The notes under the pieces are model-generated. The model was not told where the DNA came from. It saw only the letters and a list, made by a program, of their open reading frames with translations, and ran no database searches. From Desulfobulbales bacterium (lineage in GTDB: Bacteria > Desulfobacterota > Desulfobulbia > Desulfobulbales > JAGXFP01), in assembly GCA_029210665.1 (NCBI GenBank), contig JARGFN010000001.1, forward strand, positions 1-44,944: DNA of 44,944 bases. The letters run 5' to 3'. Positions 1 to 44,944 of the stretch are shown here, in pieces. Within the stretch, counting starts at the first letter, position 1; every line of letters begins with the position of its first letter. A program made the translations under genes and the position numbers.

Positions 1-3
1 CCC

Positions 4-52
4 ACAGGGCATAAGTTTCGTACGAGCAGACAAGCTGCTCAACTCAGCTTTA
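4..52 (+). repeat. Dispersed repeat family R2, copy 1 (may be cut by the window edge)
   Basis: Read directly: acagggcATAAGTTTCGTacgaGCAGACAAGCTGCTCAACTCAGCTTTA. Related copies lie at 29653-29699 (+) and 40242-40309 (-). It ends 48 nt before the trpS ATG. Confidence 0.6.
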
Positions 53-99
53 ATCCTTGAGCAATGGAGGGCGCGGGGCAACCCCGGCCATAACTTCGC

Positions 100-1065
100 A
101 TGAGAGTATTATCCGGCATCCAGCCATCCGGAAAACTGCATATCGGCAATTATTTCGGGATGATGCAACCCATGCTCGACAACATGGGCAAGAGCGATCT
201 TTTCGCCTTTGTCGTCGACCTCCATGCCCTTACCTCGGTTCATGACCGGGACCGTCTGGCCCGGGACACCTTCGGGGCCGCTGCCGACTTCCTTGCCCTG
301 GGCCTCGATCCCGACCAATGCACTTTCTGGGTCCAGAGCGATGTCCCCGAAGTAACCGAACTGACCTGGGTGCTATCCACCCTGACCCCGATGGGATTAC
401 TCGAACGCTGCCACTCCTACAAGGACAAGGTGGCCAAGGGGATCGACGCCAACCACGGCCTGTTTGCCTACCCGGTCCTGATGGCGGCCGACATTCTGCT
501 TTATCAGGCCGACATGGTGCCGGTCGGCAAGGATCAGAAGCAGCATATCGAGGTGGCCCGCGATATCGCCGGCAAGTTCAACCACACCTTCGGCGAAACC
601 TTCACCATTCCAGAGCCGGTGATCAGCAAGGAACTGGCCACCGTGCCCGGCCTGGACGGCCAGAAGATGTCAAAGTCATACGGCAATACAATCTCCATTT
701 TTCTGGATGAAAAGGAACTCAAGAAAAGAGTGATGGCCATCGTCACCGACGCCACCCCGGTCGAGGACCCCAAGGATCCCGACAGATGCAATCTTTTCAA
801 TATTTTCAAGTTGTTCGCGCCCGAAGACAGATTGCGGGAGGTTCACGGCCTTTACTTGAACGGCGGGGCCATGTACGGCAAGATCAAGCTGGAGCTGGTC
901 GATCTGATCTGGGAATACTTCAGAGCGGCCAGGGAGAAGCGGGACAGACTGGAGAACGACAAGGATTACGTAAGACAGATATTGGCCAGGGGCGCGACCA
1001 AGGCCCGCGAGCAGGCGTCCGTTACCCTTGAGCTGGTCAGAGAGCGGGTCGGTTTCAAGTACTGA
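100..1065 (+). CDS. trpS: Tryptophan--tRNA ligase
   Basis: 321-aa ORF with class I aaRS signatures: HIGH-type motif (SGKLHIGNYFG) and KMSKS (DGQKMSKSYGN). Length is typical of bacterial TrpRS. Confidence 0.95.
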   Translation: MRVLSGIQPSGKLHIGNYFGMMQPMLDNMGKSDLFAFVVDLHALTSVHDRDRLARDTFGAAADFLALGLDPDQCTFWVQSDVPEVTELTWVLSTLTPMGLLERCHSYKDKVAKGIDANHGLFAYPVLMAADILLYQADMVPVGKDQKQHIEVARDIAGKFNHTFGETFTIPEPVISKELATVPGLDGQKMSKSYGNTISIFLDEKELKKRVMAIVTDATPVEDPKDPDRCNLFNIFKLFAPEDRLREVHGLYLNGGAMYGKIKLELVDLIWEYFRAAREKRDRLENDKDYVRQILARGATKAREQASVTLELVRERVGFKY

Positions 1066-1098
1066 TGCGTTAAAAAATTCAAAGTGTGTTCCAGGGGC

Positions 1099-1127
1099 AA
1101 GGCGGATGATTGGCGATCCGCCTTTTG
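1099..1127 (+). terminator. Rho-independent terminator after trpS
   Basis: Stem AAGGCGGAT / ATCCGCCTT with an 8-nt loop, running into TTTTGC, 34 nt after the trpS stop. Confidence 0.6.
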
Positions 1128-1191
1128 CATGTCGTGGGATAGTTTATCGTTCCTTTTTAATCCCCTTAACCAATTTCGGAGAACCTGTGCA

Positions 1192-1626
1192 ATGGTAAAA
1201 ACCGATTCCGGCCCCGACCTAAATTGGGTCATCCTGTTCAGCTGCTGGCTGATAGTCACCGCTTCGACCTTGGGAAGTCTGTTTTTCAGCTCCGTCATGG
1301 GCTTTGCCCCCTGCGTGTTGTGCTGGTATCAGCGCATATTTTTATTCCCCCTGGTGATAGTTCTGGCCCTTGGTCTTTTTCCCTTCGATAAAAATGTCGT
1401 GAAATATGCCATGCCTTTGGCCATATTCGGGTTTTTAACCGCCGTCTATCACAACCTGTTGTATACCGGAATCATCCCTGAAAAAATCCAGCCGTGCAGT
1501 CAGGGCGTTTCATGTACGGAGGACTATATCAGTTTGTTCGGGTTTTTGACCATCCCCATGCTTTCCCTGCTTTCGTTTTCAACAATTATCGCCCTTTTAA
1601 TTATTCTGAAGAGGAGAATTTTCTAA
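1192..1626 (+). CDS. DsbB/BdbC-family disulfide bond formation membrane protein
   Basis: The ORF track starts at GTG 1084, but that start would read through the trpS terminator. ATG 1192 is preceded by GGAG. Multi-TM protein with CxxC (APCVLCWYQRI) and a second Cys pair (CSQGVSC), the layout I associate with BdbC-type DsbB. Confidence 0.75.
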   Translation: MVKTDSGPDLNWVILFSCWLIVTASTLGSLFFSSVMGFAPCVLCWYQRIFLFPLVIVLALGLFPFDKNVVKYAMPLAIFGFLTAVYHNLLYTGIIPEKIQPCSQGVSCTEDYISLFGFLTIPMLSLLSFSTIIALLIILKRRIF

Positions 1627-2289
1627 GTGAAATATATAATTTTTGGCTTCGCCTGCGTCGTTTTGTTCTTTATCTTTGTGTTGGCCAGTAGCTACTACAA
1701 GGGAAAACAGCTTGAAAAATACGGCTTCATGGCCAGGGAAAACGCCGAATTATTCGTAAAAGACCATTCCCCAACGCTGGGCAGCGCTGATGCGAAAGTC
1801 TATCTAGTTGAGTTTATGGACCCGGCATGTGAAACCTGTGCCGCTTTTTCCCCTTTGGTCAAGCGAATCATGGATGCCAACCCCGGTAAAATCAGACTTG
1901 TCCTGCGCTATGCCCCCTTTCATGACGGCGCCGATTATTTTGTCAAAATTCTCGAAGCGGCCAGAAAGCAGGGAAAGTACGAGAAGACTCTGGATATCAT
2001 GTATAAGTCGCAGCCATACTGGGCCAGTCACCACAATCCGCAACCCGAGAAGATCTGGCAATTTCTCCGCGAGTCGGGACTCGATCTGGAGCAGCTCAAG
2101 GAGGATATGAATGACCCGGCCATCGAGAAAATCATCGTCCAGGATCTTGCCGATGCCAAAACGCTTAATGTGCGAAAAACGCCGGGGTTCTTTGTCAACG
2201 GCCGACCTCTCCAAACCTTCGGCTACCAGCAATTGCAGGGTTTGATTTATTCTGAAATCAAGGCGAATTACTATCAGGATCAGGATTAG
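1627..2289 (+). CDS. DsbA-family thiol:disulfide oxidoreductase, membrane-anchored
   Basis: 220 aa with an N-terminal TM helix and a thioredoxin-type CxxC (FMDPACETCAAF). The GTG start abuts the upstream stop, which suggests translational coupling with the DsbB-like gene. Confidence 0.75.
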   Translation: MKYIIFGFACVVLFFIFVLASSYYKGKQLEKYGFMARENAELFVKDHSPTLGSADAKVYLVEFMDPACETCAAFSPLVKRIMDANPGKIRLVLRYAPFHDGADYFVKILEAARKQGKYEKTLDIMYKSQPYWASHHNPQPEKIWQFLRESGLDLEQLKEDMNDPAIEKIIVQDLADAKTLNVRKTPGFFVNGRPLQTFGYQQLQGLIYSEIKANYYQDQD

Positions 2290-2361
2290 CGAAATTCTTT
2301 TTAAGCACTAAGGGCGGGGTATAAATTTCAATAAACCAAATTATCGGAGCTACTGTTGCTT

Positions 2362-2868
2362 ATGAAAAAACTACCATTTATGTTTTTGTTTTTTGGCATG
2401 CTTTTGTTGATTACCGCCTGCGGCAAGGGGCCGCAAGTGGCGGAAGTCGGGAAGCAGGCCCCGGACTTTTCACTTGTCGACCTGGACGGCAAGCCCTGGA
2501 CCCTCTCGGACCTTAAGGGCCAGGTGGTTTTCGTTAATTTCTGGGCGACCTGGTGCCCGCCCTGCCGCGAAGAGATGCCGTCCATGCAAAAACTTTACAC
2601 AACCCTGCCCAAGGACAAGTTCAAAATGCTGGCAATCCTCAATAAGGACAAACCCGAAGTGGCGCGAACCTTTGCGGCGAAACGAGGACTTACCATGCCC
2701 ATTCTAAACGATCAGGACAACAAGGTCGGCCCGAAGTACGGCCTGACCGGACTGCCCGAGACCTTTATAATTGATAAAACCGGCGTACTGCGAAACAAGG
2801 TGGTCGGCCCGGCCCAATGGGACTCCCCCGCCGTTGAGCGGATGCTGCGCCATTACATTAATCAGTGA
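2362..2868 (+). CDS. TlpA/ResA-like thiol-disulfide oxidoreductase lipoprotein
   Basis: Lipobox (LLLITAC) and thioredoxin motif WATWCPPCREEMP. I prefer ATG 2362 over the TTG 2356 used by the ORF track. Confidence 0.8.
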   Translation: MKKLPFMFLFFGMLLLITACGKGPQVAEVGKQAPDFSLVDLDGKPWTLSDLKGQVVFVNFWATWCPPCREEMPSMQKLYTTLPKDKFKMLAILNKDKPEVARTFAAKRGLTMPILNDQDNKVGPKYGLTGLPETFIIDKTGVLRNKVVGPAQWDSPAVERMLRHYINQ

Positions 2869-2883
2869 TTAGCCGGCCAGAAA

Positions 2884-3711
2884 TTATTTTTTGGTGCTCG
2901 AACTATCGGCGGCGGCCAGACAAACCAGTTCTCCGACCGCATCCTGCCGGGCGACGGAAAGAGAAAATCCACGGTGCGCCCCGGCGGCAAGATCGTACTC
3001 CTGCAAATATCCCTCCACGGTGGTTCTGACCAGATCGTGGCTGTTATTGGTCTCGCTGACATGGGCCAGCACCACATGTTTAAGTCCGTTATGAATAAGC
3101 TCGACCAGGAAGCTGGCGGCGGCGGTGTTGGTCAAATGGCCCGATTTTGAGCGGATTCTCTGCTGGAGGGAGGGGGGATAGCCGCCGTTTTTGAGCATTT
3201 CTGGGTCGTGGTTGCACTCCAGGACCAGACCGTTGCACCCCCCCAGATGATGAGACATCAGATGGGAAATCGACCCGGTATCGGTACAGTAACCGACCGA
3301 GAACTCACCGTTACCGACCACGAATCCCAAGGTGTCAACGGCATCGTGGCAAACCGCGAAGGGATGAATCGTCAGCTGCCGATGGCTGAAAACCAGGCCG
3401 GCTTCAATGGGCCGCCATTCGAAAACCCCGGCCAGGGACTTGCCGGCCGCTTCCCGGGTCGCCTTGCTGACGTAAACCGGCAGGGAATAGCGCCGGGAAA
3501 GCACCTGGACCCCGCGGATATGGTCGCCATGCTCATGGGTGACGAGCAGGGCCGAAATCGTGGCAATATCGATCCCGATCGCGGCCAGCCGCCGTTCGAC
3601 CTCGACTCCGGAAAATCCGGCGTCGAGCAGAATCCGCGTTTCGCCCGCCTCGACAAAGGTCGCGTTGCCCCTGCTGCCACTGCCCAGAACGCAGAATCTC
3701 ATCTTCGGCAA
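2884..3711 (-). CDS. MBL-fold metallo-hydrolase
   Basis: 275 aa with the HxHxDH signature (LLVTHEHGDHIRG) and an N-terminal LGSGSRGNAT motif typical of the beta-lactamase fold family. Confidence 0.8.
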   Translation of the reverse strand: MPKMRFCVLGSGSRGNATFVEAGETRILLDAGFSGVEVERRLAAIGIDIATISALLVTHEHGDHIRGVQVLSRRYSLPVYVSKATREAAGKSLAGVFEWRPIEAGLVFSHRQLTIHPFAVCHDAVDTLGFVVGNGEFSVGYCTDTGSISHLMSHHLGGCNGLVLECNHDPEMLKNGGYPPSLQQRIRSKSGHLTNTAAASFLVELIHNGLKHVVLAHVSETNNSHDLVRTTVEGYLQEYDLAAGAHRGFSLSVARQDAVGELVCLAAADSSSTKK

Positions 3712-3743
3712 ATGTCCATTAGCTTAAGGAAGGTCGACAGATA

Positions 3744-3759
3744 CTGATATACCTGGATC
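3744..3759. repeat. 16-nt exact repeat CTGATATACCTGGATC (second copy at 36206-36221)
   Basis: Read directly. Both copies are intergenic. Confidence 0.5.
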
Positions 3760-3776
3760 GCATCAAGGCCCGGCGA

Positions 3777-4262
3777 TCATAATCCGGTATGGCCAAAGCC
3801 CCCATCCTGGCGGACGGTAACGTCGAGTTCCCCTACCTCCTCCACCTCGGCCGGGAGAACGGGGGCCACCACCAGCTGGGCGATCCGGTCATGCCGGTTG
3901 ATCGTAAACGGCTCGCCGCCGAGATTAATCAGCCCGACCATGATCTCGCCGCGATAGTCGGCATCAATGGTGCCAGGGGCGTTGACCACCGTGATTCCAT
4001 GCTTGATCGCCAGGCCGCTCCGCTGTCTGACCTGGATTTCATAACCCGCCGGGATGGCCACGGCAAAGCCGGTGGGCAGCATCCTGATCGCCCCGGCTTC
4101 CATGATCACCGGCTCCGGCACGGCGGCCCGCACATCCATGCCGGCCGCCAATTCCGAATGATAGACGGGCAGGGCCATGTCACCATCCTCCGCCGGCCGC
4201 AGCCGGCAGAATTTGACCTTCAGCCGTTGCCGGCATGCTGCGCCGCTCCCCTCCTCGACCAT
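3777..4262 (-). CDS. dut: dUTP diphosphatase
   Basis: dUTPase motifs AGMDVRA and GTIDADYRGEIMV. I chose the start at ATG 4262 (RBS AGGAG 7 nt upstream) over 4385, because 4385 would overlap the upstream M16 peptidase gene. Confidence 0.9.
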   Translation of the reverse strand: MVEEGSGAACRQRLKVKFCRLRPAEDGDMALPVYHSELAAGMDVRAAVPEPVIMEAGAIRMLPTGFAVAIPAGYEIQVRQRSGLAIKHGITVVNAPGTIDADYRGEIMVGLINLGGEPFTINRHDRIAQLVVAPVLPAEVEEVGELDVTVRQDGGFGHTGL

Positions 4263-4342
4263 ACCCCCACTCCTGATTTTATTTTGCCGCCAAGGACGGG
4301 ATGAGGCGCCCGGGTCCGGCCCATCTCCCCTCCCGAAACATT

Positions 4343-5590
4343 TCATGCGTTCATCAATTTTGCCGAAATCGGCCCGACGACACACATCGGCAGATGCTCT
4401 TCGGCAAAAAGCGCCCCGGCCAGCTCATTGATCCCCTCGCGCCTGACTCCGGCGATGGCATCGGTCAATTCTTCGATGGACAGATAGCGGCCGAATGAGA
4501 ATTCGTTCTTGGCCAGACTGACCATCCGCACTTCCATGTTCTCGGCGGCCAGATAGATCCCTCCCCTGGCATACTCGGCGGCCCCGGCCAGCTCGGCTTC
4601 GGTGATCCCCTCCAGGCGCAGTTTTGCAAGCTCCTTGTGGATCAGTTCCACCGCTTGCGTCCAGGAGCCGGGATCCACGCCAAGATAGATGCCGGTGTAG
4701 CCACTGTCGGAATTCGTCGAAAGATAGGAGAAAACCGAATAGGCAAGCCCCCTTTTCTCCCGGATTTCCTGAAAGAGCCGGGAACTCATATTACCGCCCA
4801 GAATACTGTTTAAAAGAAGATGCTTGTAGCGATCAGGCGAATCGACCGGCAGGCCGGTGGTTCCCATGACCGTGTGGGCCTGTTCGAGAGAACGCTCGAC
4901 TATTCGTCTGGCCCCGAAACTGTCCGGCTGGGGCGGGCGCCGTTCGGGCGGCCGTTCATCGGCCGGGGGGGCCATTTTGAAACGGTTCCGGCACAATTCG
5001 GCAAAACTCCGGTGATCGACATTACCGGCCGCCGCGATCACAATGCGCTCCGGTCGGTAATTGACGCGGACGAACTCGGTCAACCTTTTGCAATCCAGAG
5101 CGGAAACCACCTCGCCCCGGCCCAGAACGGGATTGGCGAGTCCGTGCCCCCGCCAGTACAGGGCGGAAAACATTTCGTGAACCAGATCGTCCGGAGTATC
5201 CTCGACCATGGCGATTTCCTGTAAAATCACCTGGCGCTCCCGGTCAATCTCCTCCGGGGCAAAGGCCGAGTTTAGAAAAAGATCGGCCAGCAGCTCGACC
5301 GCGGCACCCAGACGATCATCGATAACGGTAAGGTAGAAGCAGGTATGTTCAGCGGAGGTAAAAGCGTTGGACATGCCGCCCAGCATGTCCAACTCCTTGG
5401 CGATCTGTTGGGCACTCCGGAGCCGGGTACCCTTGAAAAACATATGCTCGACAAAATGGGCGGTGCCGTTATTGCAATCATCCTCGTCCCGCGACCCGAT
5501 CTCAACCCAGATTCCGATGGAAACCAGGCGGGAAGGCAGGCGCTCGGTGACGATTCTGAGCGAGTTGTCGAGAACGGTCTTTTTATACAT
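4343..5590 (-). CDS. M16 (pitrilysin/insulinase) family zinc peptidase
   Basis: 415 aa with the inverted zinc motif HxxEH (GTAHFVEHMFFKGT). Confidence 0.85.
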   Translation of the reverse strand: MYKKTVLDNSLRIVTERLPSRLVSIGIWVEIGSRDEDDCNNGTAHFVEHMFFKGTRLRSAQQIAKELDMLGGMSNAFTSAEHTCFYLTVIDDRLGAAVELLADLFLNSAFAPEEIDRERQVILQEIAMVEDTPDDLVHEMFSALYWRGHGLANPVLGRGEVVSALDCKRLTEFVRVNYRPERIVIAAAGNVDHRSFAELCRNRFKMAPPADERPPERRPPQPDSFGARRIVERSLEQAHTVMGTTGLPVDSPDRYKHLLLNSILGGNMSSRLFQEIREKRGLAYSVFSYLSTNSDSGYTGIYLGVDPGSWTQAVELIHKELAKLRLEGITEAELAGAAEYARGGIYLAAENMEVRMVSLAKNEFSFGRYLSIEELTDAIAGVRREGINELAGALFAEEHLPMCVVGPISAKLMNA

Positions 5591-5714
5591 GGTTAGGCCA
5601 GATTACGGCCTAAGCCGTTGTCAAAAAACAACATGGCCGTTTTAGACAGTTGGACGGCATAAGGAGTCGTACAGAAGAGCTGGACAAATTGGCCATGTTA
5701 TTCCTGAACGGCTC

Positions 5715-7796
5715 CTAATCTTCCAGAAGGGCTTTGCGACTGAGACGAATCTTGCCGCGCTGGTCGATATTCAACACCTTGACCTTGATGATATCACCTT
5801 CCTTGACCACATCGGTCACATTCTCGACCCGTTTGGTATCAAGCTCGGAGATATGGACCAGACCGTCGGTGCCGGGCATAATCTCGACAAAAGCGCCGAA
5901 ATCGACGACCTTCTGGACCTTGCCGGTATAAACCTTGCCGATCTCGGCCTCTTCGGTAATCGACTTGATCTTCTCGGTAACCTCGTCGCCGACCCTGCCG
6001 TCGGGCGCGAAAATGCTGACCTTGCCGGAATCCTCGACATCGATCTTGACGCCGTATTCGGCACTAAGCCCCTTGATGACCTTGCCGCCGGGGCCGATCA
6101 GGTCACGGATCTTGTCCGGATTGATCTGCAGGCTGAAGATCTTCGGGGCATGCGCGGGCAAATCCGCCCGATGGGTGCCGATACCCTCGCTCATCTTGCC
6201 GAGGATATGGAGACGACCTTCCCTGGCCTGGCCGAGGGCCCGGCTCATGATCTCCCTGGAGACCCCGGCGATCTTGATATCCATCTGCAGGGCGGTGATA
6301 CCCTCGTCGGTGCCGGTTACCTTGAAATCCATGTCGCCGAGATGGTCCTCGTCGCCAAGGATATCGGAGAGGACAATGACCTTGTCTTCTTCCTTAATCA
6401 AACCCATGGCCACTCCGGCCACCGGTTTTTTGATCGGCACCCCGGCATCCATCAGCGCCATGCTGCCGCCGCAGACGGTTGCCATCGACGAGGAACCATT
6501 CGATTCGGTAACCTCGGAAACGATCCGCAGGGTGTAGGGGAATCCCTCGCGATCGGGCAGCACCGCCTTGATGGCCCTGGTTGCCAAAGCGCCGTGGCCA
6601 ATGTCGCGCCGGCTGGGTCCGCGCAGAAAGCGGACTTCTCCAACACAATAAGGGGGAAAGTTGTAATGAAGCATGAAGGGATTAAAGTCCATCCCGTAGA
6701 GGGACTCGACCCGCTGCTCGTCTTCGCCACTGCCTAAAGTAGCGGTGACGATGGCCTGGGTTTCGCCGCGGGTGAAGAGGGCGGAACCGTGGACCATCGG
6801 CAGGGCGCCAACTTCGCAGGTGATCGGCCGGATTTCGTCCATCCGCCGCCCGTCGATCCGGGCATTGTCCTTGACGATCCGGTCGCGCATCATCTGCTTG
6901 TTCAGATCCTTGAAATAACCCTTGATCTCGGACTCGGACTCGGGAAACTCCTCGGCCAGGGCCGCAACCACCCGCGACTGCAATTCTTTCTGGGCCGCAC
7001 TGCGCGCGATTTTGTCGACGGTGGTGATCACCTGGACCATGTCGGCGGCGGCGACCTCGGCCACCCTCTTCCGCAACTCCTCGTTGACCGGTTTGAGCTC
7101 GACCGTCATTTTGGCCTTGCCGACCGCCTCGCGCATCTCCTCCTGAATCTTGAGAATCGGCTGCAGGTTCTCGTGGCCGAAGAAGATCCCGGCCAGGACC
7201 TCTTCCTCGGAAAGGCTGTCGGTGCCGCCCTCGACCATGACTACCGCCTCTTTGGAACCGGCGACGATCAGATCCATCCGGGAATCGGCAAGTTGATCCT
7301 TGGTCGGGTTTAAAATGTATTCGCCGTCGATGTAACCGACCCGGACCCCGGCTATCGGGCCTTGGAAGGGGATGTCCGAGATACCCAGGGCGCAGGAGGC
7401 GCCGATCATGGCCAGCATATCGGGATCGTTCAGTTTGTCGGCCGAAAGGACCGTGCCGATCACCTGGGTCTCGTTCTGGTACCCTTCGGCAAACAGGGGC
7501 CTGAGCGGCCGATCGATAAACCGGCAGGTCAGGGTCTCTTTTTCGGTCGGCCGGCCGATTTCACGTCTGAAGAAGCTGCCCGGGATGCGGCCCACGGAAT
7601 AAAAACGCTCCTGATACTCAACGGTCAGGGGCAGAAAATCAACATTCGGATTAGGTTCCTTGGCGGCGGTGGCGGTGACCAGCACCACGGTGTCGCCGTA
7701 GGTAACCACTACCGCGCCGCCGGCCTGCTTGGCGATCCGGCCGGTTTCAATGGCGAGGGTCCGCCCGCCTATTTCTACTTCCACTTTCTTATACAT
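5715..7796 (-). CDS. pnp: Polyribonucleotide nucleotidyltransferase (PNPase)
   Basis: 693 aa with two RNase PH-like halves, a KH region and a C-terminal S1 domain (GKVYTGKVQKVVDFGAFVEIMPGTDGLVHISEL). It sits downstream of rpsO, as is classical. Confidence 0.97.
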   Translation of the reverse strand: MYKKVEVEIGGRTLAIETGRIAKQAGGAVVVTYGDTVVLVTATAAKEPNPNVDFLPLTVEYQERFYSVGRIPGSFFRREIGRPTEKETLTCRFIDRPLRPLFAEGYQNETQVIGTVLSADKLNDPDMLAMIGASCALGISDIPFQGPIAGVRVGYIDGEYILNPTKDQLADSRMDLIVAGSKEAVVMVEGGTDSLSEEEVLAGIFFGHENLQPILKIQEEMREAVGKAKMTVELKPVNEELRKRVAEVAAADMVQVITTVDKIARSAAQKELQSRVVAALAEEFPESESEIKGYFKDLNKQMMRDRIVKDNARIDGRRMDEIRPITCEVGALPMVHGSALFTRGETQAIVTATLGSGEDEQRVESLYGMDFNPFMLHYNFPPYCVGEVRFLRGPSRRDIGHGALATRAIKAVLPDREGFPYTLRIVSEVTESNGSSSMATVCGGSMALMDAGVPIKKPVAGVAMGLIKEEDKVIVLSDILGDEDHLGDMDFKVTGTDEGITALQMDIKIAGVSREIMSRALGQAREGRLHILGKMSEGIGTHRADLPAHAPKIFSLQINPDKIRDLIGPGGKVIKGLSAEYGVKIDVEDSGKVSIFAPDGRVGDEVTEKIKSITEEAEIGKVYTGKVQKVVDFGAFVEIMPGTDGLVHISELDTKRVENVTDVVKEGDIIKVKVLNIDQRGKIRLSRKALLED

Positions 7797-7904
7797 TTAA
7801 TCTCCTTGACAGTTATTCACCGGAAATAGGGCACCACGCCCATGTTTCATTTTGACCAGACGACCCGATTGTCAACTGATCCCACAAGCCGGCGTCAACC
7901 GCGT

Positions 7905-8174
7905 TTACTTCCTTATGCCGAGCTCCTTGATCACAGCCCGATATCGCTCGATGTCCTTTTTTTTCAGATAATTGAGCAAGCTCTTGCGCTGGCCGACCAT
8001 CTTCAGGAGTCCCCGTCTGGAATGGTGGTCTTTTTTATGGCTCTTGAAGTGCTCGGTCAGATAGGTGATCCGGTTGGTGAGCAAGGCCACCTGGACCTCG
8101 GGCGAACCGGTATCTTTTTCATGTTTGCCGAATTTACCGACGATTTCTTTTTTGTTTTCTGCATTAAGTGTCAC
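7905..8174 (-). CDS. rpsO: 30S ribosomal protein S15
   Basis: 89 aa with the characteristic [26 protein letters not shown] segment. Confidence 0.95.
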
Positions 8175-8249
8175 GACTTGCTTCCTCCAAAAGGATTATT
8201 TATTCAGGAAATCATAGCCTCTTCAGCCATCGATTCCTACTTGCTGCAC

Positions 8250-9002
8250 TTAGTTGCTGGCTAACCGGGCCTGAAGCTCCGCGACGGTTAACCTGTTACC
8301 CAGAAGGGCCTCTCGGGCCCGGACCGGTTCGAGAAGTTCGGTTCCGGCAACCGCGCCCGCAACGGAGAAAAACCCGCTGCCCACCCGGCGCAAGGCGATC
8401 AGATGGGCTCCGCAACCGAGTTTCTCGCCAATATCGGCGGCCAGGGTCCGCACATAGGTGCCCTTGCCGCAAGCGACCCGGATAGTGATGCTGTCACGAC
8501 CGAGGGCCAGACATTCCAGGGCGGAAATCCGGATCAACCGGGGCTGCCGCTCCACTTCCATGCCCTTGCGGGCATAATGATAAAGCGGTTTGCCCTTATG
8601 CTTCAGGGCCGAATAAATAGGCGGCACCTGATACTGCTCGCCGATAAACCCGGCCAGACAAGCCTCGACCCGGGCCGGGGTAATATCGACGACCGGCCGC
8701 TCCGCCACCACCTCCCCTTCCGGGTCCTGGGTCGAAGTCTCTACCCCGAGCCGCATGGTGGCCTCATAGACCTTTTCCCCGTCCATCAACCGCGAGATCA
8801 ATCTGGTGGCCGGCCGGCCGCAACATATTATCAGAAGCCCGGTTGCAAAAGGGTCCAGGGTTCCGGCGTGCCCGGTCTTCTTGATAGCCAGGGCCCGCCT
8901 GACCAGCTGCACCATCCGGAACGACGAGGGTCCGGCCGGTTTGTCAACCGTAAAAATTCCCGATTCCATGGGGCCCGTTTTTTTCCGTTGTTCCGCCATC
9001 AA
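8250..9002 (-). CDS. truB: tRNA pseudouridine(55) synthase
   Basis: Catalytic-Asp motif GHAGTLDPFATG. The start could alternatively be Met-12 (8969). Confidence 0.9.
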   Translation of the reverse strand: MMAEQRKKTGPMESGIFTVDKPAGPSSFRMVQLVRRALAIKKTGHAGTLDPFATGLLIICCGRPATRLISRLMDGEKVYEATMRLGVETSTQDPEGEVVAERPVVDITPARVEACLAGFIGEQYQVPPIYSALKHKGKPLYHYARKGMEVERQPRLIRISALECLALGRDSITIRVACGKGTYVRTLAADIGEKLGCGAHLIALRRVGSGFFSVAGAVAGTELLEPVRAREALLGNRLTVAELQARLASN

Positions 9003-9046
9003 TAAAAATCAACGCTCCGCCCGGCGCCGAAGCGGAGACCACAATC

Positions 9047-10027
9047 TCAAAGGTTCGCGACCAGTTGCTTGAGTTTGCGCAACAACTCCCGGCTGATCGT
9101 GGCCCGTTCACCGCCAACAATTTTAAAACCGGCCGCGTTACGATGCCCGCCGCCACCGAATTCGGCGGCCACGGCGGCAACGTCGCAATCATTGCCCTTG
9201 GAACGCAAACTCACCGAAACAACGCTGTTCCGGGTTTCCTTGATAAAAGCGGCCACCCGCACCGAAGCCAGGGAGCGCGGGTAGTTGATGAAATTTTCCG
9301 TATCGGCCGACACCGTTGCCGTTTCACTGAACATCTCGGGAGTCACAGTGATAAGGGCGATCCGGCTATCGCCATGGATCTCCAGGGAATCAAGCACCAA
9401 CTTCAAGAGCTTCAGGCGGTTGACCGTAAAGTTTTCGAAAAGCTTGCCGGCGACATCCGCGGGCTTAACACCCCGATTAACCAATTCGGCCGCCACCCGG
9501 AAGGTATCGGCCGAGGTCGACGAGTACATGAAAGAGCCGGTATCGGAAACCACGGCGGTGTACAGGCAGTAGGCCGCCTCATAGGAAATTTCCGCGCCAA
9601 GGGCCGCGACCAGATCGTAGACCATCTCTCCGGTCGAGGCCCGACCGGGATCAATCCAGTGGAGATCCCCGAAATGTTTGTGGCCGGCATGATGATCGAT
9701 CATGATCAGCCGTTTCGCCGTCAACAACTGGGCGGCGCCTTTCCCCATCCGTTGCGCCTCGGCGCAGTCCACACTGACCACGCAGTCAAAACCGGCAAGA
9801 TCCGCCGGTAACGAATGGCGCAGTTTCTCGCAACCCGGCAGGAAATCATAAAGATGACCGGCCTCTTCCTCGCTGTAGAAGAAAACCTCCTTGCCCAACG
9901 ACTCAAGACATTGTCCCAGGGCGAGCTGGGAACCAAGGGCATCGCCATCCGGGTAAATGTGCGCGGCAACCAGGACCCTCCGCGCCGCTTGCAGGGTAGT
10001 TAGAATTTCATTGGGAACCGTAATCAT
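9047..10027 (-). CDS. DHH-family phosphoesterase (NrnA-like oligoribonuclease/pAp phosphatase)
   Basis: Motifs HIYPDGDALGS, MIDHHAGH and GGGGHRNAAG (DHH/DHHA1). I prefer the start at ATG 10027 (MITVPNE), which overlaps the rbfA end by 20 nt. Confidence 0.8.
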   Translation of the reverse strand: MITVPNEILTTLQAARRVLVAAHIYPDGDALGSQLALGQCLESLGKEVFFYSEEEAGHLYDFLPGCEKLRHSLPADLAGFDCVVSVDCAEAQRMGKGAAQLLTAKRLIMIDHHAGHKHFGDLHWIDPGRASTGEMVYDLVAALGAEISYEAAYCLYTAVVSDTGSFMYSSTSADTFRVAAELVNRGVKPADVAGKLFENFTVNRLKLLKLVLDSLEIHGDSRIALITVTPEMFSETATVSADTENFINYPRSLASVRVAAFIKETRNSVVSVSLRSKGNDCDVAAVAAEFGGGGHRNAAGFKIVGGERATISRELLRKLKQLVANL

Positions 10028-10415
10028 CTTCTTCGGCAATCTCCCGGAATATTTTATCCATTTCGGCCATACGCTCGCCCGCCAGGTCGTGCTGAAACTC
10101 AAGGTCCGGCACGTAGCGCATGCCCATCACCCTGGCCAGATGACTCCGCATAAACCCCTTGGCGCTGTTCAGCCCGGCCAGGACCTCTTCGACATTCTCA
10201 TCCAGGCAGCTGAAATAAATCCAGGCCCGCCGCAGATCCGGGGTAACCTTAACCTGGGTAATCGTGACTTTATAGAGCCGCGGGTCCTTGATCTTGCGCA
10301 GCAACAGCAGAGCAACCTCCTGCTTTATGCTGTCGCCGACCCGGGCCGGACGCCGTCCCTCTTTCCGGTCCAGTTCGGGAAGGGCGAACCTCGATCGTGA
10401 TTTTTTCGCCGCCAT
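10008..10415 (-). CDS. rbfA: Ribosome-binding factor A
   Basis: 135 aa immediately after infB, with an RbfA-like core (RVGDSIKQEVALLLLRKIKDPRL). Confidence 0.9.
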   Translation of the reverse strand: MAAKKSRSRFALPELDRKEGRRPARVGDSIKQEVALLLLRKIKDPRLYKVTITQVKVTPDLRRAWIYFSCLDENVEEVLAGLNSAKGFMRSHLARVMGMRYVPDLEFQHDLAGERMAEMDKIFREIAEEDDYGSQ

Positions 10416-10416
10416 T

Positions 10417-13104
10417 CTAGAGGACCCCGGCGACCTCTTTCATAAAGAACGCTTCGATAATATCGCCGACCTTGATATCGTTAAAGTTTTCCAGGCTGAT
10501 TCCGCACTCGAAACCGGACTTAACATCTTTCACATCATCCTTGAAGCGCCGCAGGGAAGCAATCCTGCCGGTGTAGATCACCACCCCGTCCCGGACCAGC
10601 CGCACCTGCGCCTTCCGGTCGATATGACCGTCGGTCACATAACAGCCGGCAATGGTGCCGGCCTTGGGATGACTGAAGGTATCCCTGACCTCGGCGGCGC
10701 CAAACGATTCTTCCTCGTAGGTCGGCTCCAGCAAGCCGGTCATGGCCAGCCGGATATCGTCCAGGGCGTGATAAATAACATCATAGAAGCGGATATCGAC
10801 ATTTTCGTTCTTGGCCAGCTCCTTGGCCTTGGCCGTCGGCCTGACGTTGAACCCGAAAATAAGGGCGCTGGAGGCGGCGGCCAGCAGAATGTCCGACTCA
10901 ATCACCGCGCCGGTGCCGCTGTGAATGATCTTCACCTTGACCTCGGCGGTGCTGAGTTTTTCGATAGCCGAGCTGAAGGCCTCCAGGGTGCCCTGAACAT
11001 CGGCTCGCAGAACGACCCGCAGTTCTTTGATCTCACTCTCTTCGAGATGTTCAAAGAGGTTGTCCAGCGAAATCTTGGTGGTGGTGGCAAGTTCCTTTTC
11101 CCGCTGCTTGATATGGCGCTGACTGCTGATGGTCCGGGCCATTTTTTCGTCCGGCACGACGATGAATTCATCGCCGGCCCGCGGCACCCCGCCCAGGCCG
11201 TGAATCTCGACCGGCATGGAGGGTCCGGCCGTCTCGATATCCTCGCCCTTGTCGTTATGCATCGCCCGGACCCGGCCGTAATGCTCGCCGACCACAAAAG
11301 AGTCGCCGATTTTCACGGTACCCTGCTGGACCAGAACGGTAGCCACCGCGCCGCGCCCTTTGTGGAGATGAGCTTCGACAACCCACCCCTTGGCTTTACG
11401 AACCGGATCGGCCTTCAATTCCAGCACTTCGGCCTGCAGGAGAATCTGCTCCATCAACTCATTGATGCCGATCCCTTCGGTGGCCGAGGTTTCACAGTAG
11501 ATGGTCTGCCCGCCCCACTCCTCCGGGGCAAGATCATATTCGGCCAGCTCGCTCTTAACCCGGTCGGGGTTGGCGTTTTCCTTGTCAATCTTGTTGACGG
11601 CCACCACGATGGGGACGCCGGCGGCCTTGGCATGGTTGATGGCCTCGCGGGTCTGATCCATGACCCCGTCGTCGGCCGCCACGACCAGAACCACTATATC
11701 GGTGACCTGGGCGCCCCGGGAGCGCATCGCCGTAAATGCCTCATGGCCCGGGGTATCGAGAAAAACAACCTCGCCATGGGAGGACCTGACGTGATGAGCC
11801 CCGATATGCTGGGTAATCCCGCCCGCCTCGCCGGCGGCCACATCGGTTTTGCGGATGGCGTCCAGGATCGAGGTCTTGCCATGATCGACATGGCCCATTA
11901 CCGTAACCACCGGCGGCCGGGGAACCACTTCGCCGCCGGCATAGCTTTCTTCGAGATTGATAACGCTCTGCTCCTCGGTAACACCCTGTTCGACTTCAAA
12001 GCCGAAATCGCCGGCAACCAGGGTGGCGGTATCGACATCAAGGGTTTGATTAACTGTGGCCATTATTCCGAGCTTCATCAGACTGGCGATCAATTCATGG
12101 GCCTTCACTCCCATCCGGTGGGCCAGATCCCCGACCGAGATGGACTCCAGGACCTTGATCCGCTTCTTGATGGCCCTGGTCTCGGCCGCCGGCTCGCTGA
12201 GCCGTTGCTTGGACTTCTTGCCGCCGCGCCGACCCCGGCCGCCCATGCGAAGATTACCGGCCAAACGACCGCCGAAGGCATCAACATCTTCCATATCCAC
12301 GGCGACCCGCCCCTTTTTAACGCCGCCGCCTTTTTTGAAGCGCTCTCGGGACGGTTCGGGGGAAAACTTCACATAGCGCTTGCCCTTTTTGCCGCCCTCT
12401 TCCGTCTTGAAATCAGGTTTGGCCGGAGTAACGGCTTCACCGCCGGGCTTAATCCCCGTCTTGCCGGGGGGCTTGCCTTTTTTCTCGCTTTTCTTGGGCC
12501 GCGGCGGCCGCGGTTTTTCTTCCGGGAGGGTGATGGCCGCCTTCTTGATCACCCGGGCCAGACCCGATCGTTTCGGGGCAAGCGCCGGTTTTTCTTCCGG
12601 TTCGACCTGGGGCGTCTCAACCGCTTCGCTCTCCGCGGACTCCTCTCCCATTTCGAGAACGACCTCCTGCCCGCCGGGCTCGCCTTCTCCCGCCGCCTCC
12701 TCCGCGGCGACCTCCGGGGCGGCAACTTTTTCTCCACCCTCCGGTACCGAAACGACCGGCTCTTCCGCGACCTGTTCCTTCACCGGTTCTTGCCCGGCCG
12801 CCTCCCCTGCCTCCATCTCCTGCCGGACCGGCTCTTCATTTTCCGAAACGGTAACGGGTTCTTCCGCCATGACCTTTTTGGTACGCCGCCGGATTATGGT
12901 CGTCCTGCCTTTGGCTTGAATCCTGGTCCGCTCGGTCTCGGTCTTGATCAGGCCAAGTTTCTGGCGCACTTCGTCGGCAGCAACCTCATCGAGCGACGAG
13001 CTGTGAGATTTGACATCGTAGCCCATTTCAATGAGCTTCTCCGCAAGTTCCTTGCCTTCTATTCCGGCTTCTTTCGCCAATGTATAAACTCTGACCTTAG
13101 CCAT
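10417..13104 (-). CDS. infB: Translation initiation factor IF-2
   Basis: 895 aa with G-domain motifs [17 protein letters not shown] and NKIDK, plus a long low-complexity E/P/A/K-rich N-terminus. Confidence 0.97.
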
Positions 13105-13197
13105 TATTCACTCCCGAACCATCACATCCCGCCTGCCTTCGTCTTCCCATCAAGGTCAAGGCCAAAATCATCAGGTTAACATTCATTATGCTAGAAA

Positions 13198-13506
13198 TTA
13201 ATTAAAACAATCGGCGCCGTCCCCTCTGTACCCGTCAAGGAGACGCTCAATTAAACCGCAGTCAATCTTATCAACCCGCAAGGCTTTCAGTATCTTGCCC
13301 TTTCTGTTGACAAAGAGCGTCAGACAATCGGCCCGGGGACAACAGTAAACGCCCCGGCCGGCCAGGTTTTTCGCGGGATCTAATTCAACCAGCCCCGCCC
13401 GAACAGCCCCGAAACGAAGCAGTTCCTTCTTCAAAAACCTGCGGCCGCAAGCAAGACAGGTCCGAACCGGCCCCGCACCCCGCTCAGGAAGCCGCCTCGC
13501 CTTCAT
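13198..13506 (-). CDS. ylxR: YlxR/DUF448-family RNA-binding protein
   Basis: Signature RTCLACGRRFLKKELLRF ... GRGVYCC, positioned between nusA and infB. I chose the start at ATG 13506, which overlaps the nusA 3' end. Confidence 0.8.
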   Translation of the reverse strand: MKARRLPERGAGPVRTCLACGRRFLKKELLRFGAVRAGLVELDPAKNLAGRGVYCCPRADCLTLFVNRKGKILKALRVDKIDCGLIERLLDGYRGDGADCFN

Positions 13507-14938
13507 CGCCACCACCGGCCGATTCCGCATCCCGCAGAACAGCAAGCAACTCATCCTTGGTCTTCTTGCTGACCCCGGTAATTCCGGCGGCCGCGCACAT
13601 CTTTCGCAGTTCGGCATTGGTCTTGCCGGCCAGATCGGCCGGCGCCGCACTCCGACCCTCGGTCACCGCCTCCTGCTCATCCTTGTCCGCCTCTTCTCCG
13701 GCGGGGGCCGGGACTGCCGCGGCCGCTTCGATCAGCGCTTCGGCCGTCTTTTCATCAAACAGCTCCAGCGTCATCAGCTCGGCCACGCTGCTCTTGGCCA
13801 GAAGATCACTCGATGTGATCTCGGCATCGTAGAGTTTTTCGGCCAGTTTGTCGTCGACCCCTTCGACCGCCAGCAAGGAGCGATAGTCTTCATCCAGGGA
13901 CATCGCGTACTTCCGCTCGCCCTTGACATCTATGTTCCAGCCCAGCAGTTTCGAGGCCAGTCTGACATTCTGACCCTGCCGGCCAATGGCCAGGGACAGC
14001 TGATCATCGGGGGCCACGACCAGAAGAGTCTTCCGGGCCTCATCGACTACTACCATGGAAACCTGGGCCGGGGCCAGGGCGTTCGAGACAAAGCGGGCCG
14101 GATCGGGACTCCACGGCACGATATCGATCTTTTCGCCCTGGAGTTCCTGGACCACATTCTGAACCCTGGAACCCTTCATGCCGACGCAGGCGCCGACCGG
14201 GTCGACGTCCGACTCGGAGGAAGACACCGCGATCTTGGCCCTTGACCCGGGTTCCCGGACAACACCCATAATCTTGACCACCCCTTCGGCTATCTCCGGC
14301 ACCTCTTCGGTGAAGAGCTGAGACAGGAAATCATCCTCGGTCCGGCTCAGAACCAGCGGCGATTCCCGGGCCGTGCGTTTAACTTCAAGGAGGTACGCCC
14401 TGATCCTGTCTCCGGGCCGGTAAGACCTTCTCGGCATCTGATGGCTGGCCGGAAGCACCGCGTCGGTCCGGCCGAGGTTGACGATAATACTGCCCCGCTC
14501 AAACCGCTGGACGATCCCATTGACGATCTCGCCTTCCCGGCCCTTGTACATCTCATAAACGACATCGCTCTCGGCATCCTTCATTTTCTGAATGATGACC
14601 TGCTTGGCGGATTGGGCGGCAACCCGGCCCAGTTGGGCGACATTATCCATTTTCGAACCGATATCATCACCGAGTTCAACTTCAGGGTCAAGGGCCAGGG
14701 CCTCCTCCAGGGAAATCTCGGTCTGCTCGTCCTCGACCTTCTCGACGACGGTGCGGAACTGGAACAGTTCGATTTCGCCGAGTTCCTCGTTATAGCGGAC
14801 TTCCATATCGCGGCGCTGACCGAATTTTTTCCTGGCCGCCTGCATTACCGCCTCTTCAAGGCTCTCAATAAGCTGGTTTTTATCAATGCCTTTATCCCGG
14901 CTGATCTGGTCAACAATTCTGCTCAACTCAGAAAACAT
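13484..14938 (-). CDS. nusA: Transcription termination/antitermination factor NusA
   Basis: 484 aa with an N-terminal domain, S1 (GEIVNGIVQRFERGSIIVNLG), two KH regions and an acidic C-terminal repeat. Confidence 0.95.
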   Translation of the reverse strand: MFSELSRIVDQISRDKGIDKNQLIESLEEAVMQAARKKFGQRRDMEVRYNEELGEIELFQFRTVVEKVEDEQTEISLEEALALDPEVELGDDIGSKMDNVAQLGRVAAQSAKQVIIQKMKDAESDVVYEMYKGREGEIVNGIVQRFERGSIIVNLGRTDAVLPASHQMPRRSYRPGDRIRAYLLEVKRTARESPLVLSRTEDDFLSQLFTEEVPEIAEGVVKIMGVVREPGSRAKIAVSSSESDVDPVGACVGMKGSRVQNVVQELQGEKIDIVPWSPDPARFVSNALAPAQVSMVVVDEARKTLLVVAPDDQLSLAIGRQGQNVRLASKLLGWNIDVKGERKYAMSLDEDYRSLLAVEGVDDKLAEKLYDAEITSSDLLAKSSVAELMTLELFDEKTAEALIEAAAAVPAPAGEEADKDEQEAVTEGRSAAPADLAGKTNAELRKMCAAAGITGVSKKTKDELLAVLRDAESAGGGDEGEAAS

Positions 14939-15017
14939 AATCTATCTCCACAAAAACGTTTGTCATTCCGGATGGACCCATTCCGAAGATGCGACCCGAC
15001 TAGTAATATAGCGAGGT

Positions 15018-15488
15018 TTAAATTTCAATTTCAAGTTTTGCCTTTTTAATCGAAGCAAAGGGGACCAGCTTGCGATCGCCGTTGAACTCAATGATAACTT
15101 CACCGTTATCAACTTCACCGATCCGGCCGATTAGCGCTTCGGGCCGATCGACAAGCACAATCCTGACCTTCTTCCCCCTGAACCTGACAAAATCCCGCTC
15201 GTTGCGTAAACGCCAGTCGAGACCGGGCGAGGTAACCTCCAGATTATAGGCCTGATCGATCAGGTCTTCAACCTCAAGCAGATGGGCAACCTCGCGGCTG
15301 ACCCGGACGCAATCATCGATTCCTGTCCCGGATTCACGATAGATGACAATCCGTAAAATCTGGCCATGCTGCTCCCGATTGAACTGCACCTCAACCAGTT
15401 CATAGCCGAGATCATCGAGAACCGGCTCAATCAGAGCGGTAACCGCTTGCACAACCGGGTTTCGGTTTTCAATCCCAAAGTCTGACAT
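15018..15488 (-). CDS. rimP: Ribosome maturation factor RimP
   Basis: First gene of the nusA operon. I prefer the start at ATG 15488 (MSDFGIENRNP...) to the upstream extension in the ORF track. Confidence 0.85.
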   Translation of the reverse strand: MSDFGIENRNPVVQAVTALIEPVLDDLGYELVEVQFNREQHGQILRIVIYRESGTGIDDCVRVSREVAHLLEVEDLIDQAYNLEVTSPGLDWRLRNERDFVRFRGKKVRIVLVDRPEALIGRIGEVDNGEVIIEFNGDRKLVPFASIKKAKLEIEI

Positions 15489-15658
15489 AATATAAAAAAA
15501 AAGCGGGCAGCCAGCCCACTTTCCCTTTAACAGAAAAAGATTTTCAAAGGTCGCGCCAAGCGCGACCAACCGTCGGGAACCGGTCCATTACGCCGGTTTG
15601 GCCGAAACCCCCATCCACCGCCCGACGGAAGCGCCGACCGGGCAAGCCCGAAAAAAGC

Positions 15659-15734
15659 TGGAGCGGGAAACGGGATTCGAACCCGCGGCACCAAGCTTGG
15701 GAAGCTTGTACTCTACCAACTGAGCTATTCCCGC
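15659..15734 (-). tRNA. tRNA-Gly (anticodon CCC)
   Basis: 76-nt cloverleaf read on the minus strand: GCGGGAA acceptor, anticodon stem CAAGC/GCTTG, loop TTCCCAA, T-arm GCGGGTTCGAATCCCGT and an encoded CCA. Confidence 0.95.
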
Positions 15735-15745
15735 ATCAAGACGGC

Positions 15746-15773
15746 AATATACTGAATAATCCTGATATGTCAA
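15746..15773 (-). promoter_or_regulatory. Putative sigma70 promoter for tRNA-Gly (and perhaps the rimP-nusA operon)
   Basis: Minus strand reads TTGACA, a 16-nt spacer, then TATATT, 11 nt upstream of the tRNA 5' end. Confidence 0.45.
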
Positions 15774-15834
15774 GGGGATAAAAAGAGAAGGGTATGGCCG
15801 CCGAGAAGCGTATTACTTCAATGTGATCGGCCAC

Positions 15835-17256
15835 TTAAAGGATGTTGCGAACCGCTTCGGTGGCAAGCTCCAGGATGGTATTGGGCGCAACTCCCATAAA
15901 GATAATTACCGCCACCAGGAGAACGCCGACGAACTTCACCAGACCGTCAACCTGAATCGGCTCGACGTTATTCGAATCGGAACAATAGGAGACCCTGACC
16001 ACCGACAGGTAATAGTAGATGGAGATCGCCGTATTGATCGCCGCCATGATAACCAGGGGCAGATGCCCGGCTTGCAGGGCTCCGGCCAGCAACATGAATT
16101 TACCCATGAAGCCGACAAAGGGGGGAATCCCGGCCAGGGCGAACATGGCCACGGCCAGAATCGCCGCCATCAGGGGGGCGCGCCGGGACAGGCCGGTAAG
16201 ATCGTCCACCAGCAGATTCTCCCCCTGCCGGGCGACATTGCAGATGACCAGAAAGGCGGCCAGGTTCATGACCAGATACCCGATCACATAATAGATGGAG
16301 GCCGCGTAGCCCGATTCCTTGAAAACCAGAACCCCGAGCATCAGGTAGCCGGCATGGGCGATCCCGGAGAAACCCAGCATCCTTTTCAGGTCTTTTTGCA
16401 CCAGGGCGAGCAGGTTGCCGTAGAACATCGACACCACCGCCAGGACCGCGATCAGCGAACCCGCCGCCTGCCCGTCCGGCAAATACAAGGCCGCCCCGCG
16501 AATGATCAGGGCCACCGCCGCCAGCTTGGGAACCGCGGCGATAAAGGCCGTAGTCTCATTGGAAGCGCCCTGATAAACATCGGGCATCCAGAAATGGAAG
16601 GGGAAAAGGCCGAGCTTGAAGAAAAACCCGGCCAGGACCATGCTGATCCCGATCACCGCCGCCGGCTGCATGCCGATAACATGCAGTTTGGGCAACAACT
16701 CGGCCAGATAGGTGGTGCCGGTCAAGCCGAACAGATAACTCATTCCGAAGAGCATGATCCCGGTGGCCATTACCCCGAAGATCACGTATTTGGCCGCCGA
16801 CTCCATCTGGGTCCTGACCCCGGTTCGCTCGTCGCGCATCGGCACCAGCAGATAAAGGGCGAAAGAGGAAAGCTCCAGGGCCACAAACAGCGACAGTAAT
16901 TCGACACAGCTGACCACCATCATCAATCCGAGGGTGCTCAACAACAGGAAAAGATAGTATTCGGGCTTGATCTTCCCATCGATCGACTTGAGATCCTGGT
17001 CGAGAAGAACGACCACCCCGAATCCGCCGACCACCAGCAACTTGAAAAGCTGGGAGAAGAGATCGACCTTGTAGGCCCCGAAGAATAGCTCCCCTTCGCT
17101 GAAGAAGGTAGCCGAGATCAGGAGAATGGCGCCGATGGCGATCAACCCGGCCCAGAACCTCGCGACCCTGCCGCTCCCGTCGATAACCGAGATCAGGAAC
17201 AGAATCAGGCTTCCGAGCAACACCCACAATTCGGGGACAAACAACATGCGTTCCAT
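15835..17256 (-). CDS. nuoN: Complex I antiporter-like subunit N
   Basis: 473-aa polytopic protein, last gene of the cluster. NuoN-type motif FHFWMPDVYQGASNETTAFIAAVPK. Confidence 0.85.
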   Translation of the reverse strand: MERMLFVPELWVLLGSLILFLISVIDGSGRVARFWAGLIAIGAILLISATFFSEGELFFGAYKVDLFSQLFKLLVVGGFGVVVLLDQDLKSIDGKIKPEYYLFLLLSTLGLMMVVSCVELLSLFVALELSSFALYLLVPMRDERTGVRTQMESAAKYVIFGVMATGIMLFGMSYLFGLTGTTYLAELLPKLHVIGMQPAAVIGISMVLAGFFFKLGLFPFHFWMPDVYQGASNETTAFIAAVPKLAAVALIIRGAALYLPDGQAAGSLIAVLAVVSMFYGNLLALVQKDLKRMLGFSGIAHAGYLMLGVLVFKESGYAASIYYVIGYLVMNLAAFLVICNVARQGENLLVDDLTGLSRRAPLMAAILAVAMFALAGIPPFVGFMGKFMLLAGALQAGHLPLVIMAAINTAISIYYYLSVVRVSYCSDSNNVEPIQVDGLVKFVGVLLVAVIIFMGVAPNTILELATEAVRNIL

Positions 17257-17338
17257 TTTTCACCTTGTCGAATATTTTCTCATTGCCGGACCGATATCCA
17301 GCGATTCCGGAATGAAAACCATCGCAACAACAAAAAAA

Positions 17339-18868
17339 CTACGGCAGCATCAGTCTGGCCATGGCCACCGGCGCCTCAACCACCGCGCCGTTGACCTGGA
17401 CAAGCAGGTGATTGACGCTGGCATGCATAACCTCGATAAACGGCTCCGGCGACAACCCGATCCAGAAGACGAAAATCAGCAGCGGCGCCAGGGTAAGGCA
17501 CTCGCGCACGTTGAGATCGACCAAGCCGGCGTGACTGGGATTGTCGGTACCGCCCCAGACCACCTTCTGCAGCATCCTCAGCATATAGGCGGCGGCCAGG
17601 ACCGCTCCGGGGATGGCGCAGGCGGCAATCACCTTGTATTTCGTAAACCCGCCGACCAGGATCATAAACTCGCCGACAAACGAATTGGTCCCCGGAAAGG
17701 CCAGCGACGACAGGGAAAAGAAGGCGAGAAAAGTCACATACCAGGGCATGAATTTGCCGACCCCGGCCGCATCGGCCAACTCGCGGCTGTGGGTGCGCTC
17801 ATAGATCATCCCCACACAGAGGAAGAGGGCGCCGGTGGTGACTCCGTGATTGATCATCTGGAGGATCGCCCCCTCTATGCCGATCTTGTTGAGAACGAAG
17901 ATGCCCAGGGTGACGAAGCCCATATGGCCGACGCTGGAATAGGCGATCAGTTTTTTCATGTCTTGCTGGGCCAGGGCGGTAAAGCCACCATAGAGAATAC
18001 CCGCCACCGACAGCCAGAGGATGTAGGGCACGAAGGCGATGGTTGCCGCCGGGGTGATCGGCAGACAGAAACGTAAAAACCCGTAGGTCCCCATCTTCAG
18101 GAGAATGCTGGCCAGAATCACGCTGCCGGCGGTGGGCGCCTCGACATGGGCGGCCGGCAGCCAGGTGTGGAAGGGAAACATCGGCACCTTGATGGCAAAG
18201 GCCAGAAAAAAGGCGAGAAAAACCAGAACCTGAAAGAGATAGGTATACTCCTGGCCCATCATCGCCGGGATAAAGAAGGAACCGTTCCGCAGATAAAGAG
18301 CGATGATCGCCACCAGCAGCAATACCGAGCCCGCCAGGGTATAAAGGAAGAACTTGATGGAGGCATATACCTTGCGCGGTCCGCCCCAGATCGCGATCAT
18401 CAGATACATCGGGATCAGCATCGCCTCCCATAATATGTAGAACAGGACAAAATCGAGGGCGACGAAAACCCCGATCATCGAAGTCTCCATGATCAACAGA
18501 CAGGCCATGAATTCCCGCACCCGCTTCTGGATATAGGACCAGGAGCCCAGCACGCAAAGGGGCATGATCAGGGTGGTCATCAGGACCAGCAGCAAACTGA
18601 TGCCGTCAACCCCCAGGGTGTAATTGATATTCCAGGCCGGTATCCAGGCATGATGCTCGGCGAACTGATATTTGGCCGTGGCCAGGTCAAAGCCGAAATA
18701 GAGGGGCAGCGAACAGAGCGCCGCGGCCAGGGTCACCAGCAGGGTCCAGATCTTGGCGAAAAGATCACTGTCGATCAGAAACAGGCCCAGAACCCCGGCC
18801 AGGGGCAAAAAGATCAGGATACTCAGAAAGGGCATGACCCCGTCTTTTATGATCAGAACATCATCCAT
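17339..18868 (-). CDS. nuoM: Complex I antiporter-like subunit M
   Basis: 509 aa with the NuoM/MrpD-type motif FHTWLPAAHVEAPTAGSVILASILLKMG. Confidence 0.9.
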   Translation of the reverse strand: MDDVLIIKDGVMPFLSILIFLPLAGVLGLFLIDSDLFAKIWTLLVTLAAALCSLPLYFGFDLATAKYQFAEHHAWIPAWNINYTLGVDGISLLLVLMTTLIMPLCVLGSWSYIQKRVREFMACLLIMETSMIGVFVALDFVLFYILWEAMLIPMYLMIAIWGGPRKVYASIKFFLYTLAGSVLLLVAIIALYLRNGSFFIPAMMGQEYTYLFQVLVFLAFFLAFAIKVPMFPFHTWLPAAHVEAPTAGSVILASILLKMGTYGFLRFCLPITPAATIAFVPYILWLSVAGILYGGFTALAQQDMKKLIAYSSVGHMGFVTLGIFVLNKIGIEGAILQMINHGVTTGALFLCVGMIYERTHSRELADAAGVGKFMPWYVTFLAFFSLSSLAFPGTNSFVGEFMILVGGFTKYKVIAACAIPGAVLAAAYMLRMLQKVVWGGTDNPSHAGLVDLNVRECLTLAPLLIFVFWIGLSPEPFIEVMHASVNHLLVQVNGAVVEAPVAMARLMLP

Positions 18869-18890
18869 TTTTTTCCCCAGATGACTTGGA

Positions 18891-20729
18891 TTAACTCAAC
18901 ACGTAGACAATAAGGATAATCGCCGACAGCGAAGCGGCGTACAAAAGACCATTCTGCAGCCGGCCGCTCTGCAAACGACGACCGACGCCGCCCACTCCCC
19001 GTACACCCCGAGCGATACCGTCGACCACCCCGTCTATCGCATGCCAATCGAACCACGACCAGAAACGGGCCACGGTCATCAACGGAATCAGGCCGAGATA
19101 ACGATAGCCCTCGTTGACCCCGTTATCGACCGCCTGAATCGGCTTGCTGGCCAGCCACTGAAAACCGCGGCCACCCATGCGATAAAACCAGTCCAGATCG
19201 ATGCTGATGGTCGGCTCTGGTTTAAGTTTCTTGAGGAGCAGAAAGAAACCAAGGGCGGTAAACAGAAGGATCTGCAGACTCTCCGAAACATGATAGGAAC
19301 CGTAAACCATCTCGGCGTAATGGCGGGCTTCATCCTGAAAAGGCAGCATATGGTATAGATACGGGACATAACAGCCGATAAAAACGCAGAAAAAAGCGGC
19401 GATGCCCATGGCCCACTGCATGTTGGCGGGCGGATCGGCCGCCTTCTCCCAAGTCTCCTTGCTGCAGTTGTTCTCCCCGAACCAGATAAAGTAGGGAACC
19501 TTAAGCCCGGTATGGAGAAAGGTACCGGCCGAAGCCAGGGTCAGCAGAAAGGCGGCCCAGTAGAGATGTTCCTCGAAGCCGGCCGCGACGATCATCGACT
19601 TGCTGACAAAACCGCTGAACAGCGGGAAGGCGGAGATCGACAATCCGCCGATCAGGGTAAAGACAAAGGCCCGCGGCATCTTTTTGTAAAGACCGCCCAG
19701 CTCGGTGAACTTGCTCTTGCCGGTCATGTAGAGGACCGATCCGCAGCCCATGAACAGCAACCCCTTATAGAGGATATGGGCAAAGGCGTGGGCCACCGCG
19801 CCGTTGATGGCCATGGCGGTGCCGATCCCGACCCCGGCCACCATATAGCCGACCTGACTGACGATATGATAGGCCAAAAGCCTGCGGCAGTCGTTCTCCA
19901 GGACCGCGTAAACCACCCCGTAGAGGGCCATGATTACCCCGAGGGGCACCAGGATATCCATGCCGGCGCAACCCCTGGCCAGGGCGTAGATCGCCGTCTT
20001 GGTGGTAAAGGCGCACATGAAAACCGCGCCGGTGACCGTTGCTTCACCGTAGGCGTCGGGCAGCCAGGCGTGCAACGGCGGAACCGCGGCGTTCAGGATG
20101 AAACCGAGCATAATCAGGTAGGTCGGCAGGGAGACGTTGAAAATATCGTCCAGATGAAAGGCCTTATCGCCACCGACCGCATCGGTCAGCAGATTGAAGG
20201 AAATATCGCCGCCGGTCGCCTGGTATTGCAGGACGATCCCGGCCAGCAGAACCAGGCCGCCGAAGGTATGGACCAGCAGATAGCGGTACCCGGTGGCCAG
20301 CGACTGGGGCCGCCGCCGGAACCAGACCAGGAAAACCGAGGAGAAGGCCATCACTTCCCAGAACAGGAAGAGGACCAGATAATCGCCGGCGAAGATTACC
20401 CCCAGGGAACCGGCCACATAAAGCCAGGCCGCGATATGCTGGGCGTCCTCCTCGACATGGAGTCCGTAAATGGTGCCGATCACGCACATCAGGGTCATGA
20501 TATAGGCAAAGACCTTGCTCAGCTGATCGACCCGGCCGAAGGTCAACTGCCAGTCCATAAACGACATGGTGGCAAAGGTGCCGGCCTCCATGGAATAAGT
20601 AGCCAGGAAGGCCAGCGCGGGCACCGCGACCAGAAAAACCTTGCGCAGCGACCCCCTTTGCACGAACGGCAAGACGAAGGCGCCAAGGATCAGAAGCAGG
20701 GCCGGATGGACCCAGAGATCATTTATCAT
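18891..20729 (-). CDS. nuoL: Antiporter-like subunit carrying a NuoL-type C-terminal lateral helix and anchor TM (functional NuoL equivalent)
   Basis: 612 aa. The core motif LHAWLPDAYGEATVTGAVFMCAFTTK looks more MrpD/NuoM-like. The C-terminus (WFDWHAIDGVVDGIARGVRGVGGVGRRLQSGRLQNGLLYAASLSAIILIVYVL) matches the amphipathic helix plus final TM pattern of NuoL. Confidence 0.7.
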   Translation of the reverse strand: MINDLWVHPALLLILGAFVLPFVQRGSLRKVFLVAVPALAFLATYSMEAGTFATMSFMDWQLTFGRVDQLSKVFAYIMTLMCVIGTIYGLHVEEDAQHIAAWLYVAGSLGVIFAGDYLVLFLFWEVMAFSSVFLVWFRRRPQSLATGYRYLLVHTFGGLVLLAGIVLQYQATGGDISFNLLTDAVGGDKAFHLDDIFNVSLPTYLIMLGFILNAAVPPLHAWLPDAYGEATVTGAVFMCAFTTKTAIYALARGCAGMDILVPLGVIMALYGVVYAVLENDCRRLLAYHIVSQVGYMVAGVGIGTAMAINGAVAHAFAHILYKGLLFMGCGSVLYMTGKSKFTELGGLYKKMPRAFVFTLIGGLSISAFPLFSGFVSKSMIVAAGFEEHLYWAAFLLTLASAGTFLHTGLKVPYFIWFGENNCSKETWEKAADPPANMQWAMGIAAFFCVFIGCYVPYLYHMLPFQDEARHYAEMVYGSYHVSESLQILLFTALGFFLLLKKLKPEPTISIDLDWFYRMGGRGFQWLASKPIQAVDNGVNEGYRYLGLIPLMTVARFWSWFDWHAIDGVVDGIARGVRGVGGVGRRLQSGRLQNGLLYAASLSAIILIVYVLS

Positions 20730-20991
20730 AATAATCCTCCGGAGCCATGATGGTGAACTTGCCGCCGAACCAGTGGCAATGGCCGAACCATTTGGAGACC
20801 AGAATAATCAGGACGCAGGCGACAAAGCCAAACAGGGCCCAAAAGAACCAGAGCTTTTCCGGCCAGGTATGGGCATGATGTTTATCGACGAAAATAATAT
20901 CCCAGGCCACCAACAGGGCAAGCCCCGCATAGCATAACCTGATTACGGTCTTAAGCCGGTCGCGTAAAAAATCAATCAATTGGACAATCAT
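20719..20991 (-). CDS. 90-aa two-TM protein of unknown function embedded in the nuo cluster
   Basis: Its start overlaps the upstream stop as ATGA, and its 3' end overlaps the next gene by 11 nt. It has an N-terminal amphipathic segment, two hydrophobic helices and His/Trp-rich loops (DKHHAHTWPEKLW, GHCHWFGG). I recognise no family. Confidence 0.55.
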   Translation of the reverse strand: MIVQLIDFLRDRLKTVIRLCYAGLALLVAWDIIFVDKHHAHTWPEKLWFFWALFGFVACVLIILVSKWFGHCHWFGGKFTIMAPEDYYDK

Positions 20992-22466
20992 CCCGTCACC
21001 GCCTTGACAAAGTACATGATAAAGTCTGGATAGATTCCGAGAATCACCGAAATAACCGCCGCCAGCATCAAGGGGATCAACATGGCAAGCGGCGCCTCCC
21101 TGATCCCTTCGAAACTCTCGCCGGCCGGACGTTTGCCGAAAAAGGCCTTATAGGTGACCGGGGCGAAATAACCGACATTCAGCAGGGTGCTGCTCAACAG
21201 GATCAAAATAATGCCGATGTAGTGGGCCTCCATCTCCAAGGCGCCCATCAACAACTTCCACTTGGTGACAAAACCGGCCACCGGCGGCGCGCCGATCATG
21301 CTGAGGGAAGCGATCGCGAAAGCCGCGAAGGTGAAGGGCATGGTCCGGCCCAGACCGGACATCTCGGAGATATTTTTCTTGTGGGCCGTAACATAAATGG
21401 CGCCGGCGCAGAAGAACAGGGTGATCTTGGCAAAGGCGTGATTGGCGATATGGACCAGGCCGCCCTGGATACCGCTGGTGGTAAGGAGGGCGACGCCGAG
21501 AATAATGTAGGAGAGCTGGCTGACCGTCGAGTAGGCCAGCCGCGCCTTGAGGTTGTCCTTGCTCAGGGCGATAATCGAGGCGGCCAGAATGGTGAAGGAG
21601 ACAAAGTAGGCGGTCGGAATCCCCAGATTGAGGGCCTCCATGGTGCCGGTCCCGAAGACGTACAGCATCACCCGGGTGGTGGAAAACACCCCGACCTTTA
21701 CCACGGCGACGGCATGGAGCAGGGCGCTGACCGGAGTCGGGGCCACCATCGCCGAAGGCAGCCAGTTATGGAGGGGCATGATGCCGGATTTGGCAAAACC
21801 GAGCAGGCAGAAGATATAAAGCATCGTCACCAGGGCGGCGCTGGCATCGGCCGGGAAGATGCCGGTGGTAATATTATTGGCAAAATCGAGGGTACCGGTC
21901 AGCACATAGATCAGGATCATGGCCGGCAGCAAGAGCCCCTTGGCGGTGGTGGTCAGATAGATGATGTACTTGCGGGCTCCGCTGTACGACTCGCCATCCT
22001 GATGGTGGGCGACCAGCGGGTAGGTGCAGACGCTGACGATTTCGTAAAAGAGATACATCGTAAAGAGGTTGTCGGAAAAGGCGACCCCGATCGCCCCGAA
22101 CAGGGCGAGGGCGAAACAGGCATTGAACCTGGTCTGGGCGTGTTCCTTCAGGCCACGCATATAACCCATCGAATAAAACACGGCCAGGATCCACAGAAAG
22201 GAGGCGACCACCGCGAAGATCATCGAAAAAGCGTCGGCCCGCAGGGTCACGGAGAGCCCGGGCAGAATGTTAAAAAGATTATAGACCAGGCGATTACCGG
22301 CCAGCACCTCGGGGATCATCGAGACAATCAGGCCGAACATGACGACCGAGGCCAAAAACGACACCCCCTCCCGCAGATTGGGATACCGGCCGCACCGCAT
22401 CACCACCAGTGAACCGATCAAGGGGGTCAGCAGGGCATATAAAAGTTTACAGGATACTATTTCCAT
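20988..22466 (-). CDS. Additional NuoL/MrpA-core-like antiporter subunit lacking the lateral helix
   Basis: 492 aa with NuoL/MrpA-type motifs LHNWLPSAMVAPTPVSALLHAVAVVKVGV and LAYSTVSQLSYI. It ends right after the core TM bundle, with no C-terminal extension. Confidence 0.75.
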   Translation of the reverse strand: MEIVSCKLLYALLTPLIGSLVVMRCGRYPNLREGVSFLASVVMFGLIVSMIPEVLAGNRLVYNLFNILPGLSVTLRADAFSMIFAVVASFLWILAVFYSMGYMRGLKEHAQTRFNACFALALFGAIGVAFSDNLFTMYLFYEIVSVCTYPLVAHHQDGESYSGARKYIIYLTTTAKGLLLPAMILIYVLTGTLDFANNITTGIFPADASAALVTMLYIFCLLGFAKSGIMPLHNWLPSAMVAPTPVSALLHAVAVVKVGVFSTTRVMLYVFGTGTMEALNLGIPTAYFVSFTILAASIIALSKDNLKARLAYSTVSQLSYIILGVALLTTSGIQGGLVHIANHAFAKITLFFCAGAIYVTAHKKNISEMSGLGRTMPFTFAAFAIASLSMIGAPPVAGFVTKWKLLMGALEMEAHYIGIILILLSSTLLNVGYFAPVTYKAFFGKRPAGESFEGIREAPLAMLIPLMLAAVISVILGIYPDFIMYFVKAVTG

Positions 22467-22487
22467 GGGCCATTTTCCTCTATCTGA

Positions 22488-22814
22488 TTAGCCTTGCAGG
22501 CCGGCAACATCCTCGGTATCGATCGATTTGTAATTTCGATATACGGCGATAATGATGCTCAGGGCAATGGCCGCCTCGGCTGCGGCAACCCCCATGATGA
22601 ACAGGGTGAAGATCTGGCCGGTGGTCGGGTCCGGAGCCAGAAAACGGCTGAAGGCCATGAAATTAAGCGAGGCCCCGGCCAGAATAAGTTCGGACGAAAT
22701 CAACATGCCGATCAGGGTACGCTGGTAGAGCATGCCGTAGACGCCGATCCCGAAAAGCAGGGCCGCAATCGCCAGATAGATCTCCAGGATGTTGCTTAAA
22801 TTCAGAATACTCAT
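22488..22814 (-). CDS. nuoK: Complex I subunit K
   Basis: 108-aa three-TM protein with a conserved membrane Glu context (GVAAAEAAIALSIII). It lies after nuoJ with an overlapping stop/start. Confidence 0.85.
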   Translation of the reverse strand: MSILNLSNILEIYLAIAALLFGIGVYGMLYQRTLIGMLISSELILAGASLNFMAFSRFLAPDPTTGQIFTLFIMGVAAAEAAIALSIIIAVYRNYKSIDTEDVAGLQG

Positions 22815-23338
22815 GACTTGCTCCTCCCGGCCCGGGCCAGGACCAGGGAACCGATAATCGCCAGCAGCAACACCAGGGAGATCAGTTCGAAGACCATGCC
22901 GTAGGTGGTCACCAATGAGTGGCCGATATCCTTGACCGAACCGTCGCTAACCCTGGCCGCGGCCGCCGGCCACATGGTATTGATGCCGAGCAGGGCCAGC
23001 CCCCAGAAGAGCAGCGCCCCCACCCCGAAAGCGACCGGCGCGCCGATCGCGCTGCGTCGCCCGACTCTTTGCTCATCGCCGGGGTCGGCCAGCATGATCG
23101 CAAAAACGATGGTTACGCAGACGGCCCCGACGTAGATCAGCATCTCCATGACCGCCACGAAAGGGCTGTTCAGAAAGTAATAGAGTCCGGCCACGCCGAC
23201 AAAACTGATGGCGAGGCCGGTAATCGCGCGCGGCAGCCTGATCGAATTGACGGCAATCAGCGCCCCGCCGATAGTGACCGCGACGATAAACAGGAAAACG
23301 AGACCGGCAAGACCTTCCGCAGTGAACAAGGATATCAT
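22811..23338 (-). CDS. nuoJ: Complex I subunit J
   Basis: 175-aa hydrophobic protein between nuoI and nuoK, with ATGA-type overlaps on both sides. Assigned mainly by position and topology. Confidence 0.8.
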   Translation of the reverse strand: MISLFTAEGLAGLVFLFIVAVTIGGALIAVNSIRLPRAITGLAISFVGVAGLYYFLNSPFVAVMEMLIYVGAVCVTIVFAIMLADPGDEQRVGRRSAIGAPVAFGVGALLFWGLALLGINTMWPAAAARVSDGSVKDIGHSLVTTYGMVFELISLVLLLAIIGSLVLARAGRSKS

Positions 23339-23778
23339 CCGCTTTTTTCCTCAAGTCTTTTTTTCAGATCGAATACATAGGCATCCTTCCGGGGTCCGGC
23401 CAGATTGTAATCCCGGGAGAAGGCGATCGCCTCGAATTTGCAGCTTTCGACGCATAGCCCGCAGAGACTGCATTTGGTGAAATCGAGGATGTAGGAGGTC
23501 AGGATCTTTTTCTTGGCCCCCTCCGGCTTCTCCCCGGCAAGACTTATGCAGTTGGATGGGCAGGCCTTCTGACACATCCCGCAGACCACGCAATTGGGCG
23601 CGCCGGTCTCCTCGTTGCCGACCAGTTCGATATGCCCGCGAAAGCGCGGCGTCATCACAAGGGTCTCATGGGGATACTGGACGGTGACCACCGGCTTGAC
23701 CATATACTTGATGGTAATGCCGAGCCCCACCGCCAAACTCTTGGTACCGCCGAACAGTTCTTTAAAATATCCACTCAT
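23335..23778 (-). CDS. nuoI: Complex I subunit I (2x[4Fe-4S] ferredoxin-like)
   Basis: Two cluster motifs: CVVCGMCQKACP and CSLCGLCVESC. Confidence 0.9.
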   Translation of the reverse strand: MSGYFKELFGGTKSLAVGLGITIKYMVKPVVTVQYPHETLVMTPRFRGHIELVGNEETGAPNCVVCGMCQKACPSNCISLAGEKPEGAKKKILTSYILDFTKCSLCGLCVESCKFEAIAFSRDYNLAGPRKDAYVFDLKKRLEEKSG

Positions 23779-23779
23779 T

Positions 23780-24781
23780 TCATGACGCTCCGGTAATAAG
23801 GGGCCATACCTTGATCATGGCGCCGGTCAGCAGCAGGATAAGCAGCGAAAACGGGATCAGGATTTTCCAGGAGAGATTGAGCAAACCCCAGAGGGTGGTC
23901 CGGGGATAGGTCCAGCGGATCCACATCACGCAGAAGATCAGAAAATAGACCTTGGCCAGAAACCACCACCAGCCCGGCAGAATACCGAAGGGACACTGCC
24001 AGCCGCCCAGAAAGAGGATGGTCGCCAGGCCGCAACCGATGATGATGTTGGCATATTCCCCCATGAAAAAGACCCCGAAACCCATGCCGGAATACTCGGT
24101 ATGAAAACCGGCGATCAGTTCGCTCTCGGCCTCGCCGAGATCGAACGGAGCCCGATTGGTCTCGGCCAGGGAGCAGATGAAAAAGATCAGGAAGGCAATC
24201 GGCATCAGGGGATTGGCGAAGATATGCCAGTTCCACACCCCCCCGGCCTGCTGGATCACTATCTCATTTAAATTCATGGTATGGGTAAGCATGATCATGG
24301 TGACGACCGTGATCAGCATCGGGATCTCGTAGGCGACATTCTGGGAAACGGCCCGGGCCGCCGAGATCACCGCGTATTTATTGTTGGAGCCCCACCCCCC
24401 CAGCAGCAACCCCATGACATTCACCGAGGCGAAGGCGAAGATCATCAAGAGGCCGATGTCGATGTTTCTGGCGACCAGTTTTTCGCTGAAGGGGATGGTC
24501 ACGAACGACATCACCGCCGGAACCAGAACCAGAAGCGGCGCCACCTTGAACAGCAGGGGGTCGACCCCCTTCGGAACCAGGAGCTGCTTGGACATCAGCT
24601 TGATCCCGTCGGCCAGCGGTTGCAGCAGTCCGAACGGGCCGACCTCCTTGGGTCCGATCCTCCTCTGGATATGGCCCGCGACCTTCCGCTCCAACCAGAC
24701 CAGATAGGCCGCGTTCAGGGCGATAAAGGCGATGATCCCGGCCACGAAGACCAGTAACCGCCACGGTTCCGATAAAATCAT
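23780..24781 (-). CDS. nuoH: Complex I subunit H
   Basis: 333 aa with the NuoH N-terminal signature WLERKVAGHIQRRIGPKEVGPFGLLQPLADG. Confidence 0.92.
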   Translation of the reverse strand: MILSEPWRLLVFVAGIIAFIALNAAYLVWLERKVAGHIQRRIGPKEVGPFGLLQPLADGIKLMSKQLLVPKGVDPLLFKVAPLLVLVPAVMSFVTIPFSEKLVARNIDIGLLMIFAFASVNVMGLLLGGWGSNNKYAVISAARAVSQNVAYEIPMLITVVTMIMLTHTMNLNEIVIQQAGGVWNWHIFANPLMPIAFLIFFICSLAETNRAPFDLGEAESELIAGFHTEYSGMGFGVFFMGEYANIIIGCGLATILFLGGWQCPFGILPGWWWFLAKVYFLIFCVMWIRWTYPRTTLWGLLNLSWKILIPFSLLILLLTGAMIKVWPLITGAS

Positions 24782-24792
24782 GACTCCTCTCC

Positions 24793-25911
24793 TTACCTGT
24801 CAATCTCGGGGATGACCAGGTCCAGACTACCCATCAGGGCAAGGGCGTCGGGCAAAAGCATACCCCGGCTGGCCTCGCCGAACAGACTCAAATTTGAAAA
24901 GGTCGGCGACCGCAATTTCATCCGGTACGGGGTATTGGTGCCGTCGCTGACGATCCGGATCCCGAAGGTGCCCCTGGCCGCCTCGACAGCGCTGTAATAA
25001 TCACCTGGCGGCGGTTTCAAAATTTTCGGGACCTTTTCGGCCACTACCGGCCCCTCCGGCAATTTATCCAGGGCCTGCTCGACAATCCGCATGCACTGTT
25101 CGATCTCATCCATGCGAACCATATAACGGGCCATGGAATCTCCCTCGCCGTAAACGGGGACTTCGAAATCCAGTTCCGGATAGACCGAATACGGCTCGTT
25201 TCGGCGGACATCGTAATCAACCCCGGAGCCGCGCAGAACCGGGCCGGTGGCCCCGTATTTGCGGCACATCTCGGCGGACAGCACCCCGACATCCTTGAGA
25301 CGCTTGATCAGGATAATGTTTTTGGTGACCAGGTTATGGTAATCGGGCAGCCGACGGCGGAGCCGCTTGATAAAGGCGCGGGCCCCGCCGACAAAGTTAT
25401 CGTCGACATCGTTATAAAGGCCGCCGAAGCGGAAGTAGCAGAAAGTCAGCCGGGAGCCGGTGACCGACTCCAACAGATCGAGAACATGCTCGCGGTCATC
25501 GAAGGCATAAAGCAGCGGGGTGAAACCGCCCAGATCGAGGACGAAGGCCCCGTACCAGAGGAGATGGCTGGCGATGCGGTTCAACTCGACGGTAATCACC
25601 CGAAGATATTCGGCCCTCTCCGGCACCTCGATCCCCATGGCCTGTTCGACAACCTTTACATAACCGTGGTTATAGGAAAGCGCCCCCAGATAGTCGAGCC
25701 GGGCCGTGTTCGGCATGAACTGCGCCCAGGTCCGATTCTCCCCCATCTTTTCATGCATCCGGTGCACATAGCCGAGCACCGGTTCGGCATGGACGACATA
25801 TTCGCCGTCCATGGTCAGCTTGACCCGCAAGACCCCGTGGGTGGCGGGATGCTGCGGACCCAGGTTAAGTACGAAGGTTTCCTGATTCTGGCTGCGGGCG
25901 AGATCGTTCAT
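24793..25911 (-). CDS. nuoD: Complex I subunit D (49-kDa/NiFe-hydrogenase large-subunit-like)
   Basis: 372 aa with [15 protein letters not shown] near the N-terminus and a C-terminal [12 protein letters not shown]. Confidence 0.95.
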
Positions 25912-26441
25912 GCCTTGAAGTCCTTGCGAAGTGGATGAAAGTCGGCATCTTCCGGAAGCAGTAGAGGGGAAAGGTCCGGATGCCCCGAAAAGATAATCCC
26001 GAAGAAATCGTGGGTCTCGCGCTCATGCCAGTTCGCCCCGGGAATCAGCCGGGAAACGGTCGGAAGCTCGGGGTTGGCCCGATCGAGGCGGCAGCGGACC
26101 GCAACCCGGCAAAGCTCGCCAACGGTACGGTTGTAATCGTAGACCACTTCCATTTTATCGGTCGGCGGCGCCGTGGCGGCCTCGGCCTTGCCGGCGCCGC
26201 CACCCTCGCCAGCTTCTCCTGCCTCGACTTCCGGCTGATTGGAGAGCGGAGCCTTGCCCAGCCAGTCCACCCCGGTAATCGCTTCCAGGAAGAAACCGCG
26301 TCGATCAAGAAGCTCGGCCGCGGCCACAACCTGATCCGGCCCGACCTCCACATCAAGATGATAGCCCTTGAAACGATAGTCGGTCTCGATCAGCGGGACC
26401 GGGACAAGGGATGCAAATTCGTTTTTTAATTCATCAAGCAT
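25908..26441 (-). CDS. nuoC: Complex I subunit C (30-kDa)
   Basis: NuoC-like C-terminal motif [22 protein letters not shown]. It contains an internal low-complexity insert ([23 protein letters not shown]). I prefer the start at ATG 26441, just after the nuoB stop. Confidence 0.85.
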
Positions 26442-26443
26442 GT

Positions 26444-26962
26444 TCAGACGGCCTCCACCCGGGGCCATCGCCGATGGCCGGTCACCTTTTCTTCAAGCTC
26501 GAGAATCCCCTCGATCAGGGCTTCCGGCCGGGGCGGACAGCCGGGGATAAAGACATCCACCGGAAACAGCTTGTCGGCGCCTTCGACAATGCCGTACTGA
26601 CCTTCGAAAACGAAAGGCCCGCCGGAAATGGCGCAGTTGCCCATCGCGATCACCCATTTGGGCTCCGGCATCTGGTCGTAGAGGGTCTGGACGGCGGGGG
26701 CCATTTTCTTGCTGATGGTTCCCGCCACGATCATCACGTCGCACTGCCGGGGCGAGGGGCGGAAGACCTCGGCCCCGAAGCGGGCCAGATCGAACCGGGC
26801 CGCGCCGGTCGCCATCATTTCGATGGCGCAGCAGGCCAGCCCGAAGGTCATCGGCCACAACGAATTGGCCCGGCCGAGGTCGAGCAGCTTATCGAGGGGC
26901 GCGAACCTGATTATTGCCGACTGTAGACTTTCCTTCCCCACTTGAACACTCCCTTTTTCCAT
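26444..26962 (-). CDS. nuoB: Complex I subunit B (N2 cluster)
   Basis: Motifs [10 protein letters not shown] and [11 protein letters not shown]. The start is uncertain: ATG 26962, or GTG 26941 with AAGGGAG upstream. Confidence 0.95.
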
Positions 26963-27312
26963 GCGTAGATCACGGCCAGCGACAAAACGCCGACAAAGAT
27001 AACCAGCTCGACGAAATCGCGGATCACATATCCGTCGTTATAAGCCATGGCCACCGGAAACAGAAACAGGATATCGACGGCGAAGGCCAGAAACATCAGG
27101 GCATAGAGATAGTAGACGATACCGAAGCGGATCCAGGCGGCGCCGATGGGCTCCATGCCGCATTCAATGATCTGCTCCGTTTTGTTTATGGTGTTTCTGG
27201 TGTTGCGGGGGGCGAGCAGGAAGGAGATGACGAAGGGGCCGACGGCAAAGGCAAGGCCGCCCAGGAAAAAAGCGGCGACATAGAGAAGATCGGTTAAAGC
27301 TTGTTGTCCCAC
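26911..27312 (-). CDS. nuoA: Complex I subunit A
   Basis: The ORF track extends to 27489. I prefer GTG 27312, preceded by GGGAGG at 7-nt spacing, which gives a ~133-aa three-TM protein with the NuoA-like ECGMEPIG motif. It overlaps the annotated nuoB start by 52 nt. Confidence 0.8.
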
Positions 27313-27460
27313 GATGACGCCTCCCTCAAGAGGTGAAGACTTGATTAATCTGTCTACAATAGCTGATCGTGAAAACCCGGCTTTGATGTCGGGATTCCGG
27401 GCGGCGATCATGCCTGGAGCATTGTCAATCCAATACGCCGCCAGAATGCAAATTGCTGTT

Positions 27461-27489
27461 TTTTTATCCCACCGGATAAGCCTTGTCAA
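27461..27489 (-). promoter_or_regulatory. Possible sigma70 promoter for the nuo cluster
   Basis: Minus strand reads TTGACA, a 17-nt spacer, then TAAAAA, ~150 nt upstream of the nuoA start. Motif match only. Confidence 0.3.
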
Positions 27490-27567
27490 GGAAAATACTG
27501 AACGGCCATTCAGTTTGCCGGACCCCGATGAGTTTGGAAAAACAACACATTGTGGCAGTCGGCTAGT

Positions 27568-29010
27568 TCATGTTTTTTGGCCGAGGCCGGCCAGCAAGCG
27601 CCTGTGGATGTTATCAAAACCGCCGTTTGACAGGACCGCCACGACATCGCCCGCGGAGGTGTTGGCCAACAGAAAATCGATTATCGCTTCGGTGGTGGGA
27701 AAATAATCGGCGGTGATTTTTTTGGCACGCAGGGCGGCAACCAACTCCCGGGAAGAGAACAACTCCTCGACCGCAATGTTTGCCAGGGGTTCCGGCTCCC
27801 TGATCAGGACCAGATCGGCGGCGTCGAAACTATCGGGATACACATCCTGAAAGACCCGCCGCCGGCTGGAGTTGGTCCGGGGCTCGAATGCCACGATCAG
27901 GCGGCGTCCCTGATACGCCAACCGCAAGGCGGCCAGGGTTTCCCTGACCTCGGTCGGATGGTGGGCAAAATCGTCGATCACCGTCACCCCGCCCGCGACG
28001 CCGCGAACCTCCTGCCGTCTTTTCACCCCGCCAAACGCGGCCAGCCCCTGGCGGATCGCCGTCCCGCTCAGACCGAGTCGATCCGCCACCGCAATCACCG
28101 CCAGACTGTTCAAGGCGTTATGGATGCCCGGCAAGGTATTATCGAACTCCCCGTACGGCCGGCCCTTTTTCAAGACCTGAAAGCGGGTCCGTTCCGCCCC
28201 AACCGCCACCCCGGCCAACCGCCAATCGCATCGCTCGGTTTGCCCGTAGCCCACCACCGGGCAAACCGCCCCGGCCACAACCTCCCGGACCACGGGGTCA
28301 TCGAGACAGGCGACCAGACAGCCGTGGGCCGGCATAATTTCGACCAGACGCCTGAATGATTTCTTAACCGCGTCAAGATCGGCGTAAATATCGGCATGAT
28401 CGAACTCGATCCCGGTAATAACGGCGACGGTCGGACGGTAATGGAGGAATTTGGGGCCCTTGTCGAAAAAGGCGGTATCGTACTCGTCGCCCTCGACAAC
28501 GAAATAGCGGTCCCCGCCGAGATTGAAATTACGGCCGAACCTGCTGACCAGACCGCCGATCATGAAACCCGGTTCAAAACCGGCGTCATGGAGGAGGGTG
28601 GCCAGGGTTGATGAAGTGGTGGTCTTGCCGTGGGTGCCGGCAACCACCAGGGATTCGCGATTGCCGATAAAAAAATGGGCCAGGGCCTGGGGCATCGAGA
28701 CATAGGGGATTTGGAGGTCGGCCAGGGCGACCGCTTCGGGGTTGTCGCGTCTGATCACATTGCCGACCACCACCAGATCCGGGCGGGGTTCAAGATTGGC
28801 CGGCGCATAGCCTTCAAACACCTTGATCCCGCTTGCCGCCAGGAAATCGCTCATCGGCGGATAGACCTGGCGATCGGAGCCGACGACCGTGAAACCGGCC
28901 TCCCGCAACATGCCGGCCAGGGCGCCGACGCCGGTGCCGCATATCCCCATGAGATGGATACGTTCTATTTTTTCCGGAAAGAAGTTTAAGGCGGGGTCGA
29001 ACTCAGGCAT
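27568..29010 (-). CDS. mpl: UDP-N-acetylmuramate:L-alanyl-gamma-D-glutamyl-meso-DAP ligase (murein peptide ligase)
   Basis: 480-aa Mur-ligase architecture. N-terminal IHLMGICGTGVGALAGML..GF.V.GSD..YPPMS is the pattern I associate with Mpl rather than MurC. Confidence 0.8.
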   Translation of the reverse strand: MPEFDPALNFFPEKIERIHLMGICGTGVGALAGMLREAGFTVVGSDRQVYPPMSDFLAASGIKVFEGYAPANLEPRPDLVVVGNVIRRDNPEAVALADLQIPYVSMPQALAHFFIGNRESLVVAGTHGKTTTSSTLATLLHDAGFEPGFMIGGLVSRFGRNFNLGGDRYFVVEGDEYDTAFFDKGPKFLHYRPTVAVITGIEFDHADIYADLDAVKKSFRRLVEIMPAHGCLVACLDDPVVREVVAGAVCPVVGYGQTERCDWRLAGVAVGAERTRFQVLKKGRPYGEFDNTLPGIHNALNSLAVIAVADRLGLSGTAIRQGLAAFGGVKRRQEVRGVAGGVTVIDDFAHHPTEVRETLAALRLAYQGRRLIVAFEPRTNSSRRRVFQDVYPDSFDAADLVLIREPEPLANIAVEELFSSRELVAALRAKKITADYFPTTEAIIDFLLANTSAGDVVAVLSNGGFDNIHRRLLAGLGQKT

Positions 29011-29024
29011 GGATTATCTTCGGC

Positions 29025-29210
29025 TCATGAGCGCACGGAATCGCGCACCGACCGGTAGATGTCCTTGAAGGTTTCGTCGAAGTTGGCGGGGGAAAGGCGA
29101 CCGACTTCAATGAACTTGACGACTACCTCCTTGGCCACCTTGAGGATCGTCTCGTCCGAAACCGGTCTGGAAATCGGAGGCTGTTTTTGCTCTGCTGTTT
29201 TTATCGCCAT
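29025..29210 (-). CDS. Hypothetical 61-aa protein
   Basis: Only the ORF and its position between tRNA-Ala and mpl support it. The nearest GGAGG is ~15 nt from the ATG, so the RBS is poor. Charged, helical-looking sequence. Confidence 0.4.
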   Translation of the reverse strand: MAIKTAEQKQPPISRPVSDETILKVAKEVVVKFIEVGRLSPANFDETFKDIYRSVRDSVRS

Positions 29211-29327
29211 ATCAAAACAAAAAAACCTCCACGGAGAAAGAAGGCCAATTCTTATTAAAATCCGCGGAGGCCGACCTTATCGGAAAAAACCGTTCAGGCC
29301 CCTCCCGAAAGGGTTTTTATTGGATAT

Positions 29328-29403
<76 letters not shown>

Positions 29404-29449
29404 ACAAAAACCGGCAGGGCCGCCAGGGGCCATGCCGTCATTCGCGGCA

Positions 29450-29481
29450 ATTATGTACCATGCCCTTCCCCGGGCTGTCAA
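29450..29481 (-). promoter_or_regulatory. Putative sigma70 promoter for tRNA-Ala
   Basis: Minus strand reads TTGACA, an 18-20 nt spacer, then TACATAAT, ~45 nt upstream of the tRNA 5' end. Confidence 0.4.
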
Positions 29482-29494
29482 GGTTTTTCCCGGG

Positions 29495-29507
29495 ATCCGT
29501 GACGGCT
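29495..29507 (+). repeat. Solo 13-nt match to the MITE left terminus (ATCCGTGACGGCT)
   Basis: Identical to 39974-39986 inside the left end of MITE-A. I found no matching right end nearby. Confidence 0.3.
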
Positions 29508-29652
29508 ATTTGTAAAGTTTGCCCTTATCGACCTGTAATTCAGATTTTCTAGAGATTTGCCCCGGCCATTTCCCTTGCCAAGCCATACACGGTCTGTTAA
29601 TGTGGGCCAGTTCCGGTTAGGTAGGCGTAATTCATGAAAATTTTATACCGTA

Positions 29653-30792
<1,140 letters not shown>

Positions 30793-30793
<1 letters not shown>

Positions 30794-31629
30794 TGAGAAA
30801 AAGAAGTAAGCGAACCCGCCGCCCACTCCGACAATTTCTGGTTATCTCAACCTGCGCGGTTCTGTTCACCGTCCTGGCCCTGTCCTTTATGGGCCGCAAG
30901 GAACTTACCCTGCCCCACCGATTGATCTTCGATATCCTGGGCACGGCCCAGGCCGGCGTCACCGGGGCGATCAACTATGGCCTCGACATCCGGAACAACT
31001 ATTTCGACCTTATCGGAGTCAAGAAGGAAAACGACCGGCTCAGGGAAGAAATCGCGAGATACCAGGGCCTCACCGTAACCTACCGCGAGGCCCTGGCCAC
31101 CAATGTTCGTCTCCGGAAACTTCTGGAATTCAAGGAACAATTACCCCAGCCGACCATCACGGCCAGAATCATCGGTCGCGATCCCTCCCAGTGGTTCAAG
31201 ACCTTCAGCATCGATCGCAGCAGCAGCGACGGGGTGAGCAGGGGCATGCCGGTCGTCACCGTCGAGGGGGTGGTCGGGCAGATTCTGGACGGCGGCAATC
31301 ATCGGGCCAAGGTCCTTCAGGCAATCGACCCGAACAGCGCCATCGAGGTGTTGATTCAGGACAGCCGGACCCAAGGAATCATCAAAGGCACCGGCGAGAG
31401 CTACCGCCTTCATTATGTCCTGAAAAACAACAAGATAAACCCCGGCGACCTGCTGATCACCTCCGGCCTCGGCGGGGTATTCCCGAAGGGGCTGCCGGTT
31501 GGCAGGGTCTCCTCGGTGGTCAGTAACCGGCGCGGCATGTTCCTGGATATCGAGGTTGAACCGGTGGTCGACTTCTCAAAACTCGAGAATGTCATTGTTA
31601 TCATGAAATCCAACCAGCTGACCGAATAA
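30793..31629 (+). CDS. mreC: Rod shape-determining protein MreC
   Basis: N-terminal TM, a coiled-coil (ENDRLREEIARYQ), then beta-rich domains. The ATG at 30793 overlaps the mreB stop; the ORF track starts at TTG 30790. Confidence 0.85.
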
Positions 31630-31638
31630 AGACCCGAG

Positions 31639-32172
31639 ATGTTATTGACGGTTTTCATCATACTGGGCGCCATCCTGTTGCTCGTGCAAACCACCATTTT
31701 CGTACGGATGCCCCCGTGGCTCGGCAACCCCGACCTCCTTTTCCTGCTGGTTCTATTTGTCGCGACCAGGCTCGACAGCTATCGGGGCCTTATCCTGGTG
31801 ATGCTCTACGGCCTGATGATGGACATCTTTTCCGGCTTTGTGCCCGGGCTTTATCCGGCCGTCTACCTGGGGCTTTTCCTGACCATCAGGTACGTATCCC
31901 GCCAGGTGATCGTCGACGAACCCGCCCATCAGCCGCCGCTGGCCGCCACCTGCTATCTGCTCTGCAGCGGCGCCATCTATCTTTACATGGCAATCTTCAA
32001 CCCCGGCACCAATATTCTCTGGTCCTGGCGCGACCTGTTGTTGCAGATGTTTATCCTGGCCATCCTCGCCCTGCCCTTCTTCCATGTCCTGAGCCGAATC
32101 GTTGCCCGGATTTCCGTCGACAGGCGGCGGCTGTTTTCAAGAGGTAGAGGCGACAACAGGTTTATTTCATGA
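31639..32172 (+). CDS. mreD: Rod shape-determining protein MreD
   Basis: 177-aa polytopic membrane protein between mreC and mrdA. Assigned by position and topology. Confidence 0.75.
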   Translation: MLLTVFIILGAILLLVQTTIFVRMPPWLGNPDLLFLLVLFVATRLDSYRGLILVMLYGLMMDIFSGFVPGLYPAVYLGLFLTIRYVSRQVIVDEPAHQPPLAATCYLLCSGAIYLYMAIFNPGTNILWSWRDLLLQMFILAILALPFFHVLSRIVARISVDRRRLFSRGRGDNRFIS

Positions 32173-34064
32173 ATAAGAACCACTCCCTTCCCTACATGCA
32201 GAGGACCATCACCCGGATCAACAAACTTGACGAGGCCGAACTCTTTATTCTCAAGAAGCGGCTGGCCATTGCCACCGGTGTCGTCCTTACCCTGACCGCC
32301 GTAATCATCCTGCGCCTCTGGTTCCTCCAGGTCAACAAAGGCTTCGAGTTCGAAGAGAGGGCCAAGGTGAACCGGGTCAGGGCGTTGCGGATCGTCGCGC
32401 CGCGCGGCAATGTTCTCGACCGGAAGAACCGGTTATTGATAACCACCCGCCCCAGTTTCAACGTGGTCTGGACCAGGGAGGACACTCCTGATCCGGCCCT
32501 GGTGATCAAACGGCTCTCGAAAATTCTCGGCGACGATATCACCACCATCCTTGATCGGATCAGGGCCGGGGAAGACATCCCTAAATACCTGCCCCTTCTT
32601 CTCAAGGAAGACATCGACTGGCGCACCCTGGTCTACATCGAAAACAACCATCTGAAACTGCCCGGCGTCCGCATCGAGGTGGTTCCGGCACGGGAATACC
32701 TCTACGACAACCTTGCCTCCCACATGGCCGGCTACCTGGGCGAAATCGATCGGGCGGAACTGGAGGAAAGCCGCGGGGGAGAGTACGAGGGCGGCGACCG
32801 CATCGGCAAACAAGGCCTGGAAAAAATCTTCGAAAAACAGCTGCGGGGGGAAAAGGGCGTCCTGATGGTCGAGGTGGATGCCCGTGGTTTTGAAAAGAAG
32901 CAGCTGGCCAAAAAGGAACCGCTCCCCGGCAACGACATCAAGCTGACCATCGACGCCGATTTGCAGGTAGCCGCCGAAAAGGCCATGGCGGGCCGGGCCG
33001 GGGCCGTGGTGGCGACGGAAGTCGACACCGGCCGCTTGCTGGTTCTGGCCAGCTCGCCCCCACTCGAACTTAACGAATTCGTCGGCGGCATCTCCCGCGA
33101 TGCCTGGCAGGCCATGCTGGACGACCCGTTGCACCCCCTGCCCAACAAGGCAATCCAGGGACAGTACCCCCCCGCTTCAATCTATAAGATGGTCACCGCC
33201 CTGGCCGGCCTCGGCGAAGGGCTCATCACCCCGGATACCGTGGTTAACTGCACGGGGTCGCTCCGGCTGGGCAGCCGGGCCTATCGCTGCTGGAAAGAAA
33301 GCGGCCACGGCATGGTCGACCTGACCCGGGCCCTGGCCGAATCATGTGACGTCTACTTTTACAAGATCGGGCTGGAACTGGATGTCGACCGTCTGGCTTT
33401 TTATGCCGGAAGCCTGGGACTCGGCAAAAAAACCGGGATCAATCTCGAGCATGAAAAAAGCGGCCTGATTCCGACCGCGGACTGGAAACGGCGGACCTAC
33501 CGGGAACCATGGCAGCCCGGCGAGACCCTGTCGATCGTGATCGGGCAGGGCTTCAACCTGACCACGCCGCTCCAGATCAATGTAATGACCGCCACCATCG
33601 CCAACGGCGGCGTCATTTACCAACCCCAGTTCATCAAGGAGATCATCGACCCGGACGGCAAGACGATCCGGAATTTCCCCCCGGTCAGAACCGGAGAATA
33701 CCAGGACAAGGAGGCCAACCTCGAACTGATCCGCCGGGGCTTGGTGGCGGCGGTGAACGATCCTCTCGGCACCGGCTCCAACGCCCGCCTCAATGAGATC
33801 ACCGTCGCCGGCAAGACCGGCACCGCCCAGGTTGTCCAGCTTTCCCATGTTGAGGACATTGAAGAGGAGATGATCCCCTACAACAGGCGGGATCACGCCT
33901 GGTTCACCGCCTTCGCGCCGGCCGAAAAACCGGAGATTGCCGTGACGGTCCTGGTCGAACACGGCCGCCACGGTGGCTCGGCCGCGGCCCCAATCGCCAA
34001 ACAGGTGTTGCGGGAATATTTTAAATTGAACGGCGATCCGAAAGATCGCCGCCAACCGGAGTAA
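32169..34064 (+). CDS. mrdA: Penicillin-binding protein 2 (elongasome transpeptidase)
   Basis: 631 aa with an N-terminal TM and transpeptidase motifs SxxK (PPASIYKMV) and KTGTAQ. Its ATGA overlaps the mreD stop. Confidence 0.92.
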   Translation: MNKNHSLPYMQRTITRINKLDEAELFILKKRLAIATGVVLTLTAVIILRLWFLQVNKGFEFEERAKVNRVRALRIVAPRGNVLDRKNRLLITTRPSFNVVWTREDTPDPALVIKRLSKILGDDITTILDRIRAGEDIPKYLPLLLKEDIDWRTLVYIENNHLKLPGVRIEVVPAREYLYDNLASHMAGYLGEIDRAELEESRGGEYEGGDRIGKQGLEKIFEKQLRGEKGVLMVEVDARGFEKKQLAKKEPLPGNDIKLTIDADLQVAAEKAMAGRAGAVVATEVDTGRLLVLASSPPLELNEFVGGISRDAWQAMLDDPLHPLPNKAIQGQYPPASIYKMVTALAGLGEGLITPDTVVNCTGSLRLGSRAYRCWKESGHGMVDLTRALAESCDVYFYKIGLELDVDRLAFYAGSLGLGKKTGINLEHEKSGLIPTADWKRRTYREPWQPGETLSIVIGQGFNLTTPLQINVMTATIANGGVIYQPQFIKEIIDPDGKTIRNFPPVRTGEYQDKEANLELIRRGLVAAVNDPLGTGSNARLNEITVAGKTGTAQVVQLSHVEDIEEEMIPYNRRDHAWFTAFAPAEKPEIAVTVLVEHGRHGGSAAAPIAKQVLREYFKLNGDPKDRRQPE

Positions 34065-34070
34065 CCGCAA

Positions 34071-35186
34071 ATGTTCAGATTCGATCGAAGGCTGCTGCTC
34101 AACTTCGACTGGACCCTTCTGGTCACCGTCGTGATCGTCGCGGCCATGGGCCTGGCAAACCTGTACAGCGCCACTTACTCGTCGGAAGCAGGCGCCTCGT
34201 CCTACTTTTTCAGACAGCTCTATTTCTATCTGCTGGGGAGCGGCCTGATTCTGGCTGTAATCAGCGTCGATTACCGGATCCTGCTCACCCTGAACTACCC
34301 GATCTATATCATCACCATGGCGCTGCTTTGCATCGCCCTGTTTTTCGGCGATTCGGTGGCCTCCACCCAACGCTGGATCGATCTGGGCCTCTTCAGGCTG
34401 CAACCCTCGGAACTGGCGAAACTGGCCCTGATCATCAACCTGGCCAGCTATTATTATCGCAAGGATACCGGCAAGGGTTTCACCTTGCGGGAGCTGGTCG
34501 CGCCGATCCTCCTGACCGGGCTGCCCTTCACCCTGATTCTCATGCAGCCGGATCTCGGCACCGCCCTGATGCTGGCCGTGATTTTTGTCTCGATGACCCT
34601 GCTGGTGAAACTGAAGGCCCGGACCATAATCAGCCTGGCCTCGTCGATCATCTGCCTGATCCCCATCGCCTGGTTATACGTCCTCAAGCCTTACCAGAAA
34701 AGGCGGATCTTCACCCTGTTCAACCCGGAGCTCGACCCCCACGGCAGCGGCTATCATATCATCCAGTCGAAGATCGCGGTGGGCAGCGGCCTTATGTTCG
34801 GCAAGGGTTACCTGAAGGGCACCCAGGTCCACCTCAAATTCCTGCCGGAACGGCACACCGACTTCGCCTTCTCGGTCTGGGCCGAGGAATGGGGCTTTAT
34901 CGGTTCAATCGTCCTCCTTGCCTTCTACTGTTTCCTGATCCTCCTGGCCCTGAAAATCGCCGGTTCCGCCCGCGACAAATTCGGCGTCCTGCTCTGCTTC
35001 GGCATCGCCTCGCTGCTCTTCTGGCAGGCCTTTATCAACCTGGCCATGCTTCTCGGGCTGTTGCCGGTGGTCGGGATGCCCCTGCCGCTCTTCAGCTACG
35101 GCGGCTCGTCCCTGCTGACCACGCTGCTCGGCCTCGGCATCATCTTCAACGTCGGAATGCGCCGCTATATGACCTCTAACCCTTGA
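34071..35186 (+). CDS. rodA: SEDS peptidoglycan polymerase RodA
   Basis: 371-aa polytopic protein with QPDLGTAL and the FSVWAEEWGFIGS region typical of FtsW/RodA. It lies adjacent to mrdA. Confidence 0.92.
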   Translation: MFRFDRRLLLNFDWTLLVTVVIVAAMGLANLYSATYSSEAGASSYFFRQLYFYLLGSGLILAVISVDYRILLTLNYPIYIITMALLCIALFFGDSVASTQRWIDLGLFRLQPSELAKLALIINLASYYYRKDTGKGFTLRELVAPILLTGLPFTLILMQPDLGTALMLAVIFVSMTLLVKLKARTIISLASSIICLIPIAWLYVLKPYQKRRIFTLFNPELDPHGSGYHIIQSKIAVGSGLMFGKGYLKGTQVHLKFLPERHTDFAFSVWAEEWGFIGSIVLLAFYCFLILLALKIAGSARDKFGVLLCFGIASLLFWQAFINLAMLLGLLPVVGMPLPLFSYGGSSLLTTLLGLGIIFNVGMRRYMTSNP

Positions 35187-35205
35187 CCCATAAGGAATTA
35201 CCGCC

Positions 35206-35991
35206 ATGCCGAAATACATCCCGCCCCGGCTGCTGCTTTTGTTATCGCTTTCCGCCCTTCTGATCGGCTGCGATTTCGGCGACCTCCGGCTGATCACGCA
35301 GTTCAACCGGATCAACGGCCTTCAGACCGGCGATCGAATCATCTACCGCGATAAGTATATCGGGGATATCGAGCGGATAACCAGAAGCGAACGGGGACAT
35401 TACCTGGTGGAACTGGATATCGATTCCGACCACAAGGAACAGCTCACCGTCTATTCGATATTTTATATCGATAAAGACCCCGACCACCCCGGCCGCAAAG
35501 CGGTCTTTACCGAGCAGAGAAAACCGGGCGGCATCCTGCTTACCGACGACAGCGTGGTCGCGGGCCTGGATTATCCGCCCCACCTGCGGAACATGCTGGA
35601 CGATCTCAAGCTGAAGACCGAGGAACTGGGGGCCGAATTGGCTGCCACAATTGATCGGGCCGGCGAATCCTACCAGGAAAAATCGTCGGAACTTACCAAC
35701 CGGCTGGAACTGTCACTGGCCGAGATCGAGAGAAAATTACAGGAAATCGAAGAGGCGATGCAATCCACCCCGGACAGAGACGAGGTCCGAAAACTCAAGA
35801 AAGGCCTCGACAGACTGGCCGCCGACCTGGAAAGCACCCTGGAACAGGTCAAAACGGTGATCAGCGATGATCTCTTGACCGGTTTCAAAAAATCCCTGGC
35901 CGATTTGCGCCGCCGTCTCGAAAAAACCGGCCGGGAGAGCAACCCTTCACCGGAGCCGGCGGAGAGAGCCAGGGATGATTTGACTATTTAG
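35206..35991 (+). CDS. Lipoprotein with an MCE/MlaD-like N-terminal domain and a coiled-coil C-terminus (tentative)
   Basis: Lipobox LSALLIGC. The segment FNRINGLQTGDRIIYRDKYIGDIERI...YLVELDID resembles the MlaD/MCE beta-barrel motif. The C-terminal half is heptad-like and charged. Confidence 0.55.
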   Translation: MPKYIPPRLLLLLSLSALLIGCDFGDLRLITQFNRINGLQTGDRIIYRDKYIGDIERITRSERGHYLVELDIDSDHKEQLTVYSIFYIDKDPDHPGRKAVFTEQRKPGGILLTDDSVVAGLDYPPHLRNMLDDLKLKTEELGAELAATIDRAGESYQEKSSELTNRLELSLAEIERKLQEIEEAMQSTPDRDEVRKLKKGLDRLAADLESTLEQVKTVISDDLLTGFKKSLADLRRRLEKTGRESNPSPEPAERARDDLTI

Positions 35992-36037
35992 CCGGCGGAC
36001 CTATTGAAAACAAAGTAAAAAACAGCTATTAGTGATA

Positions 36038-36221
36038 GACTCGTAAAAAGCCGAAACCGGCCAACGAGGCCAACGTTAAATCAATGAATTAGTTGGCATG
36101 GTCCACGCTTAAACTCGAAAACGGCCGCTTCCGCGCGGCTCGCCCGGGGCGGTCGGTGACACAACAGCTTTTCCCATAAAAAACGTCTTAGGGAATCGGC
36201 AAATCCTGATATACCTGGATC
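36038..36221 (+). repeat. Repeat family R3, degenerate copy b, ending in the 16-mer CTGATATACCTGGATC
   Basis: It starts GACTCGTAAAAAGCCG...GGCCAACG...TTAGTTGG, which parallels the 37053-37183 element. Its boundaries are approximate. Confidence 0.4.
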
Positions 36222-36396
36222 ACGCCCGGACTTTTTTTGCGGTCGGGGGGAGAAGTCCCGGGAAGCGCCGGGATGTTATTCCTTCTTTCCCTGTTGACCC
36301 ATTGTCCCATGGCGATACTTACCTGCCTCAATCGGCCGGGGGAAATCGAACGGCGCGGCAGGGTTGCGGACCAGGCTATCAGGATAATAAATAGAG

Positions 36397-37056
36397 ATGG
36401 CGAAGAAAAAAGCAAATAAAAAAATCTACGACACCATCGAATGGCGAATTCTTTGTTTCGGGGCCTTACTGGTTGCCCTCCTTGTCGGGCTGGGCTGGTG
36501 TTTTTTCGAGTCGGAGACGGAAAAGGTCCAGGTTCTAAGCCTGGTCTTCGTCGCCCATACCTTCGGCGGCAGAGCGGCGGGCATCGGTCTTTGCATCATG
36601 AACGGACTTAATAATTTCTGGACGATCACCTACAATTTCTACCTGGAAATCCTCATCGTCTGCATTGCCTATTCGGTATCCACCCTTTCCATCAATAATT
36701 ACATCAAATTCAGGTTCGTCAGGTACTACGCCATACAGCTCGAGCGTAAGGCTAAGCGGCACAAGGAAAAAATAGAGAAATACGGCTGGCTCGGGCTTTT
36801 TCTTTTTGTCATGACCCCGCTGCCGGTGACCGGTCCGGTTATGGGTTCGATTATCGGCTATCTGCTGAAATTCAAGATCACAAAAAACTTTTCGGCGACA
36901 TTTCTGGGGACCCTGGGCGCGATTGTCATCTGGACCTTCTTTTTTGACTACCTGGAGCAGCACCTGAGGGCGATCCGCTATATACTGATGGCGATCATCG
37001 CCGTTGTCCTCAGCTCATACGCCAGGGACATTAAGAATTTATTCAGTAAAAATTGA
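36397..37056 (+). CDS. Small multidrug-export-like (COG2426/PF06695-type) membrane protein
   Basis: 219 aa with 4-5 TM. The segment GWLGLFLFVMTPLPVTGPVMGSIIGYLLK resembles the family signature as I recall it. Confidence 0.6.
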   Translation: MAKKKANKKIYDTIEWRILCFGALLVALLVGLGWCFFESETEKVQVLSLVFVAHTFGGRAAGIGLCIMNGLNNFWTITYNFYLEILIVCIAYSVSTLSINNYIKFRFVRYYAIQLERKAKRHKEKIEKYGWLGLFLFVMTPLPVTGPVMGSIIGYLLKFKITKNFSATFLGTLGAIVIWTFFFDYLEQHLRAIRYILMAIIAVVLSSYARDIKNLFSKN

Positions 37057-37183
37057 CAAACTCGCAAAAAGTCGCGATCGCCACGATGTCATTTCGGCCA
37101 ACGTGAGAAATCTTAATAGTTTCAGTTGGTTAAAGGATAAGATTTCTCGCTTTCGTTCGAAATGACAGCTTTTTGACGACTCC
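37053..37183 (+). repeat. Repeat family R3, copy a: ~130-bp palindromic (MITE/REP-like) element
   Basis: It begins TTGACAAACTCGCAAAAAGTC, overlapping the stop of the preceding CDS. Nested inverted repeats are GTCATTTCG...CGAAATGAC and GAGAAATCTTA...TAAGATTTCTC, and the right end is CTTTTTGACGACTC. Confidence 0.6.
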
Positions 37184-37280
37184 TCCACCAACCCACTGAA
37201 TAACGACTAATCCTTCAGGAACCGCTCTACCCGGAAGCAGCTGCCTTGCCCGGCGATCAATACCCCGCATTGACAGTTGA

Positions 37281-38015
37281 TTGATCAAAACACCGTGGAA
37301 ACAAGACCAGATGGACGGCAAAACGACCCCGAAATCGCAACGCCTTAAAAGCGTCGTGCGCGATGAAAGCTGGATCCACAAATGGGTCGGCCGGACCCTG
37401 TTGGTCATTATGGCCGCCGAGTGGATTTTTCTGCTGCTGGATACCCGCTGGCTCTCGATGTTTCTGGTCACCATGATTATCACCGTCCTCATCGCCCCGA
37501 CCCTGTTCCGCGGAAAGATCGACGTTGAAATTCCCGTGGAGTTCCACTTCACGGCCGTTATCTTCATTTTCGCCTCTCTCTACCTCGGAGAAATCCAGAG
37601 TTTTTATCAGCGCTTCTGGTGGTGGGATATCGTCCTCCACGGATCGGCCGGCCTGTTGATGGGGATCACAGGCTTTTTGCTGGTCTATCTTTTGAATGAA
37701 AGCAAACGGGTAGAGCTGCATATGACCCCCGGGTTCATATCCCTGTTCGCGTTTTCGTTTGCGGTAACTATCGGCACCCTCTGGGAAATTTTTGAGTTTT
37801 CCATGGATCAACTCTTTCTCCTCGACATGCAAAAAACAATGCTGGGCGATCCTTCCGGCCTGACCGACACCATGTGGGATATAATCGTCAATGCGCTTGG
37901 CGCATTTATCGTCAGTTTTACGGGATGGCGGTATCTGAAACGCAAAGAGATATTTTTTGTGAGAAATTTGATCGGGAAGTTTATTAAGAAAAACCCATCT
38001 TTGTTTCGCGGATAG
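37281..38015 (+). CDS. Polytopic membrane protein (possibly YjdF/DUF2238-like)
   Basis: 244 aa with ~6 hydrophobic helices, and motifs WWWDIVLHG and TLWEIFEFSMD. I prefer it to the overlapping 253-aa minus-strand ORF, which is charged and His/Gln-rich with no TM pattern. Confidence 0.6.
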   Translation: MIKTPWKQDQMDGKTTPKSQRLKSVVRDESWIHKWVGRTLLVIMAAEWIFLLLDTRWLSMFLVTMIITVLIAPTLFRGKIDVEIPVEFHFTAVIFIFASLYLGEIQSFYQRFWWWDIVLHGSAGLLMGITGFLLVYLLNESKRVELHMTPGFISLFAFSFAVTIGTLWEIFEFSMDQLFLLDMQKTMLGDPSGLTDTMWDIIVNALGAFIVSFTGWRYLKRKEIFFVRNLIGKFIKKNPSLFRG

Positions 38016-38112
38016 CATCCATGCTAAAACTCGGCGGATTCAAAAGTGAAGTGCAACTTTTATAGGTTCAAAAAGAAGTGAGCTGGGGTAATTGCATAAA
38101 AAACGGTTCGGG

Positions 38113-39159
38113 TCAGTTGCCGATAAAACACTGCGGGTCATCGGCCAGCAGATCGGCCCGGCCCCGGGCAAGGGAATGGGCGTAAGCGATCGCCCGGCAA
38201 CCCCGGCAGTGGGCCCATCTCGGACAGGTTCCGCACCGGCCCTTATACTGGCGGCGGTCGCGAAGCTGCGCCAGGACCGCGGAATCCGCCCAGATCTCAC
38301 GCAAGGAATCCTTGCGGACATTGCCCAGCGGAACGGCCAGGCGCCGGCAGGGGGTAACGGTGCCGTCGGGCAGGATCGTCAATCCCGAAATCCCGGCCGC
38401 GCAACCGCCCGTGGCAATTGGTCCGCCATCACCGCTACCCGTGGCCTTGAGCATCTGCGAGGCCACGGGGTCGCCGGTGACGATCTCGACCCCATTGACG
38501 GGCAAGGCAAAAATTGCCTCGTATGTCTCCCGCAGTCTTTCCCGGCCGATCATCCGGTCAACAAGTCCCAGGCCCCGACCGGACGGCACCAGCCGCGAGA
38601 ACCCGAGCCGGTGGACCCCGAGGGCGGCGGCGATTTCCCCCATGTCGCGAAAATTCGCAACATTAATTTCCGATAGCGTGGCGTTCAAAGTCACCTTGAG
38701 TCCGGCCGCGAGAAGATGCGCAATCCCCCGGCGGCAGGCGGCGAAACTTCCCGCGCCCCTGATCGAGTCATGCACCTCTTCCGGGCCCTCAATGCTTACC
38801 TGGACCCCCTTGACGCCAAGATCGGCCAGCCTCGCCGCCCGCCGGCCATCGATCAGGGTGCCGTTGGTAAGGAGATAGACGCCATAGCCGGCTGCGGCCA
38901 TTTCGCCGAGAACCGGCAAAAGATCGGCGCGGAGGAAGGGCTCGCCGCCCGTGATATTGAGGCTCGGCGAAAACTCGATTTGGTAGGTCTCCGTCCAGGT
39001 TTGCAGCATCTCGCTGATTTCAGTCAGCACCGCCCGGATCTCGGCCCGGGAAAGTTCTTCTGTTTTGCCCCCGGTCTGATAGCAGTGTTGACACCGGAGA
39101 TTGCAGCGTTCGGTGAGGTGCCACTGGACAAAGAATTCCTGGGGGCGGTTGCTCGGCAT
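38113..39159 (-). CDS. Radical SAM enzyme with a C-terminal SPASM domain (peptide or cofactor maturase type)
   Basis: CxxxCxxC at residues ~19-26 (ERCNLRCQHCY), a GGEP-like NITGGEPF, and a C-terminal Cys constellation GGCAAG...TPC...GRCGTCPRWAHCRGCRA...DPQC typical of SPASM auxiliary clusters. There is no N-terminal RRE/PqqD-like extension. Confidence 0.85.
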   Translation of the reverse strand: MPSNRPQEFFVQWHLTERCNLRCQHCYQTGGKTEELSRAEIRAVLTEISEMLQTWTETYQIEFSPSLNITGGEPFLRADLLPVLGEMAAAGYGVYLLTNGTLIDGRRAARLADLGVKGVQVSIEGPEEVHDSIRGAGSFAACRRGIAHLLAAGLKVTLNATLSEINVANFRDMGEIAAALGVHRLGFSRLVPSGRGLGLVDRMIGRERLRETYEAIFALPVNGVEIVTGDPVASQMLKATGSGDGGPIATGGCAAGISGLTILPDGTVTPCRRLAVPLGNVRKDSLREIWADSAVLAQLRDRRQYKGRCGTCPRWAHCRGCRAIAYAHSLARGRADLLADDPQCFIGN

Positions 39160-39242
39160 AAAATTTTAACCCTCGGATATAATTAACGGCAGCGTCCAAG
39201 TACCGCGCCTTGTTTCTCGAAGTTTTTGCTTAGCCATAGCAC

Positions 39243-39263
39243 GATTTTTTGCGAGTTTGTCAA
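39243..39263 (-). repeat. Repeat family R3 core, copy c (TTGACAAACTCGCAAAAAATC)
   Basis: Read on the minus strand ~85 nt upstream of the radical SAM start. It carries a TTGACA hexamer. Confidence 0.5.
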
Positions 39264-39283
39264 AAAAACTCGATTACCCCGCG

Positions 39284-39328
39284 GACAAAACCGGCAGATA
39301 CGGAGTCAGCCATGCGTATCTGCCGGTT
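39284..39328 (-). terminator. Intrinsic terminator/attenuator between the 34-aa ORF and the radical SAM gene
   Basis: Minus strand reads AACCGGCAGATACG, a 12-nt loop, CGTATCTGCCGGTT, then TTGTCC: a 14-bp perfect stem with a U-run of ~4. A second small hairpin, GTTGCCG/CGGCAAC, lies at 39336-39351. Confidence 0.6.
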
Positions 39329-39372
39329 GCGCGTTGTTGCCGACCGGCAACCTATTCAGATTTTCAGCCTTT

Positions 39373-39477
39373 TCATTTATGGCAGATTTTGCCCGGATTT
39401 TCTTTAACGGCCTGGCCGAGTTTTGTCCAAAAGGCAGATTCCTTGCGCAGGGCTTCCTTGCTGAGGACCTTCTTCAT
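39373..39477 (-). CDS. Unannotated 34-aa ORF MKKVLSKEALRKESAFWTKLGQAVKENPGKICHK (candidate precursor peptide or small protein)
   Basis: It falls below the ORF-track length cutoff. The ATG is preceded by AAAGGAGGTGATCC with GGAGG at 6-nt spacing. It is on the same strand as the radical SAM/SPASM gene, 213 nt upstream of it, and is followed by a strong hairpin. Confidence 0.55.
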   Translation of the reverse strand: MKKVLSKEALRKESAFWTKLGQAVKENPGKICHK

Positions 39478-39491
39478 GGATCACCTCCTTT
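39478..39491 (-). promoter_or_regulatory. Extended Shine-Dalgarno sequence (14-nt complement of the canonical 16S rRNA 3' tail)
   Basis: The plus strand reads GGATCACCTCCTTT, which equals the conserved 16S 3' end. The minus-strand mRNA is therefore perfectly complementary to it. Confidence 0.7.
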
Positions 39492-39528
39492 GCTGCGGCG
39501 CGGCGGTATGTCGCTTGCCTATGTTGAA

Positions 39529-39558
39529 ATGATCCACCAGGCGGGAATATATTGTCAA
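39529..39558 (-). promoter_or_regulatory. Possible sigma70 promoter for the 34-aa ORF
   Basis: Minus strand reads TTGACA, an 18-nt spacer, then GATCAT, ~50 nt upstream of the ATG. The -10 is weak and this is a motif match only. Confidence 0.3.
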
Positions 39559-39804
39559 TCGAAATTAAAAAGAAGGGGCAAAGGGGGAGCCCTATATTAT
39601 CCCGCCCGCTATCCCTATCCGTCATATTTTGCGGGGCCCACCAAATGCCGAGGCACATAAAAGCCCCTATGTCTCCCTCCATTCTCTTCTCACGCGGGAA
39701 AATACTATGGCGATCAAGGGTTCTGAGTGATTTCCGGAGCATGCCTCCTTCCGGCATGCCTCATGCATTATTTTCTTAATGATTGATTAACAAAAGGAGG
39801 CAAG

Positions 39805-39954
39805 ATGAATAAGAAATTGATTTCCGCCATTATCTTGGGAGCCCTGCTGTCGGCCTGCGTTATAGCGCCGCCCGGAGGATGGCGTGGTCATGGTGGTGAT
39901 GGCGGCGGAAGTGGGCGTAAGCATTCTTCCGAAGGTCGCGGAGATAGGCATTGA
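39805..39954 (+). CDS. 49-aa Gly/His-rich small lipoprotein
   Basis: It falls below the ORF-track cutoff. RBS AAAGGAGG lies 5 nt upstream. Sequence MNKKLISAIILGALLSAC (lipobox) followed by VIAPPGGWRGHGGDGGGSGRKHSSEGRGDRH. The signal peptide is paralogous to that of the 40328 gene. Confidence 0.55.
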   Translation: MNKKLISAIILGALLSACVIAPPGGWRGHGGDGGGSGRKHSSEGRGDRH

Positions 39955-39968
39955 ACCGTTGTCTTCTC

Positions 39969-40188
39969 CCTGAATCCGTGACGGCTTAGTGCATTAATTC
40001 ACGATATGTGGTTGTTTTTACGTTAAATATAGACAGCGATCCGTGGGGGGTGGAATTCACCCGCCGCCCTGCGGGGCGCCCGATAACGGCGCATCTGCGG
40101 CGTTGGCAACTCGTTGATATACCATTAGTATTATCAACATCGTTGCCGCCTTGCATCTGCACCGTTCTCGAACGCTCACAGATTCAGG
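39969..40188 (+). mobile_element. MITE-A: 220-bp non-autonomous element with 13-bp TIRs and a 5-bp TSD
   Basis: The left end is CCTGAATCCGTGA and the right end TCACAGATTCAGG (12/13 inverted match). It is flanked by direct TTCTC at 39964-39968 and 40189-40193. There is no ORF with coding character inside. Confidence 0.8.
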
Positions 40189-40241
40189 TTCTCTTGCGGG
40201 CTTCACAAAATGCCGGTCGGGCCGGCGGCGAATTTCTCGGA

Positions 40242-40309
40242 TAAGGCTGAGTTGAGCAGTTCGTCTGCTTTTAATGCCCTTTAGGGTGCAAACGAAACTT
40301 ATGACCTGT
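40242..40309 (-). repeat. Dispersed repeat family R2, copy 3 (inverted, with a 22-nt hairpin insertion)
   Basis: Minus strand reads acaggtcATAAGTTTCGT[ttgcaccctaaagggcattaaaa]GCAGACGAACTGCTCAACTCAGCCTTA. The insertion folds as CCCT/AGGG. Confidence 0.6.
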
Positions 40310-40327
40310 AGGTATAAAGGAGGGTTT

Positions 40328-40654
40328 ATGCAAAGGACATTGATTTCAGCGCTGGTCGTGATGTTGTTATTGAGCGCCTGTGCCGTGGTACCCGGCAGGC
40401 GCGGCGGGGTGGAGATGGTCCCGCTATTGCCGCCGGTCGTGGTGCTGGACGTTGAGCCGTACTACGTTCATAATGGCTACCACTACCATTACAGAAACGG
40501 CGCTTGGTTATACTCAACCTCAAGAAATGGACCGTGGCTCGATTTGCCCAGAAGCCATTACCCCAAAGAGGTCAGATACAAGGGTAAAAGGGGAGGGCAG
40601 GGCCGGGGCCGCGACAAGGACAAGGACCGCGACCACGATAACCGTCGCCGCTGA
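40328..40654 (+). CDS. 108-aa lipoprotein with a Tyr/His-rich core and a highly charged RG/KD tail
   Basis: I chose ATG 40328 (RBS AAAGGAGGG 4 nt upstream) over the track start at 40274. Sequence MQRTLISALVVMLLLSAC (lipobox), then YYVHNGYHYHYRNGAWLY, and a tail KGKRGGQGRGRDKDKDRDHDNRRR. Confidence 0.7.
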   Translation: MQRTLISALVVMLLLSACAVVPGRRGGVEMVPLLPPVVVLDVEPYYVHNGYHYHYRNGAWLYSTSRNGPWLDLPRSHYPKEVRYKGKRGGQGRGRDKDKDRDHDNRRR

Positions 40655-40754
40655 CCTTTAGCCTCTATGAAAAGGGGGACGGGAAGAAGGGGGGAGACGT
40701 AATTTACCTAGCGCGGGGCTAAAAAACACTCCCAAGATTATTGCAGCTACTCTC

Positions 40755-41432
40755 CTACAACCTGCTCCTTTTCTTCCGGGAAGTCTTGCCGATTATCCAG
40801 CCAAGGAATAATACCCCGGCTCCGGCCAGAAACCATCTGACCGCGCCGGTGCGCATAAGATCGGAATTCTCCGCGGTCAGCGACCGGACTTCCGCGGCAA
40901 GTTTTTCATTGGTCTCCTTGAGAAGATCGCGTTCACTGGTAATTTCCACTACCGCCGCGGAATCCTTCAGCAGGGTGTCATATTTTTCGGTGACCGCGCG
41001 CAGCTCTTCTTTGGTGTCTGCCAGGGCCTGGTTGAATTCGCCGATGTTTCCGGCCAGATCCCCTTGTTCCCGGGAAGACTCGGCCAGTCTCGCCTTGGCC
41101 TGGGCTAATTGGTCCCGAACCTTTTCAAGCTGATTTTCCAGACGGGAGATGATTACGGCTTTGGGGGTCTCCCCGGTGAGGTATTGGGCCAGAACATAGC
41201 CTTCTTCCCCGCTTTCCAGCCTGACTTTGACATATTTGTCCCCTTCCGTCCTTTCGAGGACCTCCATAGGCGTCCCGGTTTTAAGGGTTTTCAATATCTT
41301 GTGCTCGGTGCTGTTGCCCCGGCGGAAGGTGATGACCAGTTGATCGGAAACATACGCCGTTTCCGCCGCGGCAACGGCGGGCAGGAACAGGCAGGCAAAC
41401 AGTAACACTACGAACTTCCGTGAAAATCTCAT
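40755..41432 (-). CDS. SH3b-domain / coiled-coil / C-terminal TM protein (YgiM-like)
   Basis: 225 aa with a signal peptide, an SH3-like segment (YVSDQLVITFRRG...PMEVLE...YVKVRLESGEEGYVLAQYL), a long coiled-coil and a C-terminal TM followed by a basic tail. Confidence 0.75.
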   Translation of the reverse strand: MRFSRKFVVLLFACLFLPAVAAAETAYVSDQLVITFRRGNSTEHKILKTLKTGTPMEVLERTEGDKYVKVRLESGEEGYVLAQYLTGETPKAVIISRLENQLEKVRDQLAQAKARLAESSREQGDLAGNIGEFNQALADTKEELRAVTEKYDTLLKDSAAVVEITSERDLLKETNEKLAAEVRSLTAENSDLMRTGAVRWFLAGAGVLFLGWIIGKTSRKKRSRL

Positions 41433-41670
41433 GATTATCTTTCTCCTGACGGCGTACCGAATTCCGGCGCCATCATGCTTGGTTATTGCAACCGGCTCAA
41501 CAGATCCGCCACTCCCGGCGGGAGGCGGACCACGGCGCGAGCTTTTCTAAAACTGATGACATCGCAAAAAAAATCGAAAATCCCTTCCTGCGACCGGCTC
41601 AGGGTGAGATCCTTTTCCTCCTTTTCCCGCCGCAAACTCCGTACCGGCGGTGATTTATTACATAATTTAA

Positions 41671-41912
41671 CCTGAATCCGTGAGCGTTCGAGAACGGTGC
41701 AGATGCAAGGCGGCAACGATGTTGATAATACTGATGGTATATCAACGAGTTGCCAACGCGGCACCCCAAGGGCACTTCCTGCGGGGCGCAGATGCACCGT
41801 TATCGGGCGCCCCGCAGGGCGGCGGAACCCTGGCAACCCAGGGAAAAACGATTATCTAATGTAAATACGTATTGATAAGTGGAATTCCCCACGAAGCCGT
41901 CACGGATTCAGG
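41671..41912 (-). mobile_element. MITE-B: 242-bp copy of the same element, inverted relative to MITE-A, with its own 5-bp TSD
   Basis: The ends are CCTGAATCCGTGA and TCACGGATTCAGG (13/13). It is flanked by direct TTTAA at 41666-41670 and 41913-41917. An 89-nt block is 87/89 identical to 40100-40188 in reverse complement. Confidence 0.8.
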
Positions 41913-41922
41913 TTTAACCATT

Positions 41923-42585
41923 TTACTCCAGCCAGCGGACGAATTTCTCCACCGCCATCCGATCGGTGCGGAGCTTGTTCAGCGAGGCCTCCGGATCGGG
42001 ATAGCCCAGGGAGAGGCCGAGGACCAGCCGCTTGGTCGCCGGGATGCCGAGAAACTTCTTGATCTCTCCGGCATAGTCGGTGGCGAAGGCCTGGGGGACG
42101 GTGCCGAGCCCCTTGGCATGGGCGGCCAGCATCAGGGTCTGGGCGAAGAGACCGAGGTCGAACAGCGACCACTGGCTTAGCGAACCGTCCTGAAAGAGAT
42201 AGACCGCGTGGGGCGCGCCGTAAAAGGAAAAATTGGCCTTCTTGGCTTTTTTGACCAGTTTCGGGTCCAGCAGGTCGACCCCGGTCGCCTCCCGGCGGCT
42301 CTGGTAGAGCTGGTTGATATTGTCCTGCTCGGTCGGCGGCCAGCCCTGCGGGGCGGCAAGATCGGGGCTGTTCGGCGCCCCTTCCTCGAACAAGCGGATC
42401 ATCTCCCGGCTCAGTCCCTGCTTCTTCTCGCCGGACAGGACCAGGACCTCCCAGGGCTGGCTGTTCTTGTAAGACGGGCTCCAGCGAGCCAGCTCGAAGA
42501 CTTCCTCCAAAACGGCGCGGTCCACCGGCTCCGGCTTGAACCCGCGAATGCTCATTCTATTTCTCAGACAACTTTCCGCATCCAT
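41923..42585 (-). CDS. Nitroreductase-family flavoprotein
   Basis: I chose the start at ATG 42585 (GGAGG 6 nt upstream) over 42666. Motifs RMSIRGFKPEPV and RWSPSYKNSQPWE. Confidence 0.8.
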   Translation of the reverse strand: MDAESCLRNRMSIRGFKPEPVDRAVLEEVFELARWSPSYKNSQPWEVLVLSGEKKQGLSREMIRLFEEGAPNSPDLAAPQGWPPTEQDNINQLYQSRREATGVDLLDPKLVKKAKKANFSFYGAPHAVYLFQDGSLSQWSLFDLGLFAQTLMLAAHAKGLGTVPQAFATDYAGEIKKFLGIPATKRLVLGLSLGYPDPEASLNKLRTDRMAVEKFVRWLE

Positions 42586-42740
42586 GCCATACCTCCGGTT
42601 TGTCGGGCATATATAAGTGGATTCCGGCTTGCCATCCGCCGGAATGACGGTGAAATCACTTTTCATATGTTATCAGCAAGCCGGGAATATGACAACCCAT
42701 CGCCAATGACCCATCGCCAATGACTGATAATTCAAATCAA

Positions 42741-44447
42741 TTACCTTTGCCGGGCCGCTCTAAGCAGACTTCGCGTGATCAGCTTTTTCAGGGCGGGATC
42801 CCCGGCCACGGACAAAGCCCTCCGGTAATGCATCTCCGCCTTTTCATAATTCTCCCGGCGGAAGGCATTGTGGCCGAGGCCCAGATAGGCGTTCGGATCG
42901 TTGGGATTAATCTTCAGGGCCCGGTAATAAGCAACATCGGCCCTGGAATATTGCCCTTTGCTCGCCAGGGCGTTGCCCAGGTTGGTGTACAGGATGCCCA
43001 GGTTGTAATACACCTTTGTTCCGCGCTTGGCGCCGCCTTTACCGGCCAAGACCTCCAGGCCGCGATTATATACACCTATGGCCTCCACATGCCTTCCCTT
43101 TTCCGAGAGCAGGGTGCCCAGGTTGTAGTAGACCCGGAACTTGCCCGGCGCCTTTTCGAGGTTATCGCGCATCAGGGTCTCCTCGTCCGCCCAAACCGAG
43201 CTCCTTTGCTGGGTCCAGAAAGAGAAGAGGCCGATAACCACAGCGGCCAGAGCGATTTTTTTAGCCTTCGAGCCGAGCAATCCATCGACCAGAAGAACTA
43301 AATAGAAAACAATAAACATACCCGGCAGATAATTACGGTGCTCGAATACCAACTCCAGGCCGATCAGCGAAGACTCGATCAAAAGGTTGCCCAGATACCA
43401 GAGGAGGGCGAAGGAGAGAATACGCGCTCTCCCGGCCGCAAAAACGGCCACCACGGCCAAGGTCAGCAAAAAGGTGGCCGAAAAAAAAGTCGCCGGGGGC
43501 GAAAACAGGGATGTAGAAAGTACTATGTCGTGCTCCAGACTAAGCCGTTCCGGGCTGGGGAAAAAGATCTTGCCCAGGTAAACGATCACCACCCGCAATT
43601 CGGTCAACAGCCGTTCCTGTAAGCCGAATCCCCTTCTCCGGTAAGAGGCCATAACCGCATCGATCGGGTCGAAATCCAGGTAGAAAAGGGCTAAAAGCAG
43701 AAAGGCCGCCAGAGCCAAACCGAGAAGGGGAAGACGTTTTTTCAACCAGGTGCGGTCGAGATCCTGAAAGAAAAACCATTCGTAGAGGAAAACGAAGACC
43801 GGCAGGGTCGCGGCAATTTCCTTGGAGCCGAGGGCAAGAAAACCGAAAAGAATCGCGCCCGCAAAAAAGCCCCACCGCTTGCCGCGGGTTTCCGCCAGCC
43901 GCCCATAAACGTAGAACAGCAACGACAAAAGATAGAAAAGGGCTGCCAGAATGGTCATCCGCTGCACGATATAGGCGACGGCCTGACTCTGGATGGGATG
44001 GACCAGCCAGATCGAAACCGCGACAAGCGAGACAATGGCCGCCGATCTTGCCTCTCTCGATCCGTCAAAAATTTGCAGGGTAATCCGGAAAAACAGAAAG
44101 AGGATAAAACCGGTCAAGCCGTGGAGCAGGATGTTGACCAGATGGTAGCCCGCGACCTCGTAACCGCCGGCAAGATAGTTCAGGGCAAAAGAGAGGTAGG
44201 CGACCGGCCGGCTGGACATCAACCCCCCGAAAGCCGCTTTTTCGAGGGCGGGGAGAGTAAATTCGCTCATCCGTACCGACTGATTGTGCAGAATATTGGG
44301 CTCGTCGTCAAAGACGAACGGGCCCGTCAAGGCGGGATAATAAAGGGCAAACGAGGTACCGAGCATGACAAGAAGGATCAGGCCGTTAATGAAATATCCG
44401 CCCGAGCGAAACCTGGAAATACTTTTTATGTCCTCGCCGGTTTTCAT
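42741..44447 (-). CDS. Polytopic membrane protein with C-terminal TPR repeats (TMTC/PMT-like glycosyltransferase family, tentative)
   Basis: 568 aa with ~10 TM helices. An N-terminal loop carries FVFDDEPNI (DD/DE motif). The C-terminal ~170 aa are TPR-like (YYNLG... repeated three times). Confidence 0.7.
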   Translation of the reverse strand: MKTGEDIKSISRFRSGGYFINGLILLVMLGTSFALYYPALTGPFVFDDEPNILHNQSVRMSEFTLPALEKAAFGGLMSSRPVAYLSFALNYLAGGYEVAGYHLVNILLHGLTGFILFLFFRITLQIFDGSREARSAAIVSLVAVSIWLVHPIQSQAVAYIVQRMTILAALFYLLSLLFYVYGRLAETRGKRWGFFAGAILFGFLALGSKEIAATLPVFVFLYEWFFFQDLDRTWLKKRLPLLGLALAAFLLLALFYLDFDPIDAVMASYRRRGFGLQERLLTELRVVIVYLGKIFFPSPERLSLEHDIVLSTSLFSPPATFFSATFLLTLAVVAVFAAGRARILSFALLWYLGNLLIESSLIGLELVFEHRNYLPGMFIVFYLVLLVDGLLGSKAKKIALAAVVIGLFSFWTQQRSSVWADEETLMRDNLEKAPGKFRVYYNLGTLLSEKGRHVEAIGVYNRGLEVLAGKGGAKRGTKVYYNLGILYTNLGNALASKGQYSRADVAYYRALKINPNDPNAYLGLGHNAFRRENYEKAEMHYRRALSVAGDPALKKLITRSLLRAARQR

Positions 44448-44475
44448 CGATCTTCTTACCGGGTTCCTCTCATAA

Positions 44476-44495
44476 GACTTTTTACGAGTTTGTCA
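44476..44495 (-). repeat. Repeat family R3 core, copy d (GACAAACTCGTAAAAAGTC)
   Basis: Read on the minus strand ~30 nt upstream of the TPR-protein ATG. With the following TATGAG it could act as a -35/-10 pair. Confidence 0.5.
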
Positions 44496-44650
44496 TACCT
44501 GGAAATACGCTGAAATATACCTTTTTCTTCCGCCGAGGAAAAGGACTTCCTGGAAACGCTGGAAACGCCATCCCGTTTTATTTCGCGGCTAAAGCCGATC
44601 CTACCCGATCTCCGATAAACCCCGGCCCCTTGGGTCGGGGTGGAACTCGA

Positions 44651-44690
44651 TAAAAAAAAGCCCCCGTTCGAGTCGGACTCAACCGGGGGC
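44651..44690 (-). terminator. Strong Rho-independent terminator (minus strand)
   Basis: Minus strand reads GCCCCCGGTTGAGTC-CGACTCGAACGGGGGC followed by TTTTTTTT. It would stop transcription entering from the right edge before the TPR gene. Confidence 0.7.
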
Positions 44691-44746
44691 TTGTGGATTT
44701 TATTATAACCCTAGGTTCACTTGCCGCAAGGGAACTCCGTCTTATT

Positions 44747-44767
44747 GGTGGGCGGAGCCCACCCTAC
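44747..44767 (+). repeat. REP-like hairpin GGTGGGC-GGA-GCCCACC-CTAC
   Basis: A 7-bp perfect stem. A related copy lies at 44822-44842. Confidence 0.5.
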
Positions 44768-44821
44768 CTGGCTAAGCGCACCACATTGTGCCCGGCATGA
44801 CAAATCGGGCAAGGAAACAAT

Positions 44822-44842
44822 GGTGCGTGGAACGCAACCTAC
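44822..44842 (+). repeat. REP-like hairpin, second copy GGTGCGT-GGA-ACGCAACC-TAC
   Basis: It has the same architecture and the shared ...CCTAC tail, in the same orientation, 75 nt from the first copy. Confidence 0.45.
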
Positions 44843-44944
44843 GCGCTGATTAAACAATTAAACGCCCCTTCCTTCCTTATATTTGGTCTCGGAACGGACG
44901 CTGGCGTCAGCAGCCTTGCACGGCAAGTTTGGAAATGCCTGTAA

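Follow-up and report, generated by a model that had tools for sequence, protein, structure and literature searches.

In the literature covered here, a single natural system for a modified peptide containing selenocysteine (Sec) is on record, the "selenobacteriocin" system SbtA/SbtM (peptide TIGR04081, maturase TIGR04082; thio(seleno)oxazole formation), in which SbtM acts on a natural Sec-containing peptide (PMC9204691). Among the thioether-forming SPASM maturases (PapB, Tte1186, SkfB and CteB type), PapB and Tte1186 also accept substrates in which Sec stands for Cys, binding the Sec at an auxiliary cluster and making Se-C bonds (PMC10177961). Selenoproteins with a UxxU motif have already been recorded as well, as have families in which Sec is only a few positions away from the C-terminus (PMC13188914).

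Here we examine a locus in a 44,944-nt stretch of DNA from a Desulfobulbales bacterium (contig JARGFN010000001.1; the whole stretch is hereafter the window), where a short open reading frame (ORF) precedes the gene of a radical SAM/SPASM enzyme. The reading that we consider probable is that of a two-gene cassette encoding a Sec-containing precursor peptide and the enzyme that modifies it. An earlier note, made from the sequence of the window, had proposed a minimal RiPP locus; the linkage of the two genes and the failure of the enzyme to reach the cutoff of any non-peptide family speak for this proposal, but the type of peptide that it assumed was wrong, the product being, in all likelihood, a selenopeptide with two Sec residues. 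All sequence features listed in that note exist in the window, except for the end of the ORF as drawn there.

The pair shares with SbtA/SbtM a short precursor gene with in-frame Sec codons, a SECIS and an adjoining radical SAM/SPASM gene, and resembles it also in the anaerobic, Deltaproteobacteria-type hosts and in the likely presence of two Sec residues (PMC9204691, PMC13188914). SbtA/SbtM is the closest known system, but the pair does not belong to it: with TIGR04082, the enzyme reaches 126 bits (cutoff 350) and is missing the N-terminal extension of about 190 residues present in SbtM (residues 7-331 match positions 197-506 of the 516-position profile). The SbtA motif is GGUG/SGUG, whereas the proposed Sec residues here fall in K-U-K and G/S-U-K, both part of a CxxUxxU stretch at the very end of the peptide, and the distribution of the present pair, which spans Nitrospirota, Desulfobulbales and Firmicutes, is wider. 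The Sec-containing peptide/radical SAM pair appears to represent a second, previously undescribed family of selenium-containing modified peptides, which would be unrelated to the first. The pair is absent from NCBIfam release 20 and from the 2026 list of 119 prokaryotic selenoprotein families. The "-star" families (UXX-star, KCU-star, GUXX-star) and the UxxU double selenoproteins of the 2026 selenoproteome review are similar in that Sec is located near the true C-terminus, so that databases hold truncated products; they differ in being longer, and many are thioredoxin-fold, glutaredoxin-like or metal-binding proteins. No member of these groups is as short as 41 residues and associated with a radical SAM enzyme, and none matches the peptide in sequence.

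A two-gene cassette in diverse anaerobes

The elements of the cassette, all on the same strand, are as follows.

38088..39576 (-): two-gene cassette (promoter-like site, peptide gene, SECIS-like hairpin, second hairpin, enzyme), 93-96% identical to contigs L064-L069
39529..39558 (-): promoter-like site, TTGACA, 18-nt spacer, GATCAT (consensus scan, 10/12 matches)
39478..39491 (-): extended Shine-Dalgarno sequence AAAGGAGGTGATCC, containing GGAGG at 39484-39488, 6 nt 5' of the ATG
39352..39477 (-): proposed selenopeptide gene, 41 codons plus TAG, MKKVLSKEALRKESAFWTKLGQAVKENPGKICHK-U-KG-U-KSE (from translation)
39373-39477 (-): 34-codon ORF as called by gene callers; its TGA lies 213 nt upstream of the enzyme ATG
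39373..39375 (-): first in-frame TGA, proposed Sec35
39364..39366 (-): second in-frame TGA, proposed Sec38
39336..39351 (-): SECIS-like hairpin GTTGCC-GGTC-GGCAAC, directly 3' of the TAG stop; 6-bp stem, GGUC loop
39287..39328 (-): terminator- or attenuator-like hairpin, 14-bp perfect stem at 39289-39328, AACCGGCAGATACG...CGTATCTGCCGGTT
38113..39159 (-): radical SAM/SPASM enzyme, 348 aa, proposed maturase (Pfam Radical_SAM and SPASM)

The two genes are tightly linked. When the search started from the enzyme, the peptide was found upstream, on the same strand, in 51 of the 53 loci with a full-length orthologue, which come from several lineages; the synteny that the earlier note had put forward as a check is therefore borne out, and a short co-oriented ORF conserved together with the enzyme across taxa is a mark of the RiPP class. 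Conversely, a motif scan of metagenomes yielded at least 120 loci with the peptide motif; among the matches listed, the enzyme is located directly downstream in 67 of the 86 metagenome loci with enough downstream sequence, and two further loci carry it in rearranged form. The peptide lacks an adjacent enzyme in about a dozen metagenome loci among the matches listed, and the enzyme lacks the peptide in two loci. The peptide is conserved next to enzyme orthologues in Desulfobulbales, Nitrospirota, Syntrophorhabdales, Deferrisomatales and a Desulfotomaculum isolate; the cassette is found in anaerobic sulfur-cycle bacteria of at least three phyla.

The promoter-like site is within the 1.49-kb block that the window shares with contigs L064-L069 at 93-96% identity. 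In these contigs, the cassette sits between atpG and a YceI gene, and the flanks in the window are unrelated; the cassette thus occupies two different genomic contexts as a unit. The recurrent downstream genes encode a YceI-like protein (17 loci) and a PEMT/ICMT-like methyltransferase (8-9 loci), and no other substrate-pathway gene is consistently linked to the enzyme in the related loci. As the earlier note had remarked, neither a protease nor an exporter is adjacent to the cassette.

Genes of the Sec machinery are rare near the cassette: no tRNA-Sec was detected in the window or in 56 loci, and selA, selB, selC and selD are missing both from the window and, for most loci, from the flanking 10 kb. 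Two metagenome loci are exceptions, with the peptide gene adjoining selD(Sec)-yedF-cysteine desulfurase in one case and selB in the other; beyond L073 and L085, there were no further matches to selB, selD or yedF among the loci examined.

The short ORF probably continues through two in-frame UGA codons

The earlier note correctly placed the short ORF 213 nt upstream of the enzyme, on the same strand, with GGAGG 6 nt 5' of its ATG; this Shine-Dalgarno signal is not peculiar to the window, as GGAGGTGA is kept 5-8 nt 5' of the start codon in nearly all orthologous loci. The 16S 3' tail, of which the note took this region to be a 14-nt perfect complement, lies outside the window. What did not stand is the end of the ORF, with the 34-aa length and the single Cys of the peptide, which follow from reading TGA 39373-39375 as a stop. 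Past this codon, the same frame reads AAA GGC TGA AAA TCT GAA TAG, and in-frame coding appears to continue to the TAG: the product in the window is most likely a peptide of 41 aa that ends in ...C-H-K-U-K-G-U-K-S-E, with a CxxUxxU core in which two residues are likely Sec.

The pattern C-x-K-TGA-K-[GS]-TGA-K-[ST], followed by an optional D or E and a stop, is common to all 53 peptide-carrying loci, and both TGA codons are TGA in 53/53 loci, never TGC or TGT. In all but one of the 53, translation would end 2-3 codons beyond the second TGA, at a TAA, a TAG or a third TGA that abuts the hairpin. The extension evolves as coding sequence: in the frame of the ORF, 414 synonymous and 213 nonsynonymous codon differences were counted, the corresponding figures for the two alternative frames being 80/705 and 357/799, so that synonymous changes prevail only in the peptide's own frame, and entropy is highest at the third codon position (4.49 vs 2.02 and 1.71). 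Ser40 is encoded by codons of both the AGY and the TCN types across the loci. In the Firmicutes isolate Desulfotomaculum copahuensis LMa1, the sequence C-H-K-U-K-S-U-K-A is kept along with a hairpin with a GGU loop. Taken together with the hairpin described below, this conservation indicates that UGA35 and UGA38 are most likely both read as Sec. Given that no Cys-for-Sec orthologue was found (no TGC or TGT at either position in the 53 loci, and none among 28 representative peptides), the classical argument from Sec/Cys pairs is missing. A Cys orthologue at the Sec position is not obligatory for a selenoprotein.

In the N-terminal part of the peptide, E13 and W17 are invariant. The FWTK segment singled out in the earlier note is not conserved: W17 alone is invariant and the residues that follow vary, for which reason a Lys-Trp cross-link via FWTK was rejected. 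Similarly, a single-Cys heme-binding CH motif (C-H-K), an idea prompted by the AhbD-like enzyme, was rejected in view of the variation of the residue after the Cys (H, R, Q or L). NCBIfam yielded no family match for the 34-aa form or for the 41-aa form in which C or X replaced U, TIGR04081 included. A protein search with the 41-aa Cys version of the peptide returned one candidate only.

A SECIS-like hairpin in the 3' untranslated region

The hairpin that directly follows the stop codon has a single copy in the window and in each locus; together with the in-frame extension, it is kept in every peptide-carrying locus, and both had been missed in the earlier note. Across 49 distinct hairpin sequences, 99.3% of the stem cells are paired, and compensatory changes are seen at two stem pairs (26 cells), with a score that none of 500 shuffles reached. 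The apical loop is GGUC or a near variant (GGC, GGGC, GGUU, GUC) in all but a few loci. The distance from the second UGA to the hairpin is 9-12 nt in 52 of 53 loci, the exception being L042 with an 8-nt deletion, and that from the first UGA is 18-21 nt, again in 52 of 53, that is, farther than the 11 nt that are optimal in E. coli; in the window, 27 nt separate the first TGA from the apical loop. Two hallmarks of Sec decoding, an in-frame UGA with coding-type conservation beyond it and a covarying stem-loop with a G/U-containing loop at a set distance after the UGA, were both found.

The minimal upper stem-loop of the E. coli fdhF SECIS is built alike, with a stem of 6-7 bp and a GGUC loop (GTTGCC-GGTC-GGCAAC here, GGTTGCA-GGTC-TGCACC in fdhF), and the fdhF hairpin GGTTGCAGGTCTGCACC is nearly matched by that in the window; it starts 12 nt after the second UGA in the window, compared with 11 nt after the UGA in fdhF. 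Unlike the fdhF SECIS, the hairpin has no bulged U, is untranslated, being located immediately 3' of the stop codon, and would have to serve two UGAs 9 nt apart. It also resembles the SECIS of the Sec-containing selD on a peptide-carrying metagenome contig. A search of Rfam at E up to 10 gave nothing meaningful in 39150-39600 and only two tRNAs in the whole window; since no Rfam family matches the hairpin, this absence says little.

The earlier note's version, in which TGA 39373-39375 is the true stop of a 34-residue, single-Cys peptide, would have the downstream conservation reflect regulation at the RNA level, for instance by a SelB-binding or mRNA-stability element. Gene callers do end the ORF at this TGA, and a SECIS-like hairpin need not lie within a coding region to work as a SelB-binding regulator, an example being the leader of E. 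coli selAB. We nevertheless consider this version very unlikely: the codon-position and synonymous patterns past the TGA fit only the ORF's own frame, Ser is retained through switches between AGY and TCN codons, the second invariant TGA is located at a fixed codon distance from the first, and in 52 of 53 loci the hairpin is immediately preceded by a real stop.

The intergenic region contains a second hairpin, which the earlier note had described as a 14-bp perfect stem with a short U-run and taken for a partial terminator. The stem and the U-run are both present: the hairpin ends in TTTT (39287-39290), the first two T of which are taken up by the last two pairs, and in nearly all loci a strong hairpin begins about 36-49 nt after the first TGA, with a T-rich tail in 29 of 52. 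The fold of 39280-39376 has a free energy of -36.5 kcal/mol (z = -2.85). The 14-bp hairpin is missing from the output of a simple terminator scan, which most likely passed over it on account of the 12-nt loop, as the scan allows loops of no more than 8 nt. An antiterminator formed by the 5' arm of the SECIS and the 5' arm of this hairpin fits the window by eye, but not one Nitrospirota sequence, and was rejected.

The radical SAM/SPASM enzyme

As noted earlier, the 348-aa protein combines an N-terminal CxxxCxxC motif with a complete SPASM set. The cluster motif is C19-x3-C23-x2-C26 and the SPASM cysteines are C253, C271, C309, C312, C318, C321 and C344; all ten are invariant in 42 homologues. 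Pfam detects SPASM (E = 8e-12) and otherwise only Radical_SAM and a weak Fer4_12. The CxxxCxxC motif with a seven-Cys SPASM set is characteristic of the RiPP precursor/maturase class. In agreement with the earlier note, Pfam finds no RRE/PqqD-like domain in the enzyme, and no conserved neighbour is PqqD-like; an RRE domain is common in this class, not universal. An AlphaFold2 model (pLDDT 82.7) has its best PDB fold matches in SkfB, SuiB, BlsE, anSME, PqqE and ChlB, so that the nearest folds are mostly those of peptide-modifying SPASM/twitch enzymes. Some JGI records label homologues "AdoMet-dependent heme synthase".

The comparison with non-peptide families that the earlier note had suggested came out in favour of its proposal, as the enzyme remains below every curated NCBIfam cutoff. 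The top model, AhbD (TIGR04545), is of similar length (339 profile positions) and likewise has a SPASM domain without an RRE; yet, the enzyme scores 178.5 bits against a cutoff of 500, has no ahb context and is linked to a selenopeptide gene. This top match, the heme-synthase names in JGI, and the use of the siroheme-dependent heme route by the host lineages (PMC10452713) would be accommodated by an ordinary heme or heme d1 enzyme of the AhbD/NirJ type, with the upstream ORF being incidental. This is extremely improbable considering that the score amounts to 178 bits vs 500, that ahbA, ahbB and ahbC are missing from the surroundings of the enzyme both in the window and at 62 related loci, that nir genes are likewise not adjacent in the window or the related loci, and that enzyme and upstream ORF are conserved together in several phyla, contrary to what an incidental ORF would show.

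Among the peptide maturases, MftA/MftC and PqqA/PqqE share with the cassette a SPASM enzyme whose gene is immediately preceded by that of a short peptide, the C-terminal core residues of which are invariant, as well as conservation of a housekeeping rather than a diversifying kind. The scores are again below the cutoffs (MftC, 148.7 bits vs 265; PqqE, 86.4 vs 381); moreover, mycofactocin and PQQ require a separate RRE protein (MftB, PqqD) and tailoring genes, none of which is present here, where the core holds Sec. The thioether-forming maturases share the fold class and the SPASM cysteine set, but act on natural Cys substrates, unlike the Sec core proposed here, and the scores are low (PapB, 65 bits vs 340; StsB, 106 vs 625). 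Enzymes of the PapB/Tte1186/SkfB/CteB type contain N-terminal RRE-type domains.

From the linkage, we infer that the enzyme modifies the peptide. Alternatively, the small selenoprotein could be real but serve as the enzyme's partner, as a Se donor, redox shuttle or small subunit, with the enzyme acting on a tetrapyrrole or a lipid/isoprenoid. Several observations are compatible with such a partnership: the tetrapyrrole enzymes AhbD and NirJ2 are the best sequence matches of the RRE-less enzyme, some loci have the peptide without an adjacent enzyme, the YceI-like and PEMT/ICMT-like downstream genes are both tied to lipids or isoprenoids, and CxxU/UxxU are typical redox motifs of free-standing selenoproteins (PMC13188914). 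Weighed against these are the scores for non-peptide families, all far below cutoff, the nearest solved folds, which belong mostly to peptide or protein modifiers, the tight arrangement of a same-strand short ORF before a SPASM enzyme, which is the standard precursor/maturase layout, and the lack of any other consistently linked substrate-pathway gene. On balance, the partnership seems unlikely, and we prefer the precursor/maturase reading.

Proposed route and role of the selenopeptide

Under the precursor/maturase reading, SelB and Sec-tRNA would read both UGAs with the help of the single hairpin, and the very strong Shine-Dalgarno sequence would offset the inefficient decoding of Sec. The long hairpin downstream of the SECIS may stop or stabilise most transcripts, and peptide mRNA would consequently exceed enzyme mRNA. 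The predicted 41-residue product would consist of a Lys-rich, helical N-terminal part and the C-terminal core C32-x-K-U35-K-G-U38-K-S. Lacking an RRE, the enzyme would itself contact the peptide; an auxiliary cluster with an open site might be ligated by the side chain of Cys or Sec, and hydrogen abstraction from the core by the 5'-deoxyadenosyl radical would follow, to give either Se/S-to-carbon cross-links of the sacti/ranthipeptide type or a seleno-oxazole of the SbtM type.

Because the whole peptide is conserved, no Cys-for-Sec variant is seen and no protease or exporter is linked, a secreted antibiotic seems less likely than a product that stays in the cell, either a redox-active or metal-binding selenopeptide or something akin to a cofactor. 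It is conceivable, albeit rather doubtful, that this product is a small molecule or mini-cofactor derived from the peptide and obligately containing selenium, with a housekeeping redox, antioxidant or metal-handling role in strictly anaerobic sulfur-cycle bacteria of several phyla; it would then be a selenium counterpart of mycofactocin or PQQ and not an antibiotic. That the cassette is so well conserved in anaerobes metabolising sulfate and sulfur suggests that they put selenium to a physiological use not recognised so far.

Compared to SbtA/SbtM, the new family would be much more widespread (at least 120 metagenome loci, with hosts from at least three phyla), and it is distinguished by the compact, RRE-less enzyme and by two putative Sec residues that are never replaced by Cys in 53 loci. 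In public databases, the peptide gene figures as a truncated hypothetical protein of 34 residues and the enzyme sometimes as a heme synthase; both annotations would need correcting. Given that the cassette spans 1.5 kb and that its SECIS is nearly of the E. coli fdhF type, heterologous expression may be feasible, which would provide a small test system for radical SAM chemistry on Se instead of S and for the service of two nearby UGAs by one SECIS in a 3' UTR.

The peptide gene probably continues through two in-frame TGAs

The main new finding is that the peptide ORF appears to run on past the TGA that the earlier note read as its stop codon. The features listed in that note are all present in the sequence, including the 34-codon ORF (MKKVLSKEALRKESAFWTKLGQAVKENPGKICHK) 213 nt before the enzyme ATG and the GGAGG located 6 nt before the peptide ATG, in a AAAAGGAGGTGATCC-type sequence (AAAGGAGGTGATCC); what apparently does not hold is that the ORF ends at this TGA. 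The elements of the locus are:

38113-39159, minus strand: 348-aa radical SAM/SPASM protein (the enzyme)
39287-39328, between the genes: second hairpin
39336-39351, minus strand: SECIS-type hairpin
39364-39366, minus strand: second TGA (proposed Sec38)
39373-39375, minus strand: first TGA (proposed Sec35)
39373-39477, minus strand: 34-codon ORF of the peptide gene

Comparison of intergenic regions revealed near-identical DNA straight after the apparent stop at loci of different phyla. In all 53 loci where the peptide was detected by tblastn (52 from the genome scan and the window), the sequence reads in frame C-x-K-TGA-K-[G/S]-TGA-K-[S/T], with an optional D/E, followed by TAA, TAG or a third TGA; in the window, the codons are TGC CAT AAA TGA AAA GGC TGA AAA TCT GAA TAG, that is, C-H-K-U-K-G-U-K-S-E-stop (U, selenocysteine, Sec). 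Beyond the TGA, the codons across the 53 loci are AAG or AAA for Lys, GGC, GGT, GGA or GGG for Gly and, for Ser40, AGC/AGT in Nitrospirota versus TCT/TCC/TCA in Desulfobulbales. The entropy of the extension at codon positions 1, 2 and 3 is 2.02, 1.71 and 4.49, respectively, and pairwise codon comparison yields 414 synonymous and 213 nonsynonymous differences in its own frame; the corresponding counts for the two other frames are 80/705 and 357/799. To judge from these comparisons, the variation downstream of the first TGA is of the coding type, and such conservation extends through both in-frame UGAs of a small conserved gene. Neither TGC nor TGT occurs at either TGA position in any of the 53 loci.

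Databases carry the peptide as a 34-residue hypothetical protein. One 49-aa version (P0137), ending in CHKWKSWKSW and listed as ...CHKWKSWKSWSCRSATRH, was evidently translated with TGA as Trp and so displays the same in-frame TGAs; automatic gene calling thus mishandles the peptide gene in more than one way. At another locus (L042, 4841-4896), where the peptide is also shorter, an 8-nt deletion takes out one TGA-AAG unit. The one Sec codon that is left lies 13 nt ahead of the hairpin, so the spacing is kept; this may be a natural one-Sec variant.

A SECIS-type hairpin and a second hairpin downstream

The final stop codon is immediately followed by GTTGCY-GGTC-RGCAAC, which occurs once in the window and once per related locus. 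The stem is paired in 99.3% of cells across 49 distinct sequences, with compensatory changes at two of its six pairs (U-A to C-G in 6 sequences, C-G to U-A in 20). Not one of 500 shuffles reached either the observed covariation score or the paired percentage, pairing collapsed in slid controls, and RNAalifold gave the same helix. The comparative evidence points firmly to a covarying, fdhF-like hairpin: Escherichia coli fdhF (K-12 genome) has TGA, 11 nt and GGTTGCA-GGTC-TGCACC, compared to the second TGA, 12 nt and GTTGCC-GGTC-GGCAAC in the window. The loop lies 18 nt from the second TGA and 27 nt from the first; searches for bacterial SECIS elements allow 16-37 nt. Selenoproteins that contain UxxU, and others that carry Sec only a few residues before the C-terminus (“-star” families), are on record in bacteria (PMC13188914, 2026 review), so there appears to be precedent both for one SECIS serving two nearby UGAs and for a SECIS beyond the stop codon.

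The intergenic hairpin noticed earlier, a 14-bp perfect stem (39289-39328) ending in TTTT, has counterparts in nearly all loci, where a long stable hairpin begins about 36-49 nt past the first TGA, with a T-rich tail in 29 of 52. This fits a hairpin that terminates some transcripts, as proposed earlier, or stabilises their 3' ends, and so favours the peptide mRNA. The loop of this second hairpin ranges from 8 to 42 nt, yet the stem GCAGATA...TATCTGC recurs in 19 of 53 loci (L001-L061 and the window) from different phyla, always starting about 47-49 nt after the first TGA; such retention of the stem sequence would not be expected of an ordinary terminator.

The peptide gene is linked to a SPASM enzyme

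A genome scan for the enzyme produced 62 loci, 56 of which encode an orthologue with at least 49% identity, 53 of these at full length (the other three, L053, L055 and L061, are cut off by the end of a contig). The peptide was detected by tblastn on the same strand, 57-380 nt upstream of the enzyme, in 50 of the 53 full-length loci, and a diverged copy in a Desulfotomaculum copahuensis isolate (L049), spotted by eye, brings the total to 51; the syntenic, conserved short ORF that the earlier note proposed to look for beside homologues is thus there. L017 and L043 are the only genome-scan loci with an orthologue and no peptide, and the peptide is absent at all six loci with distant enzyme paralogues (identity ≤35%). 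The hosts are Desulfobulbales/Desulfurivibrionaceae, Nitrospirota (Thermodesulfovibrionales, Dissulfurispiraceae), Syntrophorhabdales, Deferrisomatales and one Firmicutes isolate. In the peptide consensus, MKKxLSKKALxKEAAFWxxxKKAxKxNPGKxCHK, E13, W17, C32 and K34 are invariant, the residue following the Cys varies (H, R, Q, L) and the FWTK segment singled out earlier is not conserved; GGAGGTGA precedes the start codon at almost every locus.

A motif-first metagenome scan (TGAAARRGNTGAAARN{7,10}GYTGCYGGT) produced at least 120 loci, with a family peptide at about 107 of the 120 listed. Among the matches listed, an enzyme orthologue lies directly downstream at 67 of the 86 loci whose downstream sequence extends for 700 nt or more, and at about a dozen loci no enzyme adjoins the peptide. 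In L071, the enzyme is 1.9 kb downstream, beyond an insertion, and in L152 the order is enzyme-YceI-peptide. Together, these comparisons argue strongly for tight linkage to a SPASM enzyme with seven C-terminal cysteines.

The enzyme contains Radical_SAM, SPASM and weak Fer4_12 domains (Pfam) and, as the first reading held, no RRE/PqqD-like domain by Pfam. Its C19-x3-C23-x2-C26 motif and seven C-terminal cysteines (C253, C271, C309, C312, C318, C321, C344) are invariant among 42 homologues. Compared with NCBIfam release 20 at curated cutoffs, the enzyme scored far below the cutoff of every named family, the non-peptide family AhbD included, so the first outcome that the earlier note named as refuting its reading does not occur.

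NCBIfam scores of the enzyme
AhbD (best match): 178.5 bits, cutoff 500
NirJ2: 161 bits, cutoff 500
ACGX rSAM: 153 bits, cutoff 400
MftC: 149 bits, cutoff 265
GeoRSP rSAM: 147 bits, cutoff 400
SbtM: 126 bits, cutoff 350
PqqE: 86 bits, cutoff 381
PapB: 65 bits, cutoff 340

Among scored candidates, there are 2,160 homologues at E ≤ 1e-20, the best 120 with 62-97% identity; where named in source annotations, they are mostly generic radical SAM/SPASM proteins and now and then “AdoMet-dependent heme synthase”. The AlphaFold2 model (pLDDT 82.7) is nearest to SkfB, SuiB, BlsE, anSME, PqqE and ChlB (TM-scores 0.6-0.72), the majority of which are SPASM/twitch enzymes acting on peptides or proteins.

Relation to known systems and possible chemistry

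Neither protein has a model in NCBIfam release 20; of the 119 prokaryotic selenoprotein families in a 2026 inventory, SbtA, a “selenobacteriocin”, is the sole RiPP-type entry, and none has a CxxUxxU-type peptide motif (PMC13188914); and a full-text literature search found no published description of the family. We therefore rate the cassette as new, although of a known general kind that it would share with SbtA/SbtM, a Sec-containing precursor with a radical SAM/SPASM maturase; by the SbtM score, it falls outside that system.

Sec would be inserted at both UGAs, and the 41-residue product would be the substrate of the enzyme; under the main rival explanation, the selenopeptide would instead be its partner. 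As a substrate, the peptide might ligate an auxiliary cluster through a Cys or Sec side chain, as Sec does in PapB and Tte1186 with Sec-substituted peptides (PMC10177961), and radical chemistry could then yield Se/S-C cross-links or a seleno-oxazole like that of SbtM (PMC9204691). Three features, conservation throughout the peptide, the lack of Cys variants and the lack of any protease or exporter, suggest a redox, metal-binding or cofactor-like product that stays inside the cell.

Genomic context

The exact 34-aa peptide is also found on JGI contigs, in the order atpG-peptide-enzyme-YceI. Window positions 38088-39576 are 93-96% identical to these contigs (L064-L069) and the flanks are unrelated, so promoter, peptide gene, SECIS, hairpin and enzyme form one 1.49-kb unit in two contexts. 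This suggests that the cassette has moved or, possibly, that the assembly is chimeric; the window has no YceI gene. In L064, a transposase lies 2.7 kb downstream.

Across related loci, no neighbour is universal besides the peptide and enzyme. At 17 loci the next gene downstream is YceI-like, and at 8 a gene for a PEMT/ICMT-like membrane methyltransferase overlaps the enzyme stop codon or adjoins it. Tpx-like, DinB-like and VOC genes occur downstream at single loci, an epimerase-like gene is present at several, and SOD is near some orphan peptide genes; this hints weakly at a link with oxidative stress or lipids. PEMT/ICMT-family methyltransferase loci are L016, L019, L020, L022, L023, L053, L054 (by ORF clustering only) and L120, where the gene comes straight after the peptide gene, no enzyme intervening. 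Upstream there is a gene for a conserved 145-aa protein without Pfam or NCBIfam match, at some loci along with SOD.

Two of roughly 170 loci tie the peptide gene to selenium metabolism, which is anecdotal. In L085 (metagenome contig Ga0074045_10000890, about 1-4800), its neighbours are selD (357 bits, cutoff 125), yedF (204, cutoff 110) and a cysteine desulfurase/SclA-like gene, with no radical SAM gene within 6 kb downstream. This selD itself contains Sec (AAG-U-AAKISPGDL), with UGA, 11 nt and a 5-bp hairpin with a G-rich loop, the layout of the peptide gene; a gene for a Fur-like regulator is also present. In L073 (about 5350-6270), the peptide gene adjoins a convergent selB (248.5 bits, cutoff 242) that appears truncated after 222 residues in the contig. 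An HAD-like gene lies just upstream of the L073 peptide gene on the opposite strand; in L128, which has no selB in the available stretch, the same gene is just downstream, also on the opposite strand.

The window is ordinary core chromosome (trpS, pnp, infB, nusA, nuo/mrp-type antiporter-like subunits, murC, mreBCD-PBP2-rodA and two tRNAs). Two ORFs on the cassette strand, both without Pfam match, look like artefacts: one of 253 aa (37257-38018), antisense to a 244-aa membrane protein (37281-38015, plus strand), and one of 117 aa (39404-39757), overlapping both the peptide gene and the promoter region before it. An inverted repeat, 97% complementary and without Rfam match (40061-40190/41669-41825; one arm pair of 39 nt next to one of 95 nt), encloses about 1.5 kb with a 126-aa lipoprotein-like ORF (40274-40654, plus strand) and a 225-aa SH3-domain protein (40755-41432, minus strand).
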